Assembly: GCA_016839805.1 (NCBI GenBank)
Contig: JAEOTO010000032.1
Span: 96,001 to 160,000 of the forward strand
Direction: 5' to 3'
DNA from: Candidatus Hermodarchaeota archaeon
GTDB lineage: Archaea > Asgardarchaeota > Hermodarchaeia > Hermodarchaeales > Hermodarchaeaceae
Length of the DNA stretch: 64,000 nucleotides
Shown here: in pieces, positions 1 to 64,000 of the stretch
Layout of the letters: each line of letters opens with the position of its first letter
How positions within the stretch are numbered: the first letter of the stretch is position 1
Program-made: the position numbers and the translations under genes
Notes under the pieces: model-generated
Told to the model about the DNA's origin: nothing
What the model saw: only the letters and a program-made list of their open reading frames with translations
Database searches by the model: none

Positions 1-2
1 GG

Positions 3-203
3 GCAACTTCTGAAAAAATTACCAAAGCAACCCTGACATCAATTTCTAGTCTCACAGTGGGAGAAGCTCTAGTGGTTGGTCAGGCCACAAGGTTTCCTGT
101 ATTTATTCAGGTTCGTGAAAGAGCTACAAAAGAAACGGCGTTTGGTGAAGATTTCGAAACCGTTACGCAGAGATATGACAAGAAAGGGAGAAAGGCTGAC
201 TGA
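3..203 (+). CDS. C-terminal fragment of a HerA-like ATPase/helicase (5'-truncated by window edge)
   Basis: Frame 3 is open from base 3 to TGA at 201-203 and reads ATSEKITKATLTSISSLTVGEALVVGQATRFPVFIQVRER, the typical HerA C-terminal L..GEALvvG...P pattern. Not in the ORF track. Confidence 0.7.
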   Translation, partial: ATSEKITKATLTSISSLTVGEALVVGQATRFPVFIQVRERATKETAFGEDFETVTQRYDKKGRKAD

Positions 204-219
204 TAATAACTGGGCAAAA

Positions 220-366
220 TGGTGGGCACGGCGGGATTCAAACCCGCGACCTCCGGCTTACCTAGGCTTCGCAGTTGAATGTTCGGAGCGACACCATATA
301 AGGCTTACACACTTTGCGTATTAATACGCGAGAGTTCGGCGCTCCATCAGGCTAAGCCACGTGCCC
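220..366 (-). tRNA. tRNA-Ile(UAU) with two introns (29/30, 32 nt at 305-336; 37/38, 38 nt at 259-296), CCA encoded
   Basis: Spliced 77-nt cloverleaf: GGGCACG TG GCTT AGCCTGATG GAGC G CCGGC CT-TAT-AA GCCGG AGGTC GCGGG TTTGAAT CCCGC CGTGCCC ACCA. Both introns have bulge-helix-bulge-like junctions (GCGC/GTGT and CTTA/TAGG central helices). Discriminator A and GGGC start fit Ile. Confidence 0.88.
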
Positions 367-416
367 ATTATGAATTGTGTGATGTTTCACAGCAGCTTAA
401 ATGTGTTGGGTCACTC

Positions 417-3389
417 TTAGTCCTCTTGGACGATAAACCCAAATTGAATCTCTTCTTCAGCAAAAGTAAGTTTCCCAGTTGCAAGTCCCTTTAAGATGGG
501 CAATTTGTCGCCTATTTCAAGTGTCAAGGCACCAACCTTTGAAGTGATACCTTCTCGAGTAGTTTCTATTGCCTGGTGGAGTTCTGATGACTCGATCGCC
601 AGATACAGGGCGATGCGTTGAGTAACGTGTAATCCCTGTTTTTTTCGGGTCGCTTGTATTCGGCGAATAAGATCACGTGAAAGCCGCTCAGCGCGAAGTT
701 CAGGGGTTTCACTGATATCAAGGTATACCGTTGCAAAGGGTAACTCTTTACTTCTGAGTAACTCTCCCTTAGCCTTTTTTTGGATCTCTACAAATTTGAC
801 GTTGGTTTGGCTTGCTACAACATCGCTAAAATGATCGATTTGGAATTCCTTTTTTGAAGGAACAATGATTAAGCGTTGACAAGGCCAACGTAGTTTCAAA
901 CCTTCCTCTTGGCGAATAAATTGAGTTGTTTCTACGATAGCAGAGACCCACTCCATTTCTTGGCTCAGCTCTGGATCAATCAGTTTTTCGTTGACTTCAG
1001 GCCAAGGAAGCATGTGAACACTTATTGGAGCATCAGGTTCCGCAGAGCGAATGAGTGCTTGATACATTCTTTCTGTTTGAAACGGAAGGACTGGGGCTAG
1101 AACCGCTAAGAGTGTTCTTAGAACGTAGTAAAGTGTAGTAAATGCTTGGATTTTGGTTTCATCATGAGAGCTAACCCATGTTCGTGGTCGAATCAGTTTG
1201 ATATACCATCGACTCAAATCTTGGACGATGAAAGACTCCATTAAGCGTGGTATAAATGGAAGTTCGTATTTCTCCAGTCGTTCAGCCACTTGTTTTATTA
1301 ATAGATGCAACTGGGAGAGAATCCACCGATCCTCATTTTGTAAGGATTGCGGTTTCAACCGATGAGATGTTGGCTCAAATTTTGCGGCTTTCATGAATGT
1401 GGTTGCAAAGACATAAACATTCCAAAGAATTGAGAGAGAACGACGGGTATCTTCGACATCTTTCCAAAGAAAATGCAAGTCTTCGCCTGGACCAGTGCTC
1501 TTTATACAATACATTCGTAGTGTCTCAGCACCAAATTTCTCCACTACTTCTTCAGGAAACACGCCAATGCCTTTTGACTTTGACATTGGTCGACCGTGCT
1601 CATCAGCTGTAAAGCCATGCATATAGACACTTTTGTAAGGTTCTCGGTTATCAGCCAGCATGGTGGAGTTGAAGAGGGTATTAAACCAGTTGCTAATTTG
1701 GTCCTTGCCTTCCATTACAAAGTCAGCTGTTTCCCAATTATCAAAATCCGTAGTTCCGTAGGTTGCCCAGCGAGTAGCCCAGGGAGCAACACCACTATCT
1801 AACCATACATCTAAGACATCAGGAACCCGTTTCATTGTGTTTTTGCATTTCGAACAAGGCCAAGTGATTTTGTCGATCCATGGTCGATGGAGGTTCTCAG
1901 GAACCTTTCCGGATTTCTCTTTTAGTTCATCAATGCTCCCAATAACTTCAATTTCCTCACATTTGTCACATTTCCAGATTGGTAGAGGAGCTCCCCAATA
2001 GCGTTGTCTGGAAATGCACCAGTCCCGAAGATTTTGCACCCAGTTACGGAACCAAGTATGTCCAGCCCAGTCAGGAATCCAGTAGACATCTTCGTTCTTT
2101 TTGATGATTTCTTCGCGTAAATCGCTAACGCGGAGGAACCACTGATCGGTAGCAAGGTATACTAGAGGGCTACCGCATCGCCAGCAGTGAGCGTATTCGT
2201 GTTCAATTGTGTCCTGATGAACTAAGAGGTTCTTTCGGCGTAAATCTTCGAGAATAACTTCACTTGCATCTTGGACCTTCATACCTGCATATTTTCCACC
2301 TTCTTCCGAGAAGGTACCAGCAAACGTGACTGGACAGAAAATGGGAATTCCCTCACGCTCACCTACCTCGAAGTCCTGAGGGCCATGCCCAGGGGCCATG
2401 TGAACAAGTCCAGTTCCTTGCTCTAGTGTTACATATTCATCACTCAGCACAACAGAATGAACTTTCTCAGAGGTTTCTCTGTATTTAGCCTGTCTAGGAA
2501 CCTCGTCTAGCAGGGGATGTTCATAACGAAGCCCCAGAAGCTCCTTTCCTTTGAATTCTTCAATCACTTCGTATTGCTTGTTTAGCAGAGCCTGTAGTAT
2601 TATGTTGGCTAGTCCTTTGGCTAGAATCCATACTTCATCATTAACTTTGACGCGAACGTATTCAAATTCGGGATTTACCATTACTGCCATGTTTGCTGGA
2701 AGTGTCCATGGAGTCGTGGTCCAAATCACAATGAACTCTTTATTTCTCCCAAGGACCGGAAACTTTACCCAAATCGAATAATCTTCAATTGTCTTAAATT
2801 CATGCTCTCGTTTTGCAAGGGCTGTCTCACAACGAACACAACAATCTATAGATCGTAGCCCACGGTAAAGAAATCCTCGTTCAGAGGCGCGTTTCATTAA
2901 ATACCAAGTGCCTTCAATATAGGGATTATCAATCGTGCGATACGGTCTGTCCCAATCCATCCAAATGCCTAAACGTTTGAACTGCTTCGTCATTTGATCT
3001 AAATTCGATAAGGCAAAATTCTGACACTGTTCAATGAATTTATCCACGCCAATCTCTTTTTCAATGTCAAGTTTCGATTTGATGCCTAGAGCCTTTTCTA
3101 CGTGCACCTCAATAGGTAGCCCGTGCATATCAAAACCAGGTGTGTCTACAACACTGAATCCCTGCATCCTCCGAAACCGTAAGACCATGCCCTTCAAAAT
3201 TTTGTTCCAAGCGGTTCCCAAGTGTATGGCACCTGTGGTGTAAGGTGGACCATCTAAAAACTTGAATGAGGGTCGATTTCGAAGTTGCTTTGTCACCAAC
3301 TCATACACTTGATTCTTTTGCCAGAACAGAAGAATCTCTTCTTCCATTGAGGGTAACTCGAATTGCTTCGGAAGTTCTGAAACTGGCAT
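417..3389 (-). CDS. ileS: Isoleucine--tRNA ligase (archaeal/eukaryotic type)
   Basis: DGPPY..G.IHLGT (HIGH-like), WTTTPWTLPAN, GTGLVHMAPGHG, DWCISRQRYWG, PMSKSKG. ATG at 3389 preferred over the upstream TTG. Confidence 0.96.
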   Translation of the reverse strand: MPVSELPKQFELPSMEEEILLFWQKNQVYELVTKQLRNRPSFKFLDGPPYTTGAIHLGTAWNKILKGMVLRFRRMQGFSVVDTPGFDMHGLPIEVHVEKALGIKSKLDIEKEIGVDKFIEQCQNFALSNLDQMTKQFKRLGIWMDWDRPYRTIDNPYIEGTWYLMKRASERGFLYRGLRSIDCCVRCETALAKREHEFKTIEDYSIWVKFPVLGRNKEFIVIWTTTPWTLPANMAVMVNPEFEYVRVKVNDEVWILAKGLANIILQALLNKQYEVIEEFKGKELLGLRYEHPLLDEVPRQAKYRETSEKVHSVVLSDEYVTLEQGTGLVHMAPGHGPQDFEVGEREGIPIFCPVTFAGTFSEEGGKYAGMKVQDASEVILEDLRRKNLLVHQDTIEHEYAHCWRCGSPLVYLATDQWFLRVSDLREEIIKKNEDVYWIPDWAGHTWFRNWVQNLRDWCISRQRYWGAPLPIWKCDKCEEIEVIGSIDELKEKSGKVPENLHRPWIDKITWPCSKCKNTMKRVPDVLDVWLDSGVAPWATRWATYGTTDFDNWETADFVMEGKDQISNWFNTLFNSTMLADNREPYKSVYMHGFTADEHGRPMSKSKGIGVFPEEVVEKFGAETLRMYCIKSTGPGEDLHFLWKDVEDTRRSLSILWNVYVFATTFMKAAKFEPTSHRLKPQSLQNEDRWILSQLHLLIKQVAERLEKYELPFIPRLMESFIVQDLSRWYIKLIRPRTWVSSHDETKIQAFTTLYYVLRTLLAVLAPVLPFQTERMYQALIRSAEPDAPISVHMLPWPEVNEKLIDPELSQEMEWVSAIVETTQFIRQEEGLKLRWPCQRLIIVPSKKEFQIDHFSDVVASQTNVKFVEIQKKAKGELLRSKELPFATVYLDISETPELRAERLSRDLIRRIQATRKKQGLHVTQRIALYLAIESSELHQAIETTREGITSKVGALTLEIGDKLPILKGLATGKLTFAEEEIQFGFIVQED

Positions 3390-3576
3390 TGTGAAGACTC
3401 CATCCAAAATTGACTAGCGTGCCCCTACCAACCTTCAACAGCATAAAAAGTCTTGGGCAATAATAATTAACTAGCCAATATTCAAAAAAACAAAGCTAAG
3501 AGCAAAAATGAACGAAAGCTCTATATGGCTTTAAACGTAAGTCAGACAAACCGAGCCCCATGAGGAGAAAGGCTAC

Positions 3577-4092
3577 ATGAGTACACCGCAACGCCAGTAT
3601 GTCCTCAAAGTCTGCGTCGTCGGCGATGGCGCCGTTGGTAAAACCAGTCTTATCATCCGATACACCGAAGGTCACTTCCGGGAGTCGTATATCATGACCG
3701 TGGGAACTAGTTTTGCCGTGAAAGAACTAAATTTTGGTGATACTTTAGTGCGTTTACAGTTGTGGGATCTGGCTGGTCAACCTCACTTTAGTTCTGTGCG
3801 GCCTGTCTTCTATCGGGGAGCAGCTGGTGTGATTTTAGTATTTGATGTTACGCGGCGTCAGACCTTTGAAAATATCCCCGGGTGGTATGATGAAGTTTCA
3901 CAGGTTACCGGGGCGGTTACCTCAGTCTTGTTGGCTAACAAAGTTGATTTGATAGATCAGCGCCAAGTGTCGACGGAGGAGGCTATGGCTTATGCACAAC
4001 AATTGGGGTGGGGTTATTTTGAGACTAGCGCTAAAGAAGGGCATGGCGTTACTGATGCTTTTCGCCAGATTGCCTGGACTGGTGTTAGCTAG
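3577..4092 (+). CDS. Rab-like small GTPase (Ras superfamily)
   Basis: GDGAVGKTS, WDLAGQ, NKVD, ETSAK. RabF-like motifs VGTSF, LQLW, FYRGA, LVFDVT. Confidence 0.93.
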   Translation: MSTPQRQYVLKVCVVGDGAVGKTSLIIRYTEGHFRESYIMTVGTSFAVKELNFGDTLVRLQLWDLAGQPHFSSVRPVFYRGAAGVILVFDVTRRQTFENIPGWYDEVSQVTGAVTSVLLANKVDLIDQRQVSTEEAMAYAQQLGWGYFETSAKEGHGVTDAFRQIAWTGVS

Positions 4093-4103
4093 CTTAATTT
4101 TCA

Positions 4104-4883
4104 TTAAGCGTCGTTTAGATACTCTGTGAGTTTACGCGAGTTCTTCTGCATAAGAAAGGTTGCACACTGTTGAGGTTTAATTTTCCGATATTCAAGACCG
4201 AGTTGTTCAATTAGAGCGAAGGTTCCTTTGGTGAGACTTGGTGCGACAAGAATGCCCCGCAATTGAGTGGCATCTTCGGTTTGGAAACTTTTAATATAGC
4301 GATAGAGTTGATGGACTGCTTCGCTGTCAGCACGACGGCGTTTAACTTCGATAATGACTAATCGTCCTTTGTCATCACGGGCAAAGATATCGATGAATCC
4401 TGGGGCAACAGGGCGTTCACGTCGTATTGTGCGGAGTCCAGCTTCAATGAGTTCAGGGTGAGCACTAAGAACCTTTTGCATCTCATCTTCGGTTAAATGC
4501 ATACTAAACTCACCAGCGTCATCAATAAGGCTCGCACTAACCATGGAAAGCAGGGAAAATTCAATGCGAACAGTTTCACGCGGTTTTGCACGATTAGCAA
4601 ATAGAATGAGTTTATCCTTCTCTTGCTTAATCTTTAGAGTAGCTCCTGGAGGTTGCCAGTTAACGGGTTCAACTCCACTCTCCTTATGAACTAGGATAGC
4701 TCCATCACGTTTTAAAATTATTAGACGTTCACCCTCCGTTAGTACTGATCTAGCGCGACCATGATACTCGACATAGCAGTTGCCAATAATTTGGATTAAT
4801 CGCTTTTGTGAAATTGCCTTTTCAAGGAGCTGATGAGCTTGCCTTAGGGTTGGTGATTGGAGTAGCCATATTTTCTCATTCAT
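4104..4883 (-). CDS. nucS: Mismatch-specific endonuclease NucS/EndoMS
   Basis: Y.GRA.S.L..GERLIILKRDG, EPVNWQPPG, IDIFARD..G.LVIIEVKR, QLYRY. Start trimmed to MNEKIW because the longer ORF overlaps the divergent gene. Confidence 0.92.
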   Translation of the reverse strand: MNEKIWLLQSPTLRQAHQLLEKAISQKRLIQIIGNCYVEYHGRARSVLTEGERLIILKRDGAILVHKESGVEPVNWQPPGATLKIKQEKDKLILFANRAKPRETVRIEFSLLSMVSASLIDDAGEFSMHLTEDEMQKVLSAHPELIEAGLRTIRRERPVAPGFIDIFARDDKGRLVIIEVKRRRADSEAVHQLYRYIKSFQTEDATQLRGILVAPSLTKGTFALIEQLGLEYRKIKPQQCATFLMQKNSRKLTEYLNDA

Positions 4884-4966
4884 TGAGGAGTTAAGATCAG
4901 ACAAAGTATAATCAAATCGAAGACATGCCGTAATTCTAAATAAGTTTTGACTACCAGTAAAGAATT

Positions 4967-5503
4967 GTGTGTAAATTTCGTTTGTATGATGAATCAGCAC
5001 AATCCTATCATCGTCGGTATAGCCAAATTCAACGAATAAAATACCAAGCAATAGTCACATATCTTGAAAGATGTCCTCTTGTAGATGTCGGTATTGGAAC
5101 AGGTATTGGTTTGGCATCGATTATTGAATTCGCTCCAATTGTTGGTGTTGATTGGGCAATCGAAATGTTGCGAATAGCACATAAACAAGTGATAAAAATC
5201 AATGAGTGGAACCAAGCCATATCCTTAGTGTGTGCATCAGCGGAGGCATTACCCTTCCGGAACAACGTTTTTCCAACTGTAGTTAGCATTACGGTAATTC
5301 AAAATTTGAATAATATTCAGCGTGGAATTCAAGAACTAATCCGAATTGTACAGCCCCGAGGAATATTAGCCATAACGACATTAGAAAAGTGTCTGCCCAT
5401 TCAAGAGCTTGAAACAGAGTTTAATCAACTTTCTACTCCAATTGTACGTTTAGAAAATCTTGGAAATGAAGACGGAGGATTAATCTATAAATTACCCAGC
5501 TGA
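4967..5503 (+). CDS. Class I SAM-dependent methyltransferase
   Basis: VDVGIGTG, GVD....ML, A.AEALPFR motifs. Confidence 0.85.
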   Translation: MCKFRLYDESAQSYHRRYSQIQRIKYQAIVTYLERCPLVDVGIGTGIGLASIIEFAPIVGVDWAIEMLRIAHKQVIKINEWNQAISLVCASAEALPFRNNVFPTVVSITVIQNLNNIQRGIQELIRIVQPRGILAITTLEKCLPIQELETEFNQLSTPIVRLENLGNEDGGLIYKLPS

Positions 5504-5586
5504 AAAAACAGTTTAACTTCCTTTTATCATCTCTATGACCGTTATCTTTATTTGGCATCTCACAGTTAGCAGGATTACTCCCGAGG

Positions 5587-5847
5587 TTGAATACCGTGGA
5601 AAATCAGCCAATTAAAATTCTACAAAAAGCTACCAATAACTTGGTTTTGATCAAACTCAAAGATGGCAAAGAGTACCGAGGTCGATTAAAAGAAATTGAC
5701 ATGTACATGAACCTTGTTTTGGAAGGCGCTGAGGAATTGATGGATGGAAAACCAACAGCGAAATTTGGTGAAGTCCTTATCCGAGGTAATAATATTCTTT
5801 ACATCAAACCGGATTTGACACAGATTATTTGGGAGAATAAGGAATAG
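5587..5847 (+). CDS. Sm-like (LSm/SmAP) RNA-binding protein
   Basis: Sm1 G.L..ID.YMNLVL and Sm2 VLIRGNNILYI. Confidence 0.93.
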   Translation: MNTVENQPIKILQKATNNLVLIKLKDGKEYRGRLKEIDMYMNLVLEGAEELMDGKPTAKFGEVLIRGNNILYIKPDLTQIIWENKE

Positions 5848-5876
5848 GTACTGCCCATTAAGGGTCACTTAGGTTT

Positions 5877-7952
5877 TCATCCATTGTTTTCAGAACTTTC
5901 ATTTCGTCGCTCTTGACGGTATTCTTCAATTAAACGTTCAAGCGCATAAGCTGCAGCTTCACGTTCAGAAGATTCATATCTATCCTGCCATTTTGTGATT
6001 TCCTTATCTAGTTGCTCGACATCAACAACGGCAAATTCGTCAACAACAGTGATTTGTAATAATTCTGCATCTATTACGGGTATATGTGCGGCTTTAAACT
6101 GTTTAAGTGCTAGATGAGACATCGTTCCGTGCGTTATTACCAGCTGAACCCCGAATTGAATTAATTGCTCAGCTGTTGAGCGTCCACCTCCGCTTGGATC
6201 CTGGATGTATACGACTTTTCTCCTCTTTCGTGGATATCGATCGCTGAGTCGGCGAAGTTCTTCTTGAGAAAAGTGTGGGAGAACCACAACGGGTTGTACC
6301 TCACCCCGAATTTCTAGTCGCCGCATTAATTTCAAATTTGTTAAGGTGCGTTTCGTACTCTCAAGCGTTTGGTTTTGTTCATGAAGTCTTTTTTCTAATC
6401 TTTGGATTTCAACATCTTTTCGCTGGATTTGTTCATCACGGCGTTGCTCTCGTTGTTCCACATTTAATGCACGATTAAGTTGCTGTTTAATATGCTTCAA
6501 TTCTTGTTTGGTTTTCTTTTGTTCTTCAAGACTTAGATGATGTTGACTCTTTACAAATTCTAGTTGTCTTTGGAGAGATTCCACCTGACGCTGCAAACGG
6601 TCAATCATTCGTTCATATTGTTCAGATGTATAGCCTTCCCCTACAGATTGACTGAGTATCACAGGTTCAATTTTTGCGTCTTTAGGTTCCTTGCTAATTA
6701 TGGATTGCTCGATTGCATCACTAATAGACACACCTTGAAAAACCATCGATACAGCTTTAGAAATCAAATGGAGTTCTTCACTTTTCCGTAAATTCTGGTT
6801 AAGTGACTTCAATTTTTTCCCGTAGGCCTGAAAGACCTTTGTGATCGCCGCGACTGCATCTCGTTGATGGGCATTCCTTGGACTTAGTTCAGAATTTGCG
6901 GTGAATGATTTCGCTAATTCCCTTTTCTCCACTACAGACATCAATCTGTCCGGAACAAATAGGTGAGCTTGTAACGATCTACTAAGCTTTTCGATGAAAC
7001 TTGGAGCAGGAGATACATCAGATGCGATTAGAACCGGTTTCCCAAATTCAACCAGATATCTGATAACATCTCCTCGTGATAAACCTCGCCCGCTATGAAT
7101 TGCCATAAGATGACCCGAAATATCAGAAATTGCTATTCCAACTGTTGTGCCAGCATCAATGCCAACGACTAATAGCCGTCGCGGACCAAGATGCTCTCCA
7201 TTTTCTTCTCTGGGCGAATATAATAGAGAACGACGTTTTACAGGGGATATCCGAACAGCCACACCAGCAATTCGATTCACTTCGGATTGAACTAGTTTAC
7301 TAACGCTATCAACCGCTTTGTATACATGTATTGCACATCTGGACAAACCGTGTGAAGTTCTGGTTTCGTATTCATCGTAATCTATACCCGCTTTAGTTAG
7401 TTTCTCTAAGATTTTTCGAGCAACCTGTTGAATAGCTCCATGCATTCGTCTCTGATAACGAGCTTGAGAATAACCACCAGGTCCAATATTCCTAGCTCTA
7501 GTTATTGTGATTCGGGTTTCATGTGCTAAGGCAGAAACTTCTATTCCAACACCTAAGGCAGCTAATTTCGCTAATACTGTTGCTGTCTCAATCGGTGAAG
7601 GGTGTTTGATTATTTCTATTCCGTGTCTTGTTGCTAGTTTTTTTAGTGATGTCATACCATGGATTGGTGAACCAGTAACTTGGATAACCCGAACTTTTGA
7701 AGAAATCTTTGATAGAAACTCAATCACGCCTTTTTCTGTGGGAGCCAATTCAAGTAGGTTATCAGTTGCAATGATGTCAGGTTCGAGCTTGCGAATAACC
7801 TTTAATAATTCATTTCGTCGGATGGAGCTTTGGGTTTCAAGCACTTCGTCTTGAAAAAGCACCATTGCATAACGAGGGGTTTTTTTAGCGGATGGGGAGC
7901 TTTGAGGAAGAATATCAAAGCTAATTATTTGGGGACCAGAAGTTTTAGTCAT
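5877..7952 (-). CDS. DUF460-family protein (RNase H-like fold plus coiled coil)
   Basis: IATDNLLEL, GPGGYSQARYQR, VVGIDAGTTVGIA, HQRDA, then a long coiled coil. Confidence 0.85.
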   Translation of the reverse strand: MTKTSGPQIISFDILPQSSPSAKKTPRYAMVLFQDEVLETQSSIRRNELLKVIRKLEPDIIATDNLLELAPTEKGVIEFLSKISSKVRVIQVTGSPIHGMTSLKKLATRHGIEIIKHPSPIETATVLAKLAALGVGIEVSALAHETRITITRARNIGPGGYSQARYQRRMHGAIQQVARKILEKLTKAGIDYDEYETRTSHGLSRCAIHVYKAVDSVSKLVQSEVNRIAGVAVRISPVKRRSLLYSPREENGEHLGPRRLLVVGIDAGTTVGIAISDISGHLMAIHSGRGLSRGDVIRYLVEFGKPVLIASDVSPAPSFIEKLSRSLQAHLFVPDRLMSVVEKRELAKSFTANSELSPRNAHQRDAVAAITKVFQAYGKKLKSLNQNLRKSEELHLISKAVSMVFQGVSISDAIEQSIISKEPKDAKIEPVILSQSVGEGYTSEQYERMIDRLQRQVESLQRQLEFVKSQHHLSLEEQKKTKQELKHIKQQLNRALNVEQREQRRDEQIQRKDVEIQRLEKRLHEQNQTLESTKRTLTNLKLMRRLEIRGEVQPVVVLPHFSQEELRRLSDRYPRKRRKVVYIQDPSGGGRSTAEQLIQFGVQLVITHGTMSHLALKQFKAAHIPVIDAELLQITVVDEFAVVDVEQLDKEITKWQDRYESSEREAAAYALERLIEEYRQERRNESSENNG

Positions 7953-8853
7953 TCTTCTTTTTTCCTTGTTTTGGGGCGGTCACTCTTTTTAGAGTTTCAT
8001 CAACGTCATACATTATACTAAACCTGCGTTTGAAAAATGTAAGAATATGGGAGAGATCTCGTTTTAGTAGCCACATAGAATTTGGATGACTTAGGGGTTG
8101 CCATTGAGGCCAATCAAAGATGGTAACTTGTTCATTTTCATCGACGAAGATATTGTATTCACTGAGGTCACCATGAACTAGTTTTGCTTTCTGGTAGGCA
8201 AGTTGCACTTGTTGAAGAATTTGCTCAAGCACATTATGAGGGTGTTCCAATTCTGATATTTGAAGCAGTAGATCACCCGTCATTTGCGACATTACGATGA
8301 CGTGGCGATTAAGCGCTATTGGTTGCGGCACTTTCCCACCAATATCATACAATATTCGTAAAACCCCGAATTCTCTTTTCGCTGCTCGTTTACTGAAGGC
8401 TATCCAAGAATGGATGGGTTCATCTTTGAGCTTGCGGAGTCTTCGAATGCGTTTAAAACTCGTTTGTCCCCATCGAAGAAACTTTACAGCAACCTCCTTT
8501 CCATTTGCGTCCAAAGAACTGTACACGGTTGCTTCCTTACCGACACCATAAGGTTGCCCAAGAGATACAATTACATCTTTTTGGGCCAAGTCATGCAAGG
8601 CTAATGCATCATAACCTGCACGCGATATCCGATATCCAAGGTAATGTTCTTTTTTCCGTTGTACTAATCTAATTTTATTTAATTTCCCAAGAAGAAATAG
8701 AATATCATCTTCATCCAGCGATAATTTTGTCGCGACCTCTTCAAGAGGGATGTACTCAAATCGATGTACTAATTCTTCGAGAGCTTGAAGTACTTGAATT
8801 TCTTCAGATGAGATTTCTTGCAGAATCTTGGCGAGACGGTACAACTCAATCAC
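7945..8853 (-). CDS. rio2: RIO2-type atypical protein kinase (N-terminal winged helix)
   Basis: GYDALAL, GVGKEATVY, VKFLR.GQTSF, VHGDLSEYNI, IFDWPQ. Probable GTG start at 8853. Confidence 0.9.
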   Translation of the reverse strand: MIELYRLAKILQEISSEEIQVLQALEELVHRFEYIPLEEVATKLSLDEDDILFLLGKLNKIRLVQRKKEHYLGYRISRAGYDALALHDLAQKDVIVSLGQPYGVGKEATVYSSLDANGKEVAVKFLRWGQTSFKRIRRLRKLKDEPIHSWIAFSKRAAKREFGVLRILYDIGGKVPQPIALNRHVIVMSQMTGDLLLQISELEHPHNVLEQILQQVQLAYQKAKLVHGDLSEYNIFVDENEQVTIFDWPQWQPLSHPNSMWLLKRDLSHILTFFKRRFSIMYDVDETLKRVTAPKQGKKKND

Positions 8854-9041
8854 GTGAATTGCGGTGTTACGCCGACAAAAAGCTATTGGGAGTAAGTTAT
8901 CAATTGAGTCAGTCTCTTTTTGAATAAAAGCTTGGATTATTGGTGAAAGCATTCCTTTACCATTCAGCTGGGAAACGTATATTAAGGAGAGCCACCGAAA
9001 TTGGCTACCGAGTCTATTTACTAAGGCGGGAGTTTTATACA

Positions 9042-9350
9042 TTGAAGGAACGATTTGAAGTACCCGATGAAAAGGTTCTAAAAGTGGCTAAAGCGCTTTC
9101 CAGCGATACGCGACTTGCGATTATTGCTCTACTCATTAACAAGAGCATGGATGTTAGTCGAATTGCAGAAGCTCTAAAACAAACTGAAGCGAATATCAGT
9201 GCTCAAGTTAAGCTTCTAGAGCAGGCTGGACTCATTAAGAGTCATTATGAGCCCGGCGAGCATGGTGTAAGAAAAGTTTGTGAACCTGCTGTTAAGAATG
9301 TCATTTTTGATACGACATCTCTTAAACTGGAGACTCATACTCGGAAATAA
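9042..9350 (+). CDS. ArsR-family HTH regulator
   Basis: KALSSDTRLAIIALL...IAEAL......ISAQVKLLEQAGLI. Start position uncertain. Confidence 0.82.
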   Translation: MKERFEVPDEKVLKVAKALSSDTRLAIIALLINKSMDVSRIAEALKQTEANISAQVKLLEQAGLIKSHYEPGEHGVRKVCEPAVKNVIFDTTSLKLETHTRK

Positions 9351-9421
9351 AATTGAAGGCCACAAGCAGTAGTTGGAGAGCGTAAATTTTAATAGACTCC
9401 AATTTCTCCTCTGAAAAGAAA

Positions 9422-9679
9422 GTGATACGAATGTCAAATGAAAACTCCAGAATACGATTAGTTAGAAGATCTTTTGGAACATTCATAGAAGCTCTAATAA
9501 TTTTCATTCTCCTGGTAAGTGGCATTGGTGTTGCTGTAGTTAGTAAAATCGTTGGCTTAATAGCCCCTGGATTATTCCTTCTTGCGATTAGTGTTGGTGT
9601 AGAGATTGCTGGAATAATCCTCGTGGGTCTTTATTTTTACTTTAGATCAATTCGTCGGACCGAAATTGAGCCCGAATAG
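9422..9679 (+). CDS. Small two-TM membrane protein, unknown function
   Basis: Two hydrophobic helices; fills the gap between co-oriented genes. Confidence 0.6.
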   Translation: MIRMSNENSRIRLVRRSFGTFIEALIIFILLVSGIGVAVVSKIVGLIAPGLFLLAISVGVEIAGIILVGLYFYFRSIRRTEIEPE

Positions 9680-9741
9680 TGGTTCCTAGTAGTTGAGGAC
9701 CTTTAAAGGGGTCAAATCCAGGTATATTTTGAGGGTATCGA

Positions 9742-10341
9742 GTGGACATCATCCTCGGAGTTGCTGTTACCATTTTTGTTTTCGCTCTCCTTCTCTATGC
9801 TGCAATAACGGATCTTCAAACAGGTGAGGTGTCTAACTCGGTCTGGATAATAGGGTTACTGGCTCTCCCTATCACTATTTTTCGCATGGTCTTATATGGA
9901 GCCATACTTCTCTACATATTTCAAGCTGTGTTAGTCCTCGTTTTTGTGATTATTGGATTTTATGTTGGGCTATTGGGTGGCGCCGATGGGAAAGCAATTC
10001 TTCTTGTGTCCCTGATTTACCCCTGGAATGTTTTTACTCCTTTATGGTTAATTGCCGCTCCTTTCTTAGTCCAGGCAGGAGGCTTCTGTTTATTGGGCGT
10101 ATATAGTTTGTTTCTTTTAATTAGAAATGGAGTAACGTGGAGACGATTAACTCCCAGCCAACGAAAAACAACAAGACCCATAAAGCGAATATTTTGGCTT
10201 ACTCGCCGGTTTAACCGACCAAACTCTAAGAAAAAAGGAACTGAGTGGAAACCTGTTTCAGTTGCATTAATTGCCTATTTTTTAATTGCCTACATTAGCT
10301 TGTTGATTTTATCAGGTGTACAAATTCTGATGTTGAATTAA
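9742..10341 (+). CDS. Prepilin/prearchaellin peptidase (A24 family, PibD/FlaK-like)
   Basis: First Asp in AITDLQTGEVSN, second in GGADGK; multi-TM. Confidence 0.85.
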   Translation: MDIILGVAVTIFVFALLLYAAITDLQTGEVSNSVWIIGLLALPITIFRMVLYGAILLYIFQAVLVLVFVIIGFYVGLLGGADGKAILLVSLIYPWNVFTPLWLIAAPFLVQAGGFCLLGVYSLFLLIRNGVTWRRLTPSQRKTTRPIKRIFWLTRRFNRPNSKKKGTEWKPVSVALIAYFLIAYISLLILSGVQILMLN

Positions 10342-11075
10342 AGTTCGCCACCAGGCATGACAACAAGCCCTGAACTACTAATTTCGAAAGGAAACCGTTT
10401 CAAACTGTGCCCTGTTTGACGCATCTTTCGTACAACTAAGCTACGGCGAAGTTCACGATCCTGTTCGGTGAGGAATAAGATAACTAGCCCCTGAGCGATG
10501 AATTCTTCCACCCCATAACGACTGAACCCTGTGGAACCCTCAGCAACTTCTGAGGTCATTATTGAAGTAGCGCCAAGTTCCCGAAGTAAACTTGATAATT
10601 TGAATATTGCGTTTCTCACTGCAGCTATTCCTTCAAATCTCACTCCAAGGCCTGACACGGAATCAATGACGATTCGCCTAGCGTTAATTCGTTTGGTCAC
10701 ACGATAGATTTCTTGTGCAAGAGCATTAATATCAAGACCTGTTCTAATAGCGTGTGGTTCTGTAGTCGGTAATCCAGCTTTGCTGGAGGCTGCATCAACA
10801 ATAATGAGTTTTTCTTCTTCTTGCAGTTTCTCAAAATTCCATCCGAAGCGTGCTGCTTCGCGTCGTAGTTCTTTAGGACGTTCTTCTAAAGTTACAAACA
10901 CTCCATTGTCTCCATATTTCATTGCACCGGAATAGAGAAATTGCATGCAGAAAATTGTCTTCCCTGTACCAGCCCCACCGGAGACTAATACATTACTTCC
11001 AGGAATGTATCCTCCATGAAGGATGCCATCTAAGCCTGGAATTCCCGTCTTCACCCTTTCTGATGTCTCAGACAT
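10338..11075 (-). CDS. Single-domain KaiC/RecA-superfamily ATPase
   Basis: RVKTGIPGLD, GGAGTGKT, TLEE, RIVIDS, VEEF, KMRQT.H. ATG at 11075 overlaps the upstream Lrp stop codon. Confidence 0.9.
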   Translation of the reverse strand: MSETSERVKTGIPGLDGILHGGYIPGSNVLVSGGAGTGKTIFCMQFLYSGAMKYGDNGVFVTLEERPKELRREAARFGWNFEKLQEEEKLIIVDAASSKAGLPTTEPHAIRTGLDINALAQEIYRVTKRINARRIVIDSVSGLGVRFEGIAAVRNAIFKLSSLLRELGATSIMTSEVAEGSTGFSRYGVEEFIAQGLVILFLTEQDRELRRSLVVRKMRQTGHSLKRFPFEISSSGLVVMPGGEL

Positions 11076-11595
11076 CTTCTTTTTCCTCCGTTTCGATAAG
11101 GGGTAAGCCTGTTCCAACCAGAGTCTCACCCTTTGATGGTTGTTTGAGGAACCATAATCTAGCGTCGACAACATCGGGGTTGTCTTTGAGCTTTTCAAAT
11201 ATTTCTTCAAGTTCCGTTTTCTGTTTCCCAAGAATAAACGCGAAAATTCCCGTTTCAGTTTCATTAAGCGCAAGAAAAATTACATTCGTTCGATTTTCAA
11301 GATCAGCCTTTATTTTTTGAGTGTGTTCTACGGTGATGTCTCGAAGAATATGTCCACCAATTTCAACAAATAACACACCACATACAGTGAACCCCAGCAT
11401 TTCCTGATCGATGCTTACTGTGAATTTCTTTATGACTCCTGCCTGTTGAAGTTTGCGGATTCGAAATAAAATTGTCGTGTCCGGAATATTTTGTTTCATC
11501 GCTTTTGATAGAGTTCTCGCAATTTGGGTGTACTTTGCTCGACCATCCGTTTGGAGTAAAGAGAGGATTTGCATATCCTTATCATCAAGTTTCAC
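11068..11595 (-). CDS. Lrp/AsnC-family regulator
   Basis: LDDKDMQILSLLQTDGR...RIRKLQQAGVIKKF. Confidence 0.85.
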   Translation of the reverse strand: MKLDDKDMQILSLLQTDGRAKYTQIARTLSKAMKQNIPDTTILFRIRKLQQAGVIKKFTVSIDQEMLGFTVCGVLFVEIGGHILRDITVEHTQKIKADLENRTNVIFLALNETETGIFAFILGKQKTELEEIFEKLKDNPDVVDARLWFLKQPSKGETLVGTGLPLIETEEKEDV

Positions 11596-11697
11596 TAAAC
11601 TCCCTCGATATCACATTACTAAATCGACATTAGAAAAGGTGACCTATTAAGGTTTCCTCAACTAATATCCGGTTCCAAAGAGAAATCTTCAACTTGA

Positions 11698-12015
11698 TTA
11701 GGGAGGTAGCGCGGTAGCTGCATAAATGAAGTTAAACCCTAGTAGGTAAATCATGAGGAATAACAGAACAGCTGTGCCTAGTCCCTTAATCAATCCCTTG
11801 ACATGTCCACCAATTTCTTGAGGATTAACACCTAGAAGATATACGGCAAGGAAATACGACAAGATAATTAGTACTAATCCGATAACAAACCCAATCAAAC
11901 CTAAGGGACCCCAAAGGTTTAAACCCAATACAATAGCTGCAGAAATAAATGCAAAAATTATGCGCGTATAGTATATCCGATCTTCAGGTGTTATACGCTC
12001 AAATAATGAAGTCAT
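11698..12015 (-). CDS. EMC6/OPTI (Rab5ip family)-like three-TM membrane protein
   Basis: IYYTRIIFAFI..., LWGPLGLIGF, YLLGVNPQEIGG....IKGLGTAVLLFLMIY follow the Rab5ip/EMC6 pattern as recalled; about 105 aa. Confidence 0.7.
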   Translation of the reverse strand: MTSLFERITPEDRIYYTRIIFAFISAAIVLGLNLWGPLGLIGFVIGLVLIILSYFLAVYLLGVNPQEIGGHVKGLIKGLGTAVLLFLMIYLLGFNFIYAATALPP

Positions 12016-12039
12016 CTTTTCCAACGATGGTGAGCCTCC

Positions 12040-14049
12040 ATGAATCCAGGTATGACAGCGTCCGATATTTTCGTTGTGCTTCGCGAAGTTAAGGACTTAA
12101 TAGTCGAGAGATGGATTCTGAATGTTTATCAACTTAACGGTATTCTACTTTTTAAGATCAGTTCTGATACACCGAATAAAACCTGGCTATTGATTGAACC
12201 TGGAAAGAGGATGCACTTAACATCCCTCAGATATGAACGAGAAGCAAAACTACGCGCGTTTTGTAAAGCACTCCGGAAACATCTACGAGATCATAAAATA
12301 TCGGTTATTGAACAACACGATTTCGATCGAGTCGTCTATCTACGAGCTGGACCACCCGAAAAACGATTTACATTAGTAATCGAGCTATTTGGCGGCGGGA
12401 ACGCAATCCTCCTCGATCCCAAAGATCGCATTGTATCTGCGATGACATATCGACGAATGCGAGACCGTGACATTGTTCGGGGAGCACCCTTTCAGTTTCC
12501 CCCATTACGAGCAGCTGATCCACGCCAAATATCGGGTAAGGAGCTGAATTCCTTACTTGATGATTCTGAACAAGATATTGTCCGGACTTTAGTTCATAGC
12601 CTAAATATGAGCGGATCAACAGCCGAAGAAATCCTATCTACAGCTGAAATCGCCTATAAAATCAACGCAAAGAGTTTAACCCCCAAACAACGAAAAACTC
12701 TGCATCAAGCATTGAGTTCATACTTCATAACCCTGGCTGAGGAGCCACTTAAACCTAGAATTGTCCTAGGAGAAAATGAGGAGCCACTTCAAGTCCTACC
12801 AACAGAGAGTAAGCGTTTTCAGAAATCAAAAGTTAGATCATTTTCCACGTTTAACCAGGCCCTCGACAATTATTACTCAACTTACCATGAAGAAACGGCA
12901 GTAGAGGAAATCACTGATACATATCAACGTGATTTCAAAAAGCTTCAATATTTATTGAGCCAACAGCAAGAGCACCTTGAAACCATGCAAACTAGGGCGA
13001 AGCAAAGCCGCGATGCAGCTAACGTGATTTATCAAAACCTGAATTTAGTCGAAGAGCTCTTATCCACAATACAAGATGCACGTCAACAAGGTCATTCCTG
13101 GAAGGAAATTACCAAACGCCTTGAAAACGGAAGACAGCAGAAAATTCCTGCTGCAATGATTGTTAAAGGGATTCACCCACATTCAGGACGCATTCAAATT
13201 CAATTGAATGCCGTTTCGTTATCACTTGATATTCGTTTGTCGGCCACTGAAAACGCGAACCAACTATTCCAGCGCAGTAAACAACTTGAGAAAAAAGTCA
13301 AAGGGGCCTCCATTGCTATCGAAAATACAAAACAAAAAATTGCACGACTTGATGAAAAACGTGATGACGAACTTACTGCAGCAGATTCTGACAAGCTCAT
13401 GTATCGGCGAAAGAAACGTTGGTTTGAGAAATTTAGGTGGTTTGAAACATCTGGAGATTTTTTGGTCTTAGGAGGACGTGACGCAGGGAGTAACCAACAA
13501 CTCATCCGGAAATATCTTGATGAGTCTGATCTCTTTTTCCATGCAGATTTTGCCGGAGCCCCCATAGTAATTGTCAAAACAGAGGGAAGAGATGTTTCTG
13601 AAGAAGAGTTAGCGGAAATCGCCATTTTTGCGGTGAGTTATTCACGTGCATGGAAAGCTAGTAGTAGCGCAGCAGATGCTTATTGGGTAACTAGTGATCA
13701 AGTTTCTTTAAGCGCCCCATCAGGAGAATTCTTACCAAAAGGCGCTGTGATGGTTAGGGGAGAACGGAATTATCTCCGAAATAATCCAGTTCGGATAGCT
13801 ATTGGAGTAATAATTGAGGAAGGATTCCCTATTATTATAGCTGGACCCGAGTCAACTATTCGGAAAAAAACCAAGGTGTTTTTTATAATAACCCCGGGAA
13901 AAATGAAGGTCTCAGATGCTGCAAAACGATTGAGAGCTGATTTTTCTGAAAGAGTTCCCTCAGAATTTCAAAGCAAAGTTCGAGCCTTAAGTATTGATGA
14001 AATTATCGCGATTTTACCTCCAGGTCCAATTGATTTTGTTAAAGAGTGA
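12040..14049 (+). CDS. rqcH: Ribosome quality-control protein Rqc2/RqcH/NEMF (NFACT family)
   Basis: LRKHL, QHDFDRVV, IELFGGGNAIL, ENAN..F..SK, WFEKFRWF, GRDA..N, FHAD, APSGEFLPKG. Confidence 0.93.
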   Translation: MNPGMTASDIFVVLREVKDLIVERWILNVYQLNGILLFKISSDTPNKTWLLIEPGKRMHLTSLRYEREAKLRAFCKALRKHLRDHKISVIEQHDFDRVVYLRAGPPEKRFTLVIELFGGGNAILLDPKDRIVSAMTYRRMRDRDIVRGAPFQFPPLRAADPRQISGKELNSLLDDSEQDIVRTLVHSLNMSGSTAEEILSTAEIAYKINAKSLTPKQRKTLHQALSSYFITLAEEPLKPRIVLGENEEPLQVLPTESKRFQKSKVRSFSTFNQALDNYYSTYHEETAVEEITDTYQRDFKKLQYLLSQQQEHLETMQTRAKQSRDAANVIYQNLNLVEELLSTIQDARQQGHSWKEITKRLENGRQQKIPAAMIVKGIHPHSGRIQIQLNAVSLSLDIRLSATENANQLFQRSKQLEKKVKGASIAIENTKQKIARLDEKRDDELTAADSDKLMYRRKKRWFEKFRWFETSGDFLVLGGRDAGSNQQLIRKYLDESDLFFHADFAGAPIVIVKTEGRDVSEEELAEIAIFAVSYSRAWKASSSAADAYWVTSDQVSLSAPSGEFLPKGAVMVRGERNYLRNNPVRIAIGVIIEEGFPIIIAGPESTIRKKTKVFFIITPGKMKVSDAAKRLRADFSERVPSEFQSKVRALSIDEIIAILPPGPIDFVKE

Positions 14050-14132
14050 ATATCAGTTTTGGGATGTTTGGAACGTAAGAGCCAAACTATTTTGAGTAAC
14101 GACGCTAACTATGGTTTGACGAGGTGAGGTAG

Positions 14133-14948
14133 GTGCATGTTGAAAAAATTATGGCAAGTCCAGTAAAAACTATAGATAAAGATCAAGTGGTTTCAATGGC
14201 ATTGGAGTTGATGGAAAAATATGGTATCTCTGCAATTCCCGTAACAGATAGTAATCGTCTGGTAGGGTTAATCACTGAAGTAGATATTTTGGATCGACTA
14301 GGATCAGCTCGAGCAGGAAAACTGACTCCATCCAGCATCCATGTTAGTTCTGTTATGGAGTTGAATCCTAAGACTGTTGAGCCGTCAACTAATCTGTTCA
14401 AAGCAGCAAATTTACTTCTTGAACGCCAAGAACGAGCTTTACCAGTCGTAAAAGATGAGGAAATTGTTGGAATAATTACTAATACACATTTTGTAAAAAA
14501 ATGCCTTGATATTGATAAGCACTATGTTCGTGATCTCAAACTGGAAAATCCAATCAGCATTAGTCCTACTGAACGGGTTGTACATGCCCGTCAGTTAATA
14601 TTGACAAAGGGGATGCCGGGCCTGCCCGTGTTTGATCAAGGAGAAATAATTGGATTAGTTACTAAAAAACGGTTGGCGCTGGGCTTTGCTGCGTTTCGCC
14701 GAGAAACACCAGCGAAATATCAAAGCACTCGCTTGCGTGATTTTCGTGTATTGAATATTCTAACGACAACAGAGTTAACAACCACTCCTAATACTCCGAT
14801 CGGTGAAGCTGCTGAGCTTCTGCTACGTGAACATCAACATCTTCTACCTGTCATGAAGAAGGGAAATATGGTCAACATACTAATACGGCGTAATTTAGTT
14901 GACTTGGTTGCGAATCGATTTACACCACATAACAATACGAGCCATTAA
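14133..14948 (+). CDS. Four-CBS-domain protein
   Basis: Repeated IPV/LPV....lvGiiT CBS units. Confidence 0.88.
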   Translation: MHVEKIMASPVKTIDKDQVVSMALELMEKYGISAIPVTDSNRLVGLITEVDILDRLGSARAGKLTPSSIHVSSVMELNPKTVEPSTNLFKAANLLLERQERALPVVKDEEIVGIITNTHFVKKCLDIDKHYVRDLKLENPISISPTERVVHARQLILTKGMPGLPVFDQGEIIGLVTKKRLALGFAAFRRETPAKYQSTRLRDFRVLNILTTTELTTTPNTPIGEAAELLLREHQHLLPVMKKGNMVNILIRRNLVDLVANRFTPHNNTSH

Positions 14949-14965
14949 TCCGGTGAAACGATCCA

Positions 14966-15616
14966 ATGTCCAAATTACTCACCCTCAAAGAAGGAACTCT
15001 TCTAACAAGACTTGCTCGCCAGGCAATTGAAAGCTTCATTCGTGACAAAAAACAACTAGAATTACCGAAGATTGACTCAGAAGCCTTACATGAAAGTCGG
15101 GGTGTTTTTGTTACATTAAAGAAACAGAACCCTCAGGCAAAGGAAGAGTGGATGCTGAGGGGCTGTATAGGTAGATTACAATCTGGACCTACTAACCGTT
15201 TGGATCCGATCTCTTTGCTTGAAGCAACACGGCAAGCCGCTTTAAGTTCAGCCCTCGACGATCCACGATTCCCAGCAGTTCAGGTTGACGAACTTGAATT
15301 AATTCTAGTTGAAGTGAGCGTCCTGACGAAACCTGAACTCCTCACCTTAACTGACCGGACAAAACTGGTAGACCAAATTGAGATTGGAAAAGATGGATTG
15401 ATAATTGAAGGAAAAGGATGGCACCGGGGATTGCTTCTTCCTCAAGTTGCACCTGAGCAAGGTTGGAATGCAAAAGAGTTCCTCCAAGGCTGTTGTCAAA
15501 AAGCAGGATTGCCAATAGATAGTTATTTGGATTCCAATGTGAAGGTTCTTAAATTTCAAGCCCAGATTTTCGCTGAAACCAGTGTAAACGGAGAGGTTAT
15601 TGAACGGTCCTTCTAA
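14966..15616 (+). CDS. AMMECR1-family protein (AmmeMemoRadiSam protein A)
   Basis: GVFVTL, LRGCIG, DPRFP, EVSVLT, GLLLPQVA, C.KAGL. Confidence 0.93.
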   Translation: MSKLLTLKEGTLLTRLARQAIESFIRDKKQLELPKIDSEALHESRGVFVTLKKQNPQAKEEWMLRGCIGRLQSGPTNRLDPISLLEATRQAALSSALDDPRFPAVQVDELELILVEVSVLTKPELLTLTDRTKLVDQIEIGKDGLIIEGKGWHRGLLLPQVAPEQGWNAKEFLQGCCQKAGLPIDSYLDSNVKVLKFQAQIFAETSVNGEVIERSF

Positions 15617-15618
15617 TG

Positions 15619-16074
15619 CTACTTAGTACTTGTCGGAATTGGGGGCGTATTGTTTACTTCGTCAAGTACCATAAGTGTGTTGATACTAGTGATACCAGGA
15701 ATTTTTGATAACGATTTTTGAAGAATAGAAGCAAAATCAGAAACATCACTCGCAATAAGTCGAACAACCAAATCGACAGTTCCCGCAGTTTTTGTTATTG
15801 ACAAAATTTGAGGTATCTTATGCAGTTGCTTGGAAACCGTGTCTGCTCTACCATGTTCCGTGCGGACGAGGAGAAGCGATTGTATTGGCCAACCAATCTT
15901 CGCCCAATCCAATTCAACACCGAGTCTAGTGATTATTCCCCGATTGACAAGGCTGTTAATACGATTGCGCGCTGCAGTAGCACTGAGCCCTACGCTTCGT
16001 CCCAATTCAGAGAAGGATATTCGTGAATTGGATTGCAATACTTCTAGAATCTGCTGATCCACTTCATCCAACAT
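15619..16074 (-). CDS. Lrp/AsnC-family regulator
   Basis: LDEVDQQILEVLQSNSRISFSELG HTH plus RAM domain. Confidence 0.9.
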   Translation of the reverse strand: MLDEVDQQILEVLQSNSRISFSELGRSVGLSATAARNRINSLVNRGIITRLGVELDWAKIGWPIQSLLLVRTEHGRADTVSKQLHKIPQILSITKTAGTVDLVVRLIASDVSDFASILQKSLSKIPGITSINTLMVLDEVNNTPPIPTSTK

Positions 16075-16144
16075 GTTAATCGGGGCTCCCTCAAAATAGT
16101 CTTGTTACGAGTGCTTAAAAGCATAGTCGCCCAGAATTCAATCA

Positions 16145-17575
16145 ATGTTTTCGCTACAAAAAATTAGAAGTAGAATATTGGATCAAATTCGCCCCACCAA
16201 GTTGGAGATCGATGAAAGTTTCCGAGTTTATACGAAAATAAAAGAAAGCATTCAACGTGTAGCGAAAGATCGGAAACTTGCTCTTGCATTTATTGAACTT
16301 GAAGGGTCATCGGGACGAAAACAGACTCAACTTCGAAGCTGGCGCGAACTAGATATATTCATTGGATTATCCCCATCCATTTTGCCGAAATCAATCGAGT
16401 TAGAAAAGCCCAAGAAACACCTCGTTAGAAAACTCTTCAAAAAACTCGTAAAAGAGGTAGCAATTGTCGCAGCTCAAAAAGTCGGAGCACAAACCGAAAA
16501 TATTGCCTATTCTGAGCATCCATACGTTTCCATAAATTTAGACAAGTATCTGGTGGACGTAGTATTTTGTTTTGATCTTACGCCGGAATATATTATGGAA
16601 AATGGACCAATTACCGCTGTTGATCGAACTCCTCATCATTCGCGCTTCGTTGATGCAAACCTGACACAACAACAACGTGATGATGTGCGTATTTTCAAAG
16701 CATTTTGTCATTCAATATTTGTCTATGGAGATTCGAGCCCGGTTGGACGTAGTGGCTTTACTGGTTTTAGTACAGAGATGTTTATCTATCATTCAAAAAA
16801 CATCGATTCTGCCTTCGATTTTCTTTCTCAATCTCCAACAATCTGTCTGGACTTTTTTGGTCGTTCCTCACAAGAATTGCAGAAAGATTTTCCTAAAGAC
16901 TTCTTAATTATCACGGACCCTACAGACGCAAATCGAAATATTGCCTCAAGTATTTCACAACGTGCTTATCGATTTGCTCAGCATAACGCGCAACAATTAC
17001 ATAAACAACCTTCTAGTACTTTTTTCCAAAGACAACCGATTCCTATTCTTTCAACAAAAGAGCTTGCGCAACTGACTTCAAATTATTATGTAATTGAATT
17101 CTACGATGAAACGACCTGGCATTATACGAAAACGCGTGATAAACTCTATCGATATTTTACAAAATTACAGAAAGCCCTTAGATGTGAACCCACTGGTGAA
17201 TTACGGTTTGGAGCAGTTACGTTCGAAGAAGTATTTCAACCTCCAATTTTTGCCATTGCCCTTCATGTGGAAAAAAGTGAAATTAAAGACTCCTATGTTC
17301 GAATTGGCCCACCAGCGGATTTTATCGAGGGAGTAGAACGCTTTACGGAAAAACACCCGGATGCAGTTTTAGTAAACGGGAGATACAATGCTAAAATCAC
17401 AAGAACCGTTACAGACGCTGAACAAGCCCTCCGCCAATATTTCGCGGAAAACCTACTATCACCCAAGTTATCACTAATAGATATTACAAATCATGGGACA
17501 ACAAAAATTGGAAAACAATCATTATGGATCTTGAAAAACGCTATTCAGCCCTTTGTCAATCCAAATATTGAATGA
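16145..17575 (+). CDS. cca: Archaeal class I CCA-adding enzyme
   Basis: EGS.......ELDIF, YSEHPYV, AVDRTPHH, GFTGFSTE, DPTDANRNIA. Confidence 0.88.
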   Translation: MFSLQKIRSRILDQIRPTKLEIDESFRVYTKIKESIQRVAKDRKLALAFIELEGSSGRKQTQLRSWRELDIFIGLSPSILPKSIELEKPKKHLVRKLFKKLVKEVAIVAAQKVGAQTENIAYSEHPYVSINLDKYLVDVVFCFDLTPEYIMENGPITAVDRTPHHSRFVDANLTQQQRDDVRIFKAFCHSIFVYGDSSPVGRSGFTGFSTEMFIYHSKNIDSAFDFLSQSPTICLDFFGRSSQELQKDFPKDFLIITDPTDANRNIASSISQRAYRFAQHNAQQLHKQPSSTFFQRQPIPILSTKELAQLTSNYYVIEFYDETTWHYTKTRDKLYRYFTKLQKALRCEPTGELRFGAVTFEEVFQPPIFAIALHVEKSEIKDSYVRIGPPADFIEGVERFTEKHPDAVLVNGRYNAKITRTVTDAEQALRQYFAENLLSPKLSLIDITNHGTTKIGKQSLWILKNAIQPFVNPNIE

Positions 17576-17594
17576 CAAAATATTAACTAAATTT

Positions 17595-17984
17595 CTACTT
17601 CTTTTTTGCTTCATAGACATGAATACTAGTTTTAGTTTTTTTCTGTAATGGAGTCTCAAAAAACGCGATGATGTCATCCCCTGAAGCATTAGCTAGTTTC
17701 TCATCGTCCACAGCTACTAGTCTGAGTGCTCCATATGCGTATTCAAATAGTCCTGTAACGTTGTGAACCTGATTATCTGTGGTGGCGTATTCGACAAGAA
17801 CAAAACTTGAAGACAGCTTATTCAAACCCTCAGGAGACTTGACTTCAAAGTTCATCATGTGAGTTTTGGAAATTTCCTTCAATTCGTTTATGAACTTAGG
17901 TCGAATCATTTTTGCGCCGGTTTTATCAAGAACGTCAGTTAGAACTCGTTCTGATGATTTAAGTCGAATATGCCAATCGCCCAC
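17595..17984 (-). CDS. Hypothetical protein
   Basis: 129-aa ORF filling the gap; GGGTGG SD-like sequence before the GTG; no recognised motif. Confidence 0.65.
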   Translation of the reverse strand: MGDWHIRLKSSERVLTDVLDKTGAKMIRPKFINELKEISKTHMMNFEVKSPEGLNKLSSSFVLVEYATTDNQVHNVTGLFEYAYGALRLVAVDDEKLANASGDDIIAFFETPLQKKTKTSIHVYEAKKK

Positions 17985-18061
17985 TGGAATCCACCCTTTG
18001 CTATAAATTACAAACTGTAAAATAGTAAAGTGTAACTCCGTTTTAACGATTTGGCAAGTCG

Positions 18062-19954
18062 GTGAAACTCATGGATATCGCTGAGATTCTAACAAAAGAC
18101 GAACCTGGTAAACGTCATCTCCTTCTTGGAAACGAAGCAATTGCTCGAGGTGCCATCGAAGCGGGATTAGAACTCGCATCAACCTATCCAGGTACGCCTT
18201 CGTCTGAGATAGGTGATAGTTTATTCCGGGCAGTTAAGCAAGGAAAATACTTCTTCGAATATTGCACCAACGAAAAGGTTGCCATGGAGGTTGCAGGTGC
18301 CGCAGCAGTAGCTAACGCTCGATCTCTTGTTATCATGAAACATGTGGGACTCAATGTAGCATCAGACGCGTTTATGACATTGAATTACATTGGTGTACGT
18401 GCAGGGCTTGTTATTGTATCAGCTGATGACCCAGGGTGTTGGAGTTCCCAAAATGAACAGGATAATCGTCTCTACGCAATGCTTGGCGACACTATGATGC
18501 TTGAACCAGCGGATCCTCAAGAAGCCAAAGAAATGACAATTGCAGCCTTTGATCTTTCTGAAGAACTCGAACAACCTGTTTTACTTCGCGTCACAACTCG
18601 AGTGAGCCATACTCGAGCAGGAGTTGAGTTGGGGCCCATTCGCGAACCAAGGAATAATCCCAATTTTGAACGAGATCCCTTTCGATTCGTCACCGTTCCT
18701 TCTGTTGCCCGAATACGGCATCCAATTTTGGTTGAAAAAGTAAAACAAGCCACTGAACTATCAGAAAAAAGTGAATGGAACAGAATTTATGATAAAGGAA
18801 GGCTAGGAATAATTACGTCAGGTGTTAGTTTTAACTATGTTATGGAAGCCCTGGAAGCTCTTCAGATTAAAGCAGCCATTTTCAAGATAGGAATGACCTA
18901 TCCGCTACCTAAAAAGAAACTCCAAAAATTCATTGCTTCAAAGGAACAGGTGATTGTCGTTGAAGAGTTGAAGCCATACCTTGAGAATCACGCACGAGCT
19001 TTTTCGCAGGAAGAGAGTATAATCACACCAATTTTAGGAAAAAGCCAGGGGTACTTCTCAGAAATTGGTGAACTCAGTCCTCGAAAAGTTATGGAGGGAA
19101 TAGCTCAAGCACTAGGCAAAGAGATTCCACCAGATTTCCGTGCAATCGATGAAAAATTCTCTGAAGACCTAGTTGAATCTCCTCCCCGACCTCCAATTCT
19201 TTGTGCCGGATGTCCTCACAGAGCCACCTTCTACGAAGTTGCAACAGCCACTGGACGAAAAGGTGTTTACCCAACAGACATTGGTTGTTACACTCTGGCC
19301 ATTCAACCTCCTCTTGAGATGGCAGATCTCTTACTTTGTATGGGTTCAAGCATAGGTACTTCTTGTGGGCTAACAGCTGTTCTGGATAAACCCATTATTG
19401 GGGCAATCGGTGACTCCACATTTTTCCATTCAGGAATTCCAGGACTAGTTAATGCCGTCTACAATCAACACCCTGTAAAAATTATTGTTGTTGATAATCA
19501 CACAACAGCAATGACGGGTCATCAACCTCACCCCGGAACAGGGATTACTGGAATGGGAGTTAAAGGACAAGGGATAAGCATTGAAGAAGTAGCACGAGGA
19601 GTTGGGATTCAATTTGTCAAAGTTATTAATCCCCTTAAAGTCAAGGAATCTATAAGAGCCATTCGTGAAGCTGTTTCATTTGATGGCCCTGCTGTAATTA
19701 TTTCAAGAAGCCCCTGTGCTCTTGTCGAAAGAGCGAGAAAACGCCGTGAGAATGAACCGATTATTCCTTATGAGGTAAATCCAGAGGTTTGCCAAGGATG
19801 TCGGGTCTGCATAGATAAACTTGGTTGTGCTGCAGCTATTTGGGAAGGGGAACATGCTGCAATTGATTCTGATCTCTGCTCTGGCTGTGGAGTCTGTGCA
19901 GAAATTTGTCCGTATAAGGCAATTCGGGAAATTGAGATCAATGAAAGAGTTTAA
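18062..19954 (+). CDS. iorA: Indolepyruvate:ferredoxin oxidoreductase alpha subunit
   Basis: GNEAIARG, YPGTPSSE, KHVGLNVA, SSQNEQD, CAGCPHR, DIGCY, GDSTFFHSG, C-terminal 2x[4Fe-4S]. Confidence 0.95.
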   Translation: MKLMDIAEILTKDEPGKRHLLLGNEAIARGAIEAGLELASTYPGTPSSEIGDSLFRAVKQGKYFFEYCTNEKVAMEVAGAAAVANARSLVIMKHVGLNVASDAFMTLNYIGVRAGLVIVSADDPGCWSSQNEQDNRLYAMLGDTMMLEPADPQEAKEMTIAAFDLSEELEQPVLLRVTTRVSHTRAGVELGPIREPRNNPNFERDPFRFVTVPSVARIRHPILVEKVKQATELSEKSEWNRIYDKGRLGIITSGVSFNYVMEALEALQIKAAIFKIGMTYPLPKKKLQKFIASKEQVIVVEELKPYLENHARAFSQEESIITPILGKSQGYFSEIGELSPRKVMEGIAQALGKEIPPDFRAIDEKFSEDLVESPPRPPILCAGCPHRATFYEVATATGRKGVYPTDIGCYTLAIQPPLEMADLLLCMGSSIGTSCGLTAVLDKPIIGAIGDSTFFHSGIPGLVNAVYNQHPVKIIVVDNHTTAMTGHQPHPGTGITGMGVKGQGISIEEVARGVGIQFVKVINPLKVKESIRAIREAVSFDGPAVIISRSPCALVERARKRRENEPIIPYEVNPEVCQGCRVCIDKLGCAAAIWEGEHAAIDSDLCSGCGVCAEICPYKAIREIEINERV

Positions 19955-20543
19955 CATAATGTTCACAGGTGTCGGTGGTACTGGTGTTCTGACCGCCGCT
20001 CGGGTTTTAGCAACTGCGGCACTCATTGAAGGACAAAACGTTAGAATGGGAGAAATTCATGGTATGGCACAACGGGGAGGAGCGGTCAACTGCACGATTC
20101 GAATCGGATCATCCGTTCATGGACCTATTGTTCCAACGGGTAAAGCAGATGTACTTCTAAGTGTTGAGCCTGTTGAAGCCCTGCGAAACGTTGATCGTAT
20201 TATGCCAACAGGGACCATAATTGTTGGACAATACCAAATCGTTCCAACCGCTGTATTGCTAGGACGGGCGGAATACCCCAGTGATAAAGAGATTCTTAGA
20301 GATCTGAGCAAATTTGCGAAAGTAGTCACTTTTGATGCCGCAAGCTTGGCTCAGGATGCAGGAAGCCTCCTAACTATGAATACCGTATTAATCGGTGCTG
20401 CATTGGGGTTGAATCTACTTCCATTAAACGAAGAATCAATTATTTCGGCGATAAAAGACGTTTTACCTGCACGATATCATAACATGAACATCTCAGCTTT
20501 ACAAAAAGGAAAAAATGCGCCTAAACAAACTATTAACGTCTAA
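19941..20543 (+). CDS. iorB: Indolepyruvate:ferredoxin oxidoreductase beta subunit
   Basis: GVGGTG, EIHGMAQRGG; overlaps the end of iorA. Confidence 0.93.
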   Translation: MKEFNIMFTGVGGTGVLTAARVLATAALIEGQNVRMGEIHGMAQRGGAVNCTIRIGSSVHGPIVPTGKADVLLSVEPVEALRNVDRIMPTGTIIVGQYQIVPTAVLLGRAEYPSDKEILRDLSKFAKVVTFDAASLAQDAGSLLTMNTVLIGAALGLNLLPLNEESIISAIKDVLPARYHNMNISALQKGKNAPKQTINV

Positions 20544-21463
20544 CGTTGTAAAGCAATTGACGCATATCCCACAATTGCGTCTGAACTTCCCCTGATATCA
20601 TAACTTGTTGCATACTTGAGTGATTTTCCTTTCGATGCACCCAGTTGTTGGGCAGCTACTATCGTTGCAGCTACGGGGCTTGCACCACACATCGTTCGTC
20701 GTTCTTCCACGACAGTTTCCAAAAGAGCCTTGCCATCCAATTGCTCAATTTTTTGAATAAGATCTCCATCAGTATCGTGAACCCATTTGACAATTTTATC
20801 AATAGGACCACTCCCAACAGGGGCATAGTTATAGAAATATTGTCCATAGTGCGTGAAATCTGTGCTAGCGATAATGATAACATCCCGTTTGCTTTTCTTA
20901 ACCGCTTCAGCGATGGTCTTACCTACCTTTTCACAAACCGAGTAATTTTGTGAAGAGATTACCAGCGGAACAATTTGAAAAGGATGGTTTTGACCTAAAA
21001 ATTGAAGGAACGGTAATTGTACTTCTAATGAATGCTCGCCATAATGAGCCTCTGTATCTTCAATAATGCATTTTGATCCCGAATCTTGGCTTTGCTTGAG
21101 TAACTGTTGAGCAAGTGAAGTGTCAATTTCGCGTTTTCCTAGAGGTGTTTCCCACAGGCCTTCAGCCATAACAACGGCACCTTGAAAGCGTAAGAAGCCA
21201 TGTTTGGGACCAATCAGAATGAAGGTTTCAGGAAAGCCCTCTTGTGCAATGAGATTGTATAGATGAGAAGCAACTGGACCCGAGTAAATGAACCCAGCAT
21301 GAGGTGCTACCCCAGCAACCAAACCCTCTAATCTCTTGGCGCTTACTTTAGGAACAGTTCCCACCCCCTGGGGGCCGGAAAAGGCTGCTTCAATAGCTTT
21401 TTTTAGAGCATTTTTTTCTGGTGGATAGAAACCGATTGCACATGGTGGTCGCACTTGACCCAT
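20540..21463 (-). CDS. MEMO1-family protein (AmmeMemoRadiSam protein B)
   Basis: PHAGFIYSG, EHSLEVQLPFLQ, ASTDFTHYG, MCG, VGYAS. Confidence 0.93.
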   Translation of the reverse strand: MGQVRPPCAIGFYPPEKNALKKAIEAAFSGPQGVGTVPKVSAKRLEGLVAGVAPHAGFIYSGPVASHLYNLIAQEGFPETFILIGPKHGFLRFQGAVVMAEGLWETPLGKREIDTSLAQQLLKQSQDSGSKCIIEDTEAHYGEHSLEVQLPFLQFLGQNHPFQIVPLVISSQNYSVCEKVGKTIAEAVKKSKRDVIIIASTDFTHYGQYFYNYAPVGSGPIDKIVKWVHDTDGDLIQKIEQLDGKALLETVVEERRTMCGASPVAATIVAAQQLGASKGKSLKYATSYDIRGSSDAIVGYASIALQR

Positions 21464-21532
21464 AAAGTCACGTCCATATTACTCTTAACGCGGTAAGCAA
21501 AAAGGTTTTTTCGCTAGTTACACTGTGTCGAT

Positions 21533-22309
21533 GTGGTAGTTGAAATGAGCAAACGCATGGATGACAGCGCCATCCGTGCCCTCAGGAACCTAGGGCTAAG
21601 TAGTTACGAAGCACGAGTGTATATCTCCTTGGTCCGGAATGGGGCACTTACAGCTAGCGAAGTGAGTTCACAATCGCGAATTCCCTTTAGTAGAGTGTAT
21701 GATGTCTTAGCAGCTTTGGAACGTGGAGGTTGGATAACCGTTGAACAGGGACGTCCAAAACGATACGTGCCTAAGAGCCCACGGGAAACTTCAAAGGCAG
21801 CTGTTCTTAATGCCCAAGAGCGGTTATCGGATTGGGAGCAACGCGTTATCGAAGATTTACAACCTCTTTTCGATGAAAAGACAAGGATTTCAGCTCCCGA
21901 AGTTCACATTCTCCATGGATCTAATAATGTTCGAGCAAAACTGAATGTCGCACTTGGTCAGGCAGAACGCATCGTTCTCTTATCTTGGGGAATCATAAGT
22001 GAAGAGGACATTGATTTCATTAGCCCCACATTACTCCATCTTCGGGATAAGGGTGTGAAATTCCAGATTCTAGTATCTGAGCAAACGTTGACCGATAAGG
22101 TAAGGCGACTCATTTTAGCAGTGGGAGATGGACGAAAACGCAAAGAAATCTATGGGGGAGGAGCGATTATAGATGAAAAACAAGCCATTATTATGTTGAC
22201 CACAAAACCCGATGAATCATTAGCAATCTGGTCTCGCCACACCGAGTTAGCTGAACTGGCAAAAATTTACTTTCTATACCTCTATAATTCAGCTCAACCA
22301 CTTACATGA
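21533..22309 (+). CDS. TrmB-family transcriptional regulator
   Basis: LGLSSYEARVY, IPFSRVYDVL..L...GWI, GRPKRY. Confidence 0.9.
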   Translation: MVVEMSKRMDDSAIRALRNLGLSSYEARVYISLVRNGALTASEVSSQSRIPFSRVYDVLAALERGGWITVEQGRPKRYVPKSPRETSKAAVLNAQERLSDWEQRVIEDLQPLFDEKTRISAPEVHILHGSNNVRAKLNVALGQAERIVLLSWGIISEEDIDFISPTLLHLRDKGVKFQILVSEQTLTDKVRRLILAVGDGRKRKEIYGGGAIIDEKQAIIMLTTKPDESLAIWSRHTELAELAKIYFLYLYNSAQPLT

Positions 22310-22315
22310 CCTGTT

Positions 22316-22630
22316 TTATTGTGTTTCCTGTGCTTCATGCTGAAGTTTGTCAAGGAGGACAATAGCAACTCCCAAGGGAACACGAAGTTGGACCGCAAGT
22401 TCTTCCGGAGTAATGGATTGTCGTTGGGGAAGAATATTGGTACGGGTGTAATCAAGAAGATGCGGGTATAGAACCATTGATTTTACAGTCTCTTCTAATA
22501 TCGAGGGCCAATCCCGTAAATCAGAACCATCCGCTTCGACAACCTCAATTGTTTTCTTTTCTTCACTCTTCTCGTCTTTTTCTTCACTCTTCTTTTTTTT
22601 CTTAAAATATTGGTCCAGTCCAAAACTCAT
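22316..22630 (-). CDS. Hypothetical protein with charged linker and C-terminal HTH-like segment
   Basis: MSFGLDQYF, Lys/Glu-rich tract, ITPEELAVQLRVPLGVA. Confidence 0.65.
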   Translation of the reverse strand: MSFGLDQYFKKKKKSEEKDEKSEEKKTIEVVEADGSDLRDWPSILEETVKSMVLYPHLLDYTRTNILPQRQSITPEELAVQLRVPLGVAIVLLDKLQHEAQETQ

Positions 22631-22675
22631 TAGAAGATTCCCAGGTGAGGAAGGCTAATTAAGTTAATTAGGCTT

Positions 22676-23431
22676 GTGGCATGGATGGTATTGATGCCAC
22701 GGGAAGGATACTATATCATACGATGCCCCAAATGTGGAAGATACACTTACGCCCCCACGCGACAGAAAACTCGTCTTTGCGTCTTTTGTCAGCGAATTTT
22801 TAAAATTAATCCACTAAACGCTATCTATGTCGATACCGCAGAAAGGGCGAGAACGCGGGTAAAATTTTACCAAACAGGGAAACACCACCAGGAGTTTATG
22901 AATGCAGTTGAAAAATCACGGAAATCAATTCAATCCCTAATCCCACAAGAGAGTGTTAATTTAACGGAAATCCAGGAAATTACAACCGAAGTTCAACCCA
23001 CTTCCACTCGTCGACGCGAATTAGAACGAATACTTAACCAACATGCACGAATCACCAACATTGATTTACAGCAACTTGAACAGGAATGTCAAAAAGCAGG
23101 GATACCTTGGGAGTGGGCATCCCAACAAATTGAGGTGCTCATCCGATCAGGCCACATCATCGCCCCTAAACCCTGGCAAATTCGATTGGTAGCCGATGTA
23201 ACCGAACCGACTAAGACAAAAACCAAAAAAGTAAGTCCTACTAAACTCGCACAAACGATCGGGAAAATAATTCGGAAATCACCTACACCGATCAGCCACA
23301 CTCAGCTCCTTGAGCAAATGAACAGAGAATCCATTTCAAGTGTTGATGTCGAAGAAGCTTTAACCCTCTTGAAACTTCAAGGTTATATTCTCATCACCCC
23401 CAAGGGAACCTACAAGTGGACTGCGGATTAG
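22676..23431 (+). CDS. Zn-ribbon (DUF1922-like) protein with two winged-helix-like domains
   Basis: IIRCPKCGR...QKTRLCVFCQ; two L...G.I..PK.. wing motifs. Confidence 0.7.
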   Translation: MAWMVLMPREGYYIIRCPKCGRYTYAPTRQKTRLCVFCQRIFKINPLNAIYVDTAERARTRVKFYQTGKHHQEFMNAVEKSRKSIQSLIPQESVNLTEIQEITTEVQPTSTRRRELERILNQHARITNIDLQQLEQECQKAGIPWEWASQQIEVLIRSGHIIAPKPWQIRLVADVTEPTKTKTKKVSPTKLAQTIGKIIRKSPTPISHTQLLEQMNRESISSVDVEEALTLLKLQGYILITPKGTYKWTAD

Positions 23432-23491
23432 ACCAGAAGAAACGATTGATAAGTTTTAAACGTCCATTCTAGATTAAATGGAGCGTAGAGA

Positions 23492-23869
23492 TTGCCTGCT
23501 GTTTATTACCTGGCTCGCCAGATGCATCGTCAACTTTCAGGAGCCCTCATAGATTATGTGCTCCTATTATGGCTCTACTCAAATCCTCATGAAACGCGCC
23601 GTCGAAGTCTAGCTTCTCTACGCCATGTCCTGAAACATACCCCAGAATTTCAGCGACATGATGGCAAACCTAATGTCACAGAAGACGAGTTAAACCAGAT
23701 CGTCTTTATTGCCCTCAAAAGACTAAAGGAGAAAGGGTTTGTCACCGTTTATTCCCAAAACCAGTTTAGCGCTCAGATTTCTTTAACAGAAAAGGGCATT
23801 GAATTTATTCGGTCTTCACTCTCATCAGAATCGATACAGTTCTTAGAAGACTCAGGTCATATGACTTAA
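23492..23869 (+). CDS. Winged-helix protein, unknown function
   Basis: ALKRLKEKGFV......ISLTEKG wing motif. Confidence 0.7.
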   Translation: MPAVYYLARQMHRQLSGALIDYVLLLWLYSNPHETRRRSLASLRHVLKHTPEFQRHDGKPNVTEDELNQIVFIALKRLKEKGFVTVYSQNQFSAQISLTEKGIEFIRSSLSSESIQFLEDSGHMT

Positions 23870-23956
23870 GCCACCAAACTCGTTACGTTCGCCTAAAGTA
23901 TATTTAGGACATAAGCTCTATTTACAGAAAGTCTTTTCCCGCGGAGATTAGTTGAT

Positions 23957-24622
23957 TTGGTGTCCAAGGCAGGAACGAAGGATGCAGCACGGTCGGATCT
24001 TGAAGCCCCAACAGTCTATTTGAAACAAGCATACCGCCTATACGTTTCAAAGCAAGTGCGACAAGACCTAATTCTTCCTACTCTGCGAATTCTTGCAACC
24101 CACCTAGGAACCAAGGAACTCGGTCGAGAACCTGAAGCCTTGTATGCTGCAGCCCTTTACATTGCTTTTCGTCATCCCAACACCTACCCGAACCTCGTGC
24201 CTCGAAGTTATTTTTGTGCTAAAAATTTCAAGAACACAAAGCGTTTACCACCGGAACCCATTTTTCGAGAAGCATTTTCGGTTAAAGACTCTAGTATCGA
24301 TTGGTACACAAAACGGATTGTCGACAAATTAAGTATAGTAATCCTTTATGATGAACGGGGATTACCCTATTTTCTTGAAAGAACAGGTCCTATCTATAGA
24401 TTAATTGACGCCTTGGCGGAAGAAGCGTCGATTGATGCAGTTCTAACCTCTGAGATTGTTAATCGACGTGAACTCCTCGAACCTATTGTAAGTGGGTTGT
24501 TAAACCGAATTTTCACTGTCTTACAGCTACTTCCTAGAATCTTTTACAACTCGTTATACGAGCATTTAGTACCTCACGTAGAAGCATCGATTGAAAATGC
24601 GAAGTGGGTATTAGGAGTTTAG
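23957..24622 (+). CDS. Hypothetical protein with a cyclin/TFIIB-repeat-like segment
   Basis: GREPEALYAAALYIAFR resembles the TFIIB/cyclin-box helix GR.P..laAAalYiA.r; no Zn ribbon. Confidence 0.55.
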   Translation: MVSKAGTKDAARSDLEAPTVYLKQAYRLYVSKQVRQDLILPTLRILATHLGTKELGREPEALYAAALYIAFRHPNTYPNLVPRSYFCAKNFKNTKRLPPEPIFREAFSVKDSSIDWYTKRIVDKLSIVILYDERGLPYFLERTGPIYRLIDALAEEASIDAVLTSEIVNRRELLEPIVSGLLNRIFTVLQLLPRIFYNSLYEHLVPHVEASIENAKWVLGV

Positions 24623-24921
24623 CCCCCGTTTTCCATATGGGTTTTGACTTCTTCGACAACGGTTCGTCCTGCGACTACCTGATCAATTGAGTGAACAGAT
24701 GCGCCACACGCTTCAAGCGCCGCTTTCACCTCTTCAAATTGAAGGTTGTCACCTTCAACCGTTACCTTAATTGACTCTGTATGGGAGTCGACTTCAACAA
24801 GGGCTACGTTAACACCTACGACCCCGTCTATTTTTCCTACTAAGTTTGCGATGTCGACAAGATTTGGTACATGTGGTTTAAGGACATCGAGCACAAGTCG
24901 TTTAATACCAGAACTAGACAT
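24619..24921 (-). CDS. DUF211-family protein
   Basis: IKRLVLDVLKPH.P, GVN....EVD, SVHSIDQV.AG. Confidence 0.9.
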   Translation of the reverse strand: MSSSGIKRLVLDVLKPHVPNLVDIANLVGKIDGVVGVNVALVEVDSHTESIKVTVEGDNLQFEEVKAALEACGASVHSIDQVVAGRTVVEEVKTHMENGG

Positions 24922-25054
24922 TGGATTCTCCTTATAGAAGAATTGCTTCAGTCTTTTCTATCTATTGTATTTTTGAATCTATCTGACTTTCCTTGAGAAA
25001 GTAATAACTTTTGGAAGAACTATTCGATTTTCACTACTAAAGTTACAGATTTTT

Positions 25055-26239
25055 TTATTCAGTGTGAACACGAAACAGGTCGATATCACCTTGCATTTGG
25101 GTGAGGAACTCTCGGGTAGATCGTTCAACATCTCGTGATTGAGTGATGTATCGTCCAACAACAATGATATCGGCTTTGGCTTTGAGAGCAGCTTGAATGT
25201 TATCCGGCCGAATTCCACCTGCCACGGAAACAAGTAATCGCTTTCCTTTGAAAGCCGCTTTCACCTCTTTTACAACATCCCAGCGATGTTCTGCGCGACC
25301 TTCAGTATCGATGCCTCGATGCATGATTACTACATTGGGTGGCATTTTCAAACTCTGAAGCTTTGCTAATGGATCTTCGACATTCATCATGTCCACAAAT
25401 GAATAGATGCCGAGTCGGTTGGTCTCATAAATGAATTGATCAATCGTATCCACAGAGGCTAATCCGGAGACAACTACTGCGTCTGCAGCCTCATCAAAGG
25501 CTAAATCAACCTCAACCTTTCCTACATCAAGAGTTTTTAGGTCAGCAACTAAGAATTTGTCTTTTGCTACTTCTCGTAAGTCACCAAGCACAGCCGTTCC
25601 GTAACGCTTGATAAGCGGAGTACCGGCCTCAAGAATTAGGTTATCACTTTTGGGTAATGCTGCAATGATCTTCTTGGTTTTTTCAAGGCTCGGAATATCT
25701 AAAGCAATCTGAAGATAGGGAGGTCGCCACAATCGTGGCACGCGAAAGCCCATGATGGGGTGAGTGGCACGATCTTTATCGTACATGATTTTATCCACCG
25801 GAGGATAGTTTGAAAGGGCGCGTTGAATTGAAAGTTTCGTAGCAGCGTAGTTGTAGTGGTAGATTCTACGGTAATCCTTCGCATCTGGATGAATAAACAC
25901 ACTGCAGATAACGACCCATTCGTCAGCCTTGGCCTTCGGAATTATGCCTTCTTCTAAAGCATCAGCCACGGCTTTAGCCACAGCAGCCTGGGCGGGTCCA
26001 AATATTTTCTCAGCATCACCCATATCCTTGACTGTTACCTTCGGAACAATCAGCGTATGAGGCTTGGGCGGTAAATTAGGTCGAATCACCGCCAACAATG
26101 GAGAATGCCCATGTGAAACATTAGTCATGCCCTGGGCAAAAGCGGTTCCAACAGGACCGGATTTCTCACCAATAATTAAATCAATATGGGCAATTTCGGG
26201 AGCTTTTCCTACTAGTGCTTCGCCGACAAGATACACCAT
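25055..26239 (-). CDS. fae-hps: Bifunctional formaldehyde-activating enzyme / 3-hexulose-6-phosphate synthase
   Basis: Fae: GEALVG...[16 protein letters not shown]. Hps: [28 protein letters not shown]. Confidence 0.95.
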
Positions 26240-26613
26240 GATTCGTCATCCCTGGTGCTAATAGCCATTCCCATAACCCTACCCTCCGTTATAATAACGT
26301 TTTGTGACAAAACAGACGTTTAATATTCGGAAAGAATTCTATGGAATCTTGTACCTCACCACGTAATTTCTCGTTGAAATAATAGATAATGGTTTATCCA
26401 GTTAGGATCGCCCGTCGCCTGATAAGTATGAAGCCGCCACCCTTCCTTCTGGTATTCAGCAATTACCCTCGCGATGTTCTTATGATGATTAACTTGCACA
26501 CAAATATATTCGAAATCAATATCAACCTGCTTCAAGGAAATTTCACCTGCGATAAATCAGTAAGAATACGAATAAAAGCGTTAGCGACTCTATTATTCGA
26601 CTGGTGGGGAACA

Positions 26614-27104
26614 ATGGCCAAACCAAAGATTGATTATTCGGAGTACAGAAGACATGTAATTTCCCTGGCTAGTGTGATGACCTTTCTTGCAGGGTTCATT
26701 TTCACAGTCATTACTTTGCTTCTTAGCCAACTTCCAGATCTAAGCAGCGTAGTATTCTCAGTCAGTTTTTTGTGGCAATTCACACTATTTTTTTGACCAT
26801 CTTGTTTTATCTAATGCTGTTTGTAGTGTTTTATTCTCCTGTCATCAGTATTATCTTGGTTAGAGATCTTATACCAAAAGGCACAATGCCCACAGCAGCG
26901 AAAATTTACAATTTTGCGTATTCACTGATTTGGTTCGTGATTGGTATTCCTCTTATTCTGATGTTTGTTCTCTGGAATTTATATTATCTGGCGTTAGCAG
27001 CATCTGTTGTTTGGATACTGGTTATCATTGTTATGATATCCTTAGTTTTAAGAAGCGGTCAGATGAAAATTCGCGAAATACGTAAGAGGCTTCATAGCGA
27101 ATAA
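26614..27104 (+). pseudogene. Four-TM membrane protein gene split by a 1-nt frameshift in a T7 run (26788-26794)
   Basis: ORF1 ends ...WQFTLFF-TGA in the T run. One extra T reads through into LTILFYL... of ORF 26772-27104 and gives a continuous hydrophobic protein. Confidence 0.6.
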
Positions 27105-27358
27105 TTAGGAAGAAGATAAGACCTACTGTAAAAATTTCCGTGCCATTAATCTAAATTATGATTACAAGGTTTGTAACGTTCTATGAGGCTTATAACCACC
27201 CTTAAAGAGAGAAAAAATCAATTATTTTAGATTTCAAACAAGGCGTTATCGTAATTGATAGACAAGTTTTCTTGACCAAAACGTTAATACCGTAGGAATT
27301 ATACCGACTCTTCCTTGATTCCGATCTACTATGGAGGTGACGTGCATGGCAACTAATC

Positions 27359-27745
27359 ATGATGGGGTTGGCTGCGAAATCCTCCACCGAAGACTGGCTC
27401 TTCAATAGCTTACGTTCGACGCCGCAATTTCATAATTTATTGTTTCACCTAGCTTATGCTTTTACTCAATTGGCTAGAGCACGCTTAACACAAAAACAAC
27501 TTCACTTGCTGTTTGCGACCCGGCATACCCTTCGTTTTTATCCTGACCTTTCACCCACTGCACTGGCAGATTCTTTATCGAAGAAACTAGGGATGCCACT
27601 GAGTACAACCAAGTTTAACCTCACAATTCTCAAAGATGCAGGCTTGCTCGAAACAACGCCCACAAGTAACCGGCGAACTACGGCGCATTTGTCTTATGGT
27701 GGCCAACTTCTCACTCAACTTTTGCCCGAACCAAAAATGGAGTAA
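27359..27745 (+). CDS. ArsR-like winged-helix protein
   Basis: LSKKLGMPLSTTKFNLTILKDAGLL...AHLSYGG. Confidence 0.7.
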   Translation: MMGLAAKSSTEDWLFNSLRSTPQFHNLLFHLAYAFTQLARARLTQKQLHLLFATRHTLRFYPDLSPTALADSLSKKLGMPLSTTKFNLTILKDAGLLETTPTSNRRTTAHLSYGGQLLTQLLPEPKME

Positions 27746-27754
27746 TTAATAATC

Positions 27755-27800
27755 GGACTACGAGGGCTTTTCGAGTTGTCCTCGTGTCCATCTTTTTCTT
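27755..27800 (+). terminator. Hairpin plus T tract between convergent genes
   Basis: GGAC-T-ACGAGGGC...GTCCTCGT-GTCC stem followed by ATCTTTTTCTT. Confidence 0.5.
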
Positions 27801-28804
27801 TACAAGTGTCTGGCTACTAGCTGGGTTAACTCGACAAGTCTTTGGCTAAAACCTGCCTCATTGTCATACCAGGATACAATATGCGCGAAATTATCATTGA
27901 GGATTTCAGTGAGTTCGCTGTCAAAGATGGATGAGTGGGTATTTCCAATTATATCTGTGGAGACAAGGGGATCTTCGTTATATTGGAGTATGCCTTTAAG
28001 ATGAGATTCTGCGGCTTTTCGGAAGACTTGGTTGAGTTCATTCTTTGTGGTCGTTTTGTCGAGTTCGACGCTAAGATCAATAATTGATCCGTCTGGTACA
28101 GGTACACGGTAAGCCATGGCAGCAAGTTTGTCCTTGAGCTGTGGGAATAAGCGAATGATGGCTTTACCTGCTCCAGTTGTAGTAGGGATAATATTGATAG
28201 CTGCAGCGCGGGCACGACGGTAGTCCTTATGAACAGCGTCGAGCATGCGTTGATCGAGGGTATAACCGTGAATGGTTGACATGAATCCGCGTTTAATTCC
28301 ATAGTTGTCCATGAGGACTTTAATCACGGGGGCAAAACAGTTTGTGGTACATGAGGCATTAGAGATAATGTGGTGGCTGTCAGGATCATAGGTGTTGTCA
28401 TTAACTCCAAGGACAAACATGGCATCTTCACCACGTCCAGGTGCTGAGATGATGACTTTTTGTGCACCTGCCTTCTGGTGCAAAGCGGCTTTGTCACGAT
28501 CTCGAAAGACACCAGTGGCTTCGATGGCAATGGCGACATCCAGTTTCTTCCAGGGGAGTTGAGAAGGATCTCGTTCTTGGAATATTTGTATTGAATGGTT
28601 ATCGATTATGATTTCATCCTTTGTAACCTTAATATTTCCAGGGTATTGCCCATAGATTGAATCGTAACGCAAAAGGTGTGCAAGAATTTGGGGGTCACCT
28701 AAATCGTTTGCTGCAACGATATCTAAGTCTTTGATTTTCAAAGCGCTACGGAGGAAGTTTCGACCGATTCGGCCAAGTCCGTTGATAGCTACTTTTACAG
28801 CCAT
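27800..28804 (-). CDS. gap: Class I (bacterial/eukaryotic-type) glyceraldehyde-3-phosphate dehydrogenase
   Basis: INGLGRIGR, IISAP, NASCTTNC, RARAAA.NIIPTTTGAG, WYDNE. Confidence 0.93.
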   Translation of the reverse strand: MAVKVAINGLGRIGRNFLRSALKIKDLDIVAANDLGDPQILAHLLRYDSIYGQYPGNIKVTKDEIIIDNHSIQIFQERDPSQLPWKKLDVAIAIEATGVFRDRDKAALHQKAGAQKVIISAPGRGEDAMFVLGVNDNTYDPDSHHIISNASCTTNCFAPVIKVLMDNYGIKRGFMSTIHGYTLDQRMLDAVHKDYRRARAAAINIIPTTTGAGKAIIRLFPQLKDKLAAMAYRVPVPDGSIIDLSVELDKTTTKNELNQVFRKAAESHLKGILQYNEDPLVSTDIIGNTHSSIFDSELTEILNDNFAHIVSWYDNEAGFSQRLVELTQLVARHL

Positions 28805-28913
28805 AAAGTATTCCTCCAGGGGAGTGACGATTCAATATTTTATGGCTATAAGTGTTTCCCGTATTTTTCATGTCTGAATTCTCGGTAATTTTGACAGTTT
28901 ATCGAAGAGAGAA

Positions 28914-29261
28914 TTAAATTTGTTCAATAATACTCATAGGAAGAGTCTCACGGGCAAGAAGATAAACAAGTGAGAGGAGAAAAAGATCGAAGTCAGCAAG
29001 ACCTTCGATATTTGCCCAGGGTTTTGACTCTAATGTGACACATAAAATTTTAGGTTCTTTTTCTTCTTGTAGTGCAGAAACATGGCCCATCTTTAAGTCG
29101 ACTTCGAAGGTTGCTTCTTTTCGTTCAATGAGTAATCGATTCCCACGAATTGTGAAGCCTGCGTCTTTGAGAATTTGTTTGAGTCGTTCGAGATTACGAC
29201 TTTGAGTGGGTTTCGGTTTTCCTGTCACTTGGAGGTCTCGTTTTCGTCGGAGATCGTGCAT
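28914..29261 (-). CDS. Hypothetical protein
   Basis: 115-aa ORF co-oriented with its neighbours; no recognised motif. Confidence 0.55.
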   Translation of the reverse strand: MHDLRRKRDLQVTGKPKPTQSRNLERLKQILKDAGFTIRGNRLLIERKEATFEVDLKMGHVSALQEEKEPKILCVTLESKPWANIEGLADFDLFLLSLVYLLARETLPMSIIEQI

Positions 29262-29416
29262 CCATTGTTCACTTTCAGCTTCATTAGTGTGATTTGGTTT
29301 CGAAGACCGTTTATTAGAACGAGAAGGAGGATTGATAGAGATTCACACTCCAAGATGAAAGTCGATTCATTGGATAATTGGGAGCTTGGTGGAATAGATT
29401 TGCCTAACGAGAATTC

Positions 29417-29788
29417 TTACATGAATCCTCCGATATTTGCTGATGCCTTGGCGATTTCCACGTATGCGCCTTGAACATCACCCTGAGGAGAAACGTAGGC
29501 AATGACATATCCTTTGTCTCGTGCAGCAGTAATAACGATTGAACCTTGACCGCGGACATTTGTTGCTACGAGATGATGGTCTGTTGCTTGGATTGTACTG
29601 TATTTGACTCCCTGAATGGTAATACTTGGAGGCTTACTTTGAACGGCTGAAAGGATTTCCGGACCTGCGACTGTCCAATTTGGAGTAGTGAAAAGCACAG
29701 TTCCATCAATTCTAATGACTGAGACGGCCATAATTGTATTATCGACCTGCTGCATGTAGTTGATCCAGGCTTGAATATTATCCGACAT
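29417..29788 (-). CDS. Profilin
   Basis: 123 aa. IQAWINY N-terminal helix, VIRIDGTV...T.NW, SITIQGVKYS, LVATN..GQGSIV match the Asgard/eukaryotic profilin pattern. GAGG SD-like sequence upstream of ATG 29788. Confidence 0.85.
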   Translation of the reverse strand: MSDNIQAWINYMQQVDNTIMAVSVIRIDGTVLFTTPNWTVAGPEILSAVQSKPPSITIQGVKYSTIQATDHHLVATNVRGQGSIVITAARDKGYVIAYVSPQGDVQGAYVEIAKASANIGGFM

Positions 29789-29874
29789 GTTATGCCAACA
29801 CCTCTCACTGCAGGAGCGTAATTGATTTATTAAGACATTTTTGATATCGATAATAAAGGTTCTGGCGGAATGCC

Positions 29875-30156
29875 ATGATACAGCCACATGATAAGGGAAC
29901 CTTACTCTTCATTCGAGTAAAGCCACGATCAAAAAGACAAGCCATTAAATTTGATGAGGAAACTATCTGTCAAGTTCACGTCAAGGCACCGCCAATACAT
30001 GGCCGTGCTAATGCCGAAGTTAGAACTTTAGTAGCAAAATACCTTGAGATTTCACCAACAAAAGTGAAAATCGTATCCGGAAAAAAGGCTGAAAATAAGA
30101 CTCTACTCATTGAGGGAATAACTCCAGCAGCGGTTCGTGCCGCTTTAACCAGGTAA
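29875..30156 (+). CDS. DUF167 / UPF0235 (YggU-like) protein
   Basis: VKPRSK, VKAPP..GRAN, IVSG.K...K. Confidence 0.9.
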   Translation: MIQPHDKGTLLFIRVKPRSKRQAIKFDEETICQVHVKAPPIHGRANAEVRTLVAKYLEISPTKVKIVSGKKAENKTLLIEGITPAAVRAALTR

Positions 30157-30159
30157 CTA

Positions 30160-31935
30160 TTATTTTCCGACCTTTTTTTGCGCTTCATAAGCTGTGATTA
30201 TCTCGCTTACCGAGGTAGCTTCCTCTGGCGATTTGTCATATCGCCATGTGCCATCAAAGCGTGGAAATCGGATTGCTAATCCCTCATTTGGTGCCACTTG
30301 ATTAAATGCACAAGTATGCACCGGACTACGAGTAATTTCATCACCTACTACTTGAAATACTAGCACAGGATGAAACCACACATCCGCTTTCATCTTCGAA
30401 TCTACCAAGGGATCCTTTTTGGTCAATAGGTGTTCTTGGAATCTTTCCGGAAGCTGTTCAAGTTCCTCGTCGCTAAATCCAGTACCGACTTTACATACTG
30501 TTTTGAATACACCACTTTCTTCATCACGAACCGCGGCAAGAAGTGCGCCATAGGTTTTTGCCCGTCGCCCCCGACCCCAGAATGCCCCTACAACAACGAG
30601 GTCTACAGGACCAATAGCCTGTGCCTGATAAGATTCTTTCAGTTTCACCCAAAGCCAACTTCGTGCCCCTGCCCGGTATATGGAATCAGAGCTTGTTGAT
30701 TTGATAATAAGGCCTTCACTCCCATGGTCCAGTGCAGTTCGGAACATATCTTCAATTTCACTAGTCGAAAAGAGTTCTTTTGCAGGAACCATGCGCGCAT
30801 AATAACTTGTTTTAACAATATCCTTGAGGAATTTACGACGTTCTAAATACGAATTTCGAGTTAAATCAGTACCATTAGCGTAAAGACAGTCAAAGAAGAA
30901 AAGCGCTACCGGAATCTCTTTTACCATTTCATTAATTTTGTATTTTCGTCGCCGGCGCATTAGTACTTGAAATGGTAACAATTGTTTTGGATTATTTTTA
31001 TCAACGGCTACTGCTTCCCCTTCTACTATACACGTTTTTGCGTTCAGATGCTTTTGAGCAATATGAATAACGTCGGGGTACATTGATGAGATTTCCTCGA
31101 GGCGACGTGAAAAAATCGTAATATCATTTCCATCTTTATGGATTTGCATTCGTTCGCCATCAAGTTTCCATTCGCCTGAAAGTTTCCCTTCAAGTTTTTC
31201 TACAATTTCTTTAGGTGTCGATAATTTTTGAGCCGCCATCATCCGTATAGGTTTACCCAGACTTACTTCGACCAGCTCAACAGCTTGGAGCCCTTCAAAA
31301 GCAATTAGACCAGCAACGTATCCTAAATCACTAGTAAGATTATAAGCCCGTTCAATCTTCTCCCGATGTTCCTTCCCACCAGCGAATGCAACGGCAAGTG
31401 CGTCAAGTACTGTCATCTCAGCAACCCCCAACCTCAATGCCCCTGTTACTGTTCGAAGCAGATATCGCACTTCCAAGGGAACTGCGGCGTTGATTAGACC
31501 TGCTAAGGTTCGAATCTTGAAATCGGCACTCCCTGTTCCTTGAGCCGCTGCAATTTTAACTAAGGAACTGTAGACTTGTTGAATGTCGAGTGGGGCCTGG
31601 AATAGGGCTGCTTGGCGTTTTTCTTTAAGTAATTGCTCACATGCAGTACCGATGTCCCCTGTTGTGTTGACAACTTCAGTGACTTGTTGATTCTTGATGC
31701 CCAGGGCAATGGCTATTGCGTTGATAGCCATTTTCTCAGCGATACCGATTTCGGGTTTACCAGTCCAATCAGGATAGAGTTTTCCTTGTGTAAGATAAAC
31801 GACCTGACTGATCGTTTCGGCGTTAGTAACTTGAGCTAGTTTTGTAAATAGTTCAACCAAGATGTCTATCATTTCTAATCGTTTTGCCGTAGTTTCCAAT
31901 TGGTTGTAAAATTTGGAAAGTTCACGATACTGCAT
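30160..31935 (-). CDS. lig: ATP-dependent DNA ligase
   Basis: EWKLDGER, EGEAV, EGLIIK, WVKLK, DLVVVG..GRGRR, IRFPRF. Confidence 0.96.
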   Translation of the reverse strand: MQYRELSKFYNQLETTAKRLEMIDILVELFTKLAQVTNAETISQVVYLTQGKLYPDWTGKPEIGIAEKMAINAIAIALGIKNQQVTEVVNTTGDIGTACEQLLKEKRQAALFQAPLDIQQVYSSLVKIAAAQGTGSADFKIRTLAGLINAAVPLEVRYLLRTVTGALRLGVAEMTVLDALAVAFAGGKEHREKIERAYNLTSDLGYVAGLIAFEGLQAVELVEVSLGKPIRMMAAQKLSTPKEIVEKLEGKLSGEWKLDGERMQIHKDGNDITIFSRRLEEISSMYPDVIHIAQKHLNAKTCIVEGEAVAVDKNNPKQLLPFQVLMRRRRKYKINEMVKEIPVALFFFDCLYANGTDLTRNSYLERRKFLKDIVKTSYYARMVPAKELFSTSEIEDMFRTALDHGSEGLIIKSTSSDSIYRAGARSWLWVKLKESYQAQAIGPVDLVVVGAFWGRGRRAKTYGALLAAVRDEESGVFKTVCKVGTGFSDEELEQLPERFQEHLLTKKDPLVDSKMKADVWFHPVLVFQVVGDEITRSPVHTCAFNQVAPNEGLAIRFPRFDGTWRYDKSPEEATSVSEIITAYEAQKKVGK

Positions 31936-32066
31936 ATCTAATCGCCGATAATCAAAGGGGATTAGTAGACAAAAGGATACCTTTTGATTAAATAAGTACC
32001 AGCGGAAGTCTTTTGCCTCAGTGAATCCCTTTTCAGAGAAAGAAGTATCTTACGTCGTTTGTTGGT

Positions 32067-33188
32067 ATGAATCGTTGTGAAATTTGCCATCAAAAAATTG
32101 GTCTAGCAGAAGCTCTGCCAATCTGTGTCGAGTGTCTCAAAAAAGCCACAGAAGAATCTGAACGAATAGTTCAGGCTGCTCATAAATGGCGCCATTACTT
32201 GTTTGAATTACCTGAGGATGTTCCGCGCGCAGCCAATGGTGTGAAGTGTAGAATTTGTGCAAATGAATGCGTTATCCCTCCCAATGGCCTTGGTTATTGT
32301 GGATTACGAAAGAATGTTGCAGGGCATCTAGAAGGAAAGGTCACCGCGACACGGGCTTTAATGCATTATTACTTCGACCCCCATGTAACCAATTGTTGTG
32401 GATCTTATTTTTGTCCAGGCGGAACCGGCGTTGGATATCCCCAATGGGCTAAGAAGCCAAGAGCCGAATATGGTTATTCAAATCTCGCTGTCTTTTTCTA
32501 TGGATGTAGTTTGGATTGTCTTTTCTGTCAAAATGCGTCTCACAAGCAAATTTCCCAGGGAACATCAATAGAGCTTGAAGCCTTTCTGAAAGTCATTGAA
32601 CAAAATCTGAAAATTACCTGTGTTTGCTATTTTGGAGGATCACCTGAACCTCAACTGCCCTTTACATTACGGGTAATGGATGCATGTAAAACTCAGTTCA
32701 AAGACCGTTTATTACGTCAGTGTCTTGAGATGAATGGCCATGGAAACCCCAAATTGATGAAGAAAATTGGAAAATGTGTCGAAGAAACGGGTGGAATAAT
32801 TAAATTTGATCTCAAAGCGTTCTCGGATTCAGTTTACCGGGCACTTTGTGGTGTTTCGAAAAAGCCTAGCTTTGAGAATTTTAAGATGTTAGCTGATACC
32901 CTCTCCTTTGATGAAAGGGGCTATCCTCCATTAATGGCAACCACGTTGCTGGTGCCACATTATGTTGATGAACATGAAGTCGCACAAATTGCTCGATTTA
33001 TTAAAGAACTTAACCAGCCATCAATTGAATACAGTCTATTGATTTTTCATCCACGTCATTTAATGAGTGATTTACCTGTTACCCCATTAGAACAAGCACA
33101 ACGCTGCTATGATGCAGCAAAACAAGAACTTGGTAAGCGACCGCATATCGGGAATATCAATTTATTGTCTGGTCGGCTTCACCTCTAG
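32067..33188 (+). CDS. Radical SAM protein (PFL-activase / AmmeMemoRadiSam-like)
   Basis: CSLDCLFCQN; N-terminal CRICANEC...GYCGLR; KFDLKA. Confidence 0.85.
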   Translation: MNRCEICHQKIGLAEALPICVECLKKATEESERIVQAAHKWRHYLFELPEDVPRAANGVKCRICANECVIPPNGLGYCGLRKNVAGHLEGKVTATRALMHYYFDPHVTNCCGSYFCPGGTGVGYPQWAKKPRAEYGYSNLAVFFYGCSLDCLFCQNASHKQISQGTSIELEAFLKVIEQNLKITCVCYFGGSPEPQLPFTLRVMDACKTQFKDRLLRQCLEMNGHGNPKLMKKIGKCVEETGGIIKFDLKAFSDSVYRALCGVSKKPSFENFKMLADTLSFDERGYPPLMATTLLVPHYVDEHEVAQIARFIKELNQPSIEYSLLIFHPRHLMSDLPVTPLEQAQRCYDAAKQELGKRPHIGNINLLSGRLHL

Positions 33189-33200
33189 GTTACGGAGCAG

Positions 33201-33214
33201 CGAAATTCTTATAT
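33201..33214 (+). promoter_or_regulatory. BRE/TATA promoter candidate for the thermosome gene
   Basis: CGAAATTCTTATAT about 55 nt upstream of ATG 33269; GGTGA SD at 33255-33259. Confidence 0.5.
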
Positions 33215-33268
33215 GTCAGTGAAAGGTGCAACAGCACCAATATTACTCAAAGAAGGTGACACACCAAT

Positions 33269-34894
33269 ATGTCACTTAGCGGTACTCCAATATTACTATT
33301 AAAAGAAGGTTCAAAACGTGAACGGGGCCGAGATGCCCAACGAAATAACATTATGGCAGCGGTCGCGATTGCAGAAGCTATTAGAACAGCACTCGGACCG
33401 AAAGGTCAAGATAAGATGCTTGTTGACAGCTTCGGTGATGTTACAATTACGAATGATGGAGCTACGATTCTAAAGGAAATCGACGTAGAACATCCTGCTG
33501 CAAAGATGATTGTTGAAGTAGCTAAGACCCAAGATGATGAAGTGGGTGACGGAACTACTTCAGCAGTTGTTCTGGCAGGTGAGCTCCTTAAACAGGCTGA
33601 AATGCTGATTGACCAAAAGATACACCCAACAGTGATTGTAGAGGGTTATCGCAAAGCAACTGAGAAAGGGCTCGATCTGCTAGATTCAATTGCTATAGAA
33701 GATTCCAGCATTGCGATGCTCAAGAAAGTTGCAATGACTTCTATGCAATCAAAGGTTGTATCAGAATTTCGTAAAGTGTTAGCTGATTTAGGCGTTAAAG
33801 CCATTCAACGTATCACTGATACTGTCGATGGTGAAAAGCAAGCCGATCTTGATAATGTGAAAGTGGAAAAGAAACCGGGTGGAACAATCCAGGACACAAT
33901 ATTTATCGAAGGCATCGTTCTTGACAAGGAAATTGTCCATCCAGGAATGGCAAAATCACTTGAGAACCCGAAGATCGCTCTCATCCAAAGCGCCTTTGAA
34001 GTCGAGAAAACTGAATTCACTGCTAAAATTGACATTCGCGAGGTTACTCAGATGCAGGCTTTTCTCGACGAAGAGGAGCGAATGCTTCGAGAAATGGTCG
34101 AAAAGGTCAATAAAACTGGTGCAAATGTCGTTCTTTGCCAAAAAGGAATTGATGACGTAGCACAACATTTCATGGCTCAAGAAGGTATTATTGCTGTTCG
34201 CAGAATCAAGGAAAGCGATATGGAAAAGCTAGCAAGAGCTACTGGCGGAAAACTCATCTCAAATCTTGATGATTTAACCAAGAAGGACTTGGGTACTGCT
34301 CAATCGATTGAAGAACGAAAGATAACAGATGACAAAATGGTCTTTATCGAGGGCTGTAAAAATCCCAAAGCCGTTAGCATTCTTCTTCGAGGCAGCACAG
34401 ATCTCGTCGTTGATGAAGCAGAGAGAGCTTTACATGACGCCCTCTGTGTTATCCGAAACGTCGTAGAAGATGGCCGAGTTGTTTCAGGTGGCGGAGCTCC
34501 AGAAATTCATGTCGCAGTGCATCTACAAGATTATGCTGAAAGTCTACCTGGACGTGAACAATTAGCCGTTCTCGCATTCGCAGAGGCAATGGAAATCATT
34601 CCGAAAACTCTAGCTGAGAATGCGGGTCTAGACTCCATTGATATTATTGCTGAACTTAAGACTCGACATGAGAAAAAAGAAGTTAGCGCTGGTATCGATG
34701 GAATCAAAGGCAAAGTTGGAGACCTTGCAAAAGGAAATGTCTGGGAGCCTTTAGTTGTTAAACGCCAGGCTATTAAGTCAGCAAGCGAAGTGTCTCAAAT
34801 GCTCCTGCGTATTGATGATGTCATCGCTTCCAAAGGCATGGATGCTGGTGGTCCACCTGGTGGTATGCCAGGTGGCGAAGACTTCGAAGACTAA
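33269..34894 (+). CDS. ths: Thermosome (group II chaperonin) subunit
   Basis: [32 protein letters not shown]-type tail. Confidence 0.97.
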
Positions 34895-34922
34895 CCAATT
34901 AACTAACCAAGAGGCGGAAGAT

Positions 34923-35171
34923 GTGCCAAAAAAGGGACCCAAAATTGGTCCTAAACGAATGACTCGATATGAAAAGTCCCGAGTAGTGGGAGCCCGCGCC
35001 CTTCAGATTTCTATGGGCGCACCCATTCTCACACGTATCGATGCCAATCTTCATGATCCGATTCGGATTGCAGAGCTAGAATTGCTTAAGCGAGTCCTTC
35101 CCATAACAATTCGTCGCAAGTTACCTTCTGGTGCTTTTGAAGACGTAGCGTTAGTTGATCTCCTCGATTAA
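34923..35171 (+). CDS. rpoK: RNA polymerase subunit K (Rpo6/Rpb6)
   Basis: MTRYEKSRVVGARALQISMGAP, LPITIRRKLP; GTG start at 34923. Confidence 0.94.
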   Translation: MPKKGPKIGPKRMTRYEKSRVVGARALQISMGAPILTRIDANLHDPIRIAELELLKRVLPITIRRKLPSGAFEDVALVDLLD

Positions 35172-35202
35172 CACTCTCCGTCTGCCTTTCTTTATTTTAT
35201 AG

Positions 35203-35241
35203 TTCAATATTCTAGGTATCTTTCTGACCTAGTATATTGAA
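35203..35241. repeat. Inverted repeat (terminator or operator)
   Basis: TTCAATAT-T-CTAGGT-N9-ACCTAG-T-ATATTGAA. Confidence 0.6.
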
Positions 35242-35363
35242 ATCATAGAAGGGGACACAAGGCTGTTAAGTTGTGAAATTAAATCATCGAAACGCTTTTT
35301 GCGTTCTTTATAGAAGCATTAAGCTACAAATTAGTAGGTGCCTTTTTTGTTGGGTGTATCTAA

Positions 35364-36950
35364 ATGAAGCGGTTTCTAACGTTTGACGAACTCAAATCAA
35401 TGAAATATGAAGAAATCCAAGCTATACAAGACCGGAAATTCCAGGCTTTTATACGCTATCAGGTTTATCCAAACCATCCCTTCTATCGACGATTATTTAA
35501 GGAATATAATGTTGATCCGTTCGATCTTCACAAGCCCACTGATTGGGCTAAATATGGGCTTCCCCTTATCAAGAAAGCTGATTACAAGAATAATCTCCGT
35601 GAATTTGTATTAAATCCCCAACAAGTAGAAGGAAAAGACCGCGCCCCAGCAGAAATTATCGGGAACCTGCTTGACTACTACAAGGAAGTTGGTTATAAAA
35701 AAGATCGAAGCTACGTGTTTCGTCGTGGACTCAAAGTCAAACTTCGAATTGGAAAAGATAAAGCAACACAGGAACTTCTAGACCATATTAAATACCAATA
35801 TTCTCCACGATTCTTTTGGTTCTCCTCTGGTCGAGCCTCCGGACTCCCCTCGCCGGTATTCCTAACCCATTACGACAATGAACTCATGCTTAACAACATG
35901 GCAAAATCCGGAAAAATGGCCATCGATCCCTTTGTCAAAGATGGTTTTGAACTCCGCGCCATGAATCTCTTTCCCTCTGCACCTCACTTAGGCTTTTTTG
36001 GCGTTGATGGTGGGTTGCTAAAAATGGCAGATTTTATTGTACGATCAACAGCAGGCGGAGCCATCACGACCGATAAGTTAGTACAGCTAGCTGAATTATT
36101 CAAGGTGACGGGATTTGCTGCGATGCCTGGTTATTTACGGAATATATTCTGTCAAGAGTTACTAAAACAAAAACCCAAACTAGAACCTCGTGGAATTATA
36201 TTGTTAGCTGGTGAACGGATTTACGATGCAGTGATTGACGATATAAAAGAATATTTTGCCAAGGTAGGAATGACAGAAACACGGGTTATCGGCGGTTGGG
36301 CAGCAAGCGAAACTAAGATTGGAGTAGCTTGTCAGTGTCAGGAGAAAGGAGGATATCATAATCTTTCTCCTCTTGCTTTTGCAATACGCTTCGTGAAGTT
36401 CACAGATGATGCAGGTAATTATGAATTTACAAGTCCAGAGGAAGGGGGATACATTACTATCTTTCATGTCGATGGTCGTTCGTCCATGTTTGAAGGATAT
36501 CTAATGGGTGATCACGTTGACAAAGTCACCACTGGGAAATGCCCCCATTGCGGACTGGAAATGCCCTGTTTCTCCAATATTTCTCGGGAATCAGAAATCA
36601 GTGCCCAAATGCAGGTAATGGGTATTGCTGAAGAGAAAATCAAGGGTGCAACAGTAAATCTAACTGCATTGCGTGAATCCTTACTTGCAATGAATGACAT
36701 CCATGAAGTACAGATTGTTGTTAGTAAATCTAAACCAGATGATCCATATTCTATGGATGTTCTATCGTTAAATGTAGTATTGAAGGCTGGAACGAGCCAA
36801 ACTACAAACCAAAAAGTGATTCAAAAATTGACCAAGACTGAAACCGAGATTACACCAGTAATCCATTTCATGGATTTAGATACACTCCTAGAACAGGCTG
36901 GCGGTTTGAAATTTCAGGAAATTGTTGATTCCAGAATCAAACCTGCTTAA
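35364..36950 (+). CDS. Phenylacetate--CoA ligase-like adenylate-forming protein (divergent)
   Basis: PFYRRLF, LPLIKK, SSG.SG.P loop, AGE, WAASE, GD.V.....CPHCG, KIKGATV. Confidence 0.75.
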   Translation: MKRFLTFDELKSMKYEEIQAIQDRKFQAFIRYQVYPNHPFYRRLFKEYNVDPFDLHKPTDWAKYGLPLIKKADYKNNLREFVLNPQQVEGKDRAPAEIIGNLLDYYKEVGYKKDRSYVFRRGLKVKLRIGKDKATQELLDHIKYQYSPRFFWFSSGRASGLPSPVFLTHYDNELMLNNMAKSGKMAIDPFVKDGFELRAMNLFPSAPHLGFFGVDGGLLKMADFIVRSTAGGAITTDKLVQLAELFKVTGFAAMPGYLRNIFCQELLKQKPKLEPRGIILLAGERIYDAVIDDIKEYFAKVGMTETRVIGGWAASETKIGVACQCQEKGGYHNLSPLAFAIRFVKFTDDAGNYEFTSPEEGGYITIFHVDGRSSMFEGYLMGDHVDKVTTGKCPHCGLEMPCFSNISRESEISAQMQVMGIAEEKIKGATVNLTALRESLLAMNDIHEVQIVVSKSKPDDPYSMDVLSLNVVLKAGTSQTTNQKVIQKLTKTETEITPVIHFMDLDTLLEQAGGLKFQEIVDSRIKPA

Positions 36951-36963
36951 TTACAAAAGAGAG

Positions 36964-37060
36964 TGGAGCCTCGAGCGGGGATTGAACCCGCGACCAGCAG
37001 CTTACTCGGCATTTTCATTCTGCATACGAGGCTGTCGCTCTACCACTGAGCTATCGAGGC
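36964..37060 (-). tRNA. tRNA-Thr(CGU) with a 22-nt canonical 37/38 intron (37003-37024)
   Basis: GCCTCGA/TCGAGGC acceptor stem, U discriminator, CCA; CT-CGT-A^A loop; BHB with CTCG/CGAG helix. Confidence 0.93.
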
Positions 37061-37137
37061 ACAGTAAAGAGGTTGAATATGGGTACCCAAAAAAGATTTC
37101 GTCATCATATAAGGTAGTAGTATGGAAGTGATTAGTT

Positions 37138-38136
37138 ATGTCTAGAAACGGGAAAACGGTTCGTGATTTTGGTGAACGGGGATTAATCCGCTGGTTCCAG
37201 GATTTAATTACTCCTTATGATAAGGCGCTGCTTTCGGGAATGGAAGATGCAGTGGCAGTTCCAGTGAATGATAAGGCCCTCGTTGTGAATAGTGACATGT
37301 TAGTTGCTTCAACGGATGTATTACCCGGTATGACAGCAGATGAAATCGCTTGGAAAGCTGGAGTTATGGGATTAAGTGATTTAGCAGCAAAAGGCGCTTT
37401 ACCATTAGGAATTGTAGTTTCATTGGGGCTTCCTGCTGAAACCAAAGCGAATTTTGCAGCAGCATTAGTCGGTGGTTTGAATTGTGTGAGTCGTGAACAC
37501 GACACTTACTATCTTGGAGGAGACACTAACCAATGTGTCGAATTAGTGATTGATTGTACTGCCATTGGCATTGTTGAGCAAAATCACCTCATCCGAAGAA
37601 GAGGCGCAAACCCCGGTGATCTCATTGCAGTGACTGGCGAGTTTGGATATACTGGAGCCTTATTCGAAGCGGTTTTACGCGGACACAAGAAGCCTAAAAA
37701 AGTTGTAGAAACAATACGAGAAAAGGCTCTCCGCCCCCGTGCTCACATTAGAGAGGGACAAGCCTTGGCAAAAGCAGACGCCGTGTCAGCTGCGATTGAT
37801 AGCAGTGACGGATTAGCTTGGTCATTACACGAACTCTCCGCCGCGAGTCGAGTGGGCTTCCGTATTGATGCACTCCCAATTCCTCCCATTTGCATTGAAT
37901 TTGCTACCTCAAATGATTTGGACCCAGTAAGTCTCGCGCTTTACGGGGGAGAAGAGTTTGAACTGGTAGTTACCGTTCCTCCTAATCGATGGAAAAAAGC
38001 GCAAGAAGCCATTCAAAAGATTGGTGGTAATTTAATCCGTATTGGAAAGATAGTCGATGAACCCGAGAAAATTCTTGTAATCGATGATGATCATAGAGTG
38101 ATCAAGCCGCATGGATTTGAGCATTTTTCAAAATAG
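37138..38136 (+). CDS. thiL: Thiamine-monophosphate kinase
   Basis: GERGLI, EDA, DMLV, SDLAAKGA.P, GGDT, DSSDGL, GGEEFEL. Confidence 0.93.
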   Translation: MSRNGKTVRDFGERGLIRWFQDLITPYDKALLSGMEDAVAVPVNDKALVVNSDMLVASTDVLPGMTADEIAWKAGVMGLSDLAAKGALPLGIVVSLGLPAETKANFAAALVGGLNCVSREHDTYYLGGDTNQCVELVIDCTAIGIVEQNHLIRRRGANPGDLIAVTGEFGYTGALFEAVLRGHKKPKKVVETIREKALRPRAHIREGQALAKADAVSAAIDSSDGLAWSLHELSAASRVGFRIDALPIPPICIEFATSNDLDPVSLALYGGEEFELVVTVPPNRWKKAQEAIQKIGGNLIRIGKIVDEPEKILVIDDDHRVIKPHGFEHFSK

Positions 38137-38142
38137 GAGAAG

Positions 38143-38261
38143 TGGCGGGCTCGGGGGGATTTTCGGTAACCAAAAGGTATTCATTCGAACCCCCGACAAT
38201 CGGGTATCTCTGAAACGAGATCTTAAGAGCCCGACGCTCTGCCTGGCTAAGCTACGAGCCC
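38143..38261 (-). tRNA. tRNA-Lys(CUU) with two introns (37/38, 18 nt at 38206-38223; 59/60, 24 nt at 38160-38183)
   Basis: 77-nt spliced cloverleaf GGGCTCG...CGAGCCC-G-CCA; BHB helices CTCT/AGAG and TTCG/CGAA. Confidence 0.92.
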
Positions 38262-38358
38262 GCATCAGTGCAGTTTTTCTAGCCTTTATATTAAAACTTT
38301 CTGAAAAACAGCTGAGCCGTAGAATTTTATACTGTCAATGTCACAATGGCGACTTAGT

Positions 38359-38802
38359 ATGACTACAAAACGGATTGTAATTGCTGGAACTTTCGACATA
38401 CTACATCCAGGTCACGTGTTTTTGATTTCCGAGGCCGCAAAACAAGGTGAAGTGATCGTGGTTATCGCCCGAGATGATAACGTGCTACATGCTAAAGGTC
38501 GTCAAGTAATTGTTCCAGAAAAACAACGCCTTTTCATGGTCCAAGCCTTGAAAGGAGTTTCTAAAGCTATTCTAGGGAAACCAGGGCCTGATTTTGTAGG
38601 CATTGTAGAGGAGTTAGAGCCGGATATCCTGTTATTAGGTCCCAATCAAAAGATGGATCTTGTACAAGTTCAAACTCGATTGCAGCAAAGAGGTCTTAAG
38701 ACAAAAGTAATGCGATTGAATCGATTATTCGATGAATTCCCGTTAAATAGCACGACGAAGATTATTGAGAAAGCGTATGCGAATCGGAAAGGTCAGCATT
38801 AA
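38359..38802 (+). CDS. ribL: Archaeal FAD synthase
   Basis: GTFDILHPGH, VIARD, PDILLLGPNQ, STTKII; adjacent to ribK. Confidence 0.85.
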   Translation: MTTKRIVIAGTFDILHPGHVFLISEAAKQGEVIVVIARDDNVLHAKGRQVIVPEKQRLFMVQALKGVSKAILGKPGPDFVGIVEELEPDILLLGPNQKMDLVQVQTRLQQRGLKTKVMRLNRLFDEFPLNSTTKIIEKAYANRKGQH

Positions 38803-39451
38803 CTGTAATTATATCTCCGTCGGATATCCTGAGCTTTTCACGGAGATTGACAGGGGCAATAATCTCAACAACATTTGGATGATGATGTGTACGTTCGATT
38901 TGAAGGATAGCTGCCTTTTGTTGATTATTTACTGTTGCCAGATAACATGCTACAGGTCCGAAACTTCGATCACCGGTTGTAAAACCATTAATTTCTATTC
39001 CAATTGTTGCTTTGAGTAGCCGAAACTCATTCACATCGGCATCAGTATGTAACTGAATATTCAAGGTTCCAGGAAATGGTGTATAGCCTAATTTTTTTCG
39101 GAATTGCTTGCGATATCCCTCTAATTGCACGTAGTAGGCTCCTTCTCCTAATCCGGTAAAGATCCGACCCCGAAGGGTTACTGATCGTTTCTTAGTCATA
39201 GCTACTTCTAGAATTGACTGAACGTGGGTCAATTCAGCTACTCCTTTTGATTCAATTCGTATTAGTTGACCACGATTTGTTAGAATACGTTGAATCCATC
39301 CATTTTGTTCAAGAGCAGCTAATCTCCGTGATGCAGTTTGTTGACTTGTATTGAGAAGAAGGGCAAGTCTTGGAGTAGATGTTCGTATACTGTTAGTTAC
39401 AGCACCGAGTTGGGCTAATACTAGAAGTGTGAACCATAACTGTTCTTTCAA
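38762..39451 (-). CDS. ribK: CTP-dependent riboflavin kinase with N-terminal HTH
   Basis: SQQTASRRL HTH, TGLGEGAYY, PFPGTLN, EIIAP.NLR. Confidence 0.93.
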   Translation of the reverse strand: MKEQLWFTLLVLAQLGAVTNSIRTSTPRLALLLNTSQQTASRRLAALEQNGWIQRILTNRGQLIRIESKGVAELTHVQSILEVAMTKKRSVTLRGRIFTGLGEGAYYVQLEGYRKQFRKKLGYTPFPGTLNIQLHTDADVNEFRLLKATIGIEINGFTTGDRSFGPVACYLATVNNQQKAAILQIERTHHHPNVVEIIAPVNLREKLRISDGDIITVNADLSDSHTLSQ

Positions 39452-39456
39452 TTATA

Positions 39457-40122
39457 TCATCCATTTTTCTTCAGTTCTATTCGGGCGTTGGTGGCTAGTT
39501 GGTGGGCGCGTCGAGTCGGCTCGGGAAGTCGATATTTTGTGATACATTTCAATGTCATATCGACTGCAGTTTTGAGAGAGATTCGATGACCTACACTTAC
39601 ATAAATTGGATTACACCCCGGTTTGGTTGAAATTCGAGCGCCCACCACTTCGTTATTTAGAACAATTTTATCAAATGATTTTAAATTGGACTCAATTTCA
39701 CCGCATAGCATTCGTTTTGCTACTCCTATTGTTGGTATTTTCTTCAGGACTCCAAAATGACTTGCAGCACCTAATCTTCGTGGGTGAGCGCGCCCATGTG
39801 CGTCAACGAAGCAAAGATCAGGTGTATATGATAAAGCTTCGTAAGCAAGTGAGAGAGGAGTATACTCCCGAAAAGAAAGAAATGTCGGGATATAGGGTAC
39901 TGTAGTTTGGGTTACAATGATTTTTTCTTCAAGCAGTTGCAGTTCTGGGAAGCTAATGAGTACAGCTGCCCCAATAGCGGTTTGTTCGATATATGCAACA
40001 TCTAATCCACAAACACATTTGGGTGGAATTGTGAAATCGTCTGCTTCGATGACACAGTCAACTAGACTTTGTTGAACTTGCCGCGCTTTTTTTGTAGAGA
40101 AGCCTTTTGGCAAGTACTCCAT
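39457..40122 (-). CDS. nfi: Endonuclease V
   Basis: GLDVAY, PYIPTFLSFRE, VDAHG..HPRR.G.ASH, GVAK, YRLPEPTR.AH. Confidence 0.95.
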   Translation of the reverse strand: MEYLPKGFSTKKARQVQQSLVDCVIEADDFTIPPKCVCGLDVAYIEQTAIGAAVLISFPELQLLEEKIIVTQTTVPYIPTFLSFREYTPLSLAYEALSYTPDLCFVDAHGRAHPRRLGAASHFGVLKKIPTIGVAKRMLCGEIESNLKSFDKIVLNNEVVGARISTKPGCNPIYVSVGHRISLKTAVDMTLKCITKYRLPEPTRRAHQLATNARIELKKNG

Positions 40123-40129
40123 GCCCCTA

Positions 40130-40774
40130 TTATTCTTTCAGCTTTTTTTGAAACGAGTTAATTCCTGCAAGTAGGCGACGGTTTTCTATTGCAGTACTAA
40201 GATCAGCACGGGTTCTTTCAATTAACCCACGTGCTATGTCTGTTTTTCTTCTCACACCCGGGGTTAAACCACGTGGAAAATCAAAGGTTAGTAAAGTGGC
40301 ATAGATTTGTTCCATCTCCTCAAACGCACGTTTTGCCTCCTTTAAATTATCATCTATCAAAGAATCAATAGCATATCTTCGGAGTTCACCTACTAAGTCT
40401 CCTAGACCCTGTAGATAACCAACTTCACTTACGCCAATTTCTTCTGGTCCTGGAAGATTTTGTTTTATATTGAATGCTAGAAATAGCGCCGCTTCCGCAA
40501 CCTCACCCTCCGCATCATGAACTAGCCCGATAACAGGTAGTTGACTTAGTTTTTCAAGATGTGTCTGTGCTGCCTTCATCATTGATTGGGCATTTGTTAT
40601 TGATTTTTTAGCTTTCTTTAGTTCGCCTTGGTGAACGGCAGATATGGCTTCTCGAGTTACTTTGAGAACTTTATGCATTTCATCAATAAGAAGATCCCGA
40701 GCCTTGTTTTGTACTGAAAGTTTAGCATAAATATCGTCGCCAATTTCTTTGAGACCCATTGTTATTTGCTCCAT
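40130..40774 (-). CDS. Translin/TRAX (C3PO-like) ribonuclease
   Basis: EGEVAEA, YLQGLGDLVGELRR, RRKTDIAR. Confidence 0.88.
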   Translation of the reverse strand: MEQITMGLKEIGDDIYAKLSVQNKARDLLIDEMHKVLKVTREAISAVHQGELKKAKKSITNAQSMMKAAQTHLEKLSQLPVIGLVHDAEGEVAEAALFLAFNIKQNLPGPEEIGVSEVGYLQGLGDLVGELRRYAIDSLIDDNLKEAKRAFEEMEQIYATLLTFDFPRGLTPGVRRKTDIARGLIERTRADLSTAIENRRLLAGINSFQKKLKE

Positions 40775-40824
40775 TTTATCTAAGTTACAGCTGATGGTGC
40801 AGTGAATAAAAAATACTTAAATGA

Positions 40825-41784
40825 TTGGCTTTGGGTGAAAAGATGGGTTGTACTGTGGTTTCCTCTGAGTTAGCGAAGATATACAGGAAGCAACGTTATC
40901 GGTTCATTGGTAAGAATAGTGTACTGAAGAAATGTTATCATGTTCACAAGGCGCTAACCCAACAACGACCGTGCTATAAACAGACCTTCTATCATACAAT
41001 CACCACTCATCGGTGTATGCAGCTCTCACCGACTTTACAATGTTCGCAAGCCTGTCTCTTTTGTTGGAGGACAATGCCAGGTGATGAGGGGTTTCCTAGA
41101 GGATTAGAGAAGGAAATACCAGATGAGCCATCAGAGATTTTAGATAACGCTGTAATTGAGCAACGTAAAATTCTTGATGGGTATAATCCAGTGTGTCACC
41201 CTAAGGTTACCCCGCAAATGTATGCGGAAGCTAGAAATCCCCGTCATGTTGCTATTAGTTTGGTTGGAGAGCCAACCCTCTATAGTCGCTTATCTGATTT
41301 GATTACAGAATGTAAACGGAGAGGTTGGACGAGTTATCTTGTAAGTAATGGCACTAACCCTCATCTGTTAGAACAAATTGAGGAGCCTACTCAGCTTTAC
41401 ATTTCCTTTGTTGCACCCGATAAGAGAACCCACCAAGAACTTTGTCGACCTAATGTACCGAAAGCCTGGGACCGGGTCCAAAAATCTTTGAACCTGTTTT
41501 CTTCATTTTCCTGTCCTACTGTTGTGCGAATGACTCTTGTTGAGGGATATAACATGCACGGTGTTTCTAATTATGCACAAATACTAGATGCAGCTAACCC
41601 GGATTATATCGAATGCAAAGCGTATATGCATGTAGGGGGGAGCATGCAGCGTTTGTCTCGTGAAAACATGCCAGGTATGAAATCTATTCGAGAGTTTGCT
41701 GAAGCAATAGCTAATCAAACTGGATACTCGGTTACTAATGAAGATACAGTTAGCCGGGTTGTCTTGCTATCACAAAGCCAATAG
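40825..41784 (+). CDS. taw1: 4-demethylwyosine synthase (radical SAM)
   Basis: CYKQTFY, HRCMQ, CSQACLFCWR, AISLVGEPT, ECKAYMHVG.S. Confidence 0.92.
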   Translation: MALGEKMGCTVVSSELAKIYRKQRYRFIGKNSVLKKCYHVHKALTQQRPCYKQTFYHTITTHRCMQLSPTLQCSQACLFCWRTMPGDEGFPRGLEKEIPDEPSEILDNAVIEQRKILDGYNPVCHPKVTPQMYAEARNPRHVAISLVGEPTLYSRLSDLITECKRRGWTSYLVSNGTNPHLLEQIEEPTQLYISFVAPDKRTHQELCRPNVPKAWDRVQKSLNLFSSFSCPTVVRMTLVEGYNMHGVSNYAQILDAANPDYIECKAYMHVGGSMQRLSRENMPGMKSIREFAEAIANQTGYSVTNEDTVSRVVLLSQSQ

Positions 41785-41794
41785 AAGAACCTGA

Positions 41795-42412
41795 TCATTC
41801 AGCAAGGGAGAGATGCTTTGTTTCTATTCCACCTGGTGTTACGATAAGAAGATCAATACCGTCGCCTGACATTGCATCCCGTCGTGTGGCAGCCTGAATA
41901 GCCTTGACTGCTAAGTCGATTGCCTCCTCTTTTGAGAGATTTTCACGAAAATTGGCTTCGAGTACTCCGAGGACTAGTGAAGTAGCAGTACCAACTGCTG
42001 CATAAGTCTCTTTAATAAGAGAGCCTGCAAGATCAAGGCTGTATAGGTGCGAGCCGTCCTGGTCGACACCACCAATCAGCGTTTGTGTGAGATAGGGCAT
42101 ATACTTACGACTAAAGAGAATATTGGAGAGTAATTGAGCTGCAGCTTGAACCGTGATTGATCGCCGGTTTTCGAGTTCAAAGAGGTTGGATTCTGCAGTT
42201 AAGAAGGAAGAAAGCATTTGGTAATCGCCGCTAACTCCAGCACTTCCGACAATGATATTCTCGGTTATTGGAAAAACTTTCTTTCCAGTTTTACTAACTA
42301 CTGTGTAACCCCAAAGTACTCGTTTTTCGGCACCGATGACTACTCCATTTTCAAAGGTTATTCCAACGGTTGCTGCACCGAAGAAAGGAGTCAAATCAGT
42401 TTGTCCGTTCAT
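41795..42412 (-). CDS. psmB: Proteasome beta-type subunit, predicted non-catalytic
   Basis: Ntn fold (TVGI...GVVIGAEKR, KKVF, IGGVD, RDAMSG) but GAATVG instead of GTTTVG. Confidence 0.9.
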   Translation of the reverse strand: MNGQTDLTPFFGAATVGITFENGVVIGAEKRVLWGYTVVSKTGKKVFPITENIIVGSAGVSGDYQMLSSFLTAESNLFELENRRSITVQAAAQLLSNILFSRKYMPYLTQTLIGGVDQDGSHLYSLDLAGSLIKETYAAVGTATSLVLGVLEANFRENLSKEEAIDLAVKAIQAATRRDAMSGDGIDLLIVTPGGIETKHLSLAE

Positions 42413-42492
42413 TAAAATTACCTGCTCAGCTATCGTATGAAAGCAGTTAAAAAATCTTTGTGACTTGCTTGATTAATGGGTTGTGATCGATT

Positions 42493-43530
42493 TTGAATCC
42501 CTTTACCAAATTGAAATACATCCAAAGTAGCAAGGAATTGTTAGATATCGCCTTTGCACGTGCTTCGAAACTAACATTACCTAAATCGAAGAAACCGACC
42601 CATATTCGTGTTCGTGAACGGGAAATTGCCAAGTTAAAGAAAGTGAATGAAATCCTCACTACAAGATTAGAGGAAGTTGTCAAGCGTTTTCCAAATTTTG
42701 ATGAGATCCATCCGTTTTATCGAACTCTGGCTGACACAGTGATTACAATTGATGAGATTCGTCAGGCCCTTGCATCAGTGACATCTGCAATTCGAATCAT
42801 TCGAAGTATCATCAAGGAGAGTATCCGTAAATTAAGGAGCATTGGAACTCCGAATGAGGCCCGAAAACTACGATCTGCTGCTTATGGTCGAATCTCATCA
42901 GTAATTAACAGGTTAGAACTACGATTGACACTGATCCGTCGAGCGGCGAATGAATATCGTCGGTTTCCGTCAATCGATCTTGATTTGCCAGTGATTGTAG
43001 TTGCTGGTTATCCCAATGTAGGTAAAAGTTCACTTGTTGCAATTCTGTCTTCAGCTAAACCTGAAATTGCTGAGTATCCATTTACAACTAAAAAAATTAG
43101 CGTTGGACATTTTCCCATTAACTCAAATGAAGGACAAGTCCTCGATATCCCCGGACTATTAGATCGTCCGATGAAGAAGAGAAATCCGATTGAACAGAGG
43201 GCTATTGCAGCCATTCAGTACCTTGCTGATGCCATCATCTTTCTGATTGATCCGACATTACATTGCGGATTTGAACTTTCTAACCAAGTTGCTTTATTTC
43301 AGGAAATTACCAAGGTGTTTGTTGGATTTGATATATTTCCAGTTTTAAACAAAGGCGATATTGCATCTTTGAACGAGATCAAAATCGCACGCAGTGAATT
43401 CAAGAGGGGTGGAATTCCAGTAATTAACACGCTAACCGATGGTGACGTTGATCGTGTTTTTCGTGATATAATTAGTCGGTCTGAGAAAATTCAGGAGAAG
43501 CTGAAGCACCTTCTAAGCCAATCCCGTTAA
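42493..43530 (+). CDS. NOG1-family GTPase (large-subunit biogenesis)
   Basis: HPFY, GYPNVGKSS, YPFTTK, DIPGLLDRP, NKGD. Confidence 0.92.
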   Translation: MNPFTKLKYIQSSKELLDIAFARASKLTLPKSKKPTHIRVREREIAKLKKVNEILTTRLEEVVKRFPNFDEIHPFYRTLADTVITIDEIRQALASVTSAIRIIRSIIKESIRKLRSIGTPNEARKLRSAAYGRISSVINRLELRLTLIRRAANEYRRFPSIDLDLPVIVVAGYPNVGKSSLVAILSSAKPEIAEYPFTTKKISVGHFPINSNEGQVLDIPGLLDRPMKKRNPIEQRAIAAIQYLADAIIFLIDPTLHCGFELSNQVALFQEITKVFVGFDIFPVLNKGDIASLNEIKIARSEFKRGGIPVINTLTDGDVDRVFRDIISRSEKIQEKLKHLLSQSR

Positions 43531-44554
43531 CAGATATTTGGGCAGGGTTATCTAATTTTCCTTGAATTGTGAACTGAATGTCAAGGAACTGTTCCACAAC
43601 GTGTATATTGGTCATAGTATGCAAAGAGAGATTGGATATAAAAATCGATGAAGAGCCTTTAGCTAATGCCAAGTAGGGAATGAGCATATCAGCTTGGTTT
43701 TGATCCACAGGAGCGTTAGTATTTAGTTCTTGTATTATCCTTAATGCGGCTTGTTCTCCCACTTTTTCAGCTCTTAACCCACGGCGCCCCAAAGCATCTG
43801 CGCCAATTAACCTATTTTTACTCGTAACCCACAATGATATGCCACTTCCTGGAGATAAGGTGTTTTTAATGTGCTCAATTTTGATCGCATCTAACTGATG
43901 TTCCGCTTGCACAAGCTCCTGTTTTGCAGCATTTGCTTGTCTTTCTGCTACATGACTGGGTAGCGATCCACAGTGAGAAATTCCTGAGATTCTAGGGGTT
44001 TCCTCATCTTTTATCAAGATGAGTGGAGTCAAACTAGTGATCGGGGTGAGAGAGGCAGTAACATGTCCTCCTCCCTTTGGGTAGTACCCTCGGTTTTTAA
44101 GGTGTAATTGTCCAAGAAAACCCATTTGATGTAATCGTGGAAGAAATACATGTTGAAGATAGTCAATTGGGGGACTCCAAGCTACATTGGTTCCACCCTT
44201 TAATGTCGCAACAATAGCCTGTTCACAAAATGGTGCGACTACCATAATTGCTTGTAAAACAAGCGTAATGGATCCAGCCGTACCAATATCTACCGTAATC
44301 TTTCCTCCACGAGGAGATTGGGGAAAAAACTCGATCTGACTTGATCCCACATGGGTTCCTTTCACTTTTGCATCGGTTAGCTGTTTAACGGCTAACATTC
44401 CATGGAGATGTTGAGGTCGAAGTCCTGGGTTTTTTCGTTTTGCACGAATATTTTTGACTATTACTGGTTTATCTAAAACAGCTGCAAACGCAATTGCTGA
44501 ACGAAGGATTTGCCCTCCACCTTCGAGTGTGGACCCGTCTATTTCAACAACCAT
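43472..44554 (-). CDS. rtcA: RNA 3'-terminal phosphate cyclase
   Basis: EGGGQILR, PGLRPQH, TAGSITL, GGT, RGYYPKGGG, adenylated His in LHTMTN. Confidence 0.93.
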   Translation of the reverse strand: MVVEIDGSTLEGGGQILRSAIAFAAVLDKPVIVKNIRAKRKNPGLRPQHLHGMLAVKQLTDAKVKGTHVGSSQIEFFPQSPRGGKITVDIGTAGSITLVLQAIMVVAPFCEQAIVATLKGGTNVAWSPPIDYLQHVFLPRLHQMGFLGQLHLKNRGYYPKGGGHVTASLTPITSLTPLILIKDEETPRISGISHCGSLPSHVAERQANAAKQELVQAEHQLDAIKIEHIKNTLSPGSGISLWVTSKNRLIGADALGRRGLRAEKVGEQAALRIIQELNTNAPVDQNQADMLIPYLALAKGSSSIFISNLSLHTMTNIHVVEQFLDIQFTIQGKLDNPAQISVNGIGLEGASASPEFSQTD

Positions 44555-44605
44555 TTTCCGTCACTGAAAATTGCTTTATAGTGGTTGCTTTAAAGTGCTT
44601 ATACC

Positions 44606-45187
44606 ATGACACCTATTAATATTGGAATTATGCAGATAAAGCCAGATCGGTGGCTAGCATTTGCCGTTGAAAAAGGCACAGATAATCTCGTTGCATGCAC
44701 TTCATCCCCAATTGCAGCCCAGAACGCGGAAACTAGCCTGAAGAATGCCCTACGCCGATTAAAGCGCTTTGACGATTACGACGAAAGCTACCGATTACCA
44801 CAATCTTCAGAGATTGGACAAAGATTGGGTCAACTTATGCAGGGGAAAGGACAACCATTTGATTTGAAAGGAATTTCACAGACAAATTGGTCTCCAGCAC
44901 GTCTTAATATTTCGAAGCAGTTATTACAAGTGCCAAAAGGAAAAGTAATCTCTTATGGAGGACTAGCCCGACTAACTAACTCGTCTCCGCGTGGCGTTGG
45001 TTCTGTGATGAGAAGTAATCCCGTTCCATGGGCTGTACCCTGCCATCGGGTGATTCACTCTGATGGACGACTCGGGAAGCTCGGTGGAACCATTAGCGGT
45101 ACAAAAGAAAAAGCAAGAATTTTACAAGCTGAGGGAGTACTCTTTAACAAGGATGGTACCGTTAGCCAGAAAGTTCTTGTTTGCTAG
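44606..45187 (+). CDS. ogt: O6-methylguanine-DNA methyltransferase
   Basis: VPKGKVISYG, PRGVG, NP....PCHRV. Confidence 0.92.
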   Translation: MTPINIGIMQIKPDRWLAFAVEKGTDNLVACTSSPIAAQNAETSLKNALRRLKRFDDYDESYRLPQSSEIGQRLGQLMQGKGQPFDLKGISQTNWSPARLNISKQLLQVPKGKVISYGGLARLTNSSPRGVGSVMRSNPVPWAVPCHRVIHSDGRLGKLGGTISGTKEKARILQAEGVLFNKDGTVSQKVLVC

Positions 45188-45203
45188 TCGAGGATGGTAA
45201 TTC

Positions 45204-45716
45204 ATGAGGCAGCCTGGCCTTTTTATTGGAAGATTCCAACCCCTACATAATGGTCACGTCCATGCCTTAAAACAGATTTTTAATGAAGAGGAAAAAGTTT
45301 TCATTGTTATTGGAAGCGCTCAAGCGAGTTATACTCCCACTAACCCGTTTACTACGGCGGAACGTCTTAGGATGTTACAGGCGGTCCTAAGCAGTTTAGA
45401 AATTCCTTGCTCGCAGTATCAGATAATTCCAGTTCCAGACATTCACAACTTTAGATACTGGGTGGACCATATCAAACAGTATGTACCACCTTTTGGAATT
45501 GTATATTCAGGTTCAAAAACTGGTCAGGTATTATTCTCAGAAGAAGGATGTCCTGTTAAAAAGATTAGATTAATACAGAAAAAGAAATTTTCAGCAACCG
45601 AAATTCGACGGAGATGGGTTCAGGGAGAAGAGTGGGAATCCTTAGTTCCTAAAGCTGTTATAAAATTGATTCATCAATTTGAAGGCGTTCGAAGGGTTAA
45701 GTCTCTTTTCTTTTAG
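45204..45716 (+). CDS. nadM: Nicotinamide-nucleotide adenylyltransferase
   Basis: GRFQPLHNGH, GSAQ, NPFT..ER, SATEIR. Confidence 0.93.
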   Translation: MRQPGLFIGRFQPLHNGHVHALKQIFNEEEKVFIVIGSAQASYTPTNPFTTAERLRMLQAVLSSLEIPCSQYQIIPVPDIHNFRYWVDHIKQYVPPFGIVYSGSKTGQVLFSEEGCPVKKIRLIQKKKFSATEIRRRWVQGEEWESLVPKAVIKLIHQFEGVRRVKSLFF

Positions 45717-47898
45717 CATCGGATCCTCTTACAAGTTCGAGAATTCGTTGAAAAATCGCCTGCTTTCGATCCTTAGACGAACGATAAAGGCGTTCAACAA
45801 TCAATTCGGGTGTCGATTTTGCTATTTGCCCGAATTTTGGCGACCGATTTACCATTAGATTGAGTTGAGGATCGAGCCCTGTAGCCTCGATACCATCAAC
45901 TCTAATGCGTACTTGAGCGAGTTGAATGATGTCTTCAGCCAGGTGCGAGACGAAGATTACACAAGAGTTTGGATTTTCAGTAAAAAGTTCAAGAACTGCT
46001 GCAACTACTTTTGCAGCAGCACCCGGTTCTGTACTTGCTTCCCATTCATCGAAACAAGCGAGTTTAGATGCATCACTAAGTACTATATTTGCTAGATTAG
46101 TTAATGAGGATTCAAAAGCTCCTGCGGAGAGCATTCCTGTGGCCTTGGCGTAATAATATAACTCATCAAAAATACCCACTTCAGCGTTTTTGGCAGGAAC
46201 CAGAAAGCCCATTTGAGTTAAAATGGCGATCTGTGCTATATTTTGTAGTAAACAACTTTTCCCACCACTATTTGCCCCAGATAATAACGCCACACGCTCG
46301 CCTGCTGTATGTTCTGGCGTCCAGCTATTTTGTCCAATAGTATAGGAAACCGGGACTACTTCCAATTTCTCAGTGTTCGCTTGCTGAGCAAGAAAGATAT
46401 TTCGTCCGTCTTGGAATGCTAACCCGACGCCATTGGCTTTGACTGTAGGAACAGCAAGTTGATACTCTTTTGCAAATTGCCCAATTGCCTGGAATACATC
46501 GAAGTCCAACAAGGTCTGTACTGCATCTTTAATAGGTGACTCATACTGTATGAGTGTCGAGGCAATTTCTGATTTAATTTTATGTTCGCGTGCATGCATG
46601 GCGCGTCGCAGATTATTTTGTAGATTACTTGCATGTTGACGATTTGCCTGAATAGGTAAAACTACGCTTTGAGAGAAAATCCCATCGACCCACTCGAGTT
46701 CGTTACGATTAAGTTTCAGTAAACTAGCCAGATGATCTTCTGCGTCTTGCAAAGCAGACACTAGAATATCGAAGACTTGTGGTGGTAGATATTGGCGAAG
46801 CTGTTCAGCCCCTATTGCTTCTGCGGCTGATGCCTCAAGTATACTAATTATTTGATCGCCTTCAAGTACAACTTGGCTACTGGATACTTCATTACGAATT
46901 TTATCATTGGCCCAGATTTCTGTCTCGCTAAGTATTGTCTCAAACTTTTGAGATGCAAACCGAAGTCGATCATAGTCCCCATCCGCACCGTCGGAGATAT
47001 CCCCTGTATTAGTAATTTTTTCCACGATTTTTGCTAATTCATTTAGTGCTACGAGATCGAGTTTTTCAATGAATCTTTGTAGTGCCGGGGTTGCGGGTAA
47101 TTTCGTTAGTGCATCAGTGGCTGCACAGATGGCTAAAATTGTCTCATAATTTGCGGCGAAGAAGGAAATTATGGATTCGGGAGAAACATCAGCAAGAGTG
47201 AAATCGCTTTTCAGTAAATCTAGGTTGCCAGCGTGTTCTGCGACCCTACTAATCCCGCCCATTTCTAATGCTGCTATTACATAATCATAAGATTTGAGAT
47301 ATTCATCCAATCGCTCGCCTGGTTTTAGTCGGATTAGTCGAGAGGATTTGTTGGCTTTGAATTCTTTCAGTTGGTGATGTGCTTCATCATTATCAGTGAG
47401 TATTACTCTCCAAGTTGCCATGGAGGGTGTTGCTCCGCGACGGAGAGGGCGGGCGTTTGAAAGTAAGTGACCCATTTGTGTTAGTTGTTCTGGGGTACAT
47501 TTCTTCACTAGTTCAGCTGCTTGTTGAAACCAGTTTAGCCGTTGTGTGATTACGTTAATTTTAGAAGAAGGAAGTGGATAATAGAGAGATAACTTATCTT
47601 TGGCAAAGAGGCTATTTGCATAGGATTGGATAATTCCTAACAATCGATAGTAGATCTCTCGGATATCTTCGGTTTTTAGCACTTCAAAGGCACTAATACC
47701 TTCTCGAATTGTATAAGCGTCCTGCACGATATCTAATGCTTTCTTCTTTCCTACACCAGGAATGCTCGCTAACGTTGCTACTTGCGCATTTCGTATTATA
47801 TCTAAAGCAACATCTTCAGTTCCAAATAAGTCAATCAATTTCTGTACTAGTCGTGGTCCGACTCCAGGAATTTGGTCAAGGCGTTCAAGCTCCGGCAA
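45697..47898 (-). CDS. Archaeal MutS-like ATPase with N-terminal helix-hairpin-helix motifs
   Basis: IPGVGP and IPGVGK HhH motifs; SGANSGGKS, AGAFES, DEWEASTEPG, VSHL; no mismatch-recognition domain. Confidence 0.88.
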   Translation of the reverse strand: MPELERLDQIPGVGPRLVQKLIDLFGTEDVALDIIRNAQVATLASIPGVGKKKALDIVQDAYTIREGISAFEVLKTEDIREIYYRLLGIIQSYANSLFAKDKLSLYYPLPSSKINVITQRLNWFQQAAELVKKCTPEQLTQMGHLLSNARPLRRGATPSMATWRVILTDNDEAHHQLKEFKANKSSRLIRLKPGERLDEYLKSYDYVIAALEMGGISRVAEHAGNLDLLKSDFTLADVSPESIISFFAANYETILAICAATDALTKLPATPALQRFIEKLDLVALNELAKIVEKITNTGDISDGADGDYDRLRFASQKFETILSETEIWANDKIRNEVSSSQVVLEGDQIISILEASAAEAIGAEQLRQYLPPQVFDILVSALQDAEDHLASLLKLNRNELEWVDGIFSQSVVLPIQANRQHASNLQNNLRRAMHAREHKIKSEIASTLIQYESPIKDAVQTLLDFDVFQAIGQFAKEYQLAVPTVKANGVGLAFQDGRNIFLAQQANTEKLEVVPVSYTIGQNSWTPEHTAGERVALLSGANSGGKSCLLQNIAQIAILTQMGFLVPAKNAEVGIFDELYYYAKATGMLSAGAFESSLTNLANIVLSDASKLACFDEWEASTEPGAAAKVVAAVLELFTENPNSCVIFVSHLAEDIIQLAQVRIRVDGIEATGLDPQLNLMVNRSPKFGQIAKSTPELIVERLYRSSKDRKQAIFQRILELVRGSDAKRKET

Positions 47899-48033
47899 TC
47901 AGCTTCCTCCCTTTGTTACAAGTGCATCACTAAACGCAGTATTTAATCTTCACTCCCGTCCGTACAACTGTAAAGATGCCTTTATAAGGTAGGATGGAAT
48001 TTGACTGGTTTCACCCTGATATAAAACCAGAGG

Positions 48034-49437
48034 TTGTGCACAGTGATCTCCACGATCCTTTTAGCAATATTCGGACTCATCGCGGCCCTGTTAGTGACAT
48101 TCATTGTGATGCCACATGTTATCAAAACTATGAGGAAACGTCATAGGGTAGGTATTGATGTTCACAAATTGGAGAAACCTGAAGTTGCTGAAATGGGTGG
48201 AGTGGGAATTCTAGTTGGGGTGATTATTGGCTGTCTTGTGTTATTTGTTGGTAGTCTTTTTGCATCAGGTTTCTTCGACTTTCGTATTCTAGTTTTTCTT
48301 GCAGTTATTTTATTAGCTGGGCTGATCGGTACCATAGATGACGTAAAAACGCTAGGACCCAAGGTTAAACCAGTACTTACGGCGATTGCTTGCCTTCCTA
48401 TTCTTTTATACAGTTGGGGTCTTGTCCTTCTAGGAGCGACCCCACACCTATCTACCGCGTACAATCCTCGCCCACATTTACCGTTTCTAGGTCAAACGCA
48501 GTTAAGTATCGTTTACCCTCTTTTGATTCCATTCGCAATTGCCATACCTGCCAATGCTGTTAATATGATTGATATCTTCAATGGTGTTATGCCCCTAACA
48601 TCGATTTTGATGTTTGTGGCACTCCTTTTTGTGTCGCTCTATTTGATGGCAATTGGTATTCCTGGAGCTGAGCTTGGAGTATTGTTTTCATGTGTAATGA
48701 TCGGTGTACTGATTGCGTATTACTATTTCAACAGGTATCCTGCAAAGACCTTTGCCGGCGATACGGGGTCACTTATTGTTGGGGCAGCTTTGGGTGCTAC
48801 TGCCGTTATGGGCAGAGTTGAAATTGTAGCAATTATTGCACTTTTACCTGCCATAATGAATGCCTTTTACAGTTTGGTGAGTATTGGTGGGTTGTTAGAA
48901 CGGCGTCAAATGAGAGAGCGACCTACTGTCTTCCAGTCTGATGGTACTCTTGCTGATTCCAAAAATTCTGAAGCGCCTTTTACATTGACGCGTCTAATTT
49001 TAGCAAGAGGACCATTAACTGAACAACGCATCATTCTATCACTGGCTACGCTTACTTTAGCAAGCAGTGTTCTTGCCATTTTGACCGTTTTTCTAATCCC
49101 CTTTAATTCAGTCTATGTTCTAGTCTGGCCGCTGAATCTCAGTTTTGTGATTGTACCCATTTGCCTCATTTTTGGTGTGTATTTCGCTCTAAGAAAGAAG
49201 GACCATATGGGTTTACGGATTTCAGGTTTAATCTCAATTATGGTGGGAGTGTGGGCTCTTGGAATGGCTGGATTTGCCTTGTTAGATTATTTGATCGTGG
49301 TTATCCAAAGCGAACTTTGGCCAATTGCAGGTATTTTATTCGTGTTTAGTTGGCTCGCTTTGTGGCACTTTTCAACACGGTTATACTACCGCTATGAAGT
49401 TAGGAATTCGAAAACTGTTTACCAGACTACATCTTAG
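48034..49437 (+). CDS. aglH: Polyprenyl-phosphate GlcNAc-1-phosphate transferase (AglH/DPAGT1 family)
   Basis: GIDVHK...VAEMGG, G.IDD, NAVNMID.FNG, FNRYPAKTFAGDTG. Confidence 0.85.
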   Translation: MCTVISTILLAIFGLIAALLVTFIVMPHVIKTMRKRHRVGIDVHKLEKPEVAEMGGVGILVGVIIGCLVLFVGSLFASGFFDFRILVFLAVILLAGLIGTIDDVKTLGPKVKPVLTAIACLPILLYSWGLVLLGATPHLSTAYNPRPHLPFLGQTQLSIVYPLLIPFAIAIPANAVNMIDIFNGVMPLTSILMFVALLFVSLYLMAIGIPGAELGVLFSCVMIGVLIAYYYFNRYPAKTFAGDTGSLIVGAALGATAVMGRVEIVAIIALLPAIMNAFYSLVSIGGLLERRQMRERPTVFQSDGTLADSKNSEAPFTLTRLILARGPLTEQRIILSLATLTLASSVLAILTVFLIPFNSVYVLVWPLNLSFVIVPICLIFGVYFALRKKDHMGLRISGLISIMVGVWALGMAGFALLDYLIVVIQSELWPIAGILFVFSWLALWHFSTRLYYRYEVRNSKTVYQTTS

Positions 49438-50248
49438 GTTTTCCCTTTTGCCAACGATATTCAAAACTTTGTTGAAAGATTGCAACAATGCCTTCATTAG
49501 CTGAATAGCTCGGACGATATACATACCGTGGATGCCTCCGATTCCCTGCGGGTGAGGCCCAAATAAGAAACACGACTTTGGAAGAGTCGGCAAGTGTGCC
49601 CCTCACTGGAAAACGCAAATCGGAAGGCTGTCGAACACTAACTCCCATTGTATTAAGTTTCTTAATTAGAGATTGAGTTTCCGGATGTTGCATATTCATT
49701 AGAACTCGAATTGTGACACCGCGCTTTAGGGCTTTTGTCAGATCTTTTTCAACATCATCGAACCAACTGAATATATCCGTAAAAATATCGATCGTTTTCT
49801 CTGCCTCTGTTAGTAATTGCTTTGTTCGTTTTTCCGTCTGAGCTAAATTTTCTAGAGACTCTAAGAGATCTTCAGGGCGAATTCGAAGGCGTTGGCGCCA
49901 AAAGATCGGAGATAGGACTTCTTTGACTTCTTGACTGGTATTTTCAAGTTGATGTAAGGATTCCTCAGCTGCTTGTTTTCGTAACTTTATAAGATTCTGA
50001 AAGCCTTCCTGGGGACTAATAATTTCAAATTTTTTGGGGCGTCCTTTAAGAATGACAATAAGCCCCAAATTGTTGAGGCTTTCTAGAACACCATAGACAC
50101 GAGGGATTGGAATGTTAGCTTTCCGAGCAATTTCTTCTGCACTCATTTGCGATCCTTGCACAAGCACAAGATATGCTTGTGTTTCGTATTCGGTGAGTCC
50201 CAGTTGTCGCAGTTTTTCGGCTGGTTCTATCGTTGACATGATTACCAT
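49427..50248 (-). CDS. TrmB-family transcriptional regulator
   Basis: LGLTEYETQAY, IPIPRVYGVL, GRPKKF. Confidence 0.9.
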   Translation of the reverse strand: MVIMSTIEPAEKLRQLGLTEYETQAYLVLVQGSQMSAEEIARKANIPIPRVYGVLESLNNLGLIVILKGRPKKFEIISPQEGFQNLIKLRKQAAEESLHQLENTSQEVKEVLSPIFWRQRLRIRPEDLLESLENLAQTEKRTKQLLTEAEKTIDIFTDIFSWFDDVEKDLTKALKRGVTIRVLMNMQHPETQSLIKKLNTMGVSVRQPSDLRFPVRGTLADSSKVVFLIWASPAGNRRHPRYVYRPSYSANEGIVAIFQQSFEYRWQKGKPKM

Positions 50249-50356
50249 ATTGCATGTTGAATTTCCCCTAAATTATCGTTTCGAATAAACTGGTTTAAAC
50301 GTAACATCGGTAACTTTTTAGGTCAAAGTTGGTTTTTCTAGTCGTAGGTCTCTCTC

Positions 50357-51319
50357 ATGGAAAAAATTGGAATTGGCGTTATCGGAGTTGGTGCATGGGG
50401 AAAAAACCATGCCCGCGTATTTTCTGAGTTAGAGGAAGCAAACCTAATCGCCATTGCGGACCGAGACTTGGATCGAGTGAAAACATTTGCGAAAAAGTAC
50501 AACACAACTCCCTGTAAAAGCGTCGATGAACTCTTACGTCGCGAGGATATTGATGCTGTCACCATCTGTACACCAACTGTGACTCATGCAGATTTAGCCT
50601 TAGAAGCAATTGATTCGGGTAAGCATTTGTTGTTGGAGAAGCCCATGACCGATACGGTTCAGCAAGCTCAACGAGTAGTAGACGCGGCAAAATCAGCCGA
50701 TTCGGTACTCATGGTAGGATTTGTCGAACGATTCAATCCATCTGTTCAAACTGCAGCTGAGGTTATTGATGATGGAAAAATTGGTGAGTTAGTACTCGGT
50801 TCCGCTCGAAGACTTGGACCATTTGTACCAGGTCGAGTAGCAGACATAGGTATTATCAAGGATTTAGCGATTCATGACATCGATATTGCACGCTTTCTGG
50901 TAAAACAGGAAGTAACTTCTGTATATGCAATAGCAGGGAAGCTATACCACAAATATGAGGACCATGCGAATTTGGTAATTCGATTTGATGAAAAACCAAC
51001 GTTTTTTGTGGAATCTAATTGGTTGACACCACATAAACTTCGAGGGCTGAATGTTACAGGCTCACAAGGTGTTCTTTCCTTAGACTATATTTCTCAAGCA
51101 GTAACGCTTGGGACAAGCCAGTGGGAGCAAAAATCCACAACACAGTGGGATGAACCTTTGAAACGTGAACTAGTTCATTTTGTCGAAAGTGTCCGAGAAA
51201 GAAACCCGCCCAAAACTTCCGGTCAGGATGGCCTTGAAGCATTACGAATTGCTGAAGCCGCCTTAGAAAGCGCCCGTACCAAACGCATAATTTACCTTGA
51301 GGAGTATCGTTCTAGTTGA
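50357..51319 (+). CDS. Gfo/Idh/MocA oxidoreductase (UDP-HexNAc 3-dehydrogenase-like)
   Basis: GVGAWGKNH, EKP, ERFNP, DLAIHDID, NWLTP.K.R. Confidence 0.85.
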   Translation: MEKIGIGVIGVGAWGKNHARVFSELEEANLIAIADRDLDRVKTFAKKYNTTPCKSVDELLRREDIDAVTICTPTVTHADLALEAIDSGKHLLLEKPMTDTVQQAQRVVDAAKSADSVLMVGFVERFNPSVQTAAEVIDDGKIGELVLGSARRLGPFVPGRVADIGIIKDLAIHDIDIARFLVKQEVTSVYAIAGKLYHKYEDHANLVIRFDEKPTFFVESNWLTPHKLRGLNVTGSQGVLSLDYISQAVTLGTSQWEQKSTTQWDEPLKRELVHFVESVRERNPPKTSGQDGLEALRIAEAALESARTKRIIYLEEYRSS

Positions 51320-52089
51320 AAATGAAGCTGAATGTTCATCCTAGCGCCGTGATAGAAGGAAAAGTTAAACTAGAAACCGGGTGTGTTGTCGAGCCCTTTG
51401 TATTCTGTAGAGGTAACATTAGGGCAGGAAAAAAGTGTTACTTCAGTACGGGTGCAAACATTCAGGGATTAGTGGAGATTGGATCCCATGTCTTTTTGGG
51501 AGAAAGGGTCACAATTGGCTTTCCAAGTCAACCCCAGATTATCGAGTTCCAAGGAGAAAAAGGGGAACCGCCTTGGCAATCCTCTAATCCCACTAAAATC
51601 GGTGACAATTGTATTATCAGAAGCGGATCGGTGATTTATGCTTCTTCACAACTGGGTAACAATGTTCGCTTAGGACACAATGTCTTGATACGTGAAGAAG
51701 TGAAAATTGGTCATGACTCTCTTGTGGGGACAGGTGTTGTCATTGATGGAAAATCTTCTATTGGAAAGAACGTGTCGATTCAAACGAGTGTGTATATTCC
51801 ATGGAATACCTTGATTGAAGATCATGTGTTCTTAGGACCAAAATGTATACTTACCAACGATAAATACGTCATGAGAACTGATTATGAACTTAGGGGTCCA
51901 ATTATTCGAAAAGGAGTTAGTGTGGGAGCAGGGGCAGTAATTCTACCATCAATTGAAATTGGGGCCGAATCGGTTATTGGTGCAGGAGCAGTTGTGACCA
52001 AAGACGTACCTCCTAAGACTATTGTCTATGGTGTTCCTGCACGAGCACATGGTACTGTCCCGAGTAATTGGAAAGTTCCTATGAAATAG
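51316..52089 (+). CDS. Hexapeptide-repeat sugar N-acetyltransferase (WbpD-like)
   Basis: Left-handed beta-helix repeats, TNDKY, IGAGAVVTKDVP...VYGVPAR. Confidence 0.85.
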   Translation: MKMKLNVHPSAVIEGKVKLETGCVVEPFVFCRGNIRAGKKCYFSTGANIQGLVEIGSHVFLGERVTIGFPSQPQIIEFQGEKGEPPWQSSNPTKIGDNCIIRSGSVIYASSQLGNNVRLGHNVLIREEVKIGHDSLVGTGVVIDGKSSIGKNVSIQTSVYIPWNTLIEDHVFLGPKCILTNDKYVMRTDYELRGPIIRKGVSVGAGAVILPSIEIGAESVIGAGAVVTKDVPPKTIVYGVPARAHGTVPSNWKVPMK

Positions 52090-52235
52090 GAGTATCTTCT
52101 CAATTATTGGAAGAGAACCTCTTGTTATTAGACAGAAGATACTAACCTGAAAGGGCGATAAGGTTTTTTGGTTGTTGCTAAGAGAATGCTTAAATACGTG
52201 AAAAGAATCGACAAATCGAAACTCCGTATCGGTGT

Positions 52236-53966
52236 GTGTCTGTGAAAACTAGAGTCTTACTCTTACTCATTCTTGTATGCTTACCTATGGCATTCGCAAT
52301 CATACCACCTACGAAAGCAGATTCCCCCCAACTAATAATCACTGATATTCAACGAACCGCCTGGATCCAGGAATATGGAATGCTGTTGATAACAGATAAC
52401 ATCACGGTTTTCAACCCTAGTCCTGAACCGGCATTCTATGTTTACACTGCATATCCACTGGCTGAAATTTCTAAGGTGATGACTTTTCGTTCACGAACTG
52501 TAAATGGGACTGACCTGTTTTCACAAAGAATACCATCAATTGGACCAAACTGCACAGGATGGAAGGTCTTTCTGCCTGAACCAATAATGGCAGAGAAGTC
52601 TGTTACTTTCACGGCACAAATGTCACTTGAAGGAGCAATTCGACAGGATAACATTAACCCGACTGTGAATTTTTCGTCAGTTCCGACTAGTCCTTATTTT
52701 ATCCAGAGCTATACTACCCAGTTGACCTACGATGAAGATTTACTAACATTGCCATCACAGACCACATGGACGGGAATTGACGTCCATCCATACTCCTTTT
52801 CTGAAATTTCCGCTAATCTTGAATACGTAGCCAATACGTTTCGACCCATAATTACGTATCTAGAACTTAGACGAGTGTTGTACATTGATGAATGGGGCTA
52901 TTTGTTTGCCCACGAAGAACACACATTCAGACTTGATAGTCCAAACCCAAGATTTACTGAAAACCTTGCTCAAAATTGGAATTCAATCACATTGACACTG
53001 CCCAGAGGAAGTGAATTTATTCGCGCCTTTGAAGGTGTTGCAAATCTATCAAGCCAAATAGTTGTTCCCCCCACTATTACGGATTCTGGATTAATTAATG
53101 TCGGATTCCAGTATCGTATTAAAGAAGGAGATGTTTACCAATTCTTCCTTCAATACCGGATGCCCCTTGATAATTACCAACAAATTTTACAAACGGGCCA
53201 GTTCCTTGTCTTTAATCCCTATTATGAAGAGCCCTTCCTCATTCGTTCGCAAATCACTGAGTTCCTTTTACCAATAGGAACGTGGTTACAAGGAATTCCG
53301 GTTGGAGCTGAAACAACAATTACTCCTACTGGACAGTATTTAGTTAGATTCCTAGACGCTAATGTAACTTCATTAAGTCAAGGAGAAATTAGTCTTTACT
53401 ACGTCTATTCCATTCAACCTGCGCTTGTTCGCCCTATGCTATTATTCATTATCTTTAGCGCCATCTGTCTGGCTTATGTTGCCGCTCGTCGTATACCCTT
53501 CTTCCGCGAAGAGGAGGAAATCATTGCTCCCGTGCCCGAGGTAGATCCAGCGATTCTTAGTGAATTTTGTGCCTTATATGGCGAAAAAATCGCATTATTA
53601 TTGCAAACAGAACGGCTTGAACAATCCATGCTTCAGGGTAAAATTTCAAAGCCTAGATATCGTAAAGAAAAGAAAAACTTTGAACGGAAATCCCGTGCTC
53701 TTGAGCGGGATTTAGAAAACCGAACCCAACCGCTAATTGAGGCAGGAGGAAAATACGAGTCTAGCTGTCGTCAACTCGAAATCTTAGAAGCCGAAAGGGT
53801 CAGCGCGATCGAAGCTTTACATGCTCTTGAACAACGCTATCGACAGAAACGGATAACCGCCTCAGTATACCAGAAATTACGAAAGGATATCCAAAAACGA
53901 CGGGATAAAGCTGTCTCACGAATGGATCGCATCCTTCTTACTTTACGCGAAGAACTCATTGAGTAG
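52236..53966 (+). CDS. Ribophorin I (OST1/RPN1)-like protein
   Basis: Signal peptide; two beta-rich lumenal repeats (IQRTAWIQEYG and LRRVLYIDEWG, similar to RPN1 R.IevShWG); single TM after RP; cytosolic helical bundle. Confidence 0.75.
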   Translation: MSVKTRVLLLLILVCLPMAFAIIPPTKADSPQLIITDIQRTAWIQEYGMLLITDNITVFNPSPEPAFYVYTAYPLAEISKVMTFRSRTVNGTDLFSQRIPSIGPNCTGWKVFLPEPIMAEKSVTFTAQMSLEGAIRQDNINPTVNFSSVPTSPYFIQSYTTQLTYDEDLLTLPSQTTWTGIDVHPYSFSEISANLEYVANTFRPIITYLELRRVLYIDEWGYLFAHEEHTFRLDSPNPRFTENLAQNWNSITLTLPRGSEFIRAFEGVANLSSQIVVPPTITDSGLINVGFQYRIKEGDVYQFFLQYRMPLDNYQQILQTGQFLVFNPYYEEPFLIRSQITEFLLPIGTWLQGIPVGAETTITPTGQYLVRFLDANVTSLSQGEISLYYVYSIQPALVRPMLLFIIFSAICLAYVAARRIPFFREEEEIIAPVPEVDPAILSEFCALYGEKIALLLQTERLEQSMLQGKISKPRYRKEKKNFERKSRALERDLENRTQPLIEAGGKYESSCRQLEILEAERVSAIEALHALEQRYRQKRITASVYQKLRKDIQKRRDKAVSRMDRILLTLREELIE

Positions 53967-54033
53967 CTAGTTTCCTCCACTGCCGAAACAATGAAAAACC
54001 CCAAACGAAAAGGATTCGATTTAGAGCTAGTCT

Positions 54034-54170
54034 AGCCCGGTAGTGTAGAACCCTTAAAGATTAGAACCTTTGAGGTGCACTATGGTCAATCATCCGGGGC
54101 TTTGGAACTGTGAATTCAATGGCAGTGAAGTTACCCCGGGACCGCGGTTCGAATCCGCGCCGGGCTACCA
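54034..54170 (+). tRNA. tRNA-Gln(UUG) with two introns (15/16, 34 nt at 54049-54082; 37/38, 27 nt at 54106-54132)
   Basis: 76-nt spliced cloverleaf AGCCCGG...CCGGGCT-A-CCA with A1-U72; BHB helices GTGT/GCAC and CTTT/GAAG. Confidence 0.92.
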
Positions 54171-54176
54171 CTCTTA

Positions 54177-55010
54177 TTATTTTGTATTTAGACGGGGATG
54201 CCAATGGGATGCCTTGACTTTGTGGGTTTGAGAATCCCATTCCGTGAGTATGTTCACAGCTTCACAGGCTGTTTGACTAGCTTCTTTTTCACCGTGCGTA
54301 GCGAATTCCTCAGTTTCACGATTTGCAAACACAGCACAGACAGCGCCACTCCGTAATCCAAAGAGATTTGATAACGTAAAAATTGTTGAACATTCCATCT
54401 CAAAGTTGAGAACGCCAGCGGCTTTTAGATCTGGTATGATGTCTTGCATATAGGACTGCCAATAACCACCGAACCCAGGACGGCCCTGTCCGGTAAAAAA
54501 GCTATCTGTACTACACGTGATACCCACATGATAACGATATCCGAAACTTTCTGCGGCTTCGATTAGTGCTAAGACTACTTGGTGGTGTGCAAAAGCTGGA
54601 AACCGTGGAGTGATATACTGTGTACTGGTTCCCTCGTTGCGAATGGCACCGGTTGTGATTACCAAATCACCAACACTAATGTCTTTACGGATTGCTCCGG
54701 AACTACCTACTCGGATAAGCGTTTTGGCACCAATCGTTGCCAGTTCTTCAATGGCAATTGCCGTTGCAGGACAACCAATTCCTGTTGATGTGGTGGATAT
54801 GGGAACAGTCTTGTATTTACCAGTATAGGTTACATAGCTTCGTTTACTCGCTATTTTCCTAGCTGAATCCCATAGTCCAGATATTAGTTTAGCACGATCC
54901 GGATCACCTGGCAAAAGCACGAAAGAGGCGATATCACCTAGTTTTAGTCCAACATGATATTGTATTTTTTCCGAGTTTTGGGGTCGACTTGCGGATTCCC
55001 ATTTTTTCAT
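54177..55010 (-). CDS. udp: Uridine phosphorylase
   Basis: QYHV, LPGDPDRA, STGIGCP, IRVGSSG, FFTGQGR, NFEME. Confidence 0.9.
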   Translation of the reverse strand: MKKWESASRPQNSEKIQYHVGLKLGDIASFVLLPGDPDRAKLISGLWDSARKIASKRSYVTYTGKYKTVPISTTSTGIGCPATAIAIEELATIGAKTLIRVGSSGAIRKDISVGDLVITTGAIRNEGTSTQYITPRFPAFAHHQVVLALIEAAESFGYRYHVGITCSTDSFFTGQGRPGFGGYWQSYMQDIIPDLKAAGVLNFEMECSTIFTLSNLFGLRSGAVCAVFANRETEEFATHGEKEASQTACEAVNILTEWDSQTHKVKASHWHPRLNTK

Positions 55011-55037
55011 CCCTCCACCTCCTTGGAGGGTTTTATT

Positions 55038-55643
55038 CTAACGTGTTCCTCGTCTATAACTGGGGCGTACTTTTCGCGTGGTTTTTTCTTCGCGTTCTTC
55101 AATCACACCTTTCTCGGTTAGATAGTCAATTGCTTTATCTACTTCATCACGGCTGATTTGAAGTGAATTTGCGATTTCTCCACGGGATTGCTCCTGGTTA
55201 TATGACTCAGTAATTTCATTTAGTAGTTTCTTACCGATGTATACATGTTTGCCCTGCGAGACGATTAGCAACCCCTGAAATCGCGATACTTTTGAAGAGG
55301 TCATTCGATTAAGTTCGAGTTCGATTTTGGTAGGAGTTTCATCTAATTTTTGGGCTAAATCAATTAGAGTAATTCTCTCCGCTTCTTCTAATTCCTGTTT
55401 TAGATTCTGGACAAAGGTCCTTCGACGATAGAATAATGCAAATCCGATAATTGATATAAGTGATATTAGAAGTATGACTATTCCCCAACTCATGATAGGA
55501 TTGAACAAAAATATATTCGATATCGCAGTGAACAATGCAGTGATATTCTGTGATTGAAAAAGTAGGACATCGATCACAATTAGGACAATAGCTATCCCGA
55601 AAAGAGTGAGAAGTATTTTCGAAAGTGCTGACTTAAGTGGCAT
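55038..55643 (-). CDS. Membrane-anchored tandem winged-helix (PCI/DDRGK-like) protein
   Basis: Two N-terminal TMs; ITLIDLAQKL...GKHVYI; second HTH EIANSLQISRDEV..AIDYL..KGVI. Confidence 0.6.
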   Translation of the reverse strand: MPLKSALSKILLTLFGIAIVLIVIDVLLFQSQNITALFTAISNIFLFNPIMSWGIVILLISLISIIGFALFYRRRTFVQNLKQELEEAERITLIDLAQKLDETPTKIELELNRMTSSKVSRFQGLLIVSQGKHVYIGKKLLNEITESYNQEQSRGEIANSLQISRDEVDKAIDYLTEKGVIEEREEKTTRKVRPSYRRGTR

Positions 55644-55674
55644 ATTCGTACCTCAAATCAAGAAACTGATTGGG

Positions 55675-56448
55675 CTACCCAATGTAACTGGCGCTTTCCG
55701 TTTCGTCTCTTGGTTCTTGTCGTTCGCGTTGTTGAAGTAAGTGATACTTCACTTGTGCGAAGATTCCTTTCATTTCCTCAATTTTTTGTTCGAGTTCAGA
55801 AACATCAGCATTGATATTGAATCGGTTATTTAAGACTTCAATGATTAATTTTGATGCGCGTGGATCTAAGCGGAGTAATGGTACTGTTTCTGCTAGAAGG
55901 CAAACACCTTCTATGCCATATTTGAGTTTGGCCCATGCGGGGATGACGCCATTTGCACCATTGATAACGCCATCAGACATTGGTACAACATAATCTAGTT
56001 TTGTGAAGAATTCTTGGAATTCAGAACTTGTGGAAGAGACGAATACCTTGGGAGATTCGGGATATTCACCGGGAACATAAGCACCGGTTGCGGCAACCCT
56101 AGTTACGTTTAATTTCTTGAAAGTCTCTGCAATACGATCTGAGAATTCATAAATTCCCTGTGAAGTTGAAGGTTGGAAGTCACCTGAAACTAAGAGAATA
56201 TCTTGTTTTAAACTTGGATTTCGATGGAGATAGATTTGACATTCAGGAATTTTCATCATGCCTTCTTCATCGATCATAACATGTGGTGGAAAATCATCTG
56301 AAAGCACTTGAACTATGGGTTCAGCGTCTAGACTTCGAATAAGGACTTCAATGGCGAGTTTCCCTACACTGGCAATTCCAGGCATTCCAACTAGAGCAAT
56401 TGGATCTCGAATTCCAGTGACCTTTTTGAGCCAAATAATCTCAATCAT
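55675..56448 (-). CDS. PAC2-family proteasome assembly chaperone
   Basis: GMPGIASVGK, FPPHV, GDFQP, CLLAET...DPRAS, C-terminal YIG. Confidence 0.9.
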   Translation of the reverse strand: MIEIIWLKKVTGIRDPIALVGMPGIASVGKLAIEVLIRSLDAEPIVQVLSDDFPPHVMIDEEGMMKIPECQIYLHRNPSLKQDILLVSGDFQPSTSQGIYEFSDRIAETFKKLNVTRVAATGAYVPGEYPESPKVFVSSTSSEFQEFFTKLDYVVPMSDGVINGANGVIPAWAKLKYGIEGVCLLAETVPLLRLDPRASKLIIEVLNNRFNINADVSELEQKIEEMKGIFAQVKYHLLQQRERQEPRDETESASYIG

Positions 56449-56537
56449 AGCAAGCCCCTGCAGGACGATATGGCTTCATGAAGATTGGATTTAAACTTTA
56501 TGTACCAGGTGTTCCGTTGAACATGAAAACCAATTTT

Positions 56538-57545
56538 TCATTGATTGGTGATTCCGGAGGAGTATGCGGGAATTAAATCTATACGTTGACGGATTACCTT
56601 CACCAAGGTGGTTTTGATTTTTTCTTGGTTCAAAGGTAGCACTTCGAAAAAGTCATCCTGGATACGTCCGATGTTTTTTCGCAGTGTTTCAGGTACTACC
56701 ATGATTAAATCGTGATTATTTGCATATTCTCCTGCGAGTATTTTCAATTGCTCCTTTTCGCCATCGAAGAAATGTAACCCGAGACGGAGGTCAGGAATAT
56801 AGAATACATGTCTTGATGTTTCTTGGAATTGGAGATTTAATTCCTTCAGAATACCCTTTATTATATGATCAAAATATGTGCCCAAGGCTTTTGATCTATC
56901 GAAGAAATAGAGAATTTCGTGACCACAAACTTCTCGTTGAACACCGATTCTTTTAGCGACTTCCTTGACGTTTTCTAAGGGACTGTTTAGGTATCTTGAG
57001 AAATAACGTTCAGTCCAATATGTTTTGATTGCATTTCGCAAGTGTACGTAGAGATCTTTTTGTTTTTTACTGAAATGTTCATCCGTGGTATTTCTAGTGG
57101 GGATAGATGATTTTAAGGCCTTGAGAAATGGTAGAGGACGCCCGTTCGTTTTAATTTGGAACCAGTTTTCCAGTGAGTCTATAAAACGATGGAGATTTGC
57201 AGTGGTTAATTCCTGTACAGAGATTGCATATTCGATATTCGGAATTTCTAGAACATTCTGTTTAAGTTCGGAGACAGCCCGCATTAGTTGTAGTTTAAAT
57301 TTCGTTGGTCCAGGAACGAAAAATGTTAATCGAACTTTGAGCGGCGTTCTTATTTGGAGAACCCAACGAATTGTAGATACGTCCAATTGTTTTGTGGAAA
57401 ACAGGATTAATTCTTTGGCTTCAGTAATGAATATTTCAGTAATTTGACATCCAAGTGCATCTTGTGAAATTACAAAATCAATTCCACGTTTTTTTAAACC
57501 CTTTATGAAGACTGAGGTATAATCCTGGAGTGACGAATACGTCAT
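56538..57545 (-). CDS. Hypothetical protein
   Basis: 335-aa ORF; C-terminal FYIPDLRLGLHFFDG weakly resembles a restriction-endonuclease-like core. Confidence 0.65.
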   Translation of the reverse strand: MTYSSLQDYTSVFIKGLKKRGIDFVISQDALGCQITEIFITEAKELILFSTKQLDVSTIRWVLQIRTPLKVRLTFFVPGPTKFKLQLMRAVSELKQNVLEIPNIEYAISVQELTTANLHRFIDSLENWFQIKTNGRPLPFLKALKSSIPTRNTTDEHFSKKQKDLYVHLRNAIKTYWTERYFSRYLNSPLENVKEVAKRIGVQREVCGHEILYFFDRSKALGTYFDHIIKGILKELNLQFQETSRHVFYIPDLRLGLHFFDGEKEQLKILAGEYANNHDLIMVVPETLRKNIGRIQDDFFEVLPLNQEKIKTTLVKVIRQRIDLIPAYSSGITNQ

Positions 57546-57558
57546 TGATGATCAAAAG

Positions 57559-57590
57559 TAAGGTCATGAAATAGTACATAAGGTCATGAA
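57559..57590. promoter_or_regulatory. 12-bp direct repeat TAAGGTCATGAA x2 (20-bp period), putative operator
   Basis: Exact copies at 57559-57570 and 57579-57590, immediately upstream of the 57545 start codon. Confidence 0.55.
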
Positions 57591-57678
57591 TTTTTCAAAG
57601 AGAAACGTAATGTCATTGAATACTATCATAATGTCTGTAACACAACTTGAAATTTCAATGAATTAAGAGCTATGATTA

Positions 57679-58539
57679 TTACGGATCAATAAACAGGTAG
57701 GCGCTTTCCTCATAACGTCGCCCGTTTATTATCGTACCAGGATCTTTCTTGATAATCTGCTTCCTTTCCAGATATTCCTTCAGTTTTTGGTTGGCTTTAC
57801 TGAGGTTTACCTGGTTTAACCATGATAAAGGAATATTCACAAATAATGGCCGCGCGGGGACAACATGACGAGTGGTTTTCTGCGCAAAAATCTCTTTCTT
57901 TAAAGCTCCTTCAAGTACTTCTTTTTTTGTTAGTGAAGGAACAATTAGTACTAGCCGGCTTCCGGATCGAATACTTTCATTAGCATCGGATTCTGTACTA
58001 TAGAGCAGATGATAACCAATTTGTTCAGCGAGGAATTCAATTTTTGCAATCTCGTCATAAATTTCCTTTATTGATAAAGACTTAGACGAGGTAAGTAGAT
58101 AGGATTTTTTGCCTTTAGCTAAGGCTGCATGTACTTCTCGGTTTTTAACGAGTTCAAAGGCTGTTTCAGATGGTGAAGAGCGAATAGTAAAAGGGGTCTC
58201 TGTGGTAATTTTATCTGTAAATTCGATAGATGAGATTCCATTATCGAATTCTCTGTACCAAGCAAAAAGCTCGATCGCGGGATTATGATAGTCAACAAGA
58301 CATACAGGTGCCAACTTGAAATTGAGATTTTTTAGAGCAGCAACGCGGTGCATACCATCTAATACAACTAAAGTATCTGAATCTACGATTATTGGATGCT
58401 TGAGTAATTGTTCAGCTACTAGTTGTTCACTTAATTCCTTGAGTGCTGTAGGTATTGTTTCTTCATGAACAAATAGAGATTCGATTGAGACGAGTGTAAT
58501 TTCCATAAACAGTTGTGGAGTTTCAATAATTACACCCAT
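57679..58539 (-). CDS. ParB/Srx-fold protein (SerK/SbnI-like)
   Basis: LFVHEE, PIIVD, VLDGMHR, C-terminal KTTRH. Confidence 0.72.
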   Translation of the reverse strand: MGVIIETPQLFMEITLVSIESLFVHEETIPTALKELSEQLVAEQLLKHPIIVDSDTLVVLDGMHRVAALKNLNFKLAPVCLVDYHNPAIELFAWYREFDNGISSIEFTDKITTETPFTIRSSPSETAFELVKNREVHAALAKGKKSYLLTSSKSLSIKEIYDEIAKIEFLAEQIGYHLLYSTESDANESIRSGSRLVLIVPSLTKKEVLEGALKKEIFAQKTTRHVVPARPLFVNIPLSWLNQVNLSKANQKLKEYLERKQIIKKDPGTIINGRRYEESAYLFIDP

Positions 58540-58611
58540 CTAAACATACTCCAAATAGTACGTTTTGATTTCACGGTTTATTATGTCTTTAAGTTCTAGT
58601 CTTGAACCTGA

Positions 58612-58821
58612 CTAAGCTATAATCACGTCTTCTTCTTGTCGTAGAACCATTAGACGCGTTACATATCCTGCTATCCGATTTCGTAGACGTTTTGTCGTAT
58701 TAGTTAAGAGTTCATCGACCACTGCTTTGTTTTGATTAAAGTCAGTCGTAAAACTATCTGAATACCTCTCGACAAGCTCTCTTGAAAGGCGTTTGACTAG
58801 GACTGTTCTAACTTTACCCAC
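58612..58821 (-). CDS. rps17e: 30S ribosomal protein S17e
   Basis: GKVRT..VKR, F..NK, KRLRNRIAGYVT. Confidence 0.96.
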   Translation of the reverse strand: MGKVRTVLVKRLSRELVERYSDSFTTDFNQNKAVVDELLTNTTKRLRNRIAGYVTRLMVLRQEEDVIIA

Positions 58822-59122
58822 AGTCTTTTCCTCCTGCTAGTGATTTTGATGTATCGCGATATAATTTGTAAGCTATTAGGGTTTTGAACGACTAAGGTTT
58901 TTTTCATACAAGTACACGAATCAATACCGATGTGTAGTAAATGCGAGAGATAGTAGGTCCCTTGGGACTAAGGCTCACCTGTGGTGTTAAACTGAAAACC
59001 TACTAGGTATTTGGGAGTTCTGAAAAATCAAACAATAATTTCTTGGTTTAGAATTAACTGATTCTGTTTTTAAGTAAAAGTAGAAAATTTTAATAGACTG
59101 CTATAAAGACAAGGTCCAGGCT

Positions 59123-59229
59123 GCCGCGTTAGTGTAGCCAGGTCAATCATCTGAGGCTCTCGACCTTAGGACCGGGGTTCGAATCCTTCTAGGTTATTCT
59201 AGTTGGAGACACTCCCCGACGCGGCACCA
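59123..59229 (+). tRNA. tRNA-Glu(CUC) with a 29-nt insertion (intron) in the T loop (about 59184-59213)
   Basis: GCCGCGT/ACGCGGC-A-CCA, TGAGG CT-CTC-GA CCTTA, CGGGG TTCGAAT...CCCCG. The exact junction is ambiguous. Confidence 0.88.
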
Positions 59230-59263
59230 TTCTCCTTCTAGGTCTTGTCGTTTGTTTGGTAAC

Positions 59264-60859
59264 TCATTTCATTGTCAAATATGCACTCAGTTGTTTTAGA
59301 GATTGGTTAGAGAAGTCTGTGTGGAAAATCTTACACTCCTTTTCTAATTTATTAAAGAGCCGTCTACAGTATCGAGAAAATGATTTCCAATAATCTGTTA
59401 AGGCAAATATCGCGAAAATATTTGTGTATTGAGAATTCCTCAACAAATATTCCCTTAATTGTTCAAGAAGCTTAGATTGGTTTTCTATTAATACTGACCC
59501 AGGAATTTCATTCTGTGCAATCGGGTATACATTCGTAATTTCGAGGGGAATAAGCCCAAAATAAGGAGAGAGAAAAAGAACATCAAAAAGGATTGAATTA
59601 CTGACCTTTGTTTTTGAGTATTGGTTCTTGAACCGTTCAAATTCTATTGCTTTATGGTACGGTCTCTTTTTAGGAGCAGAGATTATTATGAGATTTTCCA
59701 GCTTTCTAGGAGGCGAGTATATCGTCATTCGAGTTTGATGTCGGATTATTTCAGGTTGAAAAACCGACCATTGACTCGTTATAAAGAGTGCACGTTTTTT
59801 TGTAACCGGTGAGTACTTCTCAAAAAAATTTTGATGCGATACTAATTTTTTCATCGCATCAACTAGCGCAGGATGGCTACTAAGTCGACTTTCAACTAAC
59901 CTCCAAAGACGCCCTTCACGGATAGCCTGTTTTATCCTCCTGATTTCATTTTGACAGATTCGCAGATTATGCTCAGCTAAGAGCTGGATACGATCTCTTT
60001 TGTCTAAATGTTTAATTTCTGATATCGAAAATCTGCTACAGGTAGGACAAGTACAAAAGTCATCATGGATTTCTTGAAGCTTGTAAGTACCTTCTGATGT
60101 AAGAATACGATCATGTTTTGCAAACAGCGCATAAGCTGCTGAATCAAAAAGATCACAGCCCATTGCCACGATAAGAGGAAAAATGAGGGGATGACCTGCT
60201 CCGAAAAGATGAACGGGTTTATCAACGGGAATATTGGTCTTGGCTGCCATTACGAGATCAACGAGGGCATCAAACTGATATTGTTCCATTAATTGTGTTG
60301 GACTACCAATTGCAATAATTGGAAAATCGAGTTTTACAATTTCCTGGGCGGATTTTACTACAAGATTGGGAAATGTCCCCCCTTGGATTGGACCAACCCA
60401 AAGAATATCAGGATTTGTCCGTTGTGATATTGATTCTCTTGCGCGACGTAAGGTTTCTTCTACAGTCTCCATTGCATCTTGATAATTAGCTTGACCACCA
60501 GTAGGAATGTCTAAAATTACTGCAATATCAGATTTGATTTCTTCTTGGAGATTAATGATTTGTTTTGGTGTTATTTCTACGTCGCCATATATTAGTAACT
60601 GATAGGCTCCTGAATCAGTCATTATAATACCAGGATAGTCCAAAATGTCATGGATTGAACCCTGTTTACCAGTCTTAGAAAGTAAGTAAGCATTCGTAAT
60701 AATTATCTTACAGCCGAATTCATCATACATTCTTCTTGGTGGAATCAGGACCCGTGTTGGGTGTACCACAGGTATGAAGGTAGGTGTTTCAACTATTCCA
60801 GTCTTGGTTCGGAATCGCGCGATTCTTGCCAGTAAATCCTTATGAATAATCTCAATCAT
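59264..60859 (-). CDS. tgtA: Archaeosine tRNA-guanine(15) transglycosylase
   Basis: ETPTFIPV, MTDSGAYQ, LDIPT, PIQGG, HLFGAGHP, DLFDSAAY, CTCPTC, HNL. Confidence 0.94.
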   Translation of the reverse strand: MIEIIHKDLLARIARFRTKTGIVETPTFIPVVHPTRVLIPPRRMYDEFGCKIIITNAYLLSKTGKQGSIHDILDYPGIIMTDSGAYQLLIYGDVEITPKQIINLQEEIKSDIAVILDIPTGGQANYQDAMETVEETLRRARESISQRTNPDILWVGPIQGGTFPNLVVKSAQEIVKLDFPIIAIGSPTQLMEQYQFDALVDLVMAAKTNIPVDKPVHLFGAGHPLIFPLIVAMGCDLFDSAAYALFAKHDRILTSEGTYKLQEIHDDFCTCPTCSRFSISEIKHLDKRDRIQLLAEHNLRICQNEIRRIKQAIREGRLWRLVESRLSSHPALVDAMKKLVSHQNFFEKYSPVTKKRALFITSQWSVFQPEIIRHQTRMTIYSPPRKLENLIIISAPKKRPYHKAIEFERFKNQYSKTKVSNSILFDVLFLSPYFGLIPLEITNVYPIAQNEIPGSVLIENQSKLLEQLREYLLRNSQYTNIFAIFALTDYWKSFSRYCRRLFNKLEKECKIFHTDFSNQSLKQLSAYLTMK

Positions 60860-60874
60860 TGCAAACGCAGTCTC

Positions 60875-61324
60875 TTATGTTGAACCCTCCTCAGTCTTTG
60901 ACTGTTGTTCTTCTACAAACCGCGTGTAAATTTTTCTAATTCGGTCTGCGAGCGGGCCTGTTCCTTCAACTCCATGTTCAGTAACCCTTACTTTATTTAA
61001 CACGACAATAACCCGTGCATCATCAAGAAATCTAACCTCTCCGGGGGGAAAGAGGGTTTCTAATTGCTCAGCCAACCCTTTCAAATCAAAAGGATCCTCA
61101 GTTTTTACTAGTTCTAGAATTGTATGACCAGTGACTACAATCCTGTGGTATAATTCCCCTTTTGCATCTCGGGCCTCGCTTAATACAACACTTAAGGTGT
61201 TTGGATCATAACCTCGCATCTTCCCTGTGAGTGTTTTTCCTGTGTTAGTGCTAACAGCCACAGTTGCCCCAATTAACGAGGCTAGCTCTTTGAAGAAGTG
61301 TCGAGCACCAGTGCTTTGCGCCAT
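60875..61324 (-). CDS. Augmented Sm-like protein (SmAP3 type, with C-terminal domain)
   Basis: Sm1/Sm2 core plus FDL..LAE.L...FP...V....VEG.GPLA.R. Confidence 0.82.
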   Translation of the reverse strand: MAQSTGARHFFKELASLIGATVAVSTNTGKTLTGKMRGYDPNTLSVVLSEARDAKGELYHRIVVTGHTILELVKTEDPFDLKGLAEQLETLFPPGEVRFLDDARVIVVLNKVRVTEHGVEGTGPLADRIRKIYTRFVEEQQSKTEEGST

Positions 61325-61428
61325 ATCTGTTCCTCCAGAAATTTTGTTTAGTTTAGTGATTATTCATCCGTTTTTATATGTTATTAAGCCACATTATGAG
61401 TATATTCGTATTTGAATCGGTGTGATAA

Positions 61429-61773
61429 TTGGTTTCAGGTAAGGGAATTGTAGAAAAACGGGAAACGCCACAAACTCAGATTTACCAGTATCTAATTAGC
61501 GTAGACAAACGAGTTCAGATTGAGTTTGAATTACCAGCTAGCATTGGATTACTTCAGGGAGGAGAGAAAGTAACAGTCTCAATTAGATCTAGTAAACCGA
61601 AACAAACGAAGGCCTTGCTTACCCTCCAAGGAGAGGTATACGAAATAGAAAAAACACGAACCAGCATAAGATACGTTATCTTTTTTTCTGGCTTGCAGGG
61701 AAGTATTACCGTGAAACGAAGCATTCCTGGAATGAAGCTGAAAAATCCTGTCTATCTTTTAATTTCAAAATAA
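61429..61773 (+). CDS. rpoG: RNA polymerase subunit RpoG/Rpb8
   Basis: OB-fold pattern GEKVTVSI, LQGEVYEI, FSGL, VYLLI; next to SmAP3, tgtA and tfb. Confidence 0.72.
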   Translation: MVSGKGIVEKRETPQTQIYQYLISVDKRVQIEFELPASIGLLQGGEKVTVSIRSSKPKQTKALLTLQGEVYEIEKTRTSIRYVIFFSGLQGSITVKRSIPGMKLKNPVYLLISK

Positions 61774-61976
61774 CATAATTTTAAAATTCAACAAACACAT
61801 GCAATGTGGCTCTTCTTCATTCGATTAGTTTCAACGCTGGGTCTCTCTAATTCTAGAATCCGTCAAAAAGGATACTCATGTCTGATTACCCGTATTATGA
61901 CTACACTAAAACAGACACTGTTGTGGCGAAAGTCAGGTTAATAATTGTTGCACTTTGAGAACCAGAACCGCTCAAA

Positions 61977-62993
61977 GTGATAAAGATGCAAAACTTCCAG
62001 TGTACTGAGTGCTCCGGACACACTATACTGACTAATGGTGAATATGTGTGCACAACTTGTGGTCTAGTTCTAGCACGTCAAGTGGTTGACTCGCAATATC
62101 AGATATACAAGGAAGATAGTAGTTCCTCTTCACATGCCAAGTCTTATGTTGCACTGGGTAAGCGATCGGTGATGGTTGGAGGGTTGGGGAGCTTCATCGA
62201 TTATCAGGCTAGCCGATTTTTCTATGATAAAAGTGGTAGACCATTAGCACCCAGAACACAGCGATTGTTTCGAAGGCTAAAATTTGACTACAATCTCCGT
62301 CTTCGGATTGCAAAACGAGAAACAACCTATCGTGCCTTGAAATCTCTGAGCAGAGTAGCAGATCTACTTTCTTTGCCTGATAGCATCAAAGATCGCGCGG
62401 CCTATTACTATCAAAAAATGGATAAGAAGCTTGACAACAGCGATATTACTAGTCACCTTACTCTTATGGCGTATGGATTGATGTTGGCTGTTCGTGAGTC
62501 GAAAGAAAACGCACCTATTACTTTACAAGAAATTGCAGATGCCTTTCAGAAGCTCGGGCACAGAGTGACTAGTCGTTCGATTATCCGCCAGGCACTTTCA
62601 GTAAAAAAGACACTTCCACTTTCTCCCACCAAGAGAATGAGCGAAGACTACCTACAACGACTCGTATCTCAAACAATTACCCATCCTGCGATACGCCTGA
62701 GACTTCGACGTGCTGGACTCTCAATTCAGGAGTATCAGGCACGTCTAGTAAAGTATGCCAATCTGTTGTTCAGCAAAATCAGTGTTGCAGAGCGAGGAGG
62801 AAGAAACCCATTCATTTTTGCCGTTGCAGTTGTTTATAGCTCGGATCTCCTAATGGCTAAACTCGCTAGACGCCGACCAATACTCACTCAGCGGTTGATC
62901 TCAAAGGCAACAAACGCAGCAGAATATAGTGTACGAGACCATTATGCCAAGTTGCTGAAGAAACACCTTCTGAAGATGCTACCCCAGCACTAG
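61977..62993 (+). CDS. tfb: Transcription factor B (TFIIB) paralog, divergent
   Basis: CTEC..CTTCGLV Zn ribbon; two cyclin repeats (LSLPDSIKDRA, GRNP, LTQR.IS.......SVR). Confidence 0.85.
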   Translation: MIKMQNFQCTECSGHTILTNGEYVCTTCGLVLARQVVDSQYQIYKEDSSSSSHAKSYVALGKRSVMVGGLGSFIDYQASRFFYDKSGRPLAPRTQRLFRRLKFDYNLRLRIAKRETTYRALKSLSRVADLLSLPDSIKDRAAYYYQKMDKKLDNSDITSHLTLMAYGLMLAVRESKENAPITLQEIADAFQKLGHRVTSRSIIRQALSVKKTLPLSPTKRMSEDYLQRLVSQTITHPAIRLRLRRAGLSIQEYQARLVKYANLLFSKISVAERGGRNPFIFAVAVVYSSDLLMAKLARRRPILTQRLISKATNAAEYSVRDHYAKLLKKHLLKMLPQH

Positions 62994-63245
62994 TTGTATT
63001 AGGTGTAAAGTTATTACAACGATCACGAATAGAGAGAATAGAATGACTGTACGGAACACCGTAGGGCCCGCAGCCAACGAGAGGAATAGCACTACAGGAA
63101 TTGAGGTGATAATTGTTCCAGAGATGATTACTAGACTGATAACATCATGACTGATGGATTGAACAATGAGAAGAAGCATCCAAGAACATAATATGATTTT
63201 CAGAATTGGAAAAATAAGCATTAGACATCCCTTAGACTGCTTCAA
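62979..63245 (-). CDS. Small membrane protein
   Basis: Three hydrophobic segments; overlaps the end of the upstream pilin-like gene. Confidence 0.5.
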   Translation of the reverse strand: MKQSKGCLMLIFPILKIILCSWMLLLIVQSISHDVISLVIISGTIITSIPVVLFLSLAAGPTVFRTVILFSLFVIVVITLHLIQLVLG

Positions 63246-63648
63246 AGGCTATTTGAATTAGTGTTTCATTAACAGCTATTATTAACCTGTTAACTCCTAT
63301 TTCGGGAGAAGCGGTTAATAAGATTGGACACCGATAGGTTCGAGTGACGATATACCAAGAGTTCAGATATGTTTTGAAAATGAGCTGATTATTTTCACAT
63401 TCAAGGGATACATTAGCAGGAACGATTATGCGTTTTGAAAATATAGTCTGACTCTGATCTGCTTGCAAAACTGATTCATCGACATCCTGAACAAATTGTT
63501 CAAACATGAGAGATTGTTCAGTTTCTGAAATGACCTGAGTTGTTGTTAAAAAAAGCGGAACTCCGATTGAAATAAGGAGTATGAGGTTTAATCCGATTAG
63601 CACAATTTTTTCTAGACTCTGATTCAATTCAGTCCCAATAGAATCCAA
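63232..63648 (-). CDS. Pilin-like protein (degenerate class III signal)
   Basis: NQSLEKIVLIG followed by a hydrophobic helix and a beta-rich domain. Confidence 0.5.
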   Translation of the reverse strand: MDSIGTELNQSLEKIVLIGLNLILLISIGVPLFLTTTQVISETEQSLMFEQFVQDVDESVLQADQSQTIFSKRIIVPANVSLECENNQLIFKTYLNSWYIVTRTYRCPILLTASPEIGVNRLIIAVNETLIQIAFEAV

Positions 63649-63726
63649 ATTAAAAGAAATTTAAAGTCCTATTTTTACGAATTTCTTCCTTTAAATACGA
63701 AAATTCGAACTATCAAAACGGTAAAC

Positions 63727-64000
63727 ATGGTTTGTCCATTTCACCTCTCAAAAGAAGGACCTGACACGGAGTCTCTAATATTTTGTTGTGACCTGTGTTC
63801 TTATGAAGGAAAATCAAAAGGCGATATTGCCTCTAGTCCATTTTGTCGGTACCAATTTTTACAGGTGTTACCTTTCATTGAGAAAAATTACCCATGCCGG
63901 TTTAATGCAGATAAAATGATCGTAACCGTTCCAATTTCTTCAATGAAAGTACTCAAAGAATTCGCTTCAATAATCAATGAATATGATAAACGTTTTCCGG
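63727..64000 (+). CDS. Cys-rich N-terminus of a protein truncated by the window edge
   Basis: Open from ATG 63727 to the end of the window: MVCPFH...CCDLC...SSPFCRYQF. Confidence 0.55.
   Translation, partial: MVCPFHLSKEGPDTESLIFCCDLCSYEGKSKGDIASSPFCRYQFLQVLPFIEKNYPCRFNADKMIVTVPISSMKVLKEFASIINEYDKRFP

What the first reader, a model, noticed from the sequence alone, without database searches (positions are those of the whole stretch)
220..3389. Hidden two-intron tRNA-Ile(UAU) directly behind ileS: candidate eukaryote-like AUA-decoding system in an archaeon
Seen: the anticodon exon is only 8 nt (GC CT TAT A, 297-304) between two BHB-type introns, so it is easy to miss or mis-call. Splicing gives a full 77-nt cloverleaf with anticodon UAU, 50 nt downstream of and co-oriented with IleRS. 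Established: most archaea read AUA with tRNA-Ile(CAU) carrying agmatidine made by TiaS, because U34 risks misreading AUG. Eukaryotes use tRNA-Ile(UAU), and in yeast its pseudouridines at 34/36 require the 37/38 intron. Inference: this lineage may use an intron-dependent UAU modification route with a co-adapted IleRS, possibly replacing TiaS. That would be a prokaryotic precursor or parallel of the eukaryotic solution.
Basis: partly seen in the sequence, partly recalled or inferred. Interest (0 to 1): 0.85.

Follow-up and report, generated by a model that had tools for sequence, protein, structure and literature searches.

The report
Self-guiding intron in archaeal tRNA-Ile(UAU)
This is a real two-intron isoleucine tRNA gene that reads the AUA codon in an Asgard archaeon lacking the usual archaeal enzyme (TiaS), a swap already known from a few archaea; the new part is that its anticodon intron carries a conserved, guide-RNA-like element that probably makes the tRNA direct its own wobble-base modification.

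Summary
Observation confirmed: two BHB introns hide a 77-nt tRNA-Ile(UAU) 50 nt behind ileS in a Hermodarchaeia genome. The gene is conserved in 16 of 18 relatives. TiaS is not found in any of the 19 genomes, and no tRNA-Ile(CAU) was found in this one. Replacing TiaS with UAU is known (Nanoarchaeum, Korarchaeum, ARMAN), and this scan found it before in at least 16 Asgard genomes. New here: the anticodon intron carries, in fixed register, 4 nt antisense to tRNA 29-32, a 7-8-bp helix strand and an ACA triplet 14 nt from the U34 level, the geometry of the 3' half of an H/ACA guide. ACA is in register in 64 of 65 distinct Asgard introns, shifts with the antisense tract in Loki-type genomes, recurs with covariation in DPANN, and is missing from 56 control introns. 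The yeast-type enzyme family (TruA/Pus1) is missing from all 19 Hermodarchaeia; Cbf5, Nop10, Gar1 and L7Ae are present. Best reading (about 0.6): the pre-tRNA guides Cbf5 to make pseudouridine 34 (perhaps 36), blocking Elp3-type U34 modification that misreads AUG. No modification was measured. A Heimdallarchaeota-labelled family keeps TiaS, so this is a parallel, not a shown precursor, of the eukaryotic route.

The parts
337..366 (-). tRNA-Ile(UAU) exon 1 (positions 1-29; C4, U12-A23; unusual A19 and G21)
   Evidence: identical in 13 congeners
305..336 (-). Intron 1, position 29/30, relaxed HBh' motif; variable, absent in one relative (G018)
297..304 (-). Exon 2, GCCTTATA (positions 30-37); anticodon UAU at 300-298
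259..296 (-). Intron 2, canonical 37/38, strict hBHBh'; carries the guide-like element
292..295 (-). Intron nt 2-5, antisense to tRNA 32-29 (3 of 4 pairs here); role of an H/ACA 3' pocket strand (inferred)
284..290 (-). Intron nt 7-13 (CGCTCCG), pairs with tRNA 20-26; lower-stem (P1-like) strand
   Evidence: covaries with the D-arm across three Asgard classes; MFE of nascent RNA
280..282 (-). ACA triplet, intron nt 15-17, 14 nt from the U34 level
   Evidence: in register in 64/65 distinct Asgard introns; 0/22 long control introns
340..346 (-). tRNA 20-26 (TGGAGCG), partner of intron nt 7-13 in the alternative fold
220..258 (-). Exon 3 (positions 38-76; T-loop with U56 pairing A19; A73; CCA)
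396..401 (-). TATA-like box (TTTAAG/TTTAAA) about 30 nt upstream of the tRNA; suggests its own promoter (inference)
   Evidence: seen in all congener loci printed; position
417..3389 (-). ileS, archaeal/eukaryal-type IleRS, 990 aa, lacking the C-ter B/INS subdomain
   Evidence: TIGR00392 910 bits; alignment and trees
645..656 (-). IleRS Q912-x-x-R915, inferred equivalent of yeast Gln996/Arg999 (wobble-base reader); conserved irrespective of TiaS status
   Evidence: PMC11685878; equivalence inferred from motif and position

Best explanation
The gene makes the only AUA-reading tRNA of this TiaS-less lineage (shown by genome content; expression not shown). While the pre-tRNA is being made, the first 17 nt of the 37/38 intron fold back on the tRNA: nt 2-5 pair with 29-32, nt 7-13 pair with 20-26, and ACA follows. 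This builds the lower half of an H/ACA guide-plus-target complex in one molecule, with U33-U34-A35-U36-A37 in a short loop (fold: supported by covariation and computation). Cbf5 with Nop10/Gar1 binds the ACA and stem through its PUA domain and turns U34, 14 guide nt from the ACA, into pseudouridine; U36 may follow, as in the unpaired UVUN case of Haloferax sR-h45 (enzyme and product: inferred). The RNA then refolds into the BHB and a two-subunit EndA plus RtcB splice it (inferred from gene content). Pseudouridine 34 keeps Elp3 off U34 and favours AUA over AUG; a standard archaeal-type IleRS charges it through the conserved arginine (inferred from yeast and Haloarcula data).
For: TiaS is all-or-none by Asgard family: 0/137 genomes in 11 families, 122/130 in the rest. 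This genome has only initiator and elongator Met CAU tRNAs, and AUA is 12.2 per 1000 codons. The element was first seen in three families, then found in genes retrieved with motif-free searches: families f15 and f29, Loki-type f9, Thermoprotei AUK163, and the Micrarchaeota and Woesearchaeota-containing phyla. ACA lies 13 nt from the G that pairs C32 in 64/65 distinct Asgard introns; in f9 both move together (+2 in 42, +1 in one, 0 in one). In 60 non-Asgard UAU introns versus 56 control 37/38 introns: antisense of 3/4 or better 58 vs 13; 4/4 39 vs 1; ACA at 15 in introns of 23 nt or more 22/50 vs 0/22 (shuffles mean 0.7, max 4); swapping introns among genes lowers pairing (0 of 5000 swaps reach the observed value). 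The nascent RNA folds this way as its MFE, even with intron 1 present. The 14-nt distance is the archaeal H/ACA rule (PMC2651775); UVUN plus ACA gives two pseudouridines (PMC7075261); Cbf5 modifies T-arm-like hairpins without a guide (PMC6138745, PMC11077068). Cbf5, Nop10, L7Ae, a weak Gar1 hit, Elp3 and two EndA paralogues are present; TruA/Pus1 is not. U34 mutants in haloarchaea become cnm5U and bind AUG (PMC3895270); in yeast pseudouridine 34 blocks ncm5U (PMC6582322).
Against: No modification, expression or binding was measured. The element lacks the K-turn, upper stem and 5' pocket of true archaeal H/ACA guides. In DPANN the ACA is often degenerate, and NCA (33/50) is commoner than ANA (about 25/50), which fits a CCA-end mimic as well as an ACA box. 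Some short introns lack ACA altogether. U33 is mostly unpaired, and guides tend to modify the most 5' unpaired U (PMC7075261). In the full-length precursor the fold is only about 20% of the computed ensemble. The genomes are related, so the P values overstate. Yeast reporters showed little AUG misreading without the intron (PMC6582322). Pus10 and TruD are also present.
Confidence: 0.6

Rival explanations
1. Same fold and same product, different enzyme. The hairpin mimics the acceptor/T minihelix (U33-U34 like U54-U55, 17 nt to a CCA-like NCA), and Pus10, or TruD/aPus7 acting on UA steps, makes pseudouridine 34/36.
For: Pus10 and TruD are present. There are 17 nt between U34 and ACA, as between U55 and N73 in tRNA. 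NCA outnumbers ANA in DPANN. Pus10 makes archaeal pseudouridine 55 in vivo (PMC11077068); aPus7 prefers UA steps (PMC2651775).
Against: The triplet is internal, not a free 3' end. Cbf5 is known to use internal ANA boxes; THUMP domains bind terminal CCA (own knowledge). Strict ACA in 64/65 Asgard introns at the H/ACA distance. Nanoarchaeum equitans lacks Pus10 but has Cbf5 and Nop10 (PMC2584109).
Confidence: 0.15
2. U34 stays unmodified, as in Mycoplasma mobile. The alternative fold only times splicing or shields the loop, and AUA/AUG discrimination comes from the tRNA body (here A19-U56, G21) and the ribosome.
For: M. mobile precedent (PMC3575796, PMC6582322). Odd elbow in Hermodarchaeia. Some DPANN UAU introns have no ACA. 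About 18 of 45 tRNAs in this genome have 37/38 introns anyway (read).
Against: It does not explain an ACA held at fixed distance while the helix partner changes (20-26, 39-46, or inside the intron). Elp3 is present and could act after splicing. U56 is confined to Hermodarchaeia and one Odin gene among the UAU genes scored.
Confidence: 0.15
3. The intron is a trans-acting guide (excised intron or a second pre-tRNA molecule), like the C/D guide in the Haloferax tRNA-Trp intron, or it binds another PUA-domain enzyme and directs a different modification.
For: The Trp intron guide works in trans (cited in PMC4090602). In f9 the helix lies wholly inside the intron (7-8 of 8 pairs in 41/42).
Against: Only 4 bp of antisense and no 5' pocket. 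In most lineages the helix partner is the tRNA's own exon, which favours cis folding.
Confidence: 0.07
4. One reading: a Pus1-like, intron-dependent route with a specially adapted IleRS that is the ancestor of the eukaryotic system.
For: Same anticodon and intron position as yeast; UAU is widespread in Asgard; the IleRS forms a UAU-associated clade.
Against: No TruA/Pus1 in 19 genomes. Wobble-reader residues unchanged. INS subdomain lost here but kept in eukaryotes (PMC13752280). A Heimdallarchaeota-labelled family keeps TiaS.
Confidence: 0.03

Closest known systems
tRNA-Ile(UAU) of Nanoarchaeum equitans, Ca. Korarchaeum cryptofilum and ARMAN (PMC3575796, PMC3239211, PMC6000648)
   Same: UAU anticodon with no TiaS and no tRNA-Ile(CAU); intron present (37/38 in ARMAN-2, one intron in Korarchaeum).
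   Different: Here two introns, ileS linkage and an Asgard host. No paper found describes a functional element in these introns or the state of U34.
Stand-alone H/ACA sRNAs Sso1/sR115 that guide pseudouridine 35 in pre-tRNA-Tyr (PMC2651775, PMC11077068)
   Same: Cbf5 machinery aimed at an anticodon U of an intron-containing pre-tRNA; 14 nt from target to ACA; 3' guide pairing with the target's 5' arm.
   Different: Those are separate RNAs with K-turn, upper stem and two-sided pocket. This element is inside the substrate's own intron and has only the 3' half.
Box C/D guide nested in the Haloferax tRNA-Trp intron (PMC4090602, PMC6582322)
   Same: A tRNA intron that encodes the guide for its own anticodon-arm modification.
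   Different: C/D class, 2'-O-methylation, acts in trans. No C/D boxes with usable spacing were seen here.
Guide-independent Cbf5 activity on tRNA U55, 23S U2603/2607 and atypical H/ACA RNAs (PMC6138745, PMC11077068)
   Same: Cbf5 acting on a hairpin whose second loop base is the target.
   Different: The loop here is 6-8 nt, has A rather than C after the target, and is tied to an internal ACA.
Yeast pre-tRNA-Ile(UAU) with Pus1 (PMC6582322)
   Same: Intron-dependent pseudouridine 34/36 that excludes Elongator modification (the outcome inferred here).
   Different: Pus1 is a stand-alone TruA-family enzyme, and that family is absent from this lineage.

Membership tests
Archaeal tRNA-Ile(UAU) replacing TiaS | Spliced cloverleaf with UAU and Ile-type body | tested here: met
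   ARAGORN tRNA-Ile(tat) on the joined exons; A73, C4-G69, U12-A23; 55/77 identical to own tRNA-Ile(GAU)
Archaeal tRNA-Ile(UAU) replacing TiaS | No tiaS | tested here: met
   PF08489 0/19 in the family (72-91% complete); controls positive; tblastn with three Asgard TiaS finds nothing in the genome
Archaeal tRNA-Ile(UAU) replacing TiaS | No tRNA-Ile(CAU) | tested here: met
   45 tRNAs found, CAU only initiator and elongator Met; genome 86.7% complete, one Leu isoacceptor also not found
Archaeal tRNA-Ile(UAU) replacing TiaS | Expressed, spliced, charged with Ile, reads AUA and not AUG | not testable with these tools
Archaeal box H/ACA guide RNA | ACA/ANA box 3' of a lower stem | tested here: met
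Archaeal box H/ACA guide RNA | About 14 nt from target U to ACA | tested here: met
   14 intron nt for U34; co-shift in f9; rule
Archaeal box H/ACA guide RNA | 3' pocket strand pairs with the target's 5' arm | tested here: met
   3-4 bp with 29-32, covarying
Archaeal box H/ACA guide RNA | 5' pocket strand and upper stem with K-turn/K-loop | tested here: not met
   none in the fold; no Rfam guide hit. It works like an H/ACA half, but is not a member
Archaeal box H/ACA guide RNA | Cbf5, Nop10, Gar1, L7Ae encoded | tested here: met
   (Gar1 26.8 bits, just under the 29.3 cut-off; cbf5 has an intron and an intein)
Archaeal box H/ACA guide RNA | Pseudouridine formed at the predicted site | not testable with these tools
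   needs biochemistry
Eukaryotic Pus1-dependent tRNA-Ile(UAU) route | TruA/Pus1-family enzyme | tested here: not met
   PF01416 0/19; present in four other Asgard genomes
Eukaryotic Pus1-dependent tRNA-Ile(UAU) route | Intron at 37/38 that pairs with the anticodon | tested here: met
   BHB central helix 32-35; shifted to 38/39 in most f9 genes
Archaeal BHB introns cut by (alpha-beta)2 EndA | Strict and relaxed BHB motifs plus two EndA subunits | tested here: met
   motifs from the sequence; catalytic EndA and a paralogue; subunit roles inferred

The most novel reading that the evidence does not exclude
Archaeal tRNA-Ile(UAU) genes across Asgard, DPANN and at least one Thermoproteota carry an ancient self-guiding intron: a minimal, K-turn-less H/ACA half that makes the pre-tRNA its own guide for Cbf5 and yields pseudouridine 34 (and 36). 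This would be the missing mechanism by which TiaS-less archaea read AUA without AUG, inherited together with a distinct IleRS subtype and convergent with the eukaryotic Pus1 route.
Probability: 0.55. Interest if true: 0.85.

Novelty: new variant of a known kind. Interest (0 to 1): 0.72.

Why it matters
How archaea with a UAU anticodon avoid putting Ile at Met codons has been left open in the papers read here (PMC3575796, PMC3895270). The element gives a concrete, cheap test with existing recombinant Cbf5 systems. If right, it adds a cis-acting pseudouridylation guide to the known functions of tRNA introns, shows a minimal H/ACA architecture close to the tRNA minihelix, explains why every archaeal UAU gene recovered here keeps an anticodon-loop intron, and shows archaea and eukaryotes reaching the same modified anticodon by different enzymes. 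It also corrects annotation: about half of the Asgard genomes sampled lack TiaS, and a standard finder missed the gene here.

Tried and rejected
ARAGORN with relaxed scores: noise. Reading the intron as a C/D guide: no boxes with usable spacing, and the candidate D' box is not kept outside Hermodarchaeia. First version of the motif (fixed CGC, D-arm partner): failed in Loki-type genomes; its three hits there and the hits in those families were not tRNAs. The general form appeared only after the f9 gene was found by Rfam. UAU genes of families f23-f27 were not recovered, so the element is untested there. Anticodon switch at a shared locus: no tRNA lies behind ileS in 13 TiaS-positive Asgard genomes or in two f9 genomes, so the origin from a CAU or GAU gene is not resolved. 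Special wobble-reader residues in IleRS: none. INS loss as a UAU adaptation: a TiaS-positive Hadarchaeota IleRS also lacks it and the loss is common in prokaryotes (PMC13752280). Forced order of splicing: the guide-like fold forms with or without intron 1. Literature searches for Asgard with TiaS, and for a self-guiding Ile intron, found nothing; the library lacks most subscription papers, and the Suzuki and Numata 2014 review was not held.
Full report
1. Observation. The minus strand at 366->220 holds a tRNA gene in three exons (30, 8 and 39 nt) with introns of 32 nt (29/30) and 38 nt (37/38). The joined exons give a 77-nt cloverleaf that ARAGORN calls tRNA-Ile(tat); the raw gene is missed and singly spliced forms are miscalled. 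The 37/38 intron forms a strict BHB in which U34 pairs with an intron A. ileS (910 bits) ends 50 nt upstream on the same strand. The gene with TAT is in 16 of 18 family members, with exons nearly invariant, intron 1 variable and intron 2 conserved. A conserved TATA-like box about 30 nt upstream suggests its own promoter (inference).

2. Host and decoding set. The nearest named IleRS proteins are from Hermodarchaeia (95% to isolate H03M_Hermod_104, 87% to Ca. Hermodarchaeum yapensis). TiaS is not found in this genome or in 18 relatives. Of 45 tRNA genes found, the CAU ones are initiator and elongator Met, and Ile has GAU and UAU. AUA is 12.2 per 1000 codons, 16% of Ile codons, so this tRNA is almost certainly needed. 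Across 268 Asgard genomes TiaS is all-or-none by family: 0 of 137 in eleven families, 122 of 130 in the others. A TiaS-less family contains Odinarchaeum yellowstonii, and a 15/15 TiaS-positive family contains a genome labelled Heimdallarchaeota. That Heimdallarchaeia are closest to eukaryotes, and the names Atabeyarchaeia for f12 and Loki-type for f9, rest on my own knowledge. The swap itself is published for N. equitans, Korarchaeum and ARMAN, and this scan noted it in at least 16 other genomes.

3. The element in the anticodon intron. Comparing the genes behind ileS in three Asgard classes showed intron nt 7-13 complementary to tRNA 20-26, with each lineage's D-loop variant matched, followed by ACA at nt 15-17. 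I then tested this on genes found without using the motif. Families f15 and f29 have it, including an A23G change matched by U to C. In Loki-type f9 the intron is mostly at 38/39 and otherwise very variable, yet the antisense tract to 29-32 and the ACA are near-invariant and shifted together by 2 nt; one gene shifts both by 1 and one by 0. There the helix partner lies inside the intron (7-8 of 8 pairs in 41 of 42). Overall, ACA lies 13 nt from the G that pairs C32 in 64 of 65 distinct Asgard introns. Outside Asgard, motif-free patterns found UAU genes in 16 of 201 genomes of the Micrarchaeota phylum, 44 of 251 of the phylum holding a Woesearchaeota genome, and 1 of 301 Thermoproteota; these patterns miss genes with extra introns. 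Against 56 control 37/38 introns of other anticodons (14 CAU, 2 GAU), the 60 non-Asgard UAU introns show antisense of at least 3/4 in 58 versus 13, ACA at 15 in 22 of 50 long introns versus 0 of 22, and a near-perfect helix with 20-26 or with 39-46 in 32 versus 2. Changes at 29 and 30 are matched in three of five variant genes, and intron swaps never reach the observed pairing in 5000 trials. Kinship inflates these P values, but the three different helix partners and the co-shift are hard to get from ancestry alone. In this gene the alternative hairpin is the MFE of the nascent RNA with or without intron 1, and about 20% of the full-length ensemble.

4. Mechanism. Shown: the pairing potential, its conservation, the gene content. 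Inferred: the enzyme and the product. The layout (pairing with the target's 5' arm, lower stem, ACA 14 nt from the target) is the 3' half of an archaeal H/ACA guide-target complex and places U34 as target. The unpaired UAUA matches the UVUN setting in which one hairpin makes two pseudouridines if ACA is present. Cbf5 also acts without a guide on T-arm-like hairpins. The genome encodes Cbf5, Nop10, L7Ae, a weak Gar1 match, Pus10, TruD, Elp3 and two EndA paralogues; an RtcB was seen by motif only. TruA/Pus1 is missing from all 19 family genomes. The need is clear: U34 placed in a haloarchaeal tRNA-Ile becomes cnm5U and binds AUG, and in yeast pseudouridine 34 prevents Elongator modification. I give this model 0.6; the same fold used by Pus10 or TruD 0.15; an unmodified U34 0.15; trans action or another enzyme class 0.07; the eukaryote-precursor reading 0.03. 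Weak points: no K-turn or 5' pocket, degenerate ACA in many DPANN genes with NCA commoner than ANA, an unpaired U33, and no direct data.

5. IleRS. The Q-x-x-R motif that I equate with yeast Gln996/Arg999 is present in TiaS-positive and TiaS-negative enzymes alike, and that arginine is reported to read all Ile wobble bases, so no special reader is needed. But the IleRS proteins of TiaS-less Asgard families group with a Woesearchaeota and the AUK163 enzyme (100/99), apart from TiaS-positive Asgard enzymes, and the clade holds when the C-terminus is removed (100/98). All lack the INS subdomain. TiaS was not found in those two genomes (incomplete MAGs), and AUK163 has its UAU gene beside ileS, on the opposite strand. 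The tRNA follows ileS in f1, f12 and f2 but not in two f9 genomes. This points to shared history of ileS and the UAU gene. Transfer versus loss was not tested; the trees are midpoint-drawn and hold no eukaryotes.

6. Comparison and novelty. It is a member of the known archaeal tRNA-Ile(UAU) class. It works like an H/ACA guide but fails membership (no K-turn, no upper stem). Intron-nested C/D guides and stand-alone H/ACA guides for pre-tRNA-Tyr are the nearest precedents. Two unchecked notes describe K-turn self-guides in Asgard tRNA-Tyr introns, which I read only after the element was found and tested. Verdict: real; the decoding swap is known; the self-guiding intron is a new variant with a direct test. 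Interest 0.72.

Noticed in passing
window 347-348 and 240 (minus strand): The near-universal G19-C56 elbow pair is A19-U56, with G21, in all 12 distinct Hermodarchaeia genes; other lineages' UAU genes mostly keep C56. Trm56 is present but would have no C56 here.
   Followed up: partly
G000 C9:52720-50000 (L428, minus): cbf5 carries a 42-nt BHB-type insert with an in-frame TGA just before the KPPGPTSH motif, and an intein of about 520 aa with a LAGLIDADG domain. cbf5 is also split near its N-terminus in G029 and G225.
   Followed up: partly
G000 C22:23371-23240 (minus): tRNA-Tyr has a 55-nt 37/38 intron with K-turn-like CUGA/AUGA motifs, like the self-guide notes e1-5455381 and e1-5474230.
   Followed up: no
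G000 C27:4041-4185 and C22:27464-27283: tRNA-Trp and elongator tRNA-Met introns contain box C/D-like motifs; the Met gene has three introns.
   Followed up: no
L211, L220-L249, L311-L330: Most Loki-type f9 tRNA-Ile(UAU) genes have the anticodon intron at 38/39 rather than 37/38; two keep 37/38.
   Followed up: yes
L134 / L270 (Thermoprotei archaeon AUK163): Only 1 of 301 Thermoproteota matched the UAU pattern. It has a full ACA element, no TiaS found, and an IleRS of the Asgard-UAU clade, which suggests a transferred ileS-tRNA cassette.
   Followed up: partly
all 19 genomes of family f1: No TruA (PF01416) in any Hermodarchaeia genome searched, so pseudouridine 38/39 must be absent or made otherwise.
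   Followed up: no
window 3577-4092 (+), 4104-5051 (-), 5587-5847 (+), 7945-9042 (-): Neighbours upstream of ileS: small GTPase, NucS endonuclease, Sm-like protein, RIO-type kinase.
   Followed up: no
L015 (G001:C15:34187-37150): ileS match in G001 has one in-frame TAG; probably an assembly error.
   Followed up: no
G000 C22:29030-29140, C14:4060-4179, C22:155123-155229: Many tRNA genes carry introns at unusual places (D-stem, D-loop, T-loop 59/60), which standard finders miss or miscall.
   Followed up: partly
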